A DNA stretch of 64,000 bases from a virus, in the IMG/VR virus record IMGVR_UViG_3300020474_000993; one strand, 5' to 3'. Position 1 is the first letter of the stretch. Each line of letters opens with the position of its first letter. The notes under the pieces were generated by a model. It saw only the letters and a list, made by a program, of their open reading frames with translations. It searched no databases and was not told where the DNA came from. Below, one piece after another: positions 1 to 64,000 of the stretch. A program made the translations under genes and the position numbers.

Positions 1-948
1 CTTTGGGTCTGGTGCCGGTAGTTTTTCTGGTGCTTGAATTTTAACATCTTTTACATCTACCGTTTGTGTAGTTGCTTGGCCATCTACTCCTGCTATAGTA
101 AGGTTACCCTTTGCAGATTGCACTACAGGTTTACCACCATCTTTTGTAGTACCAACAACATCTGGAGTTGGAGTTGGTGTTTTAGGTTTACCACTGGGGT
201 CTAACTTTGGCGCCGTTCCAGTTAGTTTATTTTTAGCTGCAACTACTGTTTTTGGTATCTTGGTTACTGCAACTGCTGCTGAGGTTATAAGTTTATCCAT
301 TCCTTTAAGACCATTCATAGCAGCGTCAACTACTGACAAAGCAGCTTTTGATATTCTTGCTCCTATGTCACCAAAAGCATCTTGCACACTTTCAGCAATT
401 GTCTCAACCTCTTTTTTATCATCATCACCAAAGAGAGAATCAAAGAAACCACCAGCAAACATTCCAGCTGCTAATCCTCCCACAGCTGCTCCTGTGGCAC
501 CTATTCCTTTTGAACCCCCAGCACTCATACCAAGTCTATTACGAATAGAATCTTCTGATTCAACTGCTGGCCCTTTCTGACCAGATAATCCAGAAGCCAT
601 TATTGCTGTGTCCCCTTTGATATTAACTAATACCTTTTCAATGTCTTGTAATTGATTTACTACTGGGTCTTTACTAGCAACATCTGATAAGGTTGAAGTT
701 GCCTGTGAAGCTGATACAGTCTGACCACCCGAAGACATTCCACTCCCGCCTTGAAAACCTGCCCCAACACCACCACTTCTACCAGCAGAATTTGCCTGTG
801 ATGGTTGTTGAATGTCGTTGCTGCCTCCAAAAAGAGCGTTACCTAATCCATATCCTGCTGCTGTTCTTGTTATCGATGTTTTACCACCTTGTTTAGCTGT
901 TGCTCTGCCTGCTGGTGCTATGAATCGACCCACCGCTGCTCCTAACAT
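1..948 (-). CDS. Probable tape measure / baseplate hub tail-length protein (gp29-like), runs off the window's left edge
   Basis: Not in ORF track because it is open at the edge. ATG at 948 with GGAGA SD, open frame to base 1 (MLGAAVGRFIAPAG...PAPDPK), Gly/Ala-rich; follows gp26/gp51 as in T4-like phages. Confidence 0.55.
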   Translation of the reverse strand, partial: MLGAAVGRFIAPAGRATAKQGGKTSITRTAAGYGLGNALFGGSNDIQQPSQANSAGRSGGVGAGFQGGSGMSSGGQTVSASQATSTLSDVASKDPVVNQLQDIEKVLVNIKGDTAIMASGLSGQKGPAVESEDSIRNRLGMSAGGSKGIGATGAAVGGLAAGMFAGGFFDSLFGDDDKKEVETIAESVQDAFGDIGARISKAALSVVDAAMNGLKGMDKLITSAAVAVTKIPKTVVAAKNKLTGTAPKLDPSGKPKTPTPTPDVVGTTKDGGKPVVQSAKGNLTIAGVDGQATTQTVDVKDVKIQAPEKLPAPDPK

Positions 949-949
949 T

Positions 950-1141
950 TTATTGTCTCCACTTATTAGACTTCATATCGTCTGCTTTCTTTTTTAAATG
1001 TTGGACTAACATTGAGATATATACTTGCCTTTCCCACGGAACCCAACTCTCTATTTCTGTTAAACTATATTTATGTTCTTGCATAAGTAGAAAGTTAGTT
1101 TTAAAGTAATTTTCCAAATTTTCGTGAAAAAGGCTTATACG
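950..1141 (-). CDS. gp51: gp51-like hub assembly segment, probably expressed as a -1 frameshift extension of gp26
   Basis: Hand translation RISLFHENLENYFKTNFLLMQEHKYSLTEIESWVPWERQVYISMLVQHL..., matching the NYxKTNFxLMQxHKYSLTE..PWER motif of marine T4-like gp51; no ATG before the conserved block. Confidence 0.8.
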   Translation of the reverse strand, partial: RISLFHENLENYFKTNFLLMQEHKYSLTEIESWVPWERQVYISMLVQHLKKKADDMKSNKWRQ

Positions 1142-1836
1142 AAAAAATCGTAATATCCATTTAAATAGGTTATATTACTCTTTTCGCATTTAGGGCATTT
1201 ATATTTAATCTCATTTTCCATTACAGGCATTGATTCAAAAAACTGTTTGAAGGCTTTGAATTGTTGAGAAGTAAGGTTATCAATAAACTCTGTTTTATCC
1301 TCTTCTTTTAATTCATCAGCATCCACGATACTGTCGCCAGAAAATATCGTTTTCATACACAATTGTGCAACTTTAAACACATCACCTTCTGTTTCTGATT
1401 TACCCAACATCGTCATTTCTTTTGCATTGGGATATCTCATTTCAACCGATACATTTTCAGAGAGTCTCACGGTTTTTTCGTGACCCTCTGTTTCGTAAAG
1501 TTCAAAGTTATTCAAATCAACGATGATGTCAATTTTGTGTTCACAATGACCACACCGAAGTATTGCCTCTATTGTTTCTGATACTGAGACCTTTCTTAAA
1601 TTTAAGAAGATATTCTGCATATCAAACACTGGAAGTTCATCTCCATGAACTTTACCAAAAGAACAGTTAGTGATGATTTGTTGTGTTGCTTTCATCATCT
1701 CCTCCATATCTTTTGTTTCGTTTGCTAGAATAAGCAATTTCTCTTCTTTAACTAGGAAAGGTCTGAATTTTACACTCTTGTTAAGAGTGTGTACATGAAC
1801 ATCTATCAGTGGATGTTCTGTCTGTGGTAGTGCCAT
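1135..1836 (-). CDS. gp26: Baseplate hub assembly protein gp26 (paralog 1)
   Basis: MALP start at 1836 with GGAGG SD; FRPFLVKEEKLL, CxxC pairs (CGHC, CPKC), MRYP, ends DFFV. Confidence 0.9.
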   Translation of the reverse strand: MALPQTEHPLIDVHVHTLNKSVKFRPFLVKEEKLLILANETKDMEEMMKATQQIITNCSFGKVHGDELPVFDMQNIFLNLRKVSVSETIEAILRCGHCEHKIDIIVDLNNFELYETEGHEKTVRLSENVSVEMRYPNAKEMTMLGKSETEGDVFKVAQLCMKTIFSGDSIVDADELKEEDKTEFIDNLTSQQFKAFKQFFESMPVMENEIKYKCPKCEKSNITYLNGYYDFFV

Positions 1837-1850
1837 ATTATCCTCCAAAC

Positions 1851-2534
1851 CTATTCCGAAAACGCCATATACCCATTCATCATATTGGTATTTGTCGTTT
1901 CGCACTTTTCACAATTAAAAACTATTTCATTTTCAACAACTGGTATTGTTGCAAAAAATAAACTAATTTTGTTGAATTCTTTTTTTGTTAAGTTGTCAAT
2001 AAAACTTTCTTTTTCTTCCAATGGAATATCAGATATCATTTCGCCATTGTACTCTACTTGTTCAATACATAAGGATGCGATATCAAAAAAATCTATCATG
2101 TTATTGTTTTGTTGTTCTTGTAACATTGACGCGGTAGGATATCTCATTACCAATTTCAAGTCATCTGTTATCTTTATGACATTAGTGTGTCCCTCAACAA
2201 GATTCATTCTAAAATTATTTAAGTCAATGTCTACAGTATTGAATTCCTCACACTCACTACACATTATGTTGTATTGTAGTGGGTCAGTTTCAGATAGTAT
2301 ATGTAATTGAATCCAAATATATTGCATATCGAAAATAGGCAAAGTATTCGCGTCTACTTTACCTAAAGAACAATTAGATATACATTGAGATATGTTTTCG
2401 AGTAATTTTTCTTTACTTTCATCTGAAGACTCAATCAGTCTTTCTTCTTTAACTAAGAATGGTCTAAATTTTATTTCTTCATCCAAAGAAGAAACATAAA
2501 TGTCCGTCAAAGGGTAATCCGCCTTTGGTAACAT
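1851..2534 (-). CDS. gp26: gp26-like paralog 2
   Basis: FRPFLVKEE, LPIFDMQYI, CSEC/CEKC, MRYPT; colinear with paralog 1. Confidence 0.85.
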   Translation of the reverse strand: MLPKADYPLTDIYVSSLDEEIKFRPFLVKEERLIESSDESKEKLLENISQCISNCSLGKVDANTLPIFDMQYIWIQLHILSETDPLQYNIMCSECEEFNTVDIDLNNFRMNLVEGHTNVIKITDDLKLVMRYPTASMLQEQQNNNMIDFFDIASLCIEQVEYNGEMISDIPLEEKESFIDNLTKKEFNKISLFFATIPVVENEIVFNCEKCETTNTNMMNGYMAFSE

Positions 2535-2558
2535 AACAAACCTCCAATAATTTAATCA

Positions 2559-3191
2559 TTAATCCAAAGCATCACTAATACTGCCTAGAATTTTACTGTT
2601 TATAGCATTTTTAACACTTCCTTTACGAAGACTAAATATACCAAATAACTTTTCTGCTTCACCAGCATCAACACCCCTAGATACCCATCTCCTAAATGCA
2701 AATGTTACATTGACTCGTACAATACCTTCCGCACTTTGCCCCATAGGTAAGATATTCATAAGTCTTGGGAACGCATCATAGAGTTTCCATCGTGTTACTC
2801 TATTGTCCTCTCTATCCAATGCAAAAATTTCTACAGTACCAGTATATTCATCTGGAAAGGTTACTTCTTTTGATAGTGGGTTAGCTATTTTGGTCATCCA
2901 ATCCTCAAAGTATGTTCTTACATCCCAATTAGAATCACAGAAAAAAGTAAAAGCTGCTGTGTCACCAAAATATTCTATACCATGTGCTCTATGTTCTACC
3001 CAACTACCAATTTGAGTTGACGCATACTTTATTTGCAAGCCTGGAATCTGTGCTTCTTCAACTTGCAACGAAACTTCTCTGTCGGTTAAAAAATTAGCAG
3101 GACTATTAATGATTACCTCAAATCTATTAGACCTAGCAAGGTCATCTTTTCTGACCTTGGATATAAAGTCGTTTGTTTTAAAATATGCCAT
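2559..3191 (-). CDS. gp54: Baseplate tail tube initiator
   Basis: LARSNRFEV, AFP..., tube-like (gp19 family) motifs; synteny with gp2/gp4. Confidence 0.8.
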   Translation of the reverse strand: MAYFKTNDFISKVRKDDLARSNRFEVIINSPANFLTDREVSLQVEEAQIPGLQIKYASTQIGSWVEHRAHGIEYFGDTAAFTFFCDSNWDVRTYFEDWMTKIANPLSKEVTFPDEYTGTVEIFALDREDNRVTRWKLYDAFPRLMNILPMGQSAEGIVRVNVTFAFRRWVSRGVDAGEAEKLFGIFSLRKGSVKNAINSKILGSISDALD

Positions 3192-3760
3192 TAAATCATC
3201 CCTCTTGACTGACTGAATACTTTTGTTTTGTTGGTATTAAAATCTTCTACTGGTAAAAATATTGCTCCCTTCCAATCTTGCGGATTTATTTCATAAAACC
3301 TAGACCTTATATGAGTAGTTAAATATCTTTTAACACAGGGTTTTACTTCTGGGAATGTTGCTGAGTTTGACAATAGACTCCAGTTATATCGCATTGTTGT
3401 TTTATCATCTATTGTTCTATCTTGTACGGTCTCCATTAATTTACCTAGCAATTGAGCTCTCATCATGTAAGGTAGATAGTGTAGGTTTAATCCCCAGAAC
3501 CCATTCTCAGTAGGTTCAAAGGGAAGACACAAGGGAAACGCATCGAAGTATGGTAACTTTTCTTTGTGTTTAGCATCATATCTAAACATGTACATAGAAC
3601 CAATTTCAAATTGACTTACTATCTTTCCTATGTCAGATGATATGGCGCTAGATGGACTAGTTACGCCACGCATAACTTGTCTAACTTGGTTCATATACCA
3701 GTTAAAAGACTTCCTCCCAGAATCGGAGTTTGGTCTAATTTGTAGAAATGGATTTGCCAT
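3191..3760 (-). CDS. gp2: DNA end protector protein
   Basis: GSMYMFRYDAKHKEKLPYFDAFPL, GLNLHYLP, CVKRYL, AIFLPVEDF. Confidence 0.92.
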   Translation of the reverse strand: MANPFLQIRPNSDSGRKSFNWYMNQVRQVMRGVTSPSSAISSDIGKIVSQFEIGSMYMFRYDAKHKEKLPYFDAFPLCLPFEPTENGFWGLNLHYLPYMMRAQLLGKLMETVQDRTIDDKTTMRYNWSLLSNSATFPEVKPCVKRYLTTHIRSRFYEINPQDWKGAIFLPVEDFNTNKTKVFSQSRGMI

Positions 3761-3765
3761 GGGAC

Positions 3766-3773
3766 TATTTATA
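3766..3773 (-). promoter_or_regulatory. T4-type late promoter TATAAATA for gp2
   Basis: Exact consensus on minus strand, 5 nt before the gp2 ATG. Confidence 0.8.
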
Positions 3774-4212
3774 CACTCGCGTAGATACCCAATTCTTTTT
3801 CGGTGATTATTTTAAACTCCCAACCTCTATTGTCACAGAACTCTTGTGCCGATTTCCACTTTGCTTCATTGATACCATAGTTGGCAATTTCTTGTAAGTA
3901 TTTTTTTGTTTTCTTTCTTGGTTCTGGGGGTTTTGTAAATCGTTCTGGTTTTATTTCTATGAGATATGTACCACCAACTGTTTTTAGATAGAAGTCAACA
4001 AAGTAACGATGTATTCTTCTATCGATTGGTGACCGATAAGGTATCGCTATGGGTTCAGATGCCCACTCTAAAACATCTTGGTTCTTGTCGCACCAGTTCA
4101 TGAATTTTAGTTCATATCCAGACCTATAAATAACTTCATTGAGGTCGCCACGATATTTTTTTGTGTTTTTTGGAATAAATTTCCCTTGGTGGATATCTTT
4201 TCGGTACGGCAT
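3769..4212 (-). CDS. gp4: Head completion nuclease (TnsA-like PD-(D/E)xK)
   Basis: KYRGD, YRSGYE, WASEP, HRYFVDF, EIKP, NEAKW, ITEKEL. Confidence 0.93.
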   Translation of the reverse strand: MPYRKDIHQGKFIPKNTKKYRGDLNEVIYRSGYELKFMNWCDKNQDVLEWASEPIAIPYRSPIDRRIHRYFVDFYLKTVGGTYLIEIKPERFTKPPEPRKKTKKYLQEIANYGINEAKWKSAQEFCDNRGWEFKIITEKELGIYASV

Positions 4213-4214
4213 CT

Positions 4215-4222
4215 TATAAATA
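4215..4222 (+). promoter_or_regulatory. Late promoter TATAAATA for the gp48 operon
   Basis: Exact consensus in the divergent gp4/gp48 intergenic region; a minus-strand AATAAATA (4243-4250) may drive gp4. Confidence 0.8.
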
Positions 4223-4265
4223 GTCCAATAATAACATACTACTATTTATTCGGAGTTTTATACAC

Positions 4266-5591
4266 ATGGCTATGGACTATGTAACAGATTTATTTGACCG
4301 CATTTTTGGAAACAATTCAGAGGACGCGGGCAACCCAGAAAATACGGCTAATGATGTTGCTAAAGCAAACTCCACTGCTGCTGATAAAGACTTAAGCGAG
4401 AACTTCAAAAAAAGAACCGATATCAAAAGAAACAAAGTAACCCATCAAATGTTATCCTATCCAGACAATATGGATAATACAGAAGAATTTCCTCATCAAA
4501 TTCAGTTCAATGTTTTAGTTAGGACTAGCGATAGTGAAGCTGCCGATTCTCAGTTTGCAGATTTGCCTCCAGCTGGATATGGAGAGGATCTAATGAGTCA
4601 AGGTTTGAGTAACGAGGGTGCTAACGAATGGGTAAGAAGAGTATCGAGCGCTGCTCTTGTAGGCACATCGGTTGCTTATGCATTGGGTAGTAACGCAAAT
4701 CTAGTGAAGAAAGCAGCAGCTGTAACTGGTGCCGGTGTTCTCTCGCGGTGGTTTGGAGATAATATGGCTAAGTTAACCACCCCTAGTTTAACAAGGAAAA
4801 ATGTTGCTTCTATTAGAATGGCTATGCCACAATCACCACAAAATAAAATGCAGGCAGAGTGGGATGTTACAGATTTTGGCGCTCTTATGGGTGCAATGGC
4901 ACAGGCAGATGGTGATAAGGGTTTAGCGGAAATGATTAAATCCGCAGACATGCAAACCGAAGCAGGACAAACTCTCATGAGAACTGCTGCTGGTGCGTTG
5001 AACATAACTAAACAATTGGGGTTAAATTTGCCTTTGCAGTCTAGTATAGAATTAATGACTCGTAAAGTAAACAACCCATTTAAAGAAACTCTTTTTAAGA
5101 CTATGGGATTCAGAAACTTTCCCTTTGTATTTAAGTTTGCGCCAAAAAACAGAAATGAATTATTACAAACATTAAAAATTATTAATGTTTTTGAAAGGTA
5201 TATGGCTCCTCAAAAATCTCCCGGCCAATTATTCCTTGAGTATCCAGCTGAGTTTGAGATTGTATATATGTACAAAGGAAAGGAAAATGCTTACTTTACC
5301 AACTTCTTCAATGATACTGCTTTGACTAGTTTTCAAGTTGACTATGGTAGCGGTGGTATATTTACAGCCTTTCAAGGAACAGAAGGTGCGCCCACAGAAA
5401 TTACTATGAGTCTAGGGTTTCAAGAACTTACCCTACTTGATAGAGATAAAATTGTAGACTTTACTGACCAACAAGAAGTTATGGGTGGATTTGACCAAAG
5501 TACTATGTTGCCTACTGTTCAAGGGGAACCACCAAAACCCGAGCAAAAACCAACTGGCAATGAAATAGACGAAAATACGAAGGCAGACTAA
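4266..5591 (+). CDS. gp48: Baseplate tail tube cap
   Basis: NPFKETLFKTMGFRNFPFVFKFAPKN, YPAEFEIVY, LTSFQVDY, FQELTLL. Confidence 0.9.
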   Translation: MAMDYVTDLFDRIFGNNSEDAGNPENTANDVAKANSTAADKDLSENFKKRTDIKRNKVTHQMLSYPDNMDNTEEFPHQIQFNVLVRTSDSEAADSQFADLPPAGYGEDLMSQGLSNEGANEWVRRVSSAALVGTSVAYALGSNANLVKKAAAVTGAGVLSRWFGDNMAKLTTPSLTRKNVASIRMAMPQSPQNKMQAEWDVTDFGALMGAMAQADGDKGLAEMIKSADMQTEAGQTLMRTAAGALNITKQLGLNLPLQSSIELMTRKVNNPFKETLFKTMGFRNFPFVFKFAPKNRNELLQTLKIINVFERYMAPQKSPGQLFLEYPAEFEIVYMYKGKENAYFTNFFNDTALTSFQVDYGSGGIFTAFQGTEGAPTEITMSLGFQELTLLDRDKIVDFTDQQEVMGGFDQSTMLPTVQGEPPKPEQKPTGNEIDENTKAD

Positions 5592-6103
5592 TGGCATTTT
5601 TTAGACAATTTCCAAGAACTTTTTACAACATAGATAATACTCTGATAAACATACCAGACATATTTCGCCGTGTAGTACCAACAGATTTATTTGATAACAT
5701 GTCTTATATGCTTGAATATGATATTCAAGATGGACAGAAACCAGAACATATTTCTTATGATATGTATGATACCGTTGATTATTATTGGTTAATATTGGTT
5801 TGTAATAATATCATAGACCCATATCATGACTGGCCTAAATCCCAACTTGATTTAGTAGAGTTTGCTAAACAAAGATATGGAGAAGAGAACCTAAATAAAG
5901 TTAATCACTATGTAGATTCAACTGATGAAAATATTAGAGTAAACTTTGACCAAACAAAATTTAATTTAAATGAAATTAGTATCGTTACTAACATTCAACA
6001 TGAAACAAATGTCAATGAGTCAAAAAGAAGAATAAAACTACCGAGAACAGATGTTGTCGAGGAACTTGCTGGACAATTTAGGTCATTGATAAGAGGAAGG
6101 TAA
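5591..6103 (+). CDS. gp53: Baseplate wedge subunit (LysM-like)
   Basis: FFRQFP, YDIQDGQKPEHISYDMY, YYWLILVCNNIIDPYHDWP, NESKRRIKL. Confidence 0.92.
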   Translation: MAFFRQFPRTFYNIDNTLINIPDIFRRVVPTDLFDNMSYMLEYDIQDGQKPEHISYDMYDTVDYYWLILVCNNIIDPYHDWPKSQLDLVEFAKQRYGEENLNKVNHYVDSTDENIRVNFDQTKFNLNEISIVTNIQHETNVNESKRRIKLPRTDVVEELAGQFRSLIRGR

Positions 6104-6109
6104 TATATT

Positions 6110-7564
6110 ATGGCAAAACCACAGGCAGCTGGATCAATAGACATAGGCCCAATTATGCTTAAAGCTTCTCCAGAAGCTGGAGGCAAAGAAATAGATATCA
6201 CAAATCTAGTTGGTGATATTGTTATTCAAGAAAGTATCCATACAAATTACATGACGATGGAATTGGCTATCGGTGATAGTGCAAATGTCTTGGGTACACT
6301 TCCTGTAGTCGGCGGGGAGTTAATAACAGTACATCTTACTTCCAATCATTTAAATAAAGAATCTTCAAGTCAAGTTATACATCAAACATTTGTTATTGAT
6401 ACTATAGGAGATAGAACATACAAAGATGATAGAGAATCTTTTTATAATATTACATGCATTACACCAGAAGGATATAAGAACAATACGACAGTAATTAATC
6501 AAAGATTTGAAGGGCCTCCAAGAGACATTTTCGAGGAACTATATGAAAGGTTCATCAAAGACGGAAAAGTAATTTCAAGCAAAGGTGGCCGCTATGCCAA
6601 TATAGAAGGCCCAGATTTAGAGTTTCTTGACATGAGTGGACAAACTTTTAAAAAAGATAATCATTGTTTTATTGCTAATTATTGGACACCTTACAAATGT
6701 ATGAATTATTTAACGGACAAGGTTGCACCAGCTCCTGCTGCTGGTAAAGAATTGATGCCTAATGTAAAGTATTTTCAGTCTGATAAGGGACATTATCTTT
6801 GCAGTCTTTCCAAGTTAGTTGCTTTTTATAAAGAAAGAAAAGCAATATATGATGAATTTTTCCTTCTTCCAAGTGCAGATGAAAATTTTATGATGAATGA
6901 AAAAAGAGCCACGGTTAGTGGATATAATTTTATGGCTCCATTTATATCTAAGAAATTTAATAAAATGATGAGTTTGGAAATTCCTTTTTATACGCATGAC
7001 ATAAAAGACCAAGCTTCTGGATTCCAAGGTAATATGACAGTTGGATTTGATATGACAACAAGATTACCATATCACATGGAGTTTGATTATTCTCCAAAAC
7101 AACCAGAACGAAGGACACAAAATATTAGGACGATGCCCCTTGGATATGAAGATTTTTTTCATATTGAAGATACTACAACCATGAGACAACTGGCACTATC
7201 GGAACCAAGGTCTGCTTTGAATGTGCAAATAGGTTCATCACAAATATGGACTGATAATAATTTTGGGCATGATTGGAGATTCTTTGTAGATACTGCTTTA
7301 AGAGATACAGCAACAGAAGAATTAAAAAGACTAGAAGTTGCAATAGAGGTGCCAGGCCGAACAGATATAGATTTGGGTATGCTGGTTTATTTAAACATTC
7401 CTAATACTGGAGAAAAAACTGGTGGCCAAACAGCTGAAACATTGTTTGATGCTAGAATGTCTGGAATTTATATTATAACTGGAATAAGACACGGTATATC
7501 TACTGCTGATAGTAATCACAAGATGAGATTGACTTGTGTCAGAGACAGTGTGGGGAGAGATTAA
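6110..7564 (+). CDS. Baseplate hub protein (gp27-like)
   Basis: Lies between gp53 and gp5; C-terminal VPGRTDIDLG...SGIYIITGIRH typical of hub proteins. Confidence 0.7.
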   Translation: MAKPQAAGSIDIGPIMLKASPEAGGKEIDITNLVGDIVIQESIHTNYMTMELAIGDSANVLGTLPVVGGELITVHLTSNHLNKESSSQVIHQTFVIDTIGDRTYKDDRESFYNITCITPEGYKNNTTVINQRFEGPPRDIFEELYERFIKDGKVISSKGGRYANIEGPDLEFLDMSGQTFKKDNHCFIANYWTPYKCMNYLTDKVAPAPAAGKELMPNVKYFQSDKGHYLCSLSKLVAFYKERKAIYDEFFLLPSADENFMMNEKRATVSGYNFMAPFISKKFNKMMSLEIPFYTHDIKDQASGFQGNMTVGFDMTTRLPYHMEFDYSPKQPERRTQNIRTMPLGYEDFFHIEDTTTMRQLALSEPRSALNVQIGSSQIWTDNNFGHDWRFFVDTALRDTATEELKRLEVAIEVPGRTDIDLGMLVYLNIPNTGEKTGGQTAETLFDARMSGIYIITGIRHGISTADSNHKMRLTCVRDSVGRD

Positions 7565-9906
7565 TGCCAAACAATAAAATGAAAACAAGATATCCAACTT
7601 TTGCTTGGTGGCAGGGTATTGTTGAAGATAGAAATGACCCAGAAAAATTTGGTAGATATAAAGTTCGTATTATAGGATATCATACACTGGATAAAGCAGT
7701 TCTTCCTACTTCATCTTTGCCATGGTCAATTCCAATGCAACCAGTTACTTCTGCTGCTATATCTGGTGTCGGTGAATCGCCCACTGGATTGGTGGAAGGT
7801 TCTGCTGTTATTGGATTCTTTGTTGATGGTGAAGACGGACAGATTCCAGTTATCATGGGTTCTTTTGGAGTCCAAGATAATGTACCCACCCAACCAGACG
7901 GAAAAACTCCTCAAACTGCTGAGTCATTATCAGAAAGAGGATTCTATGACCCAAATGGTAAGTACCCACGCAGAAAACAATTAAAGATATCAGAGGATGA
8001 AAGTCTACTAGATAAAGTCAAGGGAATGGTTAGTGATGGTCTTGGTGGTGTATTAGACTCAGAGGGCAATAAACTTACCGAAGCAGCTGAAGGTGTAGAA
8101 GCCGTTGATGTAGGTAAAAATATATTAGAAGAAGCATCTTCATCCAGACTTGCGAGAGGGACAGAATCTTCTGAAAGTCATTACTCCCTCAAGGCTAAAC
8201 GAGATTCAAGAACAAAACAAATACCTAGAGGGTTTGCATCTAAAATATCTGGGTGGAACAATAAAGAACTTCCATTTGAACACGATGAAAGTAAGAGTCT
8301 TAAAGATTTTATTGAAGGTGTTGGTAATGTTGTTACCAACCAATCCGATACAGATGAAAAAGATGATGGTAAAATTGTAGTTCAGCCAGGCATATACAAA
8401 CCAACATTTTGGGATGAACCACATCCACAAGGTTCTGAAACTTCTGCATCACAATATCCATACAATCATGTAAAAGAAACAGAAAGTGGACATGTGTTTG
8501 AAGTTGATGATACGCCAGGCGCTGAAAGAATTCATGAGTTTCATACTGCTGGAACATTCAGAGAAGTTCAACCAGATGGAACTAAAGTAGAAAAAATAGT
8601 TGGTGACGATTATGTCATTGATTTAAAAAACAGACTCATGTATGTCAATGGAGACTTTGACATGATGGTAGAGGGTGATTATAACCTTAATGTTAAAGGT
8701 AACAAATACGAACACATATCTGGACACTCTTATAATACGGTCAAGGGAAACAGACTGAATAAAATTCAAGGACATGAATTAGTTGATACACAGAGTTCAT
8801 ACTTGTTAATGACTGCTGGTAACTTCAATTGTCAAGTAGGACAATCTGATAAAGATAGTAAAAAAATTGCTAATTATAGACTGCGTGTTTTAGGAGAACA
8901 CAACACAACAGTTCAAGGTAAACAGAAAGTTATGAATAGACAGGATTATAAACATACTGTCTCTGGAGATTTTACAGTAGCTACGACTATTAGGAAAAGT
9001 CTTGACCCAACTGCCGCCGTAGATGCTGCTATTGAAGGTGCAGCTCCAAGTTTAGATGCGATAATTTCGGGTGGTTCAATCAAATTACAAGCTGTCAAGA
9101 ACATTGAAGTTAACGCCAAAGCAGATGGTGTACCAAAAGTGCCAGGCGTTCCTCTTGGTAGTTCAGTTAACATTGTTGGTGATAGAATTAATACTACCGC
9201 GAGAATAGACTATGTTGAAAGAATTGGTGGAACCCCAGGCCCAATTCCCACACCATTGACTGGCCCGCCAGATTTCCCACCAGTACTTCAAACAATAGAC
9301 TCTTATGGTAAAAAATACTCTTTCCATATTGGTCTGACTGCTGGTATGTCAAGGGTTGTATTGTCTTCTCCAAAAGGGCCAATTGTTGATGGTCTTGTTC
9401 CAACTTTCTCAGTACCTACAATCGAAAATAAAGTTATCGGTGTTGGTACAATTGTTGACTTTGTTGATGGTGCTGGACAGATAGACCAATTGATAACTGG
9501 TGTTGGTAATATCAACCAAGCAGTTGGTGGTGCTGGAACGATAAACCAGAACATAACATCTGCAACCACTCTTGCTATGGCTGGTGGTATAAATCCATTA
9601 CCTTCTATCGGGCCTATTATTGATGGTACAAGTTCTCGACTAATGTCGCCTGCTTCTATCCTTGATACAACAATTGGTGCATACCTCAGTACTGTAGCAT
9701 TGACAACAACATTTGCTTCTACTGGTAATGTCCTAATAGGTGCGCCTACGGTTATGGTTACGGCAGCTGCTACTACCATGTCTGGTACTCTTACTGTTAC
9801 TGGATTGGTTACTGGTGGTGCTACCGTACTTCAGACTCATATTCATAACACTCCTGTTACTGGTGGGTCTTCTGCTGGTACATATCCAACGACACCACCG
9901 ACTTAA
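7564..9906 (+). CDS. gp5: Central spike gp5 (OB-fold + beta-helix), no lysozyme domain, HxH apex
   Basis: WWQGIVEDRNDP..GRYKVRIIGYH, LPW, GFFVDG, YPYNHVKETESGHVFEVDDTPGAERIHEFH; start moved to ATG 7564 overlapping the upstream stop. Confidence 0.92.
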   Translation: MPNNKMKTRYPTFAWWQGIVEDRNDPEKFGRYKVRIIGYHTLDKAVLPTSSLPWSIPMQPVTSAAISGVGESPTGLVEGSAVIGFFVDGEDGQIPVIMGSFGVQDNVPTQPDGKTPQTAESLSERGFYDPNGKYPRRKQLKISEDESLLDKVKGMVSDGLGGVLDSEGNKLTEAAEGVEAVDVGKNILEEASSSRLARGTESSESHYSLKAKRDSRTKQIPRGFASKISGWNNKELPFEHDESKSLKDFIEGVGNVVTNQSDTDEKDDGKIVVQPGIYKPTFWDEPHPQGSETSASQYPYNHVKETESGHVFEVDDTPGAERIHEFHTAGTFREVQPDGTKVEKIVGDDYVIDLKNRLMYVNGDFDMMVEGDYNLNVKGNKYEHISGHSYNTVKGNRLNKIQGHELVDTQSSYLLMTAGNFNCQVGQSDKDSKKIANYRLRVLGEHNTTVQGKQKVMNRQDYKHTVSGDFTVATTIRKSLDPTAAVDAAIEGAAPSLDAIISGGSIKLQAVKNIEVNAKADGVPKVPGVPLGSSVNIVGDRINTTARIDYVERIGGTPGPIPTPLTGPPDFPPVLQTIDSYGKKYSFHIGLTAGMSRVVLSSPKGPIVDGLVPTFSVPTIENKVIGVGTIVDFVDGAGQIDQLITGVGNINQAVGGAGTINQNITSATTLAMAGGINPLPSIGPIIDGTSSRLMSPASILDTTIGAYLSTVALTTTFASTGNVLIGAPTVMVTAAATTMSGTLTVTGLVTGGATVLQTHIHNTPVTGGSSAGTYPTTPPT

Positions 9907-9917
9907 TGGAGAAATAA

Positions 9918-10538
9918 ATGAGTTGTAAAGGAATAGGAAAAGCGTTTAGTGAACTTGCTGGAGGAATCGATGAGATTTCAGCAAAGTTTGACACCGTTAT
10001 TGATGAACTTGCGGATGGTGTTGCGGATAGTATAGGACTAACAGCGGCCAAAGTCAAGTTTGACCTTATGCTTGTCGAAATAGAGGCAGCTTTCCAAAAA
10101 GAATTTCCCAACCTAGAATCATTTTTTGAACAGTTAAAAGAGGGAATACCTTTATCACAAGAACTTGAAACCATTATGAATCTTGGCGCTCAATCAGTAG
10201 CAGCCTTGGATAAAATAAATGAGTTGAAAGCAAAATATGGAAGTGACTCAGTAGTAGATGATATTCTAAATGACCCCGCTGGATTTATTGAGGGGTTGGG
10301 GGGTGACTTAGAAGCTCTTTGTGAAGCAATGCCTAATTATGAAAAGGCAAAAGATGGAACAATTAAAGTCAAGGCAGCTAAATTTAATTTTGATGGAGCA
10401 GAAATAGATGTCGAGGAAATATTGAGTGAGGGTCTTTCGCCAACAATACGAAGGCTCAAAGATTCTCTCAAAAACTTAACTGTAACTTTTGAATCGGCTT
10501 CTGTAATGGATAAAGATTTAGCAAACCCATATTCGTAA
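9918..10538 (+). CDS. Hypothetical protein (helical, probably baseplate-associated)
   Basis: 206 aa ORF with GGAGA SD between gp5 and gp25. Confidence 0.6.
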   Translation: MSCKGIGKAFSELAGGIDEISAKFDTVIDELADGVADSIGLTAAKVKFDLMLVEIEAAFQKEFPNLESFFEQLKEGIPLSQELETIMNLGAQSVAALDKINELKAKYGSDSVVDDILNDPAGFIEGLGGDLEALCEAMPNYEKAKDGTIKVKAAKFNFDGAEIDVEEILSEGLSPTIRRLKDSLKNLTVTFESASVMDKDLANPYS

Positions 10539-10543
10539 AGTAT

Positions 10544-10551
10544 TATAAATA
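10544..10551 (+). promoter_or_regulatory. Late promoter TATAAATA for gp25
   Basis: Exact consensus, 5 nt before ATG. Confidence 0.8.
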
Positions 10552-10556
10552 GTAAA

Positions 10557-10952
10557 ATGATTAAGAAACCCAATACAATATATAAAGATTTCGATTTGGG
10601 ATTTACAAAAAACCCAAATACAAAGGATGTTGCTCGTAGGGTAGATGTTTCAGCGGTTAAACAAGCACTAAAATCACTGTTGATGACTCAGTATTATGAA
10701 AAACCATTTAGGCCTGGTTATGGGTCTCCGATTAGAGGATTGTTGTTTCAACCAATTGATATAGTAACAGGAACTACCATTGCAACTGAAATAAAACGGT
10801 GCATACAGAACTTTGAAAAAAGAGTTGTAGTAGAGGATGTTGAAGTTTATCCAGAAGTTGACCAGAACGCATTTAGATGTAAAATCTTCTTTCATGTAAG
10901 AGGTATAACAAACATTCAAGAACTTGGGATAGTATTAGAGAGGGTAAGATAG
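10557..10952 (+). CDS. gp25: Baseplate wedge subunit
   Basis: YKDFDLGF..NP, EKPFRPGYGS..LLF, FEKRV, LERVR. Confidence 0.93.
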   Translation: MIKKPNTIYKDFDLGFTKNPNTKDVARRVDVSAVKQALKSLLMTQYYEKPFRPGYGSPIRGLLFQPIDIVTGTTIATEIKRCIQNFEKRVVVEDVEVYPEVDQNAFRCKIFFHVRGITNIQELGIVLERVR

Positions 10953-12886
10953 TGGCAGTTAAAAATGTAACAGAATTAGATTTTAATACAATAAAAGCAA
11001 ATCTAAAAACACACCTAAGAAATCAAACAGAGTTTCAAGATTATGATTTTGAAGCTTCTGGTATATCTGCTTTGGTAGATTTGTTGGCATATAACACACA
11101 CTATAATGCTGTTCTTGCACACATGGTATCTAACGAATCATTCATTGATTCTGCTGTAAAAAGAAATTCTGTTGTATCTATTGCAAAGACTATGGGATAT
11201 GTTCCACGGTCTGCTCGTTCATCAAAAGCAACTCTTGATTTAACAATTATTCCAGATGATTCTTATATTGCAACTAGTTTAACTCTCTCAAAAGAGAAAA
11301 TTTTTACTTCCAGTGTAAATGGAAGAACCTACAATTTCTTACCAGAAAAAGATTATAGTGTTGACAAAAGCATAGTCAATGGTGTATCAGCCTTTAGGTA
11401 TACTGATATTGTTCTTGTAGAAGGAACTAGGGCAAATACATCTGAAGTCATTAGTACTACCAACAGGTCTGGCCCAATAGTATTATCAAACGATAATGTT
11501 GATACTACAACACTTACTGTAAAAGTACAAAATTCTACAACGAATCTAAATGCTACTACTTACGCTCAATCAGAAACAATAACAACAGCTAAATCAACTT
11601 CAGCAATATATTACCTTGAAGAACGAACAGATGGTTACTATCAAGTTGTGTTTGGTGATGGTGTTCTTGGTAAACAATTGGATGTAGGAAACATTGTTGT
11701 GTGTGAATATATAATTTCAAATGCTACTTTAGGAAATGGTGCTAGAGTTTTTTCTACACCCACTAATATTACAGGGCCAGGCGAATCAATAACAGGACAA
11801 ACAAAAACTGCTGCTAGTGGTGGATTTGAGTTAGAGACTACAAGTAGTATTCGATTCAACGCACCGCGATTTAACTCCGCGAAAGGTAGAGTTGTGACAG
11901 CTACTGACTACGAAACAGCAATCAAACAATCCAACCCCAATATCAAATCTGTTACTGTGTGGGGTGGGGAAGATAATGTGCCGCCAGTTTATGGAAGAGT
12001 TTATATATCTTTACAACCTCAAACTGGGTTTGTTATAACAGAAACAGAAAAAGATGATTTGGTAAAGAATGTTATTAATCCTAAATTACCAGTATCGTTG
12101 GTTTCTGAGTTTGTTGATTCCGAACAGTTGTTTATTGGGTTTAATATTGCGGTAACCTATGACCCGAAATTAACTACAAAAAGTGCAGATGCAATCAAAA
12201 CAGACCTATTGGCACAAATTACAACTCACTTTGATACTAATGTTAATGAATTGAAAAAGAATTTTTTCTTCTCCAAACTTAGTAAAGAACTTGATGGGAT
12301 TAATGATGCTATTGTAGGTAATAATATTGAAATGCGGTTGATGAAAAAAATCCAACCTAGTTTGGGAACACCTACAAGATATGAGTTGAAATACAACAAC
12401 AAATTGTTAGCTAGTTCTGTTAGGACTAATTATTTTATTGTTAATATCAATGGTTCTCAAGACGAAGTTTATATAACAGACAGGCCTGACGAAACATTTA
12501 CTGCTTCACAACAATATAATGGTCAAAGATTTAACCTTGCAAAAGGTGACTTAATTTTAAAAACGAAAGCAACCAATACTGTTATAGGTGGAACTGTAGG
12601 AACAGTTGATTATGACACAGGTTCACTGGACATAACATCTTTAAGGGTCGATTCAATAAGTGGAACAGGTAACGATAGTATTAGAGTTTATATAACTCCA
12701 CATGAAAGTGCAAAAAATATTTCAACAGATGACTTAATTCGTGCTACAGAAGAACAGAGTTATGCTGTTACAGCATTACCAGCTAGAAACATAATACTTT
12801 CCCTTGATGACTCTCAAATAGATACAACCAACAATGTTAAACAGGGTGTTGCTGTTACTATGATATCAAGGGTACAGGATGACTGA
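10952..12886 (+). CDS. gp6: Baseplate wedge subunit
   Basis: ELDFNTIKANL, FQDYDFEASG, LLAYNTHYNA, FGDGVLGK, RVVTATDY, WGGEDNVPPVYG. Confidence 0.95.
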   Translation: MAVKNVTELDFNTIKANLKTHLRNQTEFQDYDFEASGISALVDLLAYNTHYNAVLAHMVSNESFIDSAVKRNSVVSIAKTMGYVPRSARSSKATLDLTIIPDDSYIATSLTLSKEKIFTSSVNGRTYNFLPEKDYSVDKSIVNGVSAFRYTDIVLVEGTRANTSEVISTTNRSGPIVLSNDNVDTTTLTVKVQNSTTNLNATTYAQSETITTAKSTSAIYYLEERTDGYYQVVFGDGVLGKQLDVGNIVVCEYIISNATLGNGARVFSTPTNITGPGESITGQTKTAASGGFELETTSSIRFNAPRFNSAKGRVVTATDYETAIKQSNPNIKSVTVWGGEDNVPPVYGRVYISLQPQTGFVITETEKDDLVKNVINPKLPVSLVSEFVDSEQLFIGFNIAVTYDPKLTTKSADAIKTDLLAQITTHFDTNVNELKKNFFFSKLSKELDGINDAIVGNNIEMRLMKKIQPSLGTPTRYELKYNNKLLASSVRTNYFIVNINGSQDEVYITDRPDETFTASQQYNGQRFNLAKGDLILKTKATNTVIGGTVGTVDYDTGSLDITSLRVDSISGTGNDSIRVYITPHESAKNISTDDLIRATEEQSYAVTALPARNIILSLDDSQIDTTNNVKQGVAVTMISRVQDD

Positions 12887-15800
12887 TAGAATACCATCAT
12901 ATCTTGAGTACATAAAAAATATCGCCATAACCAGTGGCGGTGTTGACTATGGCTCAAATATAACAGTAAAAATTAGTGCTCCAACTGGAGACAACCCAAT
13001 ACAAGCAACTGCTACTGCTGTTATAGGTGATATAGGAACTGGTGTTATTACCGCTATTAATATAACAGAAGCTGGTGATGGATACCAAGGTACTCCAACT
13101 GCTGTAATCCAAGGTGGTGCTACCGCCGTAACATTAACATCTGGCCACGAATCTACTGGCCTTGACGCTGGAACATATTCTGCTGTTACACCCACTTCCA
13201 CGAGCGGTGATGGTAGTTTAGCTAAATTTGATATAGTCATTGACTCTAATGGCGATGTTACATCTATAACTCCAGACGATAAAGGAAATCAATTTACCCT
13301 AGATGATACTATATCATTCTCGCCAACTTCTCTTGGTGGTGTTGGTACAGAAAAAACTATAGTAGCTACTGTCACGCGAATCGAAGGTGGCCGCAATGCT
13401 GTACTCACAGTAGAAGTAGATAAAATATCAAAATCTGACACATACGCTCAACCTAAAATTTCAAAACAGGTTGGGAACCAACTACCAGAGTTTATTAGAA
13501 ACGACCATACTCTTTTTGTAACTTTTGTTGAAAAGTATTATGAGTTCATGGAACAGACTAATACAACGGATGTAACAAAACATGGCCCATTAAAAGTACT
13601 ACAGGATTTTTTACACAAACTAGATGTAGATTTTAATGATGATGGAAGTATAAACACAGATGATAACTTTCTTAAAGAATTTTACAAAGACTATGCAAAA
13701 GACTTACCAATCGGTCAGAGTGCAAAACTAAGTCTAGTTTTAAAACGCATTAATGATTTTTACACTGCTAAAGGTAGTGCAGAAGCAATCAAACTTTTAT
13801 TTAGAATACTTTATAACGAAGAAGTTACTATATTTAATGCACAAGAATTTGTTCTTAGACCTTCATCTAGTAAGTGGCAACAAGATTATGTTGTCAAGGT
13901 TTATGAAAGAGGGACATATATTAATGCTACTACAGCAGACTATGACCCACAGGATTTTGTAGGTCAACAAGTAGACCTTCATTATTACCAATCAACTGGT
14001 TCAGTTACCAACTCTTTTACTAAAAGAGCAAGTGTTCAATCAGTTAAGAAAATTGCTTATACAAATCCACAAGCATACGAATTAGTTTTAACAGGTATAG
14101 ATAATACCTTTTCATTGCCTGGCGGTGGTGCTGCCAGTGTGTCACTTGATGAAATATTACAACCAGAAATTGCTGGTGATATAGGAACAATTGTAGGGAC
14201 AGGAAGTGGTGGTGCTTATGCAACCCCAGATGCTTCAGTGGTTGATGGTACATACGCGATAGGTTCTTCTGATTATACTTCTTATATTGATGTTCCTTAT
14301 TCAACTAATCTTGCTGTAACAAAAGGTAGTTATATAAAAACAGCTGGAAATAGAATATATCTTGCTGTAAATAGTGGAACAACTAATAATACTGGAACTG
14401 GCCCAACCCATGAGTCGGGCGAACAGACAGATGGTAGTGTAAAATTTAGATTTATTCAACTGACAACTTCCACAGGACATTATAGTACAGGAAGTTCTGG
14501 TGCTACATTTAGTGTTGTTCTTTCTGGTAATGCAGTATCTAGTGTCACGGTTACAAATGATGGTACAGACTACTATCCAAATGAAGTTATAGAAATTCCT
14601 TCATCAAAGTTTGGTGGTACAGGGACAGGCGTATTAATCAAAGTTGACACCATTACTAATGGTAAAATTAAAAAAGCAATTATTATAGATGGTGGTTCTG
14701 GATTTGCTGCTAATCCAGATGTAATTGTATCTCCAAATTCTTTAGACACAATTACAACTACTGCTCTTTTAGAAACAAGAGTTAATAATGGTGTTATATC
14801 AGATATAATATTTACTAATAATACAGATGGTGTTGGATATAATAATTTACCAAGTTTAAGAATATCTATAGGATTAACTCTTAGTTTTGTAAGTTTGGCT
14901 GGTGAAACTTTCCCTGCTTCTGGCACAGATGTTTTTGCCGCTATGAAGGGTATTGTTACCAGAGTGTTAAACACTGCTAAATTTAACTCAATTAAATCTG
15001 GGTCAAGTGCAACCGCTGGTGGATTTAAGATTGGTGACTCATATGTTATCAATGAAACTGGTGGCATTCTAGGTATATACGCTAACGATTATTTCTTAGA
15101 AGACTATACACTAACTGGTATATCCAATAACGCTTATGTTAGAATTACTTCACTTGATAGTAATGGATACCCTGCTACATTTGAAGTACTTGCTGTAGGA
15201 CAAGGATTTAATAGAGAAGATTTTCAAGTAGAGTTATCATCTCCTACAGGTAATATTGCTACAGTTGATTTCAAGACAGGATATAATGCTGTTCTAGGTG
15301 GTGTTGCTGGAGATGCTGGCGGATTCTTATCGGATGCTAATAGACTATTCGATAACCAAGTTTATCAACCCTTTGCATATCAAATTCAATCAGAATTACA
15401 AGCAAAAGAGTGGAAAGAATATGTTAAACGGTCTGCTCACCCAGCTGGATTTGCATTATTTGGTGACTTACAAATTAAACAGGATATTGATTTCTCTACT
15501 GGATTTACGGTTGAGACAGATGTCTACATGTTCTTTGTATATCCAGACATAGAAGAATTGACAGTAGAAGAAACAGTTGTCAAAACAATCAACATTGCAG
15601 AAGCTGGGCCTGACGAAATATTCCCAGGCGATGCAATCAATTCATTTGATGTAGGAATTGCTTCTGCTGATTCAGTTGGTGCTTCAGACGAAGATGGCCC
15701 ATATACATACACAGGGTCAAATATTAGAAGTTACTATGCTACCTCAGATGGAACCGAAACTGGTGACCCATATTTTGTGTTACATGGAACTGCTTCAGAT

Positions 15801-16682
15801 GACTATGTTGAACGATTCGCAACTGGTGACTACTTCTTAAACGATAGTGGCGCATATGTAGAACTCGGTAATCCGCAAAAACTCATGACGCTGAACTTCA
15901 ATTCTGCTGATACTGGTGAGTACGCGACAGATTACTTTGCTAACGATTCTGGTAGGTATACAGTTCTTATCGCAGACGATGCTGAAAGAAGTACAGAATT
16001 CTTCTTTGCTGCTGATGTATTAACTAATTTAGTAGTAGAAATAAACAGTACTACGGATACCGTAGAAATGGGTGAGTCTGTATTGATATCATTCGTATTC
16101 TTCAGAGAACCGAGTGATACATTTACAACCCAAGATGCTACGGTTGTAGAAGCTCAACCTAGACCAACCGATACATTTGATATCGCTGATGCGATTAATA
16201 AGTTTGATATCGGAGTCAACCCATCTGATACACTAAATGTTGATGAGTCAACAGCATTTGATGTAACTGCTGGTAGAACTGACACATTTACAAGTGATGA
16301 TACATTATCAATACAACCACAACTAATTGCTACTGATACAAACCTTATACAAGACGCACCATCTTTAGAATGGGGTGGGTCAGCAGCAGATACTTTTGTT
16401 ATCGCTGATGCGGTAAACAAACTTGATATTGGAGTTAACCCATCTGACACTAACAATGTGGCTGACAGTATAAATAAATTTGATATAACAACTGTATCTA
16501 CAGATACTTCAAATACAGCAGATGCACTTACTAAACTAGATGTAGAAATAGACCTTACAGGGTCTTCCGTAGACGAAGATGTGGCCATAGGAGATAGTGG
16601 AAGTCTCATATCACAATCATATACAGTCGATTTAACTTACTTTGCCGGAGATTATGTTGCCGATACGGTAGTAAGTTTTTAA
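12879..16682 (+). CDS. gp7: Baseplate wedge initiator gp7-like with inserted domains and acidic C-terminal repeats
   Basis: QLPEFI..FVEKYYEFME, FYTAKGS..LLFRILYNE, YQPFAYQI..HPAGF; follows gp6. Confidence 0.7.
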   Translation: MTDRIPSYLEYIKNIAITSGGVDYGSNITVKISAPTGDNPIQATATAVIGDIGTGVITAINITEAGDGYQGTPTAVIQGGATAVTLTSGHESTGLDAGTYSAVTPTSTSGDGSLAKFDIVIDSNGDVTSITPDDKGNQFTLDDTISFSPTSLGGVGTEKTIVATVTRIEGGRNAVLTVEVDKISKSDTYAQPKISKQVGNQLPEFIRNDHTLFVTFVEKYYEFMEQTNTTDVTKHGPLKVLQDFLHKLDVDFNDDGSINTDDNFLKEFYKDYAKDLPIGQSAKLSLVLKRINDFYTAKGSAEAIKLLFRILYNEEVTIFNAQEFVLRPSSSKWQQDYVVKVYERGTYINATTADYDPQDFVGQQVDLHYYQSTGSVTNSFTKRASVQSVKKIAYTNPQAYELVLTGIDNTFSLPGGGAASVSLDEILQPEIAGDIGTIVGTGSGGAYATPDASVVDGTYAIGSSDYTSYIDVPYSTNLAVTKGSYIKTAGNRIYLAVNSGTTNNTGTGPTHESGEQTDGSVKFRFIQLTTSTGHYSTGSSGATFSVVLSGNAVSSVTVTNDGTDYYPNEVIEIPSSKFGGTGTGVLIKVDTITNGKIKKAIIIDGGSGFAANPDVIVSPNSLDTITTTALLETRVNNGVISDIIFTNNTDGVGYNNLPSLRISIGLTLSFVSLAGETFPASGTDVFAAMKGIVTRVLNTAKFNSIKSGSSATAGGFKIGDSYVINETGGILGIYANDYFLEDYTLTGISNNAYVRITSLDSNGYPATFEVLAVGQGFNREDFQVELSSPTGNIATVDFKTGYNAVLGGVAGDAGGFLSDANRLFDNQVYQPFAYQIQSELQAKEWKEYVKRSAHPAGFALFGDLQIKQDIDFSTGFTVETDVYMFFVYPDIEELTVEETVVKTINIAEAGPDEIFPGDAINSFDVGIASADSVGASDEDGPYTYTGSNIRSYYATSDGTETGDPYFVLHGTASDDYVERFATGDYFLNDSGAYVELGNPQKLMTLNFNSADTGEYATDYFANDSGRYTVLIADDAERSTEFFFAADVLTNLVVEINSTTDTVEMGESVLISFVFFREPSDTFTTQDATVVEAQPRPTDTFDIADAINKFDIGVNPSDTLNVDESTAFDVTAGRTDTFTSDDTLSIQPQLIATDTNLIQDAPSLEWGGSAADTFVIADAVNKLDIGVNPSDTNNVADSINKFDITTVSTDTSNTADALTKLDVEIDLTGSSVDEDVAIGDSGSLISQSYTVDLTYFAGDYVADTVVSF
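16100..16610 (+). repeat. Degenerate ~19-aa acidic coding repeats (e.g. DTFDIADAINKFDIGVNPS / DTFVIADAVNKLDIGVNPS)
   Basis: Visible in the protein; DNA at ~16170-16232 closely resembles ~16389-16451. Confidence 0.75.
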
Positions 16683-16699
16683 AAACTAATTCTAATTCT

Positions 16700-16707
16700 T
16701 ATAAATA
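16700..16707 (+). promoter_or_regulatory. Late promoter TATAAATA
   Basis: Exact consensus, intergenic. Confidence 0.8.
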
Positions 16708-16745
16708 GGAACGCAAGGCAATAACTAATTTTAGAGGAGATAACA

Positions 16746-17195
16746 ATGTTGCAAAAAAATGCCTTAGACGCCAAGGGTCGATTGACCGTTGAGCTGTTTG
16801 ATAAAGAGGGGACTCTATTAGAGTCACAAGAAATAAAAAATGTCGTTGTAAATAACGGTCTTAATTATATCGCATCTCGTATGAAGGATGCTACTGCCAC
16901 TGCAATGTCACATATGGCAATCGGTTCAGATAATACTGCTGCCGCTGCTGGTAACACTGCATTAGGTACAGAACTTGGTAGGGTCGCTTTGACTTCCACT
17001 ACTGTTACTTCAAACTCAGTTGCTTATGTTGGGGACTTCCCCGCTGGTACTGGTACTGGAGCAGTTGTAGAAGCAGCTATCTTAAATGCTAGTTCGGGTG
17101 GAACACTACTTTGTAGGACTGTATTCAGCGTGGTAAACAAAGCCGCTGCCGATACACTAAAAATCACTTGGACGGTTACTGTATCTGACTCCTAA
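16746..17195 (+). CDS. Virion structural protein (tail-collar/fibre-base-like)
   Basis: NVVVNNG, HMAIGS, ALGTELGR, FPAGTGTG..EAAI, LKITWTVT pattern common in phage fibre-attachment proteins. Confidence 0.65.
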   Translation: MLQKNALDAKGRLTVELFDKEGTLLESQEIKNVVVNNGLNYIASRMKDATATAMSHMAIGSDNTAAAAGNTALGTELGRVALTSTTVTSNSVAYVGDFPAGTGTGAVVEAAILNASSGGTLLCRTVFSVVNKAAADTLKITWTVTVSDS

Positions 17196-17218
17196 GAGTT
17201 AAACTAAGGAGTTAGTAC

Positions 17219-18817
17219 ATGGCCATTCTGTTATTAGAACAGGCAAGGTTTCATCAGGCGAGGTCTTTCTATAGAGACATCTATAACGGCAATGATAAAT
17301 TTTATCTTGCCGCCTCGCGTACTGAAACATGGACGGATGATACCGCGCCTGATACATCGGTAGATAATCGTATCGATGTACAGAATTTCAGAGACAAAAT
17401 ACTTTTTGTGAAAAGAGTACAGTCCGCTGATTCGGCTATGTTAGCTCGTAGAATTGATTGGGTAAGTGGTACGGTTTACGATAGATATGATGATTCTTAT
17501 TCATCTACTAATACCGCAAACTCTGGTGCTACTTCATTACAGGCTGCTAATTTTTATATACTAACAGATAATTTTAATGTCTATAAGTGTATTGATAATA
17601 ATAACAACGGACAAAGTACTACGAAACCGACTAGTACTGGTACTGAAATATTTACAACCGCTGACAGTTATAAGTGGAAGTTTTTATTCCAAGTAGGTGC
17701 TTCTGATAGAACTAAGTTTTTATCTACATCCTACATGCCAGTAAGAAAGGTTTCTGGTGCTGGTCAACCATCCTTTGATGTGAATGGTGAGATTGATAGT
17801 ATCACAGTTAGTGTAGCTGGGAGTGGATATACTTCTGTTCCTAATGTCACGATAAATGGGGATGGAACTGGCGCTACTGCTGTTGCTACTCTTTCTGGTG
17901 GTGCTGTATCAGCAATAACAATTTCTACTGCTGGTACTGGATACACATTCGCAGACATAGTAATAACTGGTGGTGGAGGTGCTAACGCAAAAGCAGATGC
18001 TGTTCTTGGTAGTACAGACACCGCTTCTCTACAAACAAATGTAGAGGGTACTGCTGTTAAAGGAACAATTGATAATATAATTGTAACTAATCAAGGAACA
18101 GATTATACTGCTGGTGATGTAACACTTAAAGTTACTGGAGATGGTTCGGGTGCAACTGCAGCTGCTGTGGTAAATACAAATGGTAATGTCACTGGAGTTA
18201 CTATTACAAATCCCGGCACTGGTTATACAAATGCAGCTATAACATTGACACAGGCATCTGGTTCTGGTGTTAACGCTTCTTTTAGACTTATTCTATCACC
18301 GATTGATGGGCATGGCGCTCATCCACAAAAAGAATTGTTTTGCAGAAGGGTTGGTGTAACAGTTTCTTTTGATAATGATTCAAGAGATTTAATTACTGGT
18401 AATGATTACAGACAAGTAGGGTTGATGAAAAACATTACTAAATATAATTTAAGTGCTCTATTCGATGATGCAACTGGTTCTCCTCACTTCATTATCGGAA
18501 TAAGTGACCCAAATAATTATGGTGCTGATGATTTAGTTGAATCAACAACTGGAGGTAGTTTTACCGTAGCGCAATTAAGAGATACGACAGGGAATGGTAC
18601 AGACGATAGTGTCTATTTACAAGAAAATACTGCTGGTATAGGTTCTTCAGACACAATTACAAATTTAACAAAAGGTCTCTCTTCTTTACCTATAAATAGT
18701 CTTACTAACCCAGAAATAAATAATAATTCTGGAGATGTAATATATTTTGATAATAGGAAACCTATTACTAGGGAAGAGGGTCAAGTAGAGACAGTAAAAA
18801 TAATATTTACTTTCTAA
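17219..18817 (+). CDS. gp8: Baseplate wedge subunit with inserted beta-rich domains
   Basis: RRIDWVSGTVYDRY, FNVYKCIDNN, DSYKWKFLF, GHG, DYRQVGLMKN, SGDVIYFDNRKPITR. Confidence 0.9.
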   Translation: MAILLLEQARFHQARSFYRDIYNGNDKFYLAASRTETWTDDTAPDTSVDNRIDVQNFRDKILFVKRVQSADSAMLARRIDWVSGTVYDRYDDSYSSTNTANSGATSLQAANFYILTDNFNVYKCIDNNNNGQSTTKPTSTGTEIFTTADSYKWKFLFQVGASDRTKFLSTSYMPVRKVSGAGQPSFDVNGEIDSITVSVAGSGYTSVPNVTINGDGTGATAVATLSGGAVSAITISTAGTGYTFADIVITGGGGANAKADAVLGSTDTASLQTNVEGTAVKGTIDNIIVTNQGTDYTAGDVTLKVTGDGSGATAAAVVNTNGNVTGVTITNPGTGYTNAAITLTQASGSGVNASFRLILSPIDGHGAHPQKELFCRRVGVTVSFDNDSRDLITGNDYRQVGLMKNITKYNLSALFDDATGSPHFIIGISDPNNYGADDLVESTTGGSFTVAQLRDTTGNGTDDSVYLQENTAGIGSSDTITNLTKGLSSLPINSLTNPEINNNSGDVIYFDNRKPITREEGQVETVKIIFTF

Positions 18818-18829
18818 AAGGGATAAAAG

Positions 18830-21800
18830 ATGGCAATTGATTTAAATGTAACACCGTATTATAATGACTTCTCAGCGGCTAAGAAATTTAATCGCGTAGT
18901 CTTTAAGCCTGGTGTTGCTGTACAAGCAAGAGAATTAACACAACTTCAAGATTACTTTTTAAATACTATTAAAGAGTTCGGTGATTTTGTGTTCAAAGAT
19001 GGTGCTACCGTAAGAGGTGGTGCTGGTTACCCTGTTCTTGTTCCTTTTATAAAAATTAACGATTTAGACTCTAGTTCAACAGCCGTATCAAACGACACTC
19101 TCGCAAATTATGTTGGGGACACAATAACAGGTTCCACTACAGGAATCCAAGCATTAATTAAATCTGTAAAAACTGGTACTGATTCAGATGCAGTTGAAAA
19201 GAAAACTCTTTATTTAAATTACACCAAAGGTAATGAAAAGAATGCTGGTACAGCAGAAACGAGTGTTAGGTTTGATGCTGGTGAAACTTTAACAGTTACT
19301 AGTACTGACTCTGGTAGAAATGGTGACACATTTGTTGTAGATAATAACACAGATATAAACAGTTTTACAAAAAACTTCTATGGGTACGCCGTTGATTTTG
19401 TACTAGAAGAAGGTATAATTTATGCACAGGGTAAATTTGTATCTCACGATGCACAGGTAATTCGACTTGATAACTTTAATCCAAATGTTAATTATTTCGT
19501 TGGTGTTACAATAAACGAAACAGTAGTTAATTCAGATGATGATACAAGTCTTTTAGACCCAGCGACAGGTGCTTACAATTACAATGCGCCAGGCGCTGAC
19601 AGAACAAAAGTAGACACATTAATTACTAAAGTACCGTTTGGTAAAAATCACGCGCTTAATACAACATATGAATTGGGTGAGTTTATATCAAATAGTGATA
19701 ACATATATGAAGTAACTACTGCTGGTACAACATCTGCCAGTGGAAGCGGCCCAGTACATACGACAGGAAATGCAACGGATGGTAGTGTTGTATTTAAATA
19801 TTATGAATTTCCTAGTGGATTTACTGCTCTATATAAAATTAATAAAGGTCAAATCGAAAAGAAATACGATGGAGACTTAAACGAACTTGCAGAACTAGGT
19901 AAACAATTTGCTGCCGAAAAAAGAGAAAGTGATGGTGATTATGTTGTAGAACCATTTACTATAAAAATTCAAGAACATTTAAAAACCGTAAAGGGTGTCA
20001 CATTTGACGCATCCGCAAATCAAACTTACGGACAAGGACAATTTGTAAATCATAACAATAAACTATATGAAGTAACTTTATCTGGTACTTCTGATTACAC
20101 TTCTCCACCTGTACATAGTAGTGGGGATGTTCTTAGTGGTACTGTTAAGTTTGGTGCTAGAGGCGCTTCATATAGGTTCGACAACGAAGGAACAAATTTT
20201 TCAACAGACTCAGATGCTGGAGATGCAACTAAACTATCCTTAACTATATCGCCGGGTGTTGCATATGTAAACGGATATCGTAGAGAGTACTTCAGAAATA
20301 GCAGTCTTAAAGTTAGAAAGGGAACATCTACTGAAATCAAAGAAGCAAGAGATGTTACTTTGGGATATGGTAATTACTTTAATACTAAAGAAGTTTGCGG
20401 TACATTCGATATAGAGAATGGTGCTTTATGTAACATTGGTTACTATGGTTCAATAGGTACTCAAACAGGCGCTGGGGCAGTCACAGACGGAACTTTTGGA
20501 AGTCATGCTGCTTTAGGAACAACTATTGGTACATGTAGGGTTCGCGCTATGAAAAGGATGTCTGGTACAGTAGGTACTGCTACTGCACAGTATAGACTTT
20601 TTGTGTACGATGTAAGAATAAAAGATGGTAAATTATCTGACGCCAGAACAATTCAATTTCCAAATTCTACTGATAGTGGATTCGCTGATATTATATTAAA
20701 TGATGTTAGTGGAGATGGTACTAGAGATACCGCTCAACTTGAAGGCACTACATACAATAAAATGGTGTACAAAACACCTTGGAATTATACTAAAACACTC
20801 GCAGCTGCTGGTGGCGGAACATATGATACCCAATACTATTACACTGAAGAATTCAATGTAACTGTTGCCGCTAATGGTACATTTAGTCTTAGTACTTCTT
20901 CATTGGGGTCTGAAGTAATATTCCCATATTCAACTGCTGGTATGACCCAAACAATATTAGATAATCGATTCTATATGGTTTGTAAGACTACTGGTATTAC
21001 CGATTTTGGTGATGGAACTACCGTATCTGGTTCTGAAGGTAGAGTTATTCGACTCACACCTAGTCAAGTTACTGCTGTCGCTAATGGACAAAGTATGTCG
21101 TTTGACATGGGAGCTCCTAGTGCTGGATACGATGCTTATCTACAAGTAGAAGTAAAAGTAGTAGATGCTGTCCCAGTACCAAAATCTTACTCAACTGGTA
21201 GATATGTAAAAATAGATACCAATGATAATGCTGGTGGTTCTGCCGGGCCATGGAATCTTGGTATTACGGATGTTAAAGAAATTGAAGCAATATACATTCA
21301 ACCATCATCAACAAATGCATACTTAGATGATGCCGATAACAAAGTAAATTACAAAAATGATTTTACTTTAGACAATGGTCAAAGAGATAATTTCTATGGA
21401 CACGCAAAACTCATAAAGAAAACTAACGCTAGTGTAAGCACTACTGCAGCTTATATAACTGTCAAATTCAGTCACTTTACCGCTAACTATGGTGGTTCAA
21501 ACGGAACATACTTTGCAAAAGATTCTTACCCAGTAGATGATACTGGTGCTACTGGTATATACACATTTGAAATTCCAAATTTTGTTTCACCGAAACTTGG
21601 TGAATTTATTTTAAAAGATGCCATTGACTTTAGACCAATGGTAAAGAATACAGCTGTTTCTGCCACAACACTGGCAACAGCAACAGAAAATCCATATAGA
21701 ACAGAGGAATTTGATTTACCTGCTAATGGTATTCAGTTCCCATTGCCAAATAGTAGTTTTACTACGGATGTAGAATATTACTTACCTAGAGTTGACAACA

Positions 21801-24800
21801 TTGTTATTGACAGGGCTGGTGATTTCCAAGTCGTAGAAGGTGTTTCAAAAATACCTGCTAAAGCTCCTCCAGCGGATTCAGACGCTATGCAGATAGCTGA
21901 AGTTTTCGTTGCACCATTCCCATCTGTTGCTCCTAATATTGCAACTAGGTTTGATGCCCCAGAATCACAAGTTAGACATAACTTGAAGGGACAGAATAGA
22001 CGATATACAATGGAAGATATCGGTCAGATTGAAAAAAGAATTAACCGTTTAGAATATTATCTTGCATTATCTCTTTTGGAAATGCAAGCAAAAGACCAAA
22101 AAATATTGGACGCAAATGGAAATGACAGATTTAAAAATGGTATCTATGTAAACTCATTTGACAGTGACTTGTTAAGTGACTTGGATGACCCCAATTATAA
22201 AGCTTCATATAATTCAGCTGCTAAAAAATTAAGTCCATCATTTAGTGACTATCAAGCAGATTTAATATTAAACGAAACACATGGAAGTTCTGGTTGGGTA
22301 AGACAGGGTAGTTTTATCACCAGACCTTACATTCAAGAAGTTGGTACTGAAAACCGATTTGCTACTAAAATAAGAAATTGCGTAGGTGAGTTACAGTTCA
22401 ATTACGAAGGAGATATGGAAATATTTCCTCGTTCAGATAACTTCCCAAATACAACAAAAGATATAGACCCACAGTTAATTGATATAAGCAATAAATCTGC
22501 TGTTGACCAACAAGTTGGAGCTTTTGGAACTAACACGGTTGGTTTTGAAACTTCATTTGAACAAGGTGTTTTTAACGAGGATTCACAAACAGTTGAGGTT
22601 GGCGCAACAAGGCCAGTACCCCATGCGGAAGTTGTGATTGAAACAGCAGGTGGCGCTGACTCCCCTACAATCCTAACTGGAGATGTTACTGGAGATGTTG
22701 GTGGTGGTCTAGGTGGTGCTGGTACAATGACCAATGTATTCGGGACAATATTTGAAAGAACATCAAATGGAAGTGTTAGTGGTACTGTAACTGCTGAAAT
22801 AAGTGGTTCAACATCACTGACTCCAGTAATACAAGAACAAGATATAGTTCAAACTGCTATTCCAATTATTCAAACTGCATCGTCTTCTCTGGGTAGTAGA
22901 CAAGAATTTAAGATAGACAATTTGGTTAGAGATGTATCATTGTTACCTAATATGCGACAAAACAGAGTAGCTGTTAGGGTTCGTAGAATGAAACCAAATA
23001 CAAGAATACATTTTTTCTTTGATGATAAAGCTCAAAGTTCACGATGTGTTCCCTGTGATGTTACTGGATTCGATTCATACATCCCTGTGTGGAAAGCAAA
23101 TGGTGCTAGGACAGGACATGGATTCCTTCAATATAGATTGAGGAGTCAACCAGCTGGTGTTGCAGAAGACCCCACTTTAAATTATTTTTATACTGGTGAT
23201 GCTCCAGCTGATATGGGAGACCCCATTGTTACTGACGAAAATGGTAATGCTGCTTTTGTTTACTTCTTGCCTGCTGGTAATTCTGATGGGGAAGGAAACG
23301 GATTTGATAACACAGTATTCCCTGTAGGTACTCGTAGAATGAGAGTTGCCGATGACCCAACAGATAGGTATAACTTTGTAACTACACAGGCAGAAACATC
23401 ATACTCTGCTTTTGCATTACATCAACAAAGACAGGGTGTAGACCTCACAGTTGAACACCATGTTATGAATGTTTCCACTTCCAAAGGAGAACCACAAAAA
23501 CAGAAAGTAGGAACTGCTATTGTCGATGTGGACATACAGCCTGGTGAAATGAAAATAGATGGTAGTCTTTCAGCTAGTATAGATGTTACTCAACCTACAT
23601 TCATAGTTCACCCACCTAGATTCGTTGGTGACCCGATTGCACAAACTTTTGGTATAGGTGATGCTCCAAATGGAGCTTTTGTTAAAGGTATAATGGTGTT
23701 CTTTAAAGATAGGCCAGGCCAATCTGCGAATATTACAAATAGTGCTACAGCTACAGGTAATGGTATCACGATGGAAGTCAGAAAAGTTCTGAACGGATAT
23801 CCTACACAAGTAGTCTTAGGTAGTAAATATTTAGATGCTGTCGATGTAAACACAACACCGTCCTTATCAATTAGTAGTTCTGGTGTAGATTTGGGTACTG
23901 ACTATAGATACACCGAAGCTGATGCGACAACCTTTGAGTTCGATGAGCCAATCTATGTTGCACCAAACGAAGAATATGCTTTTGTTCTTATGCCACAGGC
24001 TAATGACCCTAATTATAATGTTTGGGTTTCTAAGTTGGGTGAGAATAAAATAGGAACTACAGAAAGAGTTACTGCCGAAGAGACCAATATTGCTGGAATG
24101 TTATTTACATCTTCAAACAATAGGGCATGGAGTGCTCATCAAACTGAAGATATGAAATATTCTGTTAAGTATGCACAGTTTGAACTTGGTACTGGTACGG
24201 TAGAGTTTGTTAACGAAGATGCTGAATATATTACTGGTACTGATTATGATGCTGGTAGACCATCTGAAGGACAAAATGTTCATGGGTTCGATATTACTAT
24301 TGCTGGTGGTGGTTCTGGATACAGTGTTAATGATATTATTACATTGAATTCAGTAAGTGTTACTTCAAATGGTAATACCGTTTCTGGAAATACTGTAAAA
24401 TTAAAAGTTCTAACTGTGAGTGCTGGCGCGGTAACTAGTGTCGAAGTTTCTGATGCTGGAGTAGGATTTCAACAATTGAGTTCTCCTGTTGCTGGTAATG
24501 TTGCTCTTGTACACCCCGGCACTTTAGGACAACTGACTGTTTCTCCTACTGGTGGTTCTGGTGCTACATTTACATTAAAAATCAAACGCGGTTATGTAGA
24601 ACAAATTGACCCTAGAACAGAAAAAATGGAAATAACTTATGACACTTTAACTGCTATTGCAGCTTCAACTGATAATTCTTTGTACTTTAAAGTTGGTGAT
24701 GTTATAGGAACTGGTGCTCGTGAAATAGGTGAAGAAAGAAAAACAAATTTCAAGGTTGCATCTGTTTACAATAAAATATTTAATACTTTTAGAACAAATA

Positions 24801-25936
24801 CTACCATCAAAGATTTCCCAAGGGCTAAATTGACATATCAGGCTGCAGTCACAAATTCTTCTGGCGCTGCTGCCAGAGGGTCAACATTCGTTGATATTCA
24901 ACCAGTAGATAGAACATTTACTACAGAGGAAGCTGCTATATATTCTGCATCCAATGAATTTGCATTTACTGGTTCTGGTAGAATGGCTAAGAAAAGTTAT
25001 CGACAAAGATTTACTTTAACTACTGACACTGAAGATTTATCACCTTTAGTACCTCTCTATAGAAATGGAGTTATTACTAGGGCATATAATATCAACAATG
25101 ACTCTACAAATGAAACAGCAAATGTGGGTAACGCCGCCTCTAAATTTATTTCAAGGAGAGTTCGACTTTCTGATGGACAGGAAGCAGAAGATGTGAAACT
25201 TTCTATTGCTCTAAAACAACCCGCTGGTTCATCATTTAAGATTTACTTTAAAGGTCAATCCCCAGAAGATGACGGAGATTTTTACGAAGATTTGCCTTGG
25301 GTAGAAATGGAATTAGAAGCAGGACAAATTGCTGGTAACTCTGCATCACAAAAGAGTTTTACCGACTTTAACTTTAAGTTACCAAGTGCTTCATTGAATG
25401 GTGACGGCGTATTTAACTATACTACCAAGCGTGTTAACGCACTCACAATAGGAACTGCTGGTAGTGGTTATACCAATACTAGTTCAGTAGACTTTATTGT
25501 AACTGGTGGTGGTACACCTACAAGACCCGCCGCTATTAAGGCGACTGCTTTAGCTGGTGGTGGTTTGGGAACTATTGAAATCGTAGACCCAGGCCGAGGA
25601 TATAGTACTGCACCCACAATAACTGTGGCAAAAAATCATACAGTAAGTACATACTTTGCGAGTGGAACATTCGTAGGTAACGGTTCAAACTTATATGAAG
25701 CCACTATAGGTGGTACAACTGGTGCTTCATCTGCACCAACACACGGTTCTGGTACTGCTACAGATGGAACAGTAACATGGACTTATAGAGGAGTTAGACC
25801 TGTAGTAACTTGCACAGTTGCAGATACTACATTTGAGAGGTTTAAACAGTTCTCTTCTAAAATTGTTATGCTTACATCCAATACTTCTGTTATACCAGAA
25901 GCAAAACAATTGAGGATTATCGCCTTACAAGCGTAA
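18830..25936 (+). CDS. VrlC-like (DUF4815) giant virion/fibre protein
   Basis: LNVTPYYNDF, VFKPGVAVQARELTQLQ, APGADR, RYTMEDIG.IEKRI..LEYY, DRFKNG, DPIAQTF, LRIIAL C-terminus. Confidence 0.88.
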   Translation: MAIDLNVTPYYNDFSAAKKFNRVVFKPGVAVQARELTQLQDYFLNTIKEFGDFVFKDGATVRGGAGYPVLVPFIKINDLDSSSTAVSNDTLANYVGDTITGSTTGIQALIKSVKTGTDSDAVEKKTLYLNYTKGNEKNAGTAETSVRFDAGETLTVTSTDSGRNGDTFVVDNNTDINSFTKNFYGYAVDFVLEEGIIYAQGKFVSHDAQVIRLDNFNPNVNYFVGVTINETVVNSDDDTSLLDPATGAYNYNAPGADRTKVDTLITKVPFGKNHALNTTYELGEFISNSDNIYEVTTAGTTSASGSGPVHTTGNATDGSVVFKYYEFPSGFTALYKINKGQIEKKYDGDLNELAELGKQFAAEKRESDGDYVVEPFTIKIQEHLKTVKGVTFDASANQTYGQGQFVNHNNKLYEVTLSGTSDYTSPPVHSSGDVLSGTVKFGARGASYRFDNEGTNFSTDSDAGDATKLSLTISPGVAYVNGYRREYFRNSSLKVRKGTSTEIKEARDVTLGYGNYFNTKEVCGTFDIENGALCNIGYYGSIGTQTGAGAVTDGTFGSHAALGTTIGTCRVRAMKRMSGTVGTATAQYRLFVYDVRIKDGKLSDARTIQFPNSTDSGFADIILNDVSGDGTRDTAQLEGTTYNKMVYKTPWNYTKTLAAAGGGTYDTQYYYTEEFNVTVAANGTFSLSTSSLGSEVIFPYSTAGMTQTILDNRFYMVCKTTGITDFGDGTTVSGSEGRVIRLTPSQVTAVANGQSMSFDMGAPSAGYDAYLQVEVKVVDAVPVPKSYSTGRYVKIDTNDNAGGSAGPWNLGITDVKEIEAIYIQPSSTNAYLDDADNKVNYKNDFTLDNGQRDNFYGHAKLIKKTNASVSTTAAYITVKFSHFTANYGGSNGTYFAKDSYPVDDTGATGIYTFEIPNFVSPKLGEFILKDAIDFRPMVKNTAVSATTLATATENPYRTEEFDLPANGIQFPLPNSSFTTDVEYYLPRVDNIVIDRAGDFQVVEGVSKIPAKAPPADSDAMQIAEVFVAPFPSVAPNIATRFDAPESQVRHNLKGQNRRYTMEDIGQIEKRINRLEYYLALSLLEMQAKDQKILDANGNDRFKNGIYVNSFDSDLLSDLDDPNYKASYNSAAKKLSPSFSDYQADLILNETHGSSGWVRQGSFITRPYIQEVGTENRFATKIRNCVGELQFNYEGDMEIFPRSDNFPNTTKDIDPQLIDISNKSAVDQQVGAFGTNTVGFETSFEQGVFNEDSQTVEVGATRPVPHAEVVIETAGGADSPTILTGDVTGDVGGGLGGAGTMTNVFGTIFERTSNGSVSGTVTAEISGSTSLTPVIQEQDIVQTAIPIIQTASSSLGSRQEFKIDNLVRDVSLLPNMRQNRVAVRVRRMKPNTRIHFFFDDKAQSSRCVPCDVTGFDSYIPVWKANGARTGHGFLQYRLRSQPAGVAEDPTLNYFYTGDAPADMGDPIVTDENGNAAFVYFLPAGNSDGEGNGFDNTVFPVGTRRMRVADDPTDRYNFVTTQAETSYSAFALHQQRQGVDLTVEHHVMNVSTSKGEPQKQKVGTAIVDVDIQPGEMKIDGSLSASIDVTQPTFIVHPPRFVGDPIAQTFGIGDAPNGAFVKGIMVFFKDRPGQSANITNSATATGNGITMEVRKVLNGYPTQVVLGSKYLDAVDVNTTPSLSISSSGVDLGTDYRYTEADATTFEFDEPIYVAPNEEYAFVLMPQANDPNYNVWVSKLGENKIGTTERVTAEETNIAGMLFTSSNNRAWSAHQTEDMKYSVKYAQFELGTGTVEFVNEDAEYITGTDYDAGRPSEGQNVHGFDITIAGGGSGYSVNDIITLNSVSVTSNGNTVSGNTVKLKVLTVSAGAVTSVEVSDAGVGFQQLSSPVAGNVALVHPGTLGQLTVSPTGGSGATFTLKIKRGYVEQIDPRTEKMEITYDTLTAIAASTDNSLYFKVGDVIGTGAREIGEERKTNFKVASVYNKIFNTFRTNTTIKDFPRAKLTYQAAVTNSSGAAARGSTFVDIQPVDRTFTTEEAAIYSASNEFAFTGSGRMAKKSYRQRFTLTTDTEDLSPLVPLYRNGVITRAYNINNDSTNETANVGNAASKFISRRVRLSDGQEAEDVKLSIALKQPAGSSFKIYFKGQSPEDDGDFYEDLPWVEMELEAGQIAGNSASQKSFTDFNFKLPSASLNGDGVFNYTTKRVNALTIGTAGSGYTNTSSVDFIVTGGGTPTRPAAIKATALAGGGLGTIEIVDPGRGYSTAPTITVAKNHTVSTYFASGTFVGNGSNLYEATIGGTTGASSAPTHGSGTATDGTVTWTYRGVRPVVTCTVADTTFERFKQFSSKIVMLTSNTSVIPEAKQLRIIALQA

Positions 25937-25946
25937 TAAATAGAAT

Positions 25947-26177
25947 ATGGAGCAACCAAATAAAGTATCAAATTTAGAGTGGGACAGAGAAAAAGAATCT
26001 GGTGCATTACTGAATGTTGACCACGATTCACTGGCTGCATATAAGAGAAGGAGATATATTGCTAAACAAAAGGCTAATCAAATAGATGAAATGTCAAATG
26101 ATATAAATAGTCTAAAGCAAGATTTCTTGGAAATCAAAAGCATTTTAATGCAACTTGTTAATAACATTGATAAATAA
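25947..26177 (+). CDS. Small coiled-coil hypothetical protein following VrlC
   Basis: RxxxSGALLNVD...EIKSIL; AATAAATA late-promoter variant 4 nt upstream. Confidence 0.7.
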   Translation: MEQPNKVSNLEWDREKESGALLNVDHDSLAAYKRRRYIAKQKANQIDEMSNDINSLKQDFLEIKSILMQLVNNIDK

Positions 26178-26192
26178 AGATAGGGAAGAGAC

Positions 26193-27038
26193 ATGTCAAC
26201 TATAACACTAAGAGCATCTAAGGGTTCACCCCTCACTAATACTGAGGTGGATACCAACTTTAGTAACCTCAATAACGACAAGTATGAGTCGGGTAATAAT
26301 GTGTCGGTTGGTACTCTTACTGCGAGTGGCAATGTTACTTTTGGCATCGCTGCCACGGTATCCGCTGCTGGTAGTACACAGGGTACTGCAACCGCATTAA
26401 CCAAAACATACAATATTATATCTACTGCATCAGCTAACCAAGGGATAATTTTACCCTCTGCCGCTGCTGGACTAGTAATCAACATATACAATGTAAGTGG
26501 TAATACTATTAAAGTATATCCCGCTTCTACAGAAACCATCGATGGTGGTTCTGCAAATGCACCAATCGAAGTAGTAACTTCAAACGGTGCTGAGTTAGTT
26601 GGTGTTAGTACTGGTGGTTGGAGACAGGTTGGTTCTGGTGGTAGTAACTTATCTCAGATAACAGTAAACGATTCCGCAGAACTATTAGGTTCATTGAAAT
26701 ATGGAGTTACTGCTTCTGTTTCAACTGCTGGTTCTGGACAGGGTGATGCAACTGCTTTGACTGAAACAATTAATGTAATTGGAACAGTCGGTGGAGCCGC
26801 ACAAGGTGTTGTTTTACCAACCGCAGCTGCTGGACTACATGTAGTTGTTGCTAACATTACTACAACCGATTGCAAATTGTATCCTGCTACCTCGGATACT
26901 ATTGAAAGTGGTTCTGCAAATGCCGCTGTAACGCTGCCTGCAAAAACCACATTTACTTTAACATGTCAAGACGCGACCAATTGGGTGAAACATAGGGGAC
27001 TTGCAGTCTACAATTCATCTGGTTCGTTGTTAAACTAA
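26193..27038 (+). CDS. Fibre-like structural protein with internal duplication
   Basis: KGSPLTNTEVDTNF N-terminal fibre motif; two copies of AGSxQGxATALT...LPxAAAGL...YPA. Confidence 0.7.
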   Translation: MSTITLRASKGSPLTNTEVDTNFSNLNNDKYESGNNVSVGTLTASGNVTFGIAATVSAAGSTQGTATALTKTYNIISTASANQGIILPSAAAGLVINIYNVSGNTIKVYPASTETIDGGSANAPIEVVTSNGAELVGVSTGGWRQVGSGGSNLSQITVNDSAELLGSLKYGVTASVSTAGSGQGDATALTETINVIGTVGGAAQGVVLPTAAAGLHVVVANITTTDCKLYPATSDTIESGSANAAVTLPAKTTFTLTCQDATNWVKHRGLAVYNSSGSLLN

Positions 27039-27049
27039 GGAGAACTTGA

Positions 27050-28024
27050 ATGGCAGGGCCAGTAACACTTAAAGCAGGGTCATATCCGGCTGCCGCTGGG
27101 GGACTACAAGGTCTCAGAGAACTATCAGCTACTGAGATTAAAGACCAAGTAGCAGGAGTAATCACAGCTAAATTTGCTGCTGACACAGATGGTTCGGGTA
27201 CTGCTGAACTAAATGTTGTCACAGGTGGTTCTGCTGGTGCTGATGAAATCGGAACATTTACAAACAGAGAGAGAACTGAATCTGTAGGAACCCACCCAGC
27301 TGGTGGAGGCACTACCGACACTGTTTACCGATTCAATCAACCAGTTGCTGCCGTAAGTGAATCTGGACAAATCAATCCTCAACGATGGACAGGAACTGCC
27401 ATAGAAACTGCAACCGATACTGAATTAGATACAGAAGTATTAGACCTCTGTATAACTGCAATGGCTGCCGAAGACGCGAACACTGTTGGACAATACAAAA
27501 TTGGTACATCTGCACCAGCTGGTGGAACATGGACTTCAAGATATACTATCACAGAAACACAAGTTGATGGTACAGATGTTTCATATTACCTTTACCAAAA
27601 AACCGCACCAACTACAAATGCTGGAACAGATTCAAATATACTATTGAAAGCTGGTGACGAAGGTCAACCAAATGAAATGACAACTGCAAACTTGCAGACA
27701 TTAGTGCCTGCATTTAGAAATAGAATTATTGCTAGTGGAGTGGGAAAATATCTACTTCAAACTGGTTCACCATCTGCTACTGGAACATGGGTACAGATGG
27801 GGTCAACGATGACTGACCAATTAAAAGACATCGCATCTGCAAACTATGCTGGAGACTACACAGGGTCATATACAGGATACTATGACCGTTTCTTTGCTGG
27901 GTTCTTAAATGGTGCATACGCTGGTTCATATTCTGGTACATATACTGGATATTATGCTGGTAACACTGTACAATCATCTAGTGCTACACAAGAAACAAAA
28001 CAGCTGTTTATAAGAACCGCTTAA
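27050..28024 (+). CDS. Putative virion fibre protein with C-terminal (Y/F)xG repeat
   Basis: Thr/Gly/Ala-rich; YAGDYTGSYTGYYDRFFAGFLNGAYAGSYSGTYTGYYAG. Confidence 0.6.
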   Translation: MAGPVTLKAGSYPAAAGGLQGLRELSATEIKDQVAGVITAKFAADTDGSGTAELNVVTGGSAGADEIGTFTNRERTESVGTHPAGGGTTDTVYRFNQPVAAVSESGQINPQRWTGTAIETATDTELDTEVLDLCITAMAAEDANTVGQYKIGTSAPAGGTWTSRYTITETQVDGTDVSYYLYQKTAPTTNAGTDSNILLKAGDEGQPNEMTTANLQTLVPAFRNRIIASGVGKYLLQTGSPSATGTWVQMGSTMTDQLKDIASANYAGDYTGSYTGYYDRFFAGFLNGAYAGSYSGTYTGYYAGNTVQSSSATQETKQLFIRTA

Positions 28025-28027
28025 GAC

Positions 28028-28056
28028 TTGACATAAATAGTGAGGTAGGGTATAAT
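28028..28056 (+). promoter_or_regulatory. Perfect sigma70 promoter (TTGACA-17-TATAAT) with embedded late-promoter variant CATAAATA
   Basis: TTGACA 28028-28033, TATAAT 28051-28056, CATAAATA 28032-28039. Confidence 0.85.
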
Positions 28057-28089
28057 AGTCCTACTAATTTTTAATCATGAGGAAATATT

Positions 28090-28593
28090 ATGACCGAAGA
28101 ACTTGCAAAATATCGCAACCCCCGATGGATAGATAAAGAAAATCGCTCGCTGTTCTGCGAGATTTTGGTTGGCCAAAGTTACCGACCATCTCAAATAAAT
28201 GTAGGTAATATCAAAGAAGGTCTTGTAAATAAAGACTACGATGCTATCATGGAGATTTTCACCGAAGAAGAAATCGATGAACTCACCGAGGCGCACAAAG
28301 ATGTTGTCTTAGAACAAGAAGAAAAAGACGCAGAACAACGCGAAGTTCATAAAAATAGAATAATGCAAGAAGCATTGTTCAATATGAAACTAGAAGCCTT
28401 TGAGATTGAAGCAATCAAAAATTCACAAAACAAAGAAATCAAAAAGTTAATTCGTAAGGCAAAGACTCAATTAGAAGTACAGGCATGGGTTACTATATTA
28501 ATTCAACAAGAAGCATTGTACACCTCTCCAAATATGTTTAAACCAGATGGTACACATCCAGAGCTTGCTCCAGACATACCAACGGAACCGTAA
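28090..28593 (+). CDS. Hypothetical protein, possible fibre-assembly chaperone
   Basis: YRNPRWIDKENRSLFCEI resembles N-termini of Tfa-like chaperones; directly follows a fibre gene. Confidence 0.45.
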   Translation: MTEELAKYRNPRWIDKENRSLFCEILVGQSYRPSQINVGNIKEGLVNKDYDAIMEIFTEEEIDELTEAHKDVVLEQEEKDAEQREVHKNRIMQEALFNMKLEAFEIEAIKNSQNKEIKKLIRKAKTQLEVQAWVTILIQQEALYTSPNMFKPDGTHPELAPDIPTEP

Positions 28594-29300
28594 TGAACGG
28601 ATATCTTTATGTAGCTTCTCGTGATGAAAGATACTTAAAAGCCGCATGTCAATCCGCTGAGTCATTATTAGAATTCCACCCCAAAGCAAAGATAACTCTA
28701 TTCACAGAGGATAGATGGGAAGGGACATACGACAAGACTTTGTTCGACAATGTGTTCTCCTGTGATGACCATGTGAGGGCAAAACTATGGGCGCTGGATA
28801 AAACACCATATGATAAAACGATGTATATCGATTGTGACACATACATTCAACATGAAGATATAAAAAGAGTCTTTACTTTCTTAGAAGATAATGATATAAT
28901 ATTTACTAGAAACAGACCATATAACGCGAAGATAACAAAACTAAACGATACGGAAGAAATGATATATCATTGTGGTATCTTTGTTTATAAGAACAATGAT
29001 ATAATGAGAGCGCTAATGTCTAATTGGTTTACTCAATACTGCGAACAAATTAAACCCGATTATGACCCATCCCCATATCCAGACGAAGTTTGTAAGTGGG
29101 ATACATTCAGCATGTGGTATCTTTTAAATAAAACACCTTTTGCCAATACTGTCCAAGTAGGTGATTTTCCATGGCCAGATGCTAGATGGAACTTTTGTAT
29201 GGGACAAAGACCAGAAGAATTGGCGGGAATGGATACTGTTATAACACACTATACTTTAGATAGGGTATACAAAGAAAATGAGTCTTTTCAGTTAAGATGA
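28593..29300 (+). CDS. GT-A (GT8-like) glycosyltransferase
   Basis: ITLFT, RAKLWAL..TPYDKTMYIDCD (DxD), HCGIFVY, ARWN, ITHY. Confidence 0.8.
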   Translation: MNGYLYVASRDERYLKAACQSAESLLEFHPKAKITLFTEDRWEGTYDKTLFDNVFSCDDHVRAKLWALDKTPYDKTMYIDCDTYIQHEDIKRVFTFLEDNDIIFTRNRPYNAKITKLNDTEEMIYHCGIFVYKNNDIMRALMSNWFTQYCEQIKPDYDPSPYPDEVCKWDTFSMWYLLNKTPFANTVQVGDFPWPDARWNFCMGQRPEELAGMDTVITHYTLDRVYKENESFQLR

Positions 29301-29920
29301 AAACAATAGAAAAAATAAACCCAGAACTATTAGACATCTTAGATGATTGGATGGACTTCTTCAATGACCATAATAAAGAACCTTTACCTATGGACGAAAG
29401 GAGATTTGGTAACAGGGATATGGATTACTATTGTTCAGAGGAGTATCTTAGGGAAGTACAATCAAAGGGTGATGACCACAAAGGCCCACCAGAGTATGCT
29501 AAGGTATGTGATTTTCATCTGACTCATAAAGTACCCAAGGAGATTAGACAGAAGTCTTTAGAAGTTTGTAGGGATTTATCCGCGTGGTTGTGTGCAAAGT
29601 TTAACGCGGTACATGTTTACTATCCTGCTGGTGGTTTTATGTCATGGCATAATAACTGGGATTGTCCCGGCTATAATATTTTAATGTCTCATAGTGATGG
29701 TGTTGGTTTCTTTAAACATGTCGAGGATGGGGAAGTTGTAACTATCAATGACCCAGTAGGATGGAATGTTAAAATAGGATATTATGGGGGTAAAGATGAA
29801 GACCCATATTGGCATACTGCTGGTAGTAGAGGCCCGCGTCAAACATTTGGATTTGTAATTCCAGATAAAGATTTATGGGAATCTATGGTAGAGGATATCT
29901 CTACAATAAATGTAGTTTAA
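29297..29920 (+). CDS. 2OG-Fe(II) oxygenase-like / cupin protein
   Basis: YYPAGGFMSWHNN, distal WH and R.TFGF of a double-stranded beta-helix. Confidence 0.65.
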   Translation: MKTIEKINPELLDILDDWMDFFNDHNKEPLPMDERRFGNRDMDYYCSEEYLREVQSKGDDHKGPPEYAKVCDFHLTHKVPKEIRQKSLEVCRDLSAWLCAKFNAVHVYYPAGGFMSWHNNWDCPGYNILMSHSDGVGFFKHVEDGEVVTINDPVGWNVKIGYYGGKDEDPYWHTAGSRGPRQTFGFVIPDKDLWESMVEDISTINVV

Positions 29921-30600
29921 AAGAATCCTTCTCTCTGACCAATAACCATATATCTATCAAACTCTTTCTTACCATCCCAAGAATAATATATTTGTTGTTT
30001 GGTTCCTTCATATCCACACTCTTCTATTCCTATCTGTTCTTTTAGTGCCTCTATTGAGTTCACACAATTAATACCATACATTTCCTCAACTACATTTGAG
30101 TTCTGCATCGCGTACACAGCATTGGGGTTCTTGCCTACTAGTTCTGTTAGGGGATACATTTGTTCGGTGTGAATACAGATTACTACATCAACATCAATCT
30201 TGTTTAGATTCTCAAACTCAAATGGTATATCCAGATTCCAATGACGAATGTTTACAAACTTCTCTTGGGCATAATATTTGTGAAATGATTTAGAAAGATT
30301 GATACTCTCTTCATCCATGTCCACTAAATGAATCTGAGAGACATCTAAGTTTTCACACAAAAGTGGAACCATAGGAAGACCCAACCAAGAATTAAGAATT
30401 AATATTCTAAGATTTCCTTGTTTAGTATAATATTCTTCCAAATATTCTTTTAGTTCTTCAACCAACCAGATTGAAGCATCCATATTATTTTCTTGTAGAG
30501 ACTGCCTAAAGTCTACAAGTTTATGAGGCATTTTGTTTTCTATAACATGTAACGCCTCACCCCAGTATTTAAAGTTATTTAAAAAATTAAAATTTAACAT
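29917..30600 (-). CDS. Class I SAM-methyltransferase-like protein (degenerate motif I)
   Basis: ILILNSWLG, acidic VDMD at end of beta2, DVVICIHTEQM, RYMVIG; start moved to ATG 30600. Confidence 0.6.
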   Translation of the reverse strand: MLNFNFLNNFKYWGEALHVIENKMPHKLVDFRQSLQENNMDASIWLVEELKEYLEEYYTKQGNLRILILNSWLGLPMVPLLCENLDVSQIHLVDMDEESINLSKSFHKYYAQEKFVNIRHWNLDIPFEFENLNKIDVDVVICIHTEQMYPLTELVGKNPNAVYAMQNSNVVEEMYGINCVNSIEALKEQIGIEECGYEGTKQQIYYSWDGKKEFDRYMVIGQREGFF

Positions 30601-31270
30601 CTTCACCTTTTCCCATTGAGTCAAAAATACAAACATAAGGTAGTTCGCGGTATGTGTGTTTATCTATATCGTGTGGGAAGACATAGCCTTGATTAAAACT
30701 ATATACCCAACCTATAGGAAACAATTTGATTTTGGTTATTCTTCTATTATAAAAGAAGTTGTCAAGACCACGATAGTACCATAGTATTTGTTTCTGATAT
30801 TTATTAAAATATTCTGTAATCTCTTCTGTGTTTAAATTATCATTCCATCTCAGAACCGAAGAGTTTAGATCTGTATATTTATGTGGAATGTGTCTAGTGT
30901 TTTTGAATTGAGTTTCTAAATCGTGCCAGTATGTTTTTACGAAACAAAGAGAATCTTCTGGGTCATAGTTTGCGATAGGAGTTATATCTCTCTGAATGAT
31001 AGTATCTATATCAAAGAACATCTTTTCACCTTTCTGAGTGACGATGTTACTATCAAAGAGGTACATCTTGTTCCACCACTTCACCAATTTGTTTCCGCCC
31101 GGCAATGCGAGTGGCGTAATGTTCTTATCTAATCCTTTTGGATTTTCTGTTAGGCAGAAGAAATCAAAATGTCCATCTGGCGGTGCATAAAATTCTTTAC
31201 ACGCCTCGTACACATTATTGACATGTTGGTGGTTGTATTTGTCACCCCATTTTACTGTGTAGATATTCAA
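30587..31270 (-). CDS. GT-A glycosyltransferase (KWGxKY family)
   Basis: VKWGDKY, FFCLTE, WWNKMYLF, FDID, NSSV. Confidence 0.8.
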   Translation of the reverse strand: MNIYTVKWGDKYNHQHVNNVYEACKEFYAPPDGHFDFFCLTENPKGLDKNITPLALPGGNKLVKWWNKMYLFDSNIVTQKGEKMFFDIDTIIQRDITPIANYDPEDSLCFVKTYWHDLETQFKNTRHIPHKYTDLNSSVLRWNDNLNTEEITEYFNKYQKQILWYYRGLDNFFYNRRITKIKLFPIGWVYSFNQGYVFPHDIDKHTYRELPYVCIFDSMGKGEDVKF

Positions 31271-31893
31271 AACTTTTCTCTTTCGTAGACCACATTACCA
31301 GATGCAGTAATTCTTTCACCATCTGAAGTATAAAAAGGATAAACCATATGTGGCAATTTCGCATCAAATAAAATCATTTTACCAACAAACCCTTGGTCAA
31401 CATTTATCGCCAATTCTTCTGGTACACCCATTGGTGAGTTTACCACAAAAGATAACCTTGAGGTCTTTGGGTCTTGTTTTTCTGGGAAGAATTTATCTTC
31501 CTCTTCCAAGTCATACGGAATATTGATAAAAATTACAAATGAAAACAATCCGCCATGATTGTGCATAGGATTGAATTCGTGTTTCTTTTGATAGTTAATC
31601 CATACGCTTTCCAGGCCAATCGGTAATAACGGATGACTAGTGTCTTTGTGTGTCCTCATATACCGTTGTACTTCTTGTCTGTAAAAGTGACTCATAATAT
31701 CTTCTTTAACTTCCCACGGCATATCTTCAATTCTTATTTGTTTTTCCAGATGTCCTGCTAAGTTATAATTGTTTGAAGTTTCGCCTACAAACTTTCTATA
31801 ATAATCCAAGGTATTCATAGATACCTCACCTGTCCAGATACAATTATGTTTTGATATCTGTTCTTCGGCTATAAACCAATTTGGACTTATCAT
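31267..31893 (-). CDS. 2OG-Fe(II) oxygenase (marine phage type)
   Basis: WINYQKKHEFNPMHNH, SFVIFINIP, HMVYPFY, RITASGN; start moved to ATG 31893. Confidence 0.85.
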   Translation of the reverse strand: MISPNWFIAEEQISKHNCIWTGEVSMNTLDYYRKFVGETSNNYNLAGHLEKQIRIEDMPWEVKEDIMSHFYRQEVQRYMRTHKDTSHPLLPIGLESVWINYQKKHEFNPMHNHGGLFSFVIFINIPYDLEEEDKFFPEKQDPKTSRLSFVVNSPMGVPEELAINVDQGFVGKMILFDAKLPHMVYPFYTSDGERITASGNVVYEREKF

Positions 31894-32051
31894 TACCAAT
31901 GTCTTAATACTCCCGATATAATAAAGAAACAAGTAAAAAAGTTTACCAATACAACTACAGTTCTCATTACTGCAACTGCATCTGCCTCTTTTGAATTGTC
32001 CGAGGCTTTTTCACCTAAAGACATTGCCCATAGTTTCCATAATTTTTTCAT
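31893..32051 (-). CDS. Small membrane protein (52 aa)
   Basis: Not in track; MKKLWKLWAMSLGEKASDNSKEADAVAVMRTVVVLVNFFTCFFIISGVLRHW, GGAGG SD, stop overlaps next ATG. Confidence 0.7.
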   Translation of the reverse strand: MKKLWKLWAMSLGEKASDNSKEADAVAVMRTVVVLVNFFTCFFIISGVLRHW

Positions 32052-32053
32052 CT

Positions 32054-32866
32054 TTACCTCCAATGTTCTAATAGTTTGGGGTCTGCAAGTTCGTCCTGTT
32101 TGGTATGTCCTCTACTCTCATCCTCAAACGGTAATAAGTCTACATTAAATACACACAAAATACAATTGGGTCTGTATATACCCACATTCAAATCATCTTC
32201 TTCCCATGAACGACCACGATTATATGAGTATGCCATATGTGATGGGAAGTAATCCCACAGTTTAGCACCATACTCTCCCCACCTCCATGAGTGGTAGTTA
32301 TCGGTTCCGTCCGTATATGTGAACCATATCTTTTCTTGATTTTTTAAAACATCTTCCCATATAGGTTCACATTGGTCATCACTCCACACTTGACAACTTC
32401 CATTCGTGTACGCACCATGTGCTAGTTTAAACTGTCTAGTCTGCATGGGTTTCGGGTCTTGCCACCAAGACCTCATTTTTGTTGGTTGTTCTGTATTGTA
32501 AGTTAGAAGTGGTGTAATATCATTTTGAATGATTACATCCAAATCAAAGAAGATGAAGCGTCCTGTCGGCTTATCTGGGCCAAAATTGTGAGTGTTAAAG
32601 ACAAAAGTTTTAGGCCTGTCCCAGCAACGAGCCATGCCATACTTAAACTCATCAGCGCCGAACCAGTATTTAGGATGGATGGAATCGATGTCTGGAAATG
32701 GGATAACTTTAATATTAGGATCGAGTCCCTTATCGTTATCGGTATAACAGTAGAAATGAAAATCCATTGTCGAAGGTGTATTACGCTTAGACATGTTATA
32801 AAGACGGTTAACAAAGTGCGGGCCATATTTTTCTCCCCATTTACTGCAAACTACATTAACTCGCAT
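32054..32866 (-). CDS. GT-A glycosyltransferase (KWGxKY family)
   Basis: CSKWGEKY, FYCYTD, CWDRPK, FDLDVII, NGS, YSYNRG. Confidence 0.8.
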   Translation of the reverse strand: MRVNVVCSKWGEKYGPHFVNRLYNMSKRNTPSTMDFHFYCYTDNDKGLDPNIKVIPFPDIDSIHPKYWFGADEFKYGMARCWDRPKTFVFNTHNFGPDKPTGRFIFFDLDVIIQNDITPLLTYNTEQPTKMRSWWQDPKPMQTRQFKLAHGAYTNGSCQVWSDDQCEPIWEDVLKNQEKIWFTYTDGTDNYHSWRWGEYGAKLWDYFPSHMAYSYNRGRSWEEDDLNVGIYRPNCILCVFNVDLLPFEDESRGHTKQDELADPKLLEHWR

Positions 32867-35372
32867 GACAATCTCCACAATTTCTAGTACAAACGCTGAG
32901 GGGTTTCCTCTTCAAATGTTGACTTATATTTTCAAAGTCGTGGTTATAAATTATTTCGCCAATGTTAAATTTTGTTGCATCATTATATTTAAAATTATAT
33001 GTATAGTCAATCGGGTGATATGGAAATAGTTTGTGTTCCATAACATCCCTAGCGATGTAAGCACATGGAAAAATGTTGCCTTGTGAATTCACATAAAAGT
33101 ATTCACTTTTCCTCGCGTCACACCACACTGGTTCTTTTTCTTTCATCTTAGGTTTCTTAGTTCGCACTTCCTCTTCTTTCTTAAACCTTTTTAATGTCTC
33201 CAAACTTATTGGAATGTCACTAGCGATACTGTCACTAACCTTAGTTTCATTCTCAGTGGGTTGAGTAGGAAGTACATGTTCAACCCTATCTACAAAAGGT
33301 AGGTCTTTTATATATGCCTTGAATGTCTGTACTGTAATCGTACACCCCAATTTTTCTTTAAAATAACAACAAATTGACTCAATGTGGTCACAATTGGTTG
33401 GGTCAGTAATTTCACATATAAATGTAACCCATTGTAACTTGAAATTTTCAACCACAGTTTTGATAGATTCAAGTGTATGTTCTTTACCATTGACAAAGAT
33501 GTCGTTGAATTCATTCCCAGTATCATTTTGTTTGGTGGATAGTTGTATTAATGCACCTTCTGGATTGCCATCATCATATAATCCTGTGTATAAGTCACTA
33601 TATTGTTCTCCATGCATTTGAAAATACTTGACAAGAGTATCATTATCTTTTACATTACTTTGATTTATAACAGATATAAGTTCTTGTTTAGGCATGATGT
33701 TATACAATCGTTCAAATACTTTCTCATAATCTTCTTTGTAAAATAATTCTTTTAGGTTCTGTAGATAATATTTTTTATAGAGAGATTGCACATCCTCAGT
33801 AGATGCGTCCCAAAATACTCTTTGCATCCCATGTTCTTTAATGTTGTCCATAACATCTTTTTTGATTTGGGGTAGTGTGTTTTTATCCCACAATCTTTTG
33901 TACAACGCGAAACATTGTAGAAAACTTATATTCCAGAAATATCTAACAGGCCCAAGTTCTTTTGCTTCATCAAATGCAGTTAGGTGAGATTTGTATATGT
34001 ATCTTTGTTTATAGAGGTCATATATATCATCTGCATCTTTGTTCCAGTATAGGGACTCATCACCTTGTAGTAGCACAGGGTCATCTGGATAGTCAGCAAG
34101 AAACTTTTTGTGCATCGATATCATATCACCAGAGTCGTATAGTTCCTTGATAATCTTTCTGTGGTGTGGTTCTATTTGTCTTATAAAGATAAGGTCAGAT
34201 ATCTCCCTTTCTAATTCTGGTACATGTACCTTCACTTCAGAAATTGTACCTTTAAAATATTCATCTAATTCTGGGAAATCTTTTATCATTTTTTCTGATA
34301 AAGACTGCAAATCATTTGTTTCAATGAGTTCTTTTATATCTGATATTGTCTCTTTGTCCATATAGTTTTCTTGTAGCATACTATCTGTTAGAGATTCAAA
34401 TCCAATCCATTCTCGTAGTGTTTCAAATTCCTTTGAATATTGTTCCCAATCTTGTTTCAATTGAGGTAAATCTTTAAGAAATTTTTCTTCTAGTGTATCG
34501 TAGTCTTTGGTACGCAGAAGTTGGGATATCTTATTGGTATGTTTGTTTTTATCAAAAAAGTTTTCTGGGAACTTAGGCAACCATAGTTTTTCAAATTCTG
34601 TTTTACCATGCCAGTGTATTAATAAGTTATAGTCTCTCAACTCATGTGGTTTTAGGTTATTTTTATTCCTACCACCAATCGATGCTTCAAAGATACAAAA
34701 CTTTGAATTTTCTCTATACAGGTGTTGCGTGACATCATTGGGATGTTGTCTTCCTCTATTGTAGGAGTAAACCCAATCACTAGGTAGGAACGACCAATAG
34801 TTATCGCCTACTGCTTGATGTTCTCTATATGGGTAGTAGTTGTCGGTTCCTTTCCAAAAGGTTTTAAACACGGTGTCCTTGTGTTTCATTACATCGTTAT
34901 AAATCTTTTCCCCTTGGTCAGTACACCATAACATGACACTAGAGTTATACAATGTGCCACGCATATCTGTAAACCTTCTGTCATTGAGAACTTTTGGATT
35001 TTCCCAATTTGAATAAATCATATGTGGAGTTTTTGATAGTTCAAATATGTCATCGATGTTGTTTTGGATAATGACATCTAAATCCAGATAGCAGAAAGGG
35101 CCTTTAGTTTTTAACCAGTGGTGGGAATTTAAGACAAGAAACTTTGCTCTATCCCAACAATAGTTTTCTTGACCAAACCAGTACCGTGGATGTAGTGGTT
35201 CTACATTCGGGATAGGTCTAGTCTTTATTGATTTCTCTATTCCTTCTGGTTCGTCTGTGTAGCATATAAACTTAAACCGTTTGGAATAGTTTTGCTGAAC
35301 CATTTTGTAGAGATTGTTTACATATTCTGGGGAGTACTTGTTACCCCATTTCATGCAAAGAAAGTGCATCAT
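32856..35372 (-). CDS. GT-A glycosyltransferase fused to helical linker and degenerate radical-SAM/SPASM domain
   Basis: N-terminal CMKWGNKY, CYTD, YLDLDVII, NSSV; C-terminal WC...YVNSQGNIFPC...VCTRNCG. Confidence 0.75.
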   Translation of the reverse strand: MMHFLCMKWGNKYSPEYVNNLYKMVQQNYSKRFKFICYTDEPEGIEKSIKTRPIPNVEPLHPRYWFGQENYCWDRAKFLVLNSHHWLKTKGPFCYLDLDVIIQNNIDDIFELSKTPHMIYSNWENPKVLNDRRFTDMRGTLYNSSVMLWCTDQGEKIYNDVMKHKDTVFKTFWKGTDNYYPYREHQAVGDNYWSFLPSDWVYSYNRGRQHPNDVTQHLYRENSKFCIFEASIGGRNKNNLKPHELRDYNLLIHWHGKTEFEKLWLPKFPENFFDKNKHTNKISQLLRTKDYDTLEEKFLKDLPQLKQDWEQYSKEFETLREWIGFESLTDSMLQENYMDKETISDIKELIETNDLQSLSEKMIKDFPELDEYFKGTISEVKVHVPELEREISDLIFIRQIEPHHRKIIKELYDSGDMISMHKKFLADYPDDPVLLQGDESLYWNKDADDIYDLYKQRYIYKSHLTAFDEAKELGPVRYFWNISFLQCFALYKRLWDKNTLPQIKKDVMDNIKEHGMQRVFWDASTEDVQSLYKKYYLQNLKELFYKEDYEKVFERLYNIMPKQELISVINQSNVKDNDTLVKYFQMHGEQYSDLYTGLYDDGNPEGALIQLSTKQNDTGNEFNDIFVNGKEHTLESIKTVVENFKLQWVTFICEITDPTNCDHIESICCYFKEKLGCTITVQTFKAYIKDLPFVDRVEHVLPTQPTENETKVSDSIASDIPISLETLKRFKKEEEVRTKKPKMKEKEPVWCDARKSEYFYVNSQGNIFPCAYIARDVMEHKLFPYHPIDYTYNFKYNDATKFNIGEIIYNHDFENISQHLKRKPLSVCTRNCGDCHAS

Positions 35373-35994
35373 AATATTTTTTTCTCAAATCGTAATTGAC
35401 TTCATTCTGTCCATTTAATAGAACAACTGGATAATCTGGTTTTATTTGATGAGCTCTCGGTGAGGTATCTGTTTCCATGTCTACCCCAGCAAGAAATGAA
35501 TATATCAACCCCTTGGGGAATGTTCTCTTGAACATTTTTTCATCATATAAAAAGTTATCATCCTTACCTTGATATTTATGCAAGTTGTAGTCCCAGTTTT
35601 TAAAAAAGTTCTCTGTTATATAGGCGGCATTATCACAGTGCCATGCCATAACACTAGAGTTCCACATTCCACCAAAGTCTTTCCAGTAGGTTTCACATAT
35701 AGTAGGTTCATCACAGTATTCAAATAGTGGGCCAAGGTCTCCCTGTACGATTACATCTAAGTCTAAATATAAAGTTGGGCCACCGAAATTACTTTTTAGG
35801 AGTACAATTTTTTCCCAGTTTCCGATACATGTGCTGATGCGTTGGGTTAATATTCCTTGTTCTAGTCCAGAGTTGTCATCTGTGCGACACCAGAAGTTGC
35901 CGCCTCGTAGATAAGGTTTACACATATTATAAATAGTGTTTACATCATTGGAAGAGTATTTGTTTCCGTATTTTAGTGTAACAATAGATCTCAT
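35341..35994 (-). CDS. GT-A glycosyltransferase (KWGxKY family)
   Basis: LKYGNKY, FWCRTD, WEKI, YLDLDVIV, NSSVMAW; start moved to ATG 35994. Confidence 0.8.
   Translation of the reverse strand: MRSIVTLKYGNKYSSNDVNTIYNMCKPYLRGGNFWCRTDDNSGLEQGILTQRISTCIGNWEKIVLLKSNFGGPTLYLDLDVIVQGDLGPLFEYCDEPTICETYWKDFGGMWNSSVMAWHCDNAAYITENFFKNWDYNLHKYQGKDDNFLYDEKMFKRTFPKGLIYSFLAGVDMETDTSPRAHQIKPDYPVVLLNGQNEVNYDLRKKYYDALSLHEMG
35928..35935 (+). promoter_or_regulatory. Late promoter TATAAATA inside the opposite-strand GT gene, probably driving ORF 36016
   Basis: Exact consensus ~80 nt upstream of 36016. Confidence 0.6.
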
Positions 35995-36015
35995 AAATTT
36001 AAAGGTATATATTCC

Positions 36016-36351
36016 ATGGCAAAAAAAGTAATCAAAAATATAACCATAGACCAAGGTTCTACTTTCAGCGATACCATTACTGTTACAACAGATGGTTCAA
36101 CTGTTAAAAACCTTACTGGCTATACAACAACATCACAGTTTAGAAAAAGCTATGACAGTACTACTTATACAAGTTTTACAACCGCTCAAGTGGACGCTAC
36201 TGGAGTTATAACCTTATCTCTTACTGCAACACAAACCACCGCACTCAAGTCTGGTAGGTATGTGTATGATGTAGAGATTGCTAACTCTCCCGAAGTATTG
36301 AGAGTACAGGAAGGTATCATTACGGTATCCCCACAAGTAACAAAATCATAA
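36016..36351 (+). CDS. Small Ig-like virion protein
   Basis: IDQGSTF, LTGY, LSLT..QT..LKSGRYVYDVEI, EG.ITVSP.VT. Confidence 0.7.
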   Translation: MAKKVIKNITIDQGSTFSDTITVTTDGSTVKNLTGYTTTSQFRKSYDSTTYTSFTTAQVDATGVITLSLTATQTTALKSGRYVYDVEIANSPEVLRVQEGIITVSPQVTKS

Positions 36352-36361
36352 GGAAAAGGAA

Positions 36362-36511
36362 GTGAGCAATATTAGAGATTGGCGTGTTAAACAACAAGAC
36401 ATGACTGAGTTAAACGGAGATGGCAATAGAGACAGGGGTAGGTATGGGGAAGATGAACCCAAACAAATCCAAGAAGATAAGCCTGTCTCGGAAGCCAAAA
36501 AGGAAAAATAA
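36362..36511 (+). CDS. Small hydrophilic hypothetical protein (49 aa)
   Basis: Not in track; GTG start after AAGGA, MSNIRDWR...LNGDGNRDRGRYGEDE...KKEK, TAA overlaps next ATG. Confidence 0.55.
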   Translation: MSNIRDWRVKQQDMTELNGDGNRDRGRYGEDEPKQIQEDKPVSEAKKEK

Positions 36512-38025
36512 TGGATGAGTTGACTAAACTTTTTGAGGCAATTGCAAAAGAGAAAACAAGGACTCTTGATTTGCAAAAAGAAGAAGTCCTCAAGCAAGTT
36601 AAAAAAACTGAAAAGAAAAACGCCCATCGTTCCAAAGTAAAAGAAGACTTTTGGGGGGTGTTTAAGAGCGAACTCAAAAAACTTTCCGAAGAAGAAGAAC
36701 AAAATAAAAATAAGTTAGAAAAGTTAGAGGAAATCAGAGATGAGTTCAAAGATGTAACTCCAATATTATATAAAGAAGAGGTTGAAGAAGAACAAAAATC
36801 AGTTGCTCCCGACTTCCTTGTAGACATCGACCCACAAAAAATGGCAAATGAGTTTGATATTACTCCAGTTAGTAAGATATCAGAAGTGATTATGCCATAC
36901 TCAAAAGAACCATATCAATTAAAAGACCATCCCACGGAACTCATTGAACAACCAGAGGACAATCAAGACCCAGACATTTTTGCCTTAGAGTCAAAAGTTA
37001 ATGAGTTAGAAATGAAGTATGCTGGTGCGGTAGAAGAAATAGAAGAGATAACGGAAGAAGCGCAACCAGAGACATTTAATGTAACTAAAGATGCTTACAG
37101 TGCGGTTATGGATGTTCTTAGTCTCAGACCTGTAGAGAAGAAAGACAAGGATGAAAGACAACTACAAGAACTTGCTGTACAATATCTTGCTGAGAAAAAA
37201 CAAGTTGTACAGGAACAGGTTGATGAAACCGCAAGTGTTCAAAAACAAATAGCAGATATCAATGCGAATATACGACAATTAATATTGGGTATGCAAGGTA
37301 TCGGTGGCGGTGGTGAGGTTCGACTAGAACGCTTAGATGATGTTGACCGTTCATCCGCTACAACAGACGGTAGGTTCCTACGATATAGTTCTTCCACTAA
37401 GAAGTGGGAAGGTGTTGCAATTGATACTGGTGACCAAGCTGCAATCCTAGATAATTCTGGAACACCATCACTTGCAACAGGTGTGACTGCATCTGAAATT
37501 AGAACATTAATTGACGCCCAACAATCTGGTTCTTATGTAACCCTTAGTGGATTGTCTGTGGGTAGTGAAGCATCCGCATCTGGTGATGGTGGGATAGCAT
37601 ATAATAATAGTACTGGTGTATTTACATACACACCACCAGATTTATCTACGAAGGCAAACCTTGCTAGTCCAGCGCTTACTGGTAACCCAACTGCGCCGAC
37701 ACAATCTGCAAGTGATAACAGTACGAAGATTGCTACAACTGCCTATGCTGATACAGCAGTTGCGAACATTGTTGATTCATCACCGGCAGCTTTAAATACT
37801 CTGAATGAACTTGCAGCTGCTTTGGGAGATGATGAAAACTTCTCTACTACAGTTACAAATAGTATTGCTACTAAAGCACCGTTGGCTAATCCAGTATTAA
37901 CAGGAACACCAGCTGCTCCAACCGCTTCAACAGGTACTAACACAACACAGATTGCTACTACAGCATTTGTAAAACAAGAGATAGACGCTCTCAAAGCCTT
38001 ACTATACGCTTACGACCAATCCTAA
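36511..38025 (+). CDS. Coiled-coil protein with C-terminal tail-fibre repeats (wac/fibritin position)
   Basis: Acidic helical N-half, GGGGEVRLERLDDVD, SPALTGNPTAPT..IATTA repeats, LNTLNELAAALGDD; just upstream of gp13. Confidence 0.65.
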   Translation: MDELTKLFEAIAKEKTRTLDLQKEEVLKQVKKTEKKNAHRSKVKEDFWGVFKSELKKLSEEEEQNKNKLEKLEEIRDEFKDVTPILYKEEVEEEQKSVAPDFLVDIDPQKMANEFDITPVSKISEVIMPYSKEPYQLKDHPTELIEQPEDNQDPDIFALESKVNELEMKYAGAVEEIEEITEEAQPETFNVTKDAYSAVMDVLSLRPVEKKDKDERQLQELAVQYLAEKKQVVQEQVDETASVQKQIADINANIRQLILGMQGIGGGGEVRLERLDDVDRSSATTDGRFLRYSSSTKKWEGVAIDTGDQAAILDNSGTPSLATGVTASEIRTLIDAQQSGSYVTLSGLSVGSEASASGDGGIAYNNSTGVFTYTPPDLSTKANLASPALTGNPTAPTQSASDNSTKIATTAYADTAVANIVDSSPAALNTLNELAAALGDDENFSTTVTNSIATKAPLANPVLTGTPAAPTASTGTNTTQIATTAFVKQEIDALKALLYAYDQS

Positions 38026-38029
38026 GTCT

Positions 38030-38037
38030 TATAAATA
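38030..38037 (+). promoter_or_regulatory. Late promoter TATAAATA for gp13 operon
   Basis: Exact consensus, intergenic. Confidence 0.85.
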
Positions 38038-38072
38038 GTCAAAGTATTAAAACTATTTAAATAGGGGTTCAC

Positions 38073-39029
38073 ATGGCTTTATCCACAAGACAAGGACTCA
38101 TCGACTATTGTTTACGAAGGTTAGGACACCCTGTAATAGAAATCAATGTCGATGAAGACCAAATATCAGATAGAATCGATGATGCCTTTCAACATTGGAA
38201 CGAATATCATTTCGATGGTGTAGAAAGGGCATATGTCAAACACAAGTTAACTGGGTCTACCTTAACTTTAACAGGTAGCGCAACCTTCACATCGGGTGAA
38301 ACAATTACTGGTGGAACTTCTGGTGCAAAATCAACAGTCCACTCATCAAGTTCTGGAACTTCAGTAGTTTATGAAAGAACAAGTACTGCTGAAGTATTTG
38401 AAGCGAACGAAACAATTACAGGTTCGGACTCTGGAACAACTGCAACTATTCAAAGTATATCTAAAGGTGATATAGAAAACGGTTATATACCAATAGGCAA
38501 TGATATTCTAAATGTTGTTAGGGTTTTCAAATTTGGTGCATTGATAGGCAGTAAATCAGATGGATTATTTGATGTGGACTATCAGTTTGCAATGAATGAT
38601 TTATATAATCTACTATCTGCTGATATAACATACTACGCTATGGTCAAGACTCACATGAATTTATTAGAAAGTATATTTAGAAATGAGAGACCAATTAGAT
38701 TCAACAGAAAAACTAATAGATTATATCTGGACACAGATATGGACGCGACCTTTAATATAGATAACTATATTGTTGCGGAAGCATATGCTATATTAGACCC
38801 CACTACATACACCGAAGTGTATGATGATATGTTCTTGAAAAGATATGCCACTGCTCTTATTAAAAGACAGTGGGGTGAGAACATGAAAAAGTTTGGGGGT
38901 ATCGCGTTGCCGGGCGGAGTAACACTTAACGGTGACCAAATATACGGAGAAGCAATCAATGAAGTTGCAGTCATAGAAGATGAAATGCAATTAAAATATG
39001 AATTGCCACCTATGATGATGACAGGGTAA
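38073..39029 (+). CDS. gp13: Neck protein (head-tail adaptor)
   Basis: YCLRRLGHPVIEINVDEDQ, YHFDG, KRQWGENMKKF..LPGGVTLNG. Confidence 0.95.
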   Translation: MALSTRQGLIDYCLRRLGHPVIEINVDEDQISDRIDDAFQHWNEYHFDGVERAYVKHKLTGSTLTLTGSATFTSGETITGGTSGAKSTVHSSSSGTSVVYERTSTAEVFEANETITGSDSGTTATIQSISKGDIENGYIPIGNDILNVVRVFKFGALIGSKSDGLFDVDYQFAMNDLYNLLSADITYYAMVKTHMNLLESIFRNERPIRFNRKTNRLYLDTDMDATFNIDNYIVAEAYAILDPTTYTEVYDDMFLKRYATALIKRQWGENMKKFGGIALPGGVTLNGDQIYGEAINEVAVIEDEMQLKYELPPMMMTG

Positions 39030-39033
39030 GTCA

Positions 39034-39786
39034 ATGGCTACGAATGTTTATTTCCAATCAGGCAATACCAGTGGTACTACTAACGAACAGCGTCTAGTAG
39101 AAGACTTGGTTATTGAAAGTCTAAAGATATATGGACACGATGTTCATTATATGCCTAGGACTTTGGTAAACAGGGATACAATTTTTGATGAAGATGAATT
39201 ATCCAAGTTCACACAACAATACCCCCTTGAAATGTACATGGAGAATGTCGAAGGATATGAAGGAGAGGGTGAACTATTTACCAGATTTGGTATAGAAATT
39301 AGAGACCAAGCAACTTTTATCCTATCTAAAAGACGATGGGAACAAATGGTTGACCGAGAAAAAGATAGTGGTGGCACTTTTCAGTTAGACGCGAGACCAG
39401 CAGAGGGTGATTTGTTGTACTTCCCCAAGACAAAATCTTTATTTGAGATTAAACTTGTGGAGTTTCAAAATCCTTTTTACCAGTTAGGAAAAATTTATAC
39501 TTTTAGGATGCAATGCGAACTCTTTGAATACAGTTCAGAAAGACTTGATACTGGTGATACGGATATTGATGGAATCGAAGACTTACAAAGTCTTGACATT
39601 CTACAGTTCCAGTTCCAATTAGAAAACGGAGACTTGCTGAAACAAGAAAATAATGACACTCTGATACTAGAAAGTTTCCAAACTAGTAGGGGTAATACTG
39701 GTGTAGATAATGCAGACTTTGATGCATGGCAAACTGCATCTAATATACTTGACTTTACGGAGTCTAATCCATTCGGTGAAATATAA
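39034..39786 (+). CDS. gp14: Neck protein (head closure)
   Basis: EQRLVEDLVIES, YMPR, RPAEGDLLYFP, CELFEYS, DFTESNPFG. Confidence 0.95.
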   Translation: MATNVYFQSGNTSGTTNEQRLVEDLVIESLKIYGHDVHYMPRTLVNRDTIFDEDELSKFTQQYPLEMYMENVEGYEGEGELFTRFGIEIRDQATFILSKRRWEQMVDREKDSGGTFQLDARPAEGDLLYFPKTKSLFEIKLVEFQNPFYQLGKIYTFRMQCELFEYSSERLDTGDTDIDGIEDLQSLDILQFQFQLENGDLLKQENNDTLILESFQTSRGNTGVDNADFDAWQTASNILDFTESNPFGEI

Positions 39787-40781
39787 TGTTTAAAAATAAA
39801 CAATTTTATAATCAACATACACGCAAAGCTATTATTGCATTTGGTACTATCTTTAATAATATCCAAATAAATAGAGTTAATGCTGGTGGTGTTACTGAAC
39901 AAGTTATTCGGGTTCCTCTTTCATATTCTACAAAACAAAAGTTTCTGACTAGGATTGAGGCAATTCCAGATACGGAATCTCGTGGAGAGGTTGCAATTAG
40001 TTTGCCTCGCATGGGGTTTGAAATTGTAGGATTCCAATATGACCCATCAAGAAAGGTCTCACCCATACAAAAAAACATAACTACTAGTGGTGCAGAAACC
40101 AATTCATATAAAACAAGTTTCGTATCTACACCATATGATATGAATATGTCTTTGTATGTTTTTGCAAAGAACCAAGAGGATGCCTTACAAATAGTAGAAC
40201 AAGTGTTCCCATACTTCAACCCAGATTTTAATGTGACTATAAATGATTTGCCTGAGTTGGGTATAAAAAGAGATATCAAAATAACTTTGGATAGTGTTAG
40301 TTATGAAGATACCTTTGAAGGTGCATTTGCAGACAGACAAGCTATTAACTGGACACTTAACTTTACAATGAAATTAAATTATTATGGATTTGTAGATAAA
40401 CAATCATTTATCAAAAAAGCAATAGCACAAACATATGAGAATAATGACTTTCTAGGGCCTAGAGTTCAACAGTCGTTCTCAGTTGGGACTACACTACCAA
40501 CCGCAACCGCTACAATAGGTAGTGGTTCGGTAACAGATTTTACTATAACATATGGTGGAGCGGGATATACTAGTCCACCTAACATTACTCTTACTGGTAA
40601 CGCGAGGGCACATGCCGAGATTACTAATGGAGAAGTAACAAGTATTGTTATAGATGATGCTGGGAGTGGTTATTCAGAAGCACCTACTGTGACATTTGAA
40701 GAACCACCTAATTATAATGCAGACCCCTATAAGGATGACCCATATAGGTTCGTGGAGGAGTTTGACCAAACTTATGTATAA
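39786..40781 (+). CDS. gp15: Tail sheath stabilizer/terminator with inserted C-terminal domain
   Basis: AFGTIFNNI, VPLSY, LPRMGFEI, QIVEQVFPYFNP, WTLNFT. Confidence 0.95.
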   Translation: MFKNKQFYNQHTRKAIIAFGTIFNNIQINRVNAGGVTEQVIRVPLSYSTKQKFLTRIEAIPDTESRGEVAISLPRMGFEIVGFQYDPSRKVSPIQKNITTSGAETNSYKTSFVSTPYDMNMSLYVFAKNQEDALQIVEQVFPYFNPDFNVTINDLPELGIKRDIKITLDSVSYEDTFEGAFADRQAINWTLNFTMKLNYYGFVDKQSFIKKAIAQTYENNDFLGPRVQQSFSVGTTLPTATATIGSGSVTDFTITYGGAGYTSPPNITLTGNARAHAEITNGEVTSIVIDDAGSGYSEAPTVTFEEPPNYNADPYKDDPYRFVEEFDQTYV

Positions 40782-40783
40782 CT

Positions 40784-41227
40784 ATGCCAAAAAATAAAGT
40801 ATTTGATGCACTCGATAAAACATTCAACACCGTAACTACAGAAATTGCTGAAAAAAAAGGTGGGGCTATCGCTGTGCCCGATAAAGAAGAAGAAAAACTA
40901 GACAAGGACTTTGAGGAAGCAAGAAACCTTTTAAAGCGTTCTGCTGAGTACGCGGAAGAAGCCGCTCAAGGTATCTTGCATGTCGCTACCAATAGTGACA
41001 ACCCTCGTGCCTATGAAGTTGCTGGACAAATCATCAAGACTATGGGTGAACAAGCTAAAGACATGATGGAAGTCCAAGAGAAGAAACATCGAATTGAAAA
41101 AAATTCGGATGCACCCAAGACTATTAGTAAGACAACTAACAACCTAGTATTCACTGGAACAACTTCAGAACTTATGAAACAATTGAAAGCAGAGAACGAA
41201 AAAATTATAGACCATGAGCAAGATTGA
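40784..41227 (+). CDS. gp16: Terminase small subunit
   Basis: PRAYEVAGQIIK, NNLVFTGTTSEL. Confidence 0.93.
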   Translation: MPKNKVFDALDKTFNTVTTEIAEKKGGAIAVPDKEEEKLDKDFEEARNLLKRSAEYAEEAAQGILHVATNSDNPRAYEVAGQIIKTMGEQAKDMMEVQEKKHRIEKNSDAPKTISKTTNNLVFTGTTSELMKQLKAENEKIIDHEQD

Positions 41228-42842
41228 ACAATCATATCACGGTAATCCTAATCTAAAACAAATTGGATATCTACACGATTTTTCTAAAGAACAACTAGAA
41301 GAATTAATTAAGTGTGAAAGTGACCCCATTTATTTTATAGAGAATTATTGTAAAATAGTTACATTGGATAAAGGTCTACAAGCTTTTAAACTGTACGATT
41401 GTCAGAAGAAAAAAGTTGATTTCATTATGAATAATAGAAAAACTATTCTAATGGAAGGTAGACAGCAAGGTAAAACAGTAACAGCTGCCGCTTGTCTGTT
41501 ACATTACACGGTTTTTAATAGTGACAAGACAGTTGCTATCATGGCAAACAAAACTGCGGCTGCCAGAGAAGTGTTAAACAGATACCAAACTATGTATGAG
41601 AATCTTCCTATCTGGATGCAACAGGGGGTTAAGACATGGAACAAGGGTGATGTAGACTTGGAGAATGGTTCTCGCGTGTTTACATCTGCAACCACTGCCT
41701 CTGGTATTCGGGGTAAATCAGTTAACTGGTTGTACATTGATGAGGCTGCAATCATACCAAACAATATAGCAGATGAATTTTTTGCATCTGTGTACCCTAC
41801 TATCTCTGCTGGTGAGACCACAAAAATTCTTTTGACATCTACACCATTGGGATATAATCATTTTTGGAAGTTTTGGAATGAATCGGACAAGGGTACTAAT
41901 GGATTTGACAATATGTTCATTCCATATACTGAAATTCCAGGCCGAGATGACGATTGGGCAGAAGAACAACTTAAATTATTAGGTGAGGTTAAGTTCAACC
42001 AAGAAGTTTTATGTGACTTCTTAGGGTCAAGTAATACATTGATTAACGGTAAATCCCTTGGGGTAATGTCTTCAATAGACCCAATTTATAAGAAAGATGG
42101 TCTGGACATTTATGAAGAACCTCAAGAAGATAAATATTATGTCATATCGGCAGATACCTCTAGGGGTATCGGTGGTGACTACTCTGCTTTTATAGTAGTG
42201 GACATCACTCAAATGCCGTTTAAGGTTGTTGGTAAGTATAGGGATAACAAAGTTTCCCCATTATTATATCCAGATTTTATTAGTAAAGTCGCAAAAGATT
42301 TTAATGATGCTTATGTGTTACTTGAGACAAACGATATAGGTCAACAAGTAGTAGATATACTTCACCAAGAACTAGAGTATGAGAATATTTTTAGTTGTGT
42401 ACAGGAAAAGAACAAACAATATGTTTCGCCTGGCTTCGGAAAACAAAGTACTCTAGGGGTGCGAACATCAAAAGCAGTAAAAAGACAGGGATGTTTGGCA
42501 CTAAAAAGTTTGATTGAAGAACAGAAGTTCTTATTATTTGATGCTGAGTGTATAAGTGAACTCTCAACTTTTGTTGAAAGAAGTGGTACATTTGCTGCTG
42601 ATGAAGGTTACCACGATGACCTTGCAATGTGTATGGTACTATTTGCATGGTTATCTACTAATACATTCTTTAAGGATTTGACTAATGTTGATATTCGTGA
42701 CAATTTGTATAATTCACAAATGAGAATGATAGAAAACGATTTGACACCATTTGGACTTGTTGTTAATGGACATGAACCAGAGGCAGAAGTGATGGGTGGT
42801 GACTATTGGATATGGGCAGATGAGAAAGAAAAAATTTTATAA
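41214..42842 (+). CDS. gp17: Terminase large subunit
   Basis: YHGNPNLK, RQQGKT Walker A, YIDEAA Walker B, STPLGYNHF, D.SRG.GGDYS, HDDLAM. Confidence 0.97.
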   Translation: MSKIEQSYHGNPNLKQIGYLHDFSKEQLEELIKCESDPIYFIENYCKIVTLDKGLQAFKLYDCQKKKVDFIMNNRKTILMEGRQQGKTVTAAACLLHYTVFNSDKTVAIMANKTAAAREVLNRYQTMYENLPIWMQQGVKTWNKGDVDLENGSRVFTSATTASGIRGKSVNWLYIDEAAIIPNNIADEFFASVYPTISAGETTKILLTSTPLGYNHFWKFWNESDKGTNGFDNMFIPYTEIPGRDDDWAEEQLKLLGEVKFNQEVLCDFLGSSNTLINGKSLGVMSSIDPIYKKDGLDIYEEPQEDKYYVISADTSRGIGGDYSAFIVVDITQMPFKVVGKYRDNKVSPLLYPDFISKVAKDFNDAYVLLETNDIGQQVVDILHQELEYENIFSCVQEKNKQYVSPGFGKQSTLGVRTSKAVKRQGCLALKSLIEEQKFLLFDAECISELSTFVERSGTFAADEGYHDDLAMCMVLFAWLSTNTFFKDLTNVDIRDNLYNSQMRMIENDLTPFGLVVNGHEPEAEVMGGDYWIWADEKEKIL

Positions 42843-42845
42843 ATA
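42838..42845 (+). promoter_or_regulatory. Late promoter TATAAATA for gp18
   Basis: Exact consensus overlapping the gp17 stop. Confidence 0.85.
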
Positions 42846-42905
42846 ATTGTTAGGAATAACTATTTAGTCAAGATAGATTAAAAACGAAATACGAAGGAGA
42901 ACAAA

Positions 42906-44858
42906 ATGGCTTTCCAATTATCGCCGGGCGTCTTAACGAAAGAACAAGACCTTACTAATGTTGTCCCCGCTGTAGCCACCACAATTGGTGGAATATCGGG
43001 AGACTTCCAATGGGGGCCTGCTCATGAGATTGTTGCTGTAAGTAGCGAAAACAATCTTGTAGAAAGGTTTGGTAAACCCACATCAAGTGTATATTATGAC
43101 CACATGGTAGCATCAAGTTTCTTGGCTTACGGTTCACAACTGTTAACTATCCGAGAAGTTGGTGCAGCTGCTAGAAATGCAGTGAGCACTGGTACTGCTG
43201 TAATAATTAAAAACCGAGGACTGTATGACGAGAACTATGCATCTGGTCAAGGTAGTGTTGGCCCTTGGGCTGCAAAGTATGCTGGTACTCTAGGTAATGC
43301 TCTTAAAGTAGAAATTGCAGATATCACTTCTGCATCTGGATTATCAGTCGGTTCAACAACAATAACCGCTGCTGGTTCTGGATATTCAGCCGCAACAGTA
43401 ACATTTTCTGACCCAACAGGTGTAACTCCTGCTAACGGTGGTATTACTGCTACTGGTACGGTTGCTTTAAGTGGTAACAATGTTCAATCAATCACAATTA
43501 CAAATCCAGGCTACGGATATACATCTGCGCCTACATTGACAATTGGTGGTGATGGTTCATCTGCAACTGCAACTGCTACGCTACAAACCGCGTGGACATA
43601 CAAAGACCAATTTGATTTTACACCAACCACAACAACACACGCTAAGAACAATGGCGCAACATATGACATGGTTCATGTTATCGTTATTGACGAAACAGGT
43701 GAAATCTCTGGAACTGCTGGAACAGTCCTAGAAAAATTTGCTGGACTTTCCAAGGCATCTGATGCCAGAGATGATTTAAATCAAACAAACTTTTATAAAA
43801 ATGTAATTAATGACCGTTCAGAATGGATATACTGGATGGATTATCCTACTACTGTCACATCGACATCTGGTAGTGCATGGGGAAGTTCTTCTGCTGGAGG
43901 AACTAGATTTGAAACATTGTCTGGTTCTGCTGCTGGAGATGTCTCAACTTCACTTGGAAGTGGTGTTGATGCTGCTCCTGCTACTGCTGACTTACAGTCT
44001 GGATATGGACTTTTCGCAAATGACGAATTAGTAGATGTTAACTTAATACTTAACTCTGCACACGCGACTGCTGTAGGAGATTACATTATCGATAATGTTG
44101 CTGAGATTCGTAAAGATGCAATGGTATTCATCTCACCACAGAGAAGTGCTGTAGTTAATAACGAAGGTTCAGAAGCAACATCAATTATTTCAACATCTGA
44201 CCTTAATGCATATACTCGCTCATCATATGCAGTGTATGATTCTGGTTGGAAATATATGTACGACAAGTACAATGACCGATATGTCTACATTCCTTTGAAT
44301 GGTGATATCGCTGGTACTTGTGTAGTTACAGATAAAGCAGATGACCCTTGGTTCTCGCCAGGCGGACTTAATAGAGGACAGATTAAAAATGCAATCAAAC
44401 TTGCATGGTCACCTAATAAGGCACAAAGAGATACACTTTACACTAAAGGTGTAAACCCTGTAATCTCAACGCCAGGCAATGGTATCATATTGTTTGGAGA
44501 CAAGACAATGCTTGATACACCAAGTGCATTTAACAGGATTAATGTCCGTAGGTTGTTTATTGTTCTTGAAAAGGCAATTGCAACTGCTGCTAAATTCCAA
44601 TTATTCGAGTTCAATGATGCTTTCACAAGGGCACAATTTACTGCTCTAGTAGAACCTTTCTTACGAGATGTTCAAGGACGAAGAGGTATCTTTGATTTCC
44701 GTGTAGTATGTGACGAAACAAATAACACAAGTGCTGTAATAGACGCTAATGAGTTTAGGGCCGACATCTTTGTCAAACCTGCCAAGTCTATTAACTTCAT
44801 CACTCTGACTTTTGTTGCAACCAGAAGCGGAATTTCTTTTGAAGAACTTGGCGGTTAA
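42906..44858 (+). CDS. gp18: Tail sheath protein
   Basis: MAFQLSPGV, FQWGP, PWFSPGG.NRG, FNRINVRRLF, FEFND, KSINFITLTF. Confidence 0.97.
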   Translation: MAFQLSPGVLTKEQDLTNVVPAVATTIGGISGDFQWGPAHEIVAVSSENNLVERFGKPTSSVYYDHMVASSFLAYGSQLLTIREVGAAARNAVSTGTAVIIKNRGLYDENYASGQGSVGPWAAKYAGTLGNALKVEIADITSASGLSVGSTTITAAGSGYSAATVTFSDPTGVTPANGGITATGTVALSGNNVQSITITNPGYGYTSAPTLTIGGDGSSATATATLQTAWTYKDQFDFTPTTTTHAKNNGATYDMVHVIVIDETGEISGTAGTVLEKFAGLSKASDARDDLNQTNFYKNVINDRSEWIYWMDYPTTVTSTSGSAWGSSSAGGTRFETLSGSAAGDVSTSLGSGVDAAPATADLQSGYGLFANDELVDVNLILNSAHATAVGDYIIDNVAEIRKDAMVFISPQRSAVVNNEGSEATSIISTSDLNAYTRSSYAVYDSGWKYMYDKYNDRYVYIPLNGDIAGTCVVTDKADDPWFSPGGLNRGQIKNAIKLAWSPNKAQRDTLYTKGVNPVISTPGNGIILFGDKTMLDTPSAFNRINVRRLFIVLEKAIATAAKFQLFEFNDAFTRAQFTALVEPFLRDVQGRRGIFDFRVVCDETNNTSAVIDANEFRADIFVKPAKSINFITLTFVATRSGISFEELGG

Positions 44859-44893
44859 TAGAGATAAATAAAAAAAGTTAGGAGAAAAAACAG

Positions 44894-45412
44894 ATGAATA
44901 TTGAAGAGTTTAAAGCCAGACTAGGTGCTGGAGGTGCGAGACCTAATCAGTTTAGGGTAAAGCTTGCCTTCCCTTCCTATGTAACTGGTGTTGACCCATC
45001 GTACAGTTTGCTCGTAACTGGGGCCGCCCTTCCCGCTTCCAATGTAAACCCTGCTATCATACAATATCGTGGTAGGGAAATCAAACTTGCAGGCGAAAGG
45101 ATTTTTGACCCTTGGACTATTACAGTCGTAAATGACTCAGATTTTAGTCTACGAGCACCATTTGAAGCTTGGATGAACGGTATGAATAACCGCGAAACCA
45201 ATGAAGCTATTACTTTGGAACCATCTGGTTACCAGAGTGATATTGTTGTAGAACATTTAGATAGGAATGACAAAGTGTTAGAGAACGGAACTTACACATT
45301 AAGAAACGCATTTCCTATTCAGATGTCAGAGATTGCACTAAACTATGCACAGAATGACATCTTTGAAGAATTTACGGTGACATGGCAATACACACATTAT
45401 GATGTAGAATAA
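44894..45412 (+). CDS. gp19: Tail tube protein
   Basis: GGARPNQF, LPAS, AGERIFDPWTITV.ND, EEFTVT. Confidence 0.96.
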   Translation: MNIEEFKARLGAGGARPNQFRVKLAFPSYVTGVDPSYSLLVTGAALPASNVNPAIIQYRGREIKLAGERIFDPWTITVVNDSDFSLRAPFEAWMNGMNNRETNEAITLEPSGYQSDIVVEHLDRNDKVLENGTYTLRNAFPIQMSEIALNYAQNDIFEEFTVTWQYTHYDVE

Positions 45413-45438
45413 TCTACAGGTTGAAGAAGGTATAAATT

Positions 45439-46956
45439 ATGGAATTATTTGGATTTGAAATAAAAAGATCCAAGTCAGAGTCGGAAAAAAGTTTTGTTCC
45501 GCCACATGACGATGGGTCAATAGAAAGTATAAAAGCTGGTGGATACTACGGTACTTACTTTGATATAGAAGGAACTGCTAATAGTGAGACCATGCTTATT
45601 AAGAGGTATAGAGATATATCTCAAATGGGGGATGTTGATGCGGCCATTGAGGATGTTGTCAACGATGCCATTGCAAACTTGGATGATGAGAAACCTGTTA
45701 AGTTAAATCTTGACAATGTTCAACAATCTGCCACGGTGAAAAAGGCGATTGTATCTGAGTTTGATGGGGTTCTTAGGATGTTGGATTTCAACACTAGGGC
45801 CCAAGATTATTTTAGGCGATGGTATATTGATGGAAGAATATTCTTTCACAAGGTCATCGACACTGAAAAGCCTAAAGAAGGTATAAAGGATGTTCGTTAT
45901 GTTGACCCAAGGAAAATCCGAAAGGTCAGAGAGATTAAAAAAGAGAAAGATAAATCAACTCAAGTAACTCTCGTTAAAGATGTACAAGAATATTTTGTGT
46001 TTGATGAAAAGGGAATTGCCACCAACTCGCAACTGTCCTATAGGTCAGAAGCAGTTAATGAAAAGGCAATCAAGGTTAGCAAAGATTCCGTTACATATTG
46101 TACATCGGGACTAGTTGACCAAGATAGGAATATACCACTTTCCTATCTTCACAAGGCGATACGCCCTGCTAACCAATTGAGAATGATGGAGAACGCAGTG
46201 GTTATATATCGTATCACACGCGCTCCAGAAAGAAGAATTTTTTATATAGATGTTGGAAATCTGCCAACAGGAAAGGCGGAACAATATCTAAAAGATGTTA
46301 TGAGTCGCTATAGAAACAAACTTGTTTACGATAGTGACACTGGTGAAATAAGGGATGACAAGAAATTTATGTCAATGCTTGAAGACTTCTGGTTACCAAG
46401 GAAAGAAGGTGGCAGAGGAACAGAGATTCAAACATTGCCAGGCGGTGCTAACTTAGGTGAGATTGAAGATGTAGTTTACTTCCAAAAGAAACTATACCAA
46501 TCTCTCAATGTCCCTGTTTCAAGATTGGAACAGCAGACAGGATTAAACTTTGGTAGGTCTGCCGAGATTACTAGAGATGAACTTAAATTTACTAAGTTTG
46601 TTTCAAAGTTGAGAAATAGGTTTAGTGGGATATTTGATGACCTACTAAAAACTCAACTGGTTTTAAAAGGGGTCATTAACGAGGAAGAATGGCCAGATAT
46701 TAAGAATGACCTACAGTATATGTTTGCAAGTGATGCTTACTATACTGAGTCTAAAGACCAAGAGGTTCTTAGAAGTAGGTTAGAAATATTAAATGGTATA
46801 GTTCCATTTATGGGACAATTGTTTAGTAAGGAATATGTGCAGAAAAATATCATGCGATTCTCTGACGAAGAGATAAATATGATAGAAGGACAAATTGCAG
46901 CTGCCCAAGAAGCAGAAGCTGGTAATGAAATAACTAATGGAGATAAAGATGAGTGA
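45439..46956 (+). CDS. gp20: Portal protein
   Basis: RRWYIDGR, YRITRAPERRIFYIDVGNLP, EDFWLPRKEGGRGTEI. Confidence 0.97.
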   Translation: MELFGFEIKRSKSESEKSFVPPHDDGSIESIKAGGYYGTYFDIEGTANSETMLIKRYRDISQMGDVDAAIEDVVNDAIANLDDEKPVKLNLDNVQQSATVKKAIVSEFDGVLRMLDFNTRAQDYFRRWYIDGRIFFHKVIDTEKPKEGIKDVRYVDPRKIRKVREIKKEKDKSTQVTLVKDVQEYFVFDEKGIATNSQLSYRSEAVNEKAIKVSKDSVTYCTSGLVDQDRNIPLSYLHKAIRPANQLRMMENAVVIYRITRAPERRIFYIDVGNLPTGKAEQYLKDVMSRYRNKLVYDSDTGEIRDDKKFMSMLEDFWLPRKEGGRGTEIQTLPGGANLGEIEDVVYFQKKLYQSLNVPVSRLEQQTGLNFGRSAEITRDELKFTKFVSKLRNRFSGIFDDLLKTQLVLKGVINEEEWPDIKNDLQYMFASDAYYTESKDQEVLRSRLEILNGIVPFMGQLFSKEYVQKNIMRFSDEEINMIEGQIAAAQEAEAGNEITNGDKDE

Positions 46957-47233
46957 AACAGATAATGTAGAAGTAGAAATTGCTGATGAAGTAACACCAC
47001 AAGATGCTGTCAGAAACATGATGGATAAGTGGGCAGACGGTGATTATACTGGAGCAAATGATGAGTTTGCAAAAGCTATGGGTACAAGGGCGGATGAATT
47101 AGTATCTGCTAGGAAAGAAGATATATCAAATGCGATATTTAATGACCCAGAACTTCAGAAGATGGGACTTGAAGCTGCACCAGAAGAGATAGAACAAACA
47201 GAAACCGAAGGGGAAACTGATGAAGACATTTAA
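46949..47233 (+). CDS. Small acidic prohead core protein (gp67-like)
   Basis: Acidic, directly after portal; GGAGA SD supports start at 46949. Confidence 0.6.
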   Translation: MSETDNVEVEIADEVTPQDAVRNMMDKWADGDYTGANDEFAKAMGTRADELVSARKEDISNAIFNDPELQKMGLEAAPEEIEQTETEGETDEDI

Positions 47234-47573
47234 AGAGTTACGCGAAGAAGCGCAACCAGTAGAAAAACCTAGTAAGGAAAAAGCTACTGCTAACCATCCT
47301 GCTGAAGACGGCACGGAAGGTGATGTCAAGCCCCCAAAACAGGGAAGTTCGGATGACCCTAAACTCACACATATGTGTGCATTGAAGGTAGTCCATCCCA
47401 AATTCGGTGAGGGAAAACCGATAGTAGGTGAGCACGCTGAACCTAATAAAGAAGGGGAAATTGCTTGGTATCGGGTTATGTTTGAACATGGAGTGGAAAT
47501 GTGTGAAACTTATTCTCTTGACATTTTACAAGAGGGCGCACACGGCAATCATTCCAAGAAAAAAGGATATTAG
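47220..47573 (+). CDS. Putative prohead core / internal protein with capsid-targeting-like N-terminus
   Basis: MKTFKELREE N-terminus; VVHPKFGEG small beta-barrel-like motif. Confidence 0.5.
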   Translation: MKTFKELREEAQPVEKPSKEKATANHPAEDGTEGDVKPPKQGSSDDPKLTHMCALKVVHPKFGEGKPIVGEHAEPNKEGEIAWYRVMFEHGVEMCETYSLDILQEGAHGNHSKKKGY

Positions 47574-47583
47574 GAGAAACTAA

Positions 47584-47973
47584 ATGGCAGTCGTAGTCGA
47601 TGTTTTAAAACTTACTCAAGTACAAGGAGTATGTGCCGTTCGTGGGACAGCTGCGACAGGTACTATTGCTCTTGCAACCACTCTGAAAAAGAGTACGGAG
47701 ACTCAAAGTTCTCCTAAGGCAGATATAAAAGCCATTCATTGGACTTTATCTGCAAGTGCAAGTGCAAAGATACAAAGGAATAGTGATGTTCTCTATGAAT
47801 TAACAGAGAGCGGGTCACTAGATTTTTACGGATTCAATGACAATCACCAGAATGACCAAGATATAGAAGTCGTTATTGCTGGTGGTGCAGGCGGAACGGT
47901 AATAGTAGAGACTGCCAAGATAAGTGGATATGGTTCACAACAACACCAAGGTGCAGATGGAGACTTAGGATAA
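47584..47973 (+). CDS. Hypothetical head-region protein
   Basis: 129 aa, GGAGA SD, between portal and protease. Confidence 0.6.
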   Translation: MAVVVDVLKLTQVQGVCAVRGTAATGTIALATTLKKSTETQSSPKADIKAIHWTLSASASAKIQRNSDVLYELTESGSLDFYGFNDNHQNDQDIEVVIAGGAGGTVIVETAKISGYGSQQHQGADGDLG

Positions 47974-48626
47974 TGAAACTCATAACAGAAACAACAGAAG
48001 ATATTAAGTATCTAAAAGAAGAAAGTAACGGTAAGACAAATCTTTTTATTGAGGGAGTTTTCCTACAATCTGACCTTAAAAACAGGAACGGTAGAGTATA
48101 CCCACGCGAAATTATGCAAAGGGAAGTAGACCGTTATGTAAAAGAAAGCATCGACAAGAAAAGGGCAATGGGTGAATTAGGACACCCAGACGGCCCAACA
48201 ATCAATTTAGACCGTGTATCACATATGATAACTTCTTTGAGAGAAGACGGTTCCAATTATATTGGAAAAGCAAAAATTCTTGATACACCTATGGGAAACA
48301 TCGTAAAGAACCTTATTGACGAAGGTGCCTCCCTTGGTGTGAGTTCTAGGGGACTAGGAACTTTAAAAGAAAAGAATGGCATCAACGAGGTACAAGATGA
48401 CTTTGTACTATCAACCGCTGCTGATATAGTAGCAGACCCATCCGCTCCAGACGCCTTTGTAAGAGGTATCATGGAACACAAAGAGTGGGTAATGGTTGAA
48501 GGGGCTTGGATGGAACAGGACATAGACCTTGCAGTACGGAGAATTAAGAGAACTAATATCCGTGAACTGGAAGAAGCAAAGATGGAAGTGTTCAGTTCAT
48601 TCATGGATAAGTTATCAAAAATCTAA
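47973..48626 (+). CDS. gp21: Prohead protease
   Basis: MKLITE, KNRNGRVY, GELGHP, GVSSRGLG, DIVADPSAPDAFV. Confidence 0.97.
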   Translation: MKLITETTEDIKYLKEESNGKTNLFIEGVFLQSDLKNRNGRVYPREIMQREVDRYVKESIDKKRAMGELGHPDGPTINLDRVSHMITSLREDGSNYIGKAKILDTPMGNIVKNLIDEGASLGVSSRGLGTLKEKNGINEVQDDFVLSTAADIVADPSAPDAFVRGIMEHKEWVMVEGAWMEQDIDLAVRRIKRTNIRELEEAKMEVFSSFMDKLSKI

Positions 48627-48631
48627 AGATT

Positions 48632-48639
48632 TATAAATA
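48632..48639 (+). promoter_or_regulatory. Late promoter TATAAATA for gp22
   Basis: Exact consensus, intergenic. Confidence 0.85.
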
Positions 48640-48676
48640 AATACAGTATAACGCAAATCTCAAAGGAGAAATTAAC

Positions 48677-49915
48677 ATGGGCGTAGAAAGCAAAATAAGA
48701 GAAATGCTCGCAAAGGGTAAGGAAGTAGAATCCGCTCTTAACGAGGAGACTCAAGAACTGGATGAGGCAGGAGCAGCTGAAAATCTAAAACCAAACGCAA
48801 CTGGTGGTGATTCAAGTAATCCAACTCAAGGGAACTCAAACCCTAATCCAGAAATTCAAGACCTTAGTGGAACTGGAGACAAGCATGGTGGTTTAACATC
48901 TGCTATTGGCACCGCTTCCGCATCAAAAATCGGTGACGCACCAAGACCTGCTAATTCAGGCGCTGGTCAGGCACCAAACTATGACGGTGGTACAGATACC
49001 GCATCCGTAGTTGCTCAGAAATCTTCCGAAGGTATTCGTGAAGACGAAGAGATTGAAGACGAAATAATCGCTGAAGATGAAGTAGAAACTGAAGAAGAAG
49101 AAGTTGTTACTGAATCCGAAGTAGAGGAAGTAGAATCAGAAGAAGAGGAGGACACAGAGGTGTCAGAAGATCAAGAAGAAGAAACTCTGTTTGAAAACGA
49201 CATCAAAAACCTTTTCGCTGACGAGGAACACCTCTCAGAAGAATTTAAAGTAAAGGCTGCTGAATTATTTGAAACAGTAGTCACTGCAAGACTTGCTAAC
49301 GAAATGGAATCCATTCAGAAAGAACTTGAAGAACAATCCAATATGGAAAGAGAAACCTTCAAGGAAGAGATGGTTGGTAAAATTGACCAATATCTCAACT
49401 ATGTCGCTGAGAACTGGATGAAAGAAAACGAGCTTGCAATAGAGCGCGGTCTTAGGACTGAAATAACAGAAGACTTTATTAAGTCACTGAAGAATGTATT
49501 CGCAGAACACTACATTGAAGTACCACAAGACAAGTACGATGTATTGGGCGAAATGCAAGACGAAATTGAGTCGCTTAAAAAGAAACTCAATGAGTCAGTT
49601 GAGGCGCAGATTAATCTTACCACTGATAGGGAATCGCTAATGCGTTCCAAAGTTATCGGTGAGATAACTGAAGATTTAACATTAACAGAAAAAGAAAAAC
49701 TTACTTCTTTACTTGAAGATGTTGAATTCGGAAGCAAAGAGATGTTTGCAGAAAAAGTAACTGTTGTTAAAGAGAACTATTTCCCTAAACAAAAAGAGGT
49801 TCTTTCAGAAGAGTCAGATTCAAAACTGACTGATACTGTACCAGAATCTATGCTTGAAGAGGGTAGTGTAGTTAACAAGTACGCTCAAGCGATTTCCAGA
49901 CAACTTAAAAAATAA
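48677..49915 (+). CDS. gp22: Prohead core scaffold protein
   Basis: LSEEFKVKA..FE, YLNYVAENWMKENELAIERGL, EHYIEVP, KENYF. Confidence 0.95.
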   Translation: MGVESKIREMLAKGKEVESALNEETQELDEAGAAENLKPNATGGDSSNPTQGNSNPNPEIQDLSGTGDKHGGLTSAIGTASASKIGDAPRPANSGAGQAPNYDGGTDTASVVAQKSSEGIREDEEIEDEIIAEDEVETEEEEVVTESEVEEVESEEEEDTEVSEDQEEETLFENDIKNLFADEEHLSEEFKVKAAELFETVVTARLANEMESIQKELEEQSNMERETFKEEMVGKIDQYLNYVAENWMKENELAIERGLRTEITEDFIKSLKNVFAEHYIEVPQDKYDVLGEMQDEIESLKKKLNESVEAQINLTTDRESLMRSKVIGEITEDLTLTEKEKLTSLLEDVEFGSKEMFAEKVTVVKENYFPKQKEVLSEESDSKLTDTVPESMLEEGSVVNKYAQAISRQLKK

Positions 49916-49921
49916 GTTTAT

Positions 49922-49929
49922 TATAAATA
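49922..49929 (+). promoter_or_regulatory. Late promoter TATAAATA for gp23
   Basis: Exact consensus, intergenic. Confidence 0.85.
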
Positions 49930-49969
49930 CCAATAGGTAACAACCAAAGAAAGTAAATAGGAGACTACA

Positions 49970-51232
49970 ATGTATCTTTCAGAAGAAATCCAAAAAAAGT
50001 GGAGTCCAGTATTGGATCACCCCGACCTTGGCGAAATCAAGGACGGCTACCGTAAAGCGGTAACTGCTGTCATTCTTGAAAACCAAGAGAAGGCACTTGC
50101 CGAAGAGAAGAATATCACTGAGGCAGTCCACGCAAATAATATGTCAAGTGCAGTTGACACTTATGACCCCATCCTTATCTCATTAGTAAGACGAGCTCTT
50201 CCTAATTTGATGGCGTATGATGTCTGTGGTGTTCAACCAATGACAGGGCCAACTGGTCTTATCTTTGCCATGAAATCACATTATACTTCACAAACAGGAA
50301 CAGAAGCCCTGTTTAACGAAGCTGATACTGATTTCGCTGGTACAGGTACGCACGCTGGTTCAAACCCAGTTGACGGAACATATACAACTGGTACTGGTGT
50401 AACTAGAGACAACGCAGAGTTGTTTGGTGACACTGTAACTTTAAACCAAATGGCGTTCTCAATTGAGAAAACAACTGTAACCGCTAAGTCACGAGCTCTT
50501 AAAGCAGAATATACTGTGGAACTTGCTCAAGACCTTAAAGCTGTTCACGGTTTAGACGCTGAGTCAGAATTGTCAAACATTCTTTCTCAAGAAATTCTCG
50601 CTGAGATTAACCGAGAAGTAATTAGAACTATCTACAAAGTTTCCAAGACAGGTGCTGCTTCGACTGCATCCGCTGGTACTTTCGACCTTGATGTTGATTC
50701 AAATGGTCGTTGGTCTGTAGAAAGGTTCAAGGGTCTCTTGTTCAACATTGAACGAGATGCTAATGTTATTGCTCAAGATACTCGTAGAGGGAAAGGTAAC
50801 TTCATCATCTGTTCTTCAGATGTTGCCTCTGCATTATCAATGGCTGGTGTATTAGATTACACTCCTGCTCTTGATACTAATCTTAATGTTGATGACACAG
50901 GTAACACTTTTGCTGGTACTCTTAACGGACGCTACAAAGTGTATGTTGACCCTTATTCTGCTAACACTGGTGCTGCTAGTCAGTTCTATGTCTGTGGTTA
51001 TAAAGGAACTTCACCATATGACGCTGGTTTATTCTACTGTCCGTATGTACCTTTACAAATGGTTCGTGCGATTGACCCATCTACCTTCCAACCAAAAATT
51101 GGTTTCAAGACTAGGTATGGTATGATTGCTAACCCATTCGTAGTAGACGGTTCTGGTAACACAGATGGTGATACATTCACTGCTGACAGAAATCAGTACT
51201 ATAGGTCTGTAAAAGTTACTAACCTTATGTAA
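49970..51232 (+). CDS. gp23: Major capsid protein
   Basis: KWSPVL, GVQPMTGPTGLIFAM, SRALKAEYT.ELAQDLKAVHGLDAE, FQPKIGFKTRYG. Confidence 0.98.
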   Translation: MYLSEEIQKKWSPVLDHPDLGEIKDGYRKAVTAVILENQEKALAEEKNITEAVHANNMSSAVDTYDPILISLVRRALPNLMAYDVCGVQPMTGPTGLIFAMKSHYTSQTGTEALFNEADTDFAGTGTHAGSNPVDGTYTTGTGVTRDNAELFGDTVTLNQMAFSIEKTTVTAKSRALKAEYTVELAQDLKAVHGLDAESELSNILSQEILAEINREVIRTIYKVSKTGAASTASAGTFDLDVDSNGRWSVERFKGLLFNIERDANVIAQDTRRGKGNFIICSSDVASALSMAGVLDYTPALDTNLNVDDTGNTFAGTLNGRYKVYVDPYSANTGAASQFYVCGYKGTSPYDAGLFYCPYVPLQMVRAIDPSTFQPKIGFKTRYGMIANPFVVDGSGNTDGDTFTADRNQYYRSVKVTNLM

Positions 51233-51274
51233 CAATAAGAGTTGGGACAACCAACCTAAAAACAAAAGTTTTCG

Positions 51275-51301
51275 AGGGAGTCTTAGGACTCCCTTTTTTT
51301 T
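51275..51301 (+). terminator. Rho-independent terminator after gp23
   Basis: AGGGAGTC-TTAG-GACTCCCT stem-loop followed by a T run. Confidence 0.9.
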
Positions 51302-51305
51302 GGGC

Positions 51306-51334
51306 TTGACATTTGTTATAAATAGCAGTATAAT
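51306..51334 (+). promoter_or_regulatory. Perfect sigma70 promoter with embedded late promoter
   Basis: TTGACA 51306-51311, 17 nt spacer containing TATAAATA 51317-51324, TATAAT 51329-51334. Confidence 0.88.
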
Positions 51335-51358
51335 ATTAATCAATTTAGGTTTAGAACA

Positions 51359-51946
51359 ATGGCATATACAGTAAATCCATCGGTATCAGAAGGTAATTTT
51401 GCAGCCCAGTCGGGTTCAGAACTTGATTACCTACGCCCTAATGGATTTAAATTTCAAGTTCATAACATACCAAATGTGTCTTTCTTTTGTCAAGGTGCAA
51501 ACATTCCCGATATGACTATCGGGTTCCCTGTACAAACTACACCGTTACAGGACATACCATTTCCCGGCGACAAACTCACTTTTGGTGACCTAAATATAAG
51601 ATTCCTAATACAAGAAAATATGACAAACTATATCGAATTGTATAACTGGTTGGTTGGATTAGGATTCCCAGAAAAACATTCGCAGTTTACAGACTTTGTT
51701 AAATCACAAGGTTGGAGAACTGGTGGTCAAAAACCTGCTAAGCAGGAGTCTATTGGTCAAGTCAGTGATGCAAGTTTGTTTGTCTTGGATTCTAATAACA
51801 ACCCTAACATGGAAATTTTATTTAGAGATGCTTTCCCAATCGCATTGAGTGGGTTAGACTTTGATATATCTGGTGGTGATTCACCTTACTTCACAGGACT
51901 GGCATCTTTCAAATATAGGATATTTAATATTAAATCTGTAACTTAA
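51359..51946 (+). CDS. gp3: Tail tube terminator / completion protein
   Basis: FFCQGANIP, PGDKLTFGDL..RF, NY.ELYNW, SDASL, AFPIALSG. Confidence 0.92.
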   Translation: MAYTVNPSVSEGNFAAQSGSELDYLRPNGFKFQVHNIPNVSFFCQGANIPDMTIGFPVQTTPLQDIPFPGDKLTFGDLNIRFLIQENMTNYIELYNWLVGLGFPEKHSQFTDFVKSQGWRTGGQKPAKQESIGQVSDASLFVLDSNNNPNMEILFRDAFPIALSGLDFDISGGDSPYFTGLASFKYRIFNIKSVT

Positions 51947-51962
51947 CACCCAAGGATATATT

Positions 51963-52406
51963 ATGGCTACATTGAATGAACTTCAAGATATGTGGGCTGA
52001 AGATTCAAAAATTGACGAACTAGATCTTGGTTCTGAATCTACCAACACACCAAATCTTCACGCGAAGTATGTGACACATCTCGCTAACTTTAAACTACAA
52101 CAAAGAAAAGCACAGGCGGACTTGGCTAGACTCGAAAGAGTTAAGTCAGAATACTTTCGTGGTGAACTATCTAAAGAGGAACTTGACCAGTTAGGATGGG
52201 AACCTTGGTATAAAAACTCTGTTCTTAAATCTGATATGCGTTCAGTGTTGGACGGTGATGCCGATGTTATCAAACAACAAGATAAAATTTGGTACTTAGA
52301 AACAACTGTAGATTTTTTAGATAGGGTATTGCGTAGTTTGAATTCAAGGACATGGGACATAAAAAATGCTGTTGAATGGAATAAAACACAATCTGGCTTA
52401 TTGTAA
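51963..52406 (+). CDS. uvsY: Recombination mediator
   Basis: W.EDSKID, LHAKY, RTWDIKNAVEW. Confidence 0.92.
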   Translation: MATLNELQDMWAEDSKIDELDLGSESTNTPNLHAKYVTHLANFKLQQRKAQADLARLERVKSEYFRGELSKEELDQLGWEPWYKNSVLKSDMRSVLDGDADVIKQQDKIWYLETTVDFLDRVLRSLNSRTWDIKNAVEWNKTQSGLL

Positions 52407-53891
52407 ATGATTTTTGTCAAACAAAAAGACCATGTGCATATGCATGTGGAAGCCTCTGACGAAGGCATAACAAAAGAGATATCAGACTTCTTTACCTTTG
52501 AAGTGCCTGGCGCTTCCTTCATGCCGTCATATAGAAACCGTCATTGGGACGGTAAGATTAGACTGTATAATTATACTAAGAGAGAACTATATGTTGGTCT
52601 TTTACCCTACCTATTAGAATTTGCAAAACAACTTGAATATGAAGTCAAGTTAGAGATGGGTGAGATTGGTGAAGAGATGTCAAAAGAAGAGGTTAGAGAG
52701 TTCGCCACAAGATTAAAACTTCACAGTGATAGAAAACCTATACAGATAAGAGACTATCAAGAAGACGCTGTATTCGATGCAGTCAACGGTGGGAGAACTC
52801 TTTTACTTTCACCTACCGCTAGTGGTAAATCCCTCATAATATACAATCTGGCGCGATATCATCACGCCTTAGGACGAAAACAACTTATTGTAGTCCCTAC
52901 TACCAGTTTGGTAGAACAAATGTACGGAGACTTTGCTGATTACTCCACACACAATGGTTTTAATGTGTCGAAGTATTGTCATAGGATATACGGTGGTAAA
53001 GAGAAATCAAACAAAGCTGACATAGTTATATCTACATGGCAATCTATCTACAAGTATCCAAAGAAATGGTTTGAAGAATTTGATGTGGTGTATGGTGATG
53101 AGGCACATCTATTTAAAGCAAAGTCTCTAATGACTCTCATGGACAAATGCACCAACGCCAGATTTAGAATAGGAACTACTGGTACACTGGATGGTACAAA
53201 AACACACAGACTAGTCCTTGAAGGTGTGTTTGGTAAAGTGTATAAGGTTACCACCACAAAGAAACTCATGGATAAAAAAGAACTCGCGGAGTTAAAGATA
53301 ATCTGTATGTTGATAGAGTATACAGACGAAGAAAGAAAGTTAGTATCAAAGATGCCATATAAAGAAGAGATGGATTTTCTGGTAGGTCACGCTGGCAGGA
53401 ACGATATTATTAGTAAATTAACAATAACGCAGAAGGGTAACACCCTGTTACTTTATCAGTTCGTAGAAAAACATGGCCAGGTTTTATATGATAAAATAAC
53501 TAAGATGACAGACCGCCCTGTCCATTTTGTATTTGGTGGCACAGAGACAGAACAGAGAGAAAAAATTAGAGCACTGACAGAAAAGTCTGACAACACAATC
53601 ATCATTGCCAGTTACGGAACCTTTTCTACAGGTATAAATATTAGAAACCTTAATAATATTGTATTCGCCTCGCCTAGTAAAAGTAGAATCAGAAATCTAC
53701 AGTCAATCGGTAGAGGGCTTCGCAAGAGTGAGATAAAAACAAAGTGTAATTTGTTTGATATTGGAGATGACCTTTCTTGGAGAGAACGAAAAAATTATAC
53801 ACTTAATCATTTACTGGAAAGAATCAAAATGTATAATGAAGAGGCTTTTGATTACAAGGTTGTAAAGATAGATTCAAAAGGAAAGATATGA
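52407..53891 (+). CDS. uvsW: SF2 RNA-DNA/DNA helicase
   Basis: WDGKIRL, RDYQ, SPTASGKS, DEAH, GTTGT, ASYGTFSTGINI, QSIGRGLR. Confidence 0.97.
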   Translation: MIFVKQKDHVHMHVEASDEGITKEISDFFTFEVPGASFMPSYRNRHWDGKIRLYNYTKRELYVGLLPYLLEFAKQLEYEVKLEMGEIGEEMSKEEVREFATRLKLHSDRKPIQIRDYQEDAVFDAVNGGRTLLLSPTASGKSLIIYNLARYHHALGRKQLIVVPTTSLVEQMYGDFADYSTHNGFNVSKYCHRIYGGKEKSNKADIVISTWQSIYKYPKKWFEEFDVVYGDEAHLFKAKSLMTLMDKCTNARFRIGTTGTLDGTKTHRLVLEGVFGKVYKVTTTKKLMDKKELAELKIICMLIEYTDEERKLVSKMPYKEEMDFLVGHAGRNDIISKLTITQKGNTLLLYQFVEKHGQVLYDKITKMTDRPVHFVFGGTETEQREKIRALTEKSDNTIIIASYGTFSTGINIRNLNNIVFASPSKSRIRNLQSIGRGLRKSEIKTKCNLFDIGDDLSWRERKNYTLNHLLERIKMYNEEAFDYKVVKIDSKGKI

Positions 53892-54307
53892 CAAACGAAC
53901 CGAAAATAATTTGTTTTGATAGTGGATTACAGATAGTAGCAGAGGTAGAAGAAGCGGAAACGCTAGACGCGATTGGTGTTATTAAAGTTCACTATCCAAT
54001 GGAAATTCTAAGAGTACCAATGTCGATGACCCACGAAGCATATTCCATAAGACCGTGGATGTCATTCTCAAGTGCTACTGTATTTGAAGTAAATAAAAAT
54101 AATGTGGTTGCCATGGCGCCACTCGGTGAGGGGTATTATGAAGGATACGAAAATTTAAAAAATGGATATTTTAATAAACCGATGGGTCTCCCATCTTCAG
54201 ATTTTGAGGAGTACTACGAAGAAAACGAAGAACCCCCAATGGATGAAGACACCTTAAAGGAAATGATAGACGAGGTATTGGGAAAAAAGAAAAGGATATT
54301 ACATTAG
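53888..54307 (+). CDS. Hypothetical protein (Sm-like fold likely) after uvsW
   Basis: beta-rich N-half with PWM motif, acidic tail ending ILH; usual position before gp55. Confidence 0.55.
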   Translation: MTNEPKIICFDSGLQIVAEVEEAETLDAIGVIKVHYPMEILRVPMSMTHEAYSIRPWMSFSSATVFEVNKNNVVAMAPLGEGYYEGYENLKNGYFNKPMGLPSSDFEEYYEENEEPPMDEDTLKEMIDEVLGKKKRILH

Positions 54308-54333
54308 CTATAACTATCCTTAAACGACAACTT

Positions 54334-54363
54334 ATTATACAGGATATCTAAAGCAGTTGTCAA
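54334..54363 (-). promoter_or_regulatory. Leftward (antisense) sigma70-like promoter
   Basis: Minus strand TTGACA (54363-54358), 18 nt spacer, TATAAT (54339-54334). Confidence 0.65.
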
Positions 54364-54396
54364 GTAGTTTTTTAATTATTTTTTATTAATTAATGC

Positions 54397-54425
54397 TTGA
54401 CTTTTGATTAACATTACTATACAAT
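54397..54425 (+). promoter_or_regulatory. sigma70 promoter for gp55
   Basis: TTGACT-17-TACAAT with AT-rich upstream tract. Confidence 0.8.
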
Positions 54426-54435
54426 GGGTAACATT

Positions 54436-55041
54436 ATGACTAAGAAATCAGAAACAAATCGACATTATGTCAATAACAAGGAATTTTTGGCGGCGATGAC
54501 TGCATACCGCGAGTCGGTATTGGAAGCTGCGGAAAAGGGTAAACCTAAACCTCGCGTAACAGAATACATAGGCGAGTGCATGGTTAAGATTGCCAATCAC
54601 TTGGCATACAAATCAAATTTTGTCAACTATACTTTCAGAGAAGAAATGATTCTTGATGGTATAGAAAATTGTATTACATACATTGACAACTTCAATCCAG
54701 AGAAATCCAAGAATCCATTTGCATACTTTACGCAGATTACATACTATGCTTTTCTGAGAAGGATTCAAAAGGAAAAGAAACAACTTGACACTAAGTACAA
54801 GTATATTCAGAATCTTGACTTACAATCCATCCTAGATGGTGAAGAAGGACAGGGTGGTTCTGCTGAATTTGTGGAGTATATGAGGAAACAAATAGATGAC
54901 TCAGAGAAACATAAAGCTCAATACGCAGAACAAGATAAAAAGGTTCCCAAGAGGAGACCTAAGTATCTGGATGACAAGGCAGCTTTAGAGATGGCAAAAG
55001 AGAAAATACCCCAGTTGAAAGAAACTGAAAAAAGTTCTTGA
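54436..55041 (+). CDS. gp55: Late-transcription sigma factor
   Basis: HYVNNKEF, IGEC.VKIA, NFVNY..EEMI.DGIENC, NPFAYFTQI.YYAFLRRIQKEKKQ. Confidence 0.97.
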   Translation: MTKKSETNRHYVNNKEFLAAMTAYRESVLEAAEKGKPKPRVTEYIGECMVKIANHLAYKSNFVNYTFREEMILDGIENCITYIDNFNPEKSKNPFAYFTQITYYAFLRRIQKEKKQLDTKYKYIQNLDLQSILDGEEGQGGSAEFVEYMRKQIDDSEKHKAQYAEQDKKVPKRRPKYLDDKAALEMAKEKIPQLKETEKSS

Positions 55042-55066
55042 CTTCTGCCCTAAAACCATGTATACT
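55038..55066 (+). promoter_or_regulatory. sigma70 promoter for the DenV-like to gp47/46 operon
   Basis: TTGACT-17-TATACT. Confidence 0.8.
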
Positions 55067-55103
55067 GTGGTTTATATAAAGTTTAATTGGAGTTTTCTTT
55101 ATT

Positions 55104-55643
55104 ATGAATATATTTTATTTACATAAAACCCCTACCATATCAGTAAAAATGCATTGCGACAAACATGTCGTAAAGATGGTTATTGAGTATGCTCAGTTAT
55201 TATCTACTGCCCACAGAATGTTGGATGGTACACAATGGACTGATGCATCTAGTGGTAGGAGAATCAAACGGTGGCGACTAGACAATTCCAACATGGATGG
55301 TGTCTTGTACAAAGCGTCACATATCAATCACCCATCTGCCATATGGGTTCGTGAAAATCAGAAACAATATCAATACATGTATAACATGTTTGTTAACCTA
55401 TGTGACGAATACACATACAGGTATGGTAAGATACACATGACTGATTCCAAATTGCGTGACCTATTGTCTGAGTCACCAAGTAACATGGCACAGGGGTTGT
55501 TTCGAGAACCACCACAGTGTATGCCAGATTACTGTAAACAGTCCAACGCTCTTGATGGATACAGAACCTATTACAGAGAAGAGAAGAAGGGATTCGCTAA
55601 GTGGACTAAACGCGAAGTACCAGAGTTTATGAATGTCGCATGA
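55104..55643 (+). CDS. Pyrimidine-dimer DNA glycosylase / DenV-like protein
   Basis: MNIFYL, HCDKHVVKM..EYAQLLSTAH, HINHPSAIW, EYTYRYGKIH, PQCMP. Confidence 0.8.
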   Translation: MNIFYLHKTPTISVKMHCDKHVVKMVIEYAQLLSTAHRMLDGTQWTDASSGRRIKRWRLDNSNMDGVLYKASHINHPSAIWVRENQKQYQYMYNMFVNLCDEYTYRYGKIHMTDSKLRDLLSESPSNMAQGLFREPPQCMPDYCKQSNALDGYRTYYREEKKGFAKWTKREVPEFMNVA

Positions 55644-56752
55644 TTTTATCCAAAGAAGATACCATATATGCAAGTAAAATAGTCGTAGATTACTTCTCAA
55701 AGTTTGAGAGGATTGACGATTACTTTCGTGCAAGAAAAATTGAAAGGGTGAAGGCTTTGCCTCCACCTCTTTTTGGTATGAGCGTAGAGGATGATATGTT
55801 TCAGAGTTGGGACATGCATCCAGAAGAAATGAATTTTGAAGTTGTTCAAATGAACAATGAGGTGTTTGACCAGATGTTAGAGATGACTGCATCTTTTTCA
55901 CCAGACCAAGCGCCAGGCAAAGAATTAAAACTGATTGTGAAGGAAACGAATACAAACACAGCAGTTGGTTTTATCAAGTTGGGTTCCCCTTTAATAAACT
56001 CCAAACCAAGGAATGATTTCCTTGGAGGGGTTCCCGACTTGCCTATCTTTAACAAGAGGGCAATCATGGGGTTTAATATAGTTCCAGTACAACCATTTGG
56101 ATTTAATTATCTAGGTGGTAAGTTACTGGCTGCAATTTGTTGTTCGCATGAAGTACGAAGGATGTTGAACAAGAAATATAATACAGAGTTCTGTTTGTTT
56201 GAGACTACATCTTTATATGGTAACATCAAGGGTGCTAGTATGTACGATGGTATGAAACCTTTTCTAAGATACAAGGGTGATACTATGTCATCGTTCTTAT
56301 TGACTATGGGTGAGGAAATTTACTTTCACCTACGCGATTGGTTTGAAGAGAAGAATGGTGGCGAAGTTCTTATTAAAAAAGATGCTTCCAGTAGAAAACT
56401 AAAATACCAAACAAAGATGATACAAGTTCTCAAGGCAAACTTAAAGGAACATGACACAAAAGCATTTGAAATGTTTGACGGTGTAATCAAGAAGTCAACC
56501 GATGTGACTACACAAAAAAGATTCTATATGTCAGAGTATGGTTATTCAAATACAAAAGATGTTCTTCTAGGTAAAACAGAACAGTTAGAAAAAGCAGAAA
56601 ACTTTGACAGGTTTGAACTAGAAAATGTTATTGATTGGTGGAGAAAGAAAGCCGTCAAAAGATATAGCAACTTGGTATCCGATGGAAGAATACGAAAGGA
56701 TTTGGAAGTCTGGAATTCTGAAACAATTAACAAAATAGATATAATAAGATGA
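55640..56752 (+). CDS. DUF4338 / DruA-like (GNAT-related) protein
   Basis: VPVQPFGFNYLGGKLLA..CCSHEVR, FETTSLYG..SMYDG. Confidence 0.7.
   Translation: MILSKEDTIYASKIVVDYFSKFERIDDYFRARKIERVKALPPPLFGMSVEDDMFQSWDMHPEEMNFEVVQMNNEVFDQMLEMTASFSPDQAPGKELKLIVKETNTNTAVGFIKLGSPLINSKPRNDFLGGVPDLPIFNKRAIMGFNIVPVQPFGFNYLGGKLLAAICCSHEVRRMLNKKYNTEFCLFETTSLYGNIKGASMYDGMKPFLRYKGDTMSSFLLTMGEEIYFHLRDWFEEKNGGEVLIKKDASSRKLKYQTKMIQVLKANLKEHDTKAFEMFDGVIKKSTDVTTQKRFYMSEYGYSNTKDVLLGKTEQLEKAENFDRFELENVIDWWRKKAVKRYSNLVSDGRIRKDLEVWNSETINKIDIIR

Positions 56753-64000: not shown

Follow-up and report, generated by a model that had tools for sequence, protein, structure and literature searches.

The window analysed here, the whole stretch of 64,000 nucleotides in the virus record IMGVR_UViG_3300020474_000993 of an uncultured marine T4-like phage, contains a T4-type structural module with a DNA end protector, a tube-like gene, gp48, a gp5-like gene, gp6, sheath, portal and large terminase. 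In this neighbourhood lies a gene on the minus strand (1836..1135; ATG at 1836, TAA at 1137-1135) for a putative short-form chaperone of 233 aa, which is called gp26 in the annotation of its relatives and copy B in the following. It is preceded by the SD sequence GGAGG (1846-1842, minus strand) and ends GAT TTT TTC GTA TAA. Read directly, this 3' end holds the slippery heptamer T TTT TTC (1147..1141, minus strand), its phase relative to the 0 frame being X XXY YYZ. Downstream of a stop at 1177-1175, the −1 frame stays open through the heptamer and provides an extension of 63 codons (1141..950, minus strand), running from CGT at 1141-1139 to CAA at 955-953 and followed by TAA at 952-950, that reads FFRISLFHENLENYFKTNF...PWER... 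and corresponds to the gp51 block of other phages. All ATGs of this frame in the window lie at or after the Met of a conserved LMQ motif, and a TTG at 1117 has no SD sequence. With a shift of −1 on the heptamer, the gene is predicted to encode a long form of 232 + 63 = 295 aa with the junction ...NGYYDFF/RISLFHENL...; the predicted tryptic junction peptide of this form is SNITYLNGYYDFFR, and its short-form counterpart is SNITYLNGYYDFFV. A weak AU-rich hairpin (1130-1110, minus strand; UUUUC.CGA paired with UUG GAAAA) begins 10 nt 3' of the heptamer.

Upstream of copy B, a tandem paralogue, copy A (2534..1851, minus strand; 227 aa), matches PF12322 with an E-value of 5e-39 and ends in NGYMAFSE and a stop, with neither a slippery heptamer nor an extension. 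The gene upstream of the two chaperone genes in the same operon (2559..3191, minus strand) is tail-tube-like, of the gp19/gp54 type (phrog_45, E 4e-33), and its counterpart by position in S-PM2, ACG-2014e and S-CAM1 is a Phage_TTP_2 gene. On the other side, a single base separates the TAA of the extension from the ATG (948) of the next gene (1..948, minus strand), which runs off the window. The initial annotation had described the −1 frame as stopping one nucleotide before a gp29-like tape measure candidate; the one-base gap was there, and the likeness to gp29 was one of size and position. In relatives, the gene after the chaperone encodes 598-608 aa with a Gly/Ala/Ser-rich N-terminus (L107:1435-3228; L106:709-2508), a size similar to that of T4 gp29 (590 aa, PF25671). 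This protein of ~600 aa gave no match in Pfam, in PHROGs (E up to 5) or to T4 gp29 by hhalign, and a search of the ESM Atlas with it was uninformative. Because no family or profile match was obtained for the downstream gene, its identity as a tape measure gene is a guess from size and position. Genes 51 and 29 are not neighbours in T4. The gene at the same position in cyanophages encodes ~1000-1170 aa and belongs to PHROGs labelled 'endolysin' (Syn9 gp14, gp15).

Family membership and predicted fold

Copy B matches PF12322 (T4_baseplate) with an E-value of 1.1e-53 over profile positions 9-218 of 219, and phrog_150 with an E-value of 2e-55. PF12322 is matched by both T4 gp26 and T4 gp51, which are listed as hub assembly chaperones of unknown mechanism, and gp51 is reported to be required for assembly and absent from the particle (PMC3004832). 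The −1 extension matches phrog_634 ('baseplate hub assembly catalyst'; E 2.7e-24) and also positions 237-281 of phrog_150, that is, the C-terminal end of the very family that holds gp26. T4 gp51 (249 aa) consists of the PF12322 domain (aa 1-201, E 4e-52) and a tail that aligns with the −1 extension over aa 198-249, its last ~50 aa; the respective junctions are DVF/KLLVNPDEIF in T4 gp51 and DFF/RISLFHENLE in the predicted fusion of the window. T4 gp26 (208 aa), which has the domain but no such tail, terminates in GLKEFFELL and a stop, resembling the 0-frame product in this respect. A gp51-type long form, PF12322 with a contiguous tail, was thus found in the window, where contiguity requires a −1 shift. 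The label 'gp26' given to the open reading frame by the initial annotation consequently fits the short form, but the same frame also supplies the N-terminal portion of a long form of the gp51 type. Pairwise BLAST assigned neither copy A nor copy B to gp26 as opposed to gp51 orthology, and the tail alone discriminates between the two.

In T4, genes 26 and 51 are transcribed divergently, and both lack a slippery run (TTC TTT and GTG TTT). Whole-record searches found two PF12322 genes in T4 and one each in S-PM2, Syn9, phi-ST2 and phiN3. Taken together with the colinearity of T4 gp51, these counts suggest that one recoded gene outside the T-even group corresponds to the short and long paralogues of T4. 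Three metagenome proteins (P0097, P0036 and P0152) are in-frame fusions of PF12322 with the gp51 tail, be they natural or artefactual; in the precomputed annotation P0152 carries PF12322 and PF28602, the latter on the tail. A further protein, P0151, is an apparent chimeric call (PF03486 plus tail) from a contig of 623 nt.

Modelling of the short form with AF2 (pLDDT 90.4) gave an N-terminal domain of ~90 residues. Of 48,161 chains, the three that matched it best were 2ob9, the tail assembly chaperone (TAC) of HK97 (Z 6.8; rmsd 3.2 Å over 80 residues), and two TAC-like prophage proteins, 3fgx (Z 7.0) and YqbN, 3klu (Z 6.0), all below the tool's caution line of Z 8 and in a range where common arrangements can score. 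The remainder of the short form holds a CxxC...CxxC zinc ribbon, and the tail was modelled as a small three-helix domain (pLDDT 88). Foldseek searches of the PDB returned nothing for the 233-aa model and nothing informative for the 65-aa tail, and a sequence profile search of the PDB gave no match. The colinearity with T4 gp51, the N-terminal fold resembling that of TACs and the TAC identification relayed from published work (see below) support the proposal of the initial annotation that gp26/gp51 are the T4-type equivalent of lambda G/GT. Copy B is hence a supported candidate for a T4-type tail assembly chaperone gene and G/GT equivalent, as judged from its sequence and the structural model.

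Conservation of the junction

Loci for comparison were collected via the gp26 protein (15) and via the gp51 block (80), and were supplemented by annotated regions of S-PM2, Syn9, ACG-2014e, S-CAM1, Vibrio phage phi-ST2, Sinorhizobium phage phiN3, Pelagibacter phage Mosig and Ochrobactrum phage OC. In total, 102 loci were examined, of which 97 were unique, representing ~22 clusters at 50% protein identity. Every one of the 102 has the T6 run in the same phase and the gp51 block in the −1 frame, and among them are finished isolate genomes of four phage lineages. A +1 arrangement (U7 run, UUU_C) was seen in none of the 102. The comparison carries the significance of the heptamer, because TTTTTTC alone is not unusual in the AT-rich window (37 copies vs. 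30 expected). In the survey of 80 loci the heptamer reads TTTTTTC in 72 cases, TTTTTTT in six and TTTTTTA in two, and the 0-frame stop follows one codon after it in 73. Across the 97 unique sequences the entropy of the six T's is 0 bits, even though the 0 frame reads two of these T's as synonymous third positions. The X of the heptamer comes from AAT, GAT, AGT, TCT, CAT or GCT, a codon that ends in T in 97/97, whereas codon usage would give ~0.75; likewise, the first Phe codon is always TTT (97/97), against a prediction of 0.73 from usage. Codon-position entropy in the same sequences changes from 0-frame to −1-frame periodicity exactly at the heptamer, and the codon immediately after it varies like a −1-frame CGN (Arg) and not like a 0-frame codon. 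According to codon-position variability, both gp26 and the gp51 block are under purifying selection.

No conserved start codon or convincing SD sequence for gp51 exists among the 97 unique sequences, in which start-like codons are scattered. The first ATG of the −1 frame is codon 21, the LMQ Met, in 51 of them, and this Met is encoded by ATG in 85. Clear protein constraint in the −1 frame acts on the 20 codons that separate the heptamer from the LMQ Met. Initiation could hardly reach these conserved codons, because there is no conserved start or SD sequence and because a −1-frame stop lies directly 5' of the T run in ~14 of the 80 surveyed loci. The initial annotation had suggested aligning gp26 3' ends in search of a conserved TTTTTT(C/T) followed by a startless gp51 frame, and this is what emerged, with an invariant T6 and no conserved start. 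Its other statements about the sequence were confirmed as well, namely the in-phase heptamer, a −1 frame that is closed upstream and open through the heptamer to encode the gp51 block, ATGs only inside or after this block with no clear SD sequence, and predicted products of 233 and ~295 aa.

For the RNA downstream of the heptamer, RNAalifold yielded no single consensus structure from the 97 aligned junctions, because the hairpin register shifts between clades. Therefore, the 48 nt 3' of the heptamer were folded sequence by sequence and compared with synonymous-codon shuffles. In relatives this segment has a mean z of −1.74, with 48% of the sequences below −2, against −0.25 and −0.31 for two control segments. 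The hairpin of the window itself has −3.1 kcal/mol and a z of −0.15 relative to such shuffles. The hairpin arms vary by clade in a compensatory way (e.g. CTCTTCC/GGAAGGG, GCCTC/GAGGC and ATGGCTCA/TGAGTCAT in junction alignment A2), and in columns 14-40 of this alignment the position of the hairpin is kept while its register and arm sequence change between clades. The arm changes bring amino-acid replacements (e.g. E-G vs. E-N, paired with L-F/L-S codons). This pattern suggests a joint constraint on RNA and protein in the hairpin segment. An SD-like GGAG, GAGG or AAGG is found 11-15 nt upstream of the heptamer in 51/97 sequences, a count confounded by a conserved Gly codon; the element is absent from the window.

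Probable frameshifting and its alternatives

The reading that best accounts for this arrangement, to which we assign a probability of a little under 0.8, is a −1 ribosomal frameshift on the conserved TTTTTTC of copy B, by which the gene would give rise to proteins of 233 and 295 residues. Most ribosomes would stop at the TAA at 1137-1135 and release the 233-aa short form, presumably the counterpart of T4 gp26 and of lambda G. On U UUU UUC, a fraction would slip by one base in the 5' direction, the tRNA-Phe in the P site moving from UUU to UUU and that in the A site from UUC to UUU. The sequence U UUU UUC permits cognate re-pairing of both tRNA-Phe, and H_HH.U_UU.Y ranks with the −1 motifs of highest efficiency in E. 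coli (Sharma et al., PMC4066793). Slipped ribosomes would continue with CGU AUA AGC... and add the 63-residue tail, predicted to form three helices; the resulting 295-aa long form would be the equivalent of T4 gp51 and lambda GT. We infer from these features that the slippage is ribosomal and not transcriptional, as we infer its efficiency and a G/GT-like action of the two forms on the tape measure and the tube or hub.

The main rival is transcriptional slippage, in which RNA polymerase would add one U on the T6 run in some transcripts and thereby produce the same 295-aa fusion. It would agree with a signal whose invariant core is a homopolymeric T run, and with the eight T's seen in 4/80 loci. 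However, 74/80 loci have a run of exactly six T's, a length below that of the runs known for efficient transcriptional slippage. Moreover, the X XXY YYZ phase does not vary, relatives are enriched for a hairpin located 6-10 nt downstream, a hallmark of ribosomal −1 shifting, and ribosomes of E. coli slip with high efficiency on heptamers of this motif (PMC4066793). We regard a transcriptional origin of the fusion as unlikely.

Alternatively, two proteins could be made independently, as GenBank assumes: gp26 would terminate normally, and a small gp51 of ~44-55 aa would start at the TTG at 1117 or at the LMQ ATG. GenBank records do carry gp51 frames of 37-58 aa, the LMQ Met is mostly ATG, as stated above, and an ATG overlaps the 0-frame stop in phi-ST2 and phiN3. 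Yet the annotated starts differ from record to record (the product has 37, 47 and 57 aa in S-CAM3, Syn9 and S-PM2, respectively), and a gp51 is missing altogether from the records of ACG-2014e and S-CAM1. This explanation also leaves the −1-frame constraint on the 20 codons before the Met, which come with neither a conserved start nor an SD sequence, unaccounted for, and in T4 gp51 the tail is fused in frame. Separate initiation therefore appears even less probable than slippage during transcription. In phi-ST2 (L020:1495-1510) and phiN3 (L021:1474-1500) the T6/T7 heptamer is kept and the overlap takes the form TAATG and TGATG; judging by these sequences, the tail of these two phages might be made both fused and free. 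The notion of a decayed gene or sequencing error, in which a gp51-type long gene was broken by a 1-nt homopolymer deletion, can be rejected although the break falls in a homopolymer and a few in-frame metagenome fusions exist (P0097, P0036, P0152), because the arrangement is universal (102/102 loci, including the finished isolate genomes of four lineages) and both parts are under purifying selection.

Ribosomal frameshifting would explain the inconsistent annotation of 'gp51' across the records of T4-like phages. None of the GenBank records examined contains a joined or slippage CDS, and the 'gp26' and 'gp51' frames are to be annotated as one recoded tail-assembly-chaperone gene. The idea as such, put forward in the initial annotation, has precedents. 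The authors of PRFect, citing Vladimirov, Gautam and Davidson (Virology 2022;566:9-15), state that T4-like phages have two TAC genes, one of them short and the other longer and fused (PMC10885494), and the same 2022 publication is the source given in the phage Adele paper for −1 slip signals of the poly-T type in 'TAC-N genes of T4-like phages' (PMC12846349). To the extent that these two papers relay that work, the T4-like chaperone pair and its poly-T signal appear to be published already, and the window appears to be a new example that had not been annotated; database annotation lags behind the published principle. The value of the present case therefore lies in the confirmation by quantitative comparison, in an AT-rich example with a weak hairpin, and in a clade-specific tandem copy that has no slip site. 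A less likely possibility is that the 2022 work held T4-like phages to be generally non-frameshifting, in which case the invariant heptamer and the hairpin would contradict it.

The tandem copy and comparison with known systems

Copy A lies directly upstream of copy B, to which it is 39% identical, and among 105 loci such a tandem copy is confined to the clade of the window. In relatives copy A ends GGA TTT TTC GGT GAA..., and the five T's of this sequence may be a remnant of the slippery run. A maximum-likelihood tree places the A copies in one clade (100/99) on a long stem, next to the B clade; both belong to a 100/100 group in which the single-copy locus L025 is the sole other member. Support for joining A with B is itself weak (89/45), and very long branches lead to the T4 rows. 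The situation looks like a lineage-specific duplication that left one copy as a short-form-only gene, a partial and independent parallel to the two genes of T4. One tentative scenario, which we consider possible but somewhat doubtful, is that the recoded gene was duplicated in tandem and copy A then lost the slippery run and the tail, becoming short-only like T4 gene 26, while copy B continued to make both forms by slippage, so that the route taken by T4 would have been repeated halfway. If this were true, the ratio of short to long form would be under selection strong enough for tuning by gene dosage and recoding, and the two-gene state of T4 would have come from a frameshifting ancestor by the same route.

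Among the closest known counterparts is the T4 pair itself: PF12322 is present in both gp26 and gp51, and gp51 has the same C-terminal tail as the −1 extension. In T4, however, the short and long forms are encoded by separate, divergently transcribed genes, whereas the window has one gene with putative recoding plus the adjoining short-only copy. Similarity to the HK97 chaperone 2ob9, 3fgx and 3klu extends over residues 1 to ~90 with moderate Z-scores, and the remaining 140 residues of the window protein have no TAC counterpart in these structures.

Beyond these, the lambda tail assembly chaperone genes G and GT reportedly rely on a −1 frameshift (Levin 1993; Xu, Hendrix and Duda 2004; reviewed in PMC5009743). 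The lambda heptamer, G GGA AAG, differs from that of the window. As in lambda, the chaperone gene of the window stands in a tail operon beside a tube-like gene and a large gene of tape-measure size, but there is no sequence similarity, and the T4-type protein has an extra C-terminal half that contains the zinc ribbon. The myovirus P2 is said to produce its tail chaperones gpE and gpE+E' (Christie et al. 2002, J Bacteriol 184:6522) by a −1 shift on a run of six T's, like the shift proposed here, and to have this site just before the tape measure gene. The P2 heptamer is T TTT TTG; the gpE family is said to be unrelated in sequence to the chaperone of the window. The G-T frameshift has been stated to be conserved in long-tailed phages 'except T4' (Atkins et al., 2016, PMC5009743). 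With copy B as a candidate recoded gene for both forms, this region connects gp26 and gp51, the hub chaperones of T4, with the G/GT logic that is universal among long-tailed phages.
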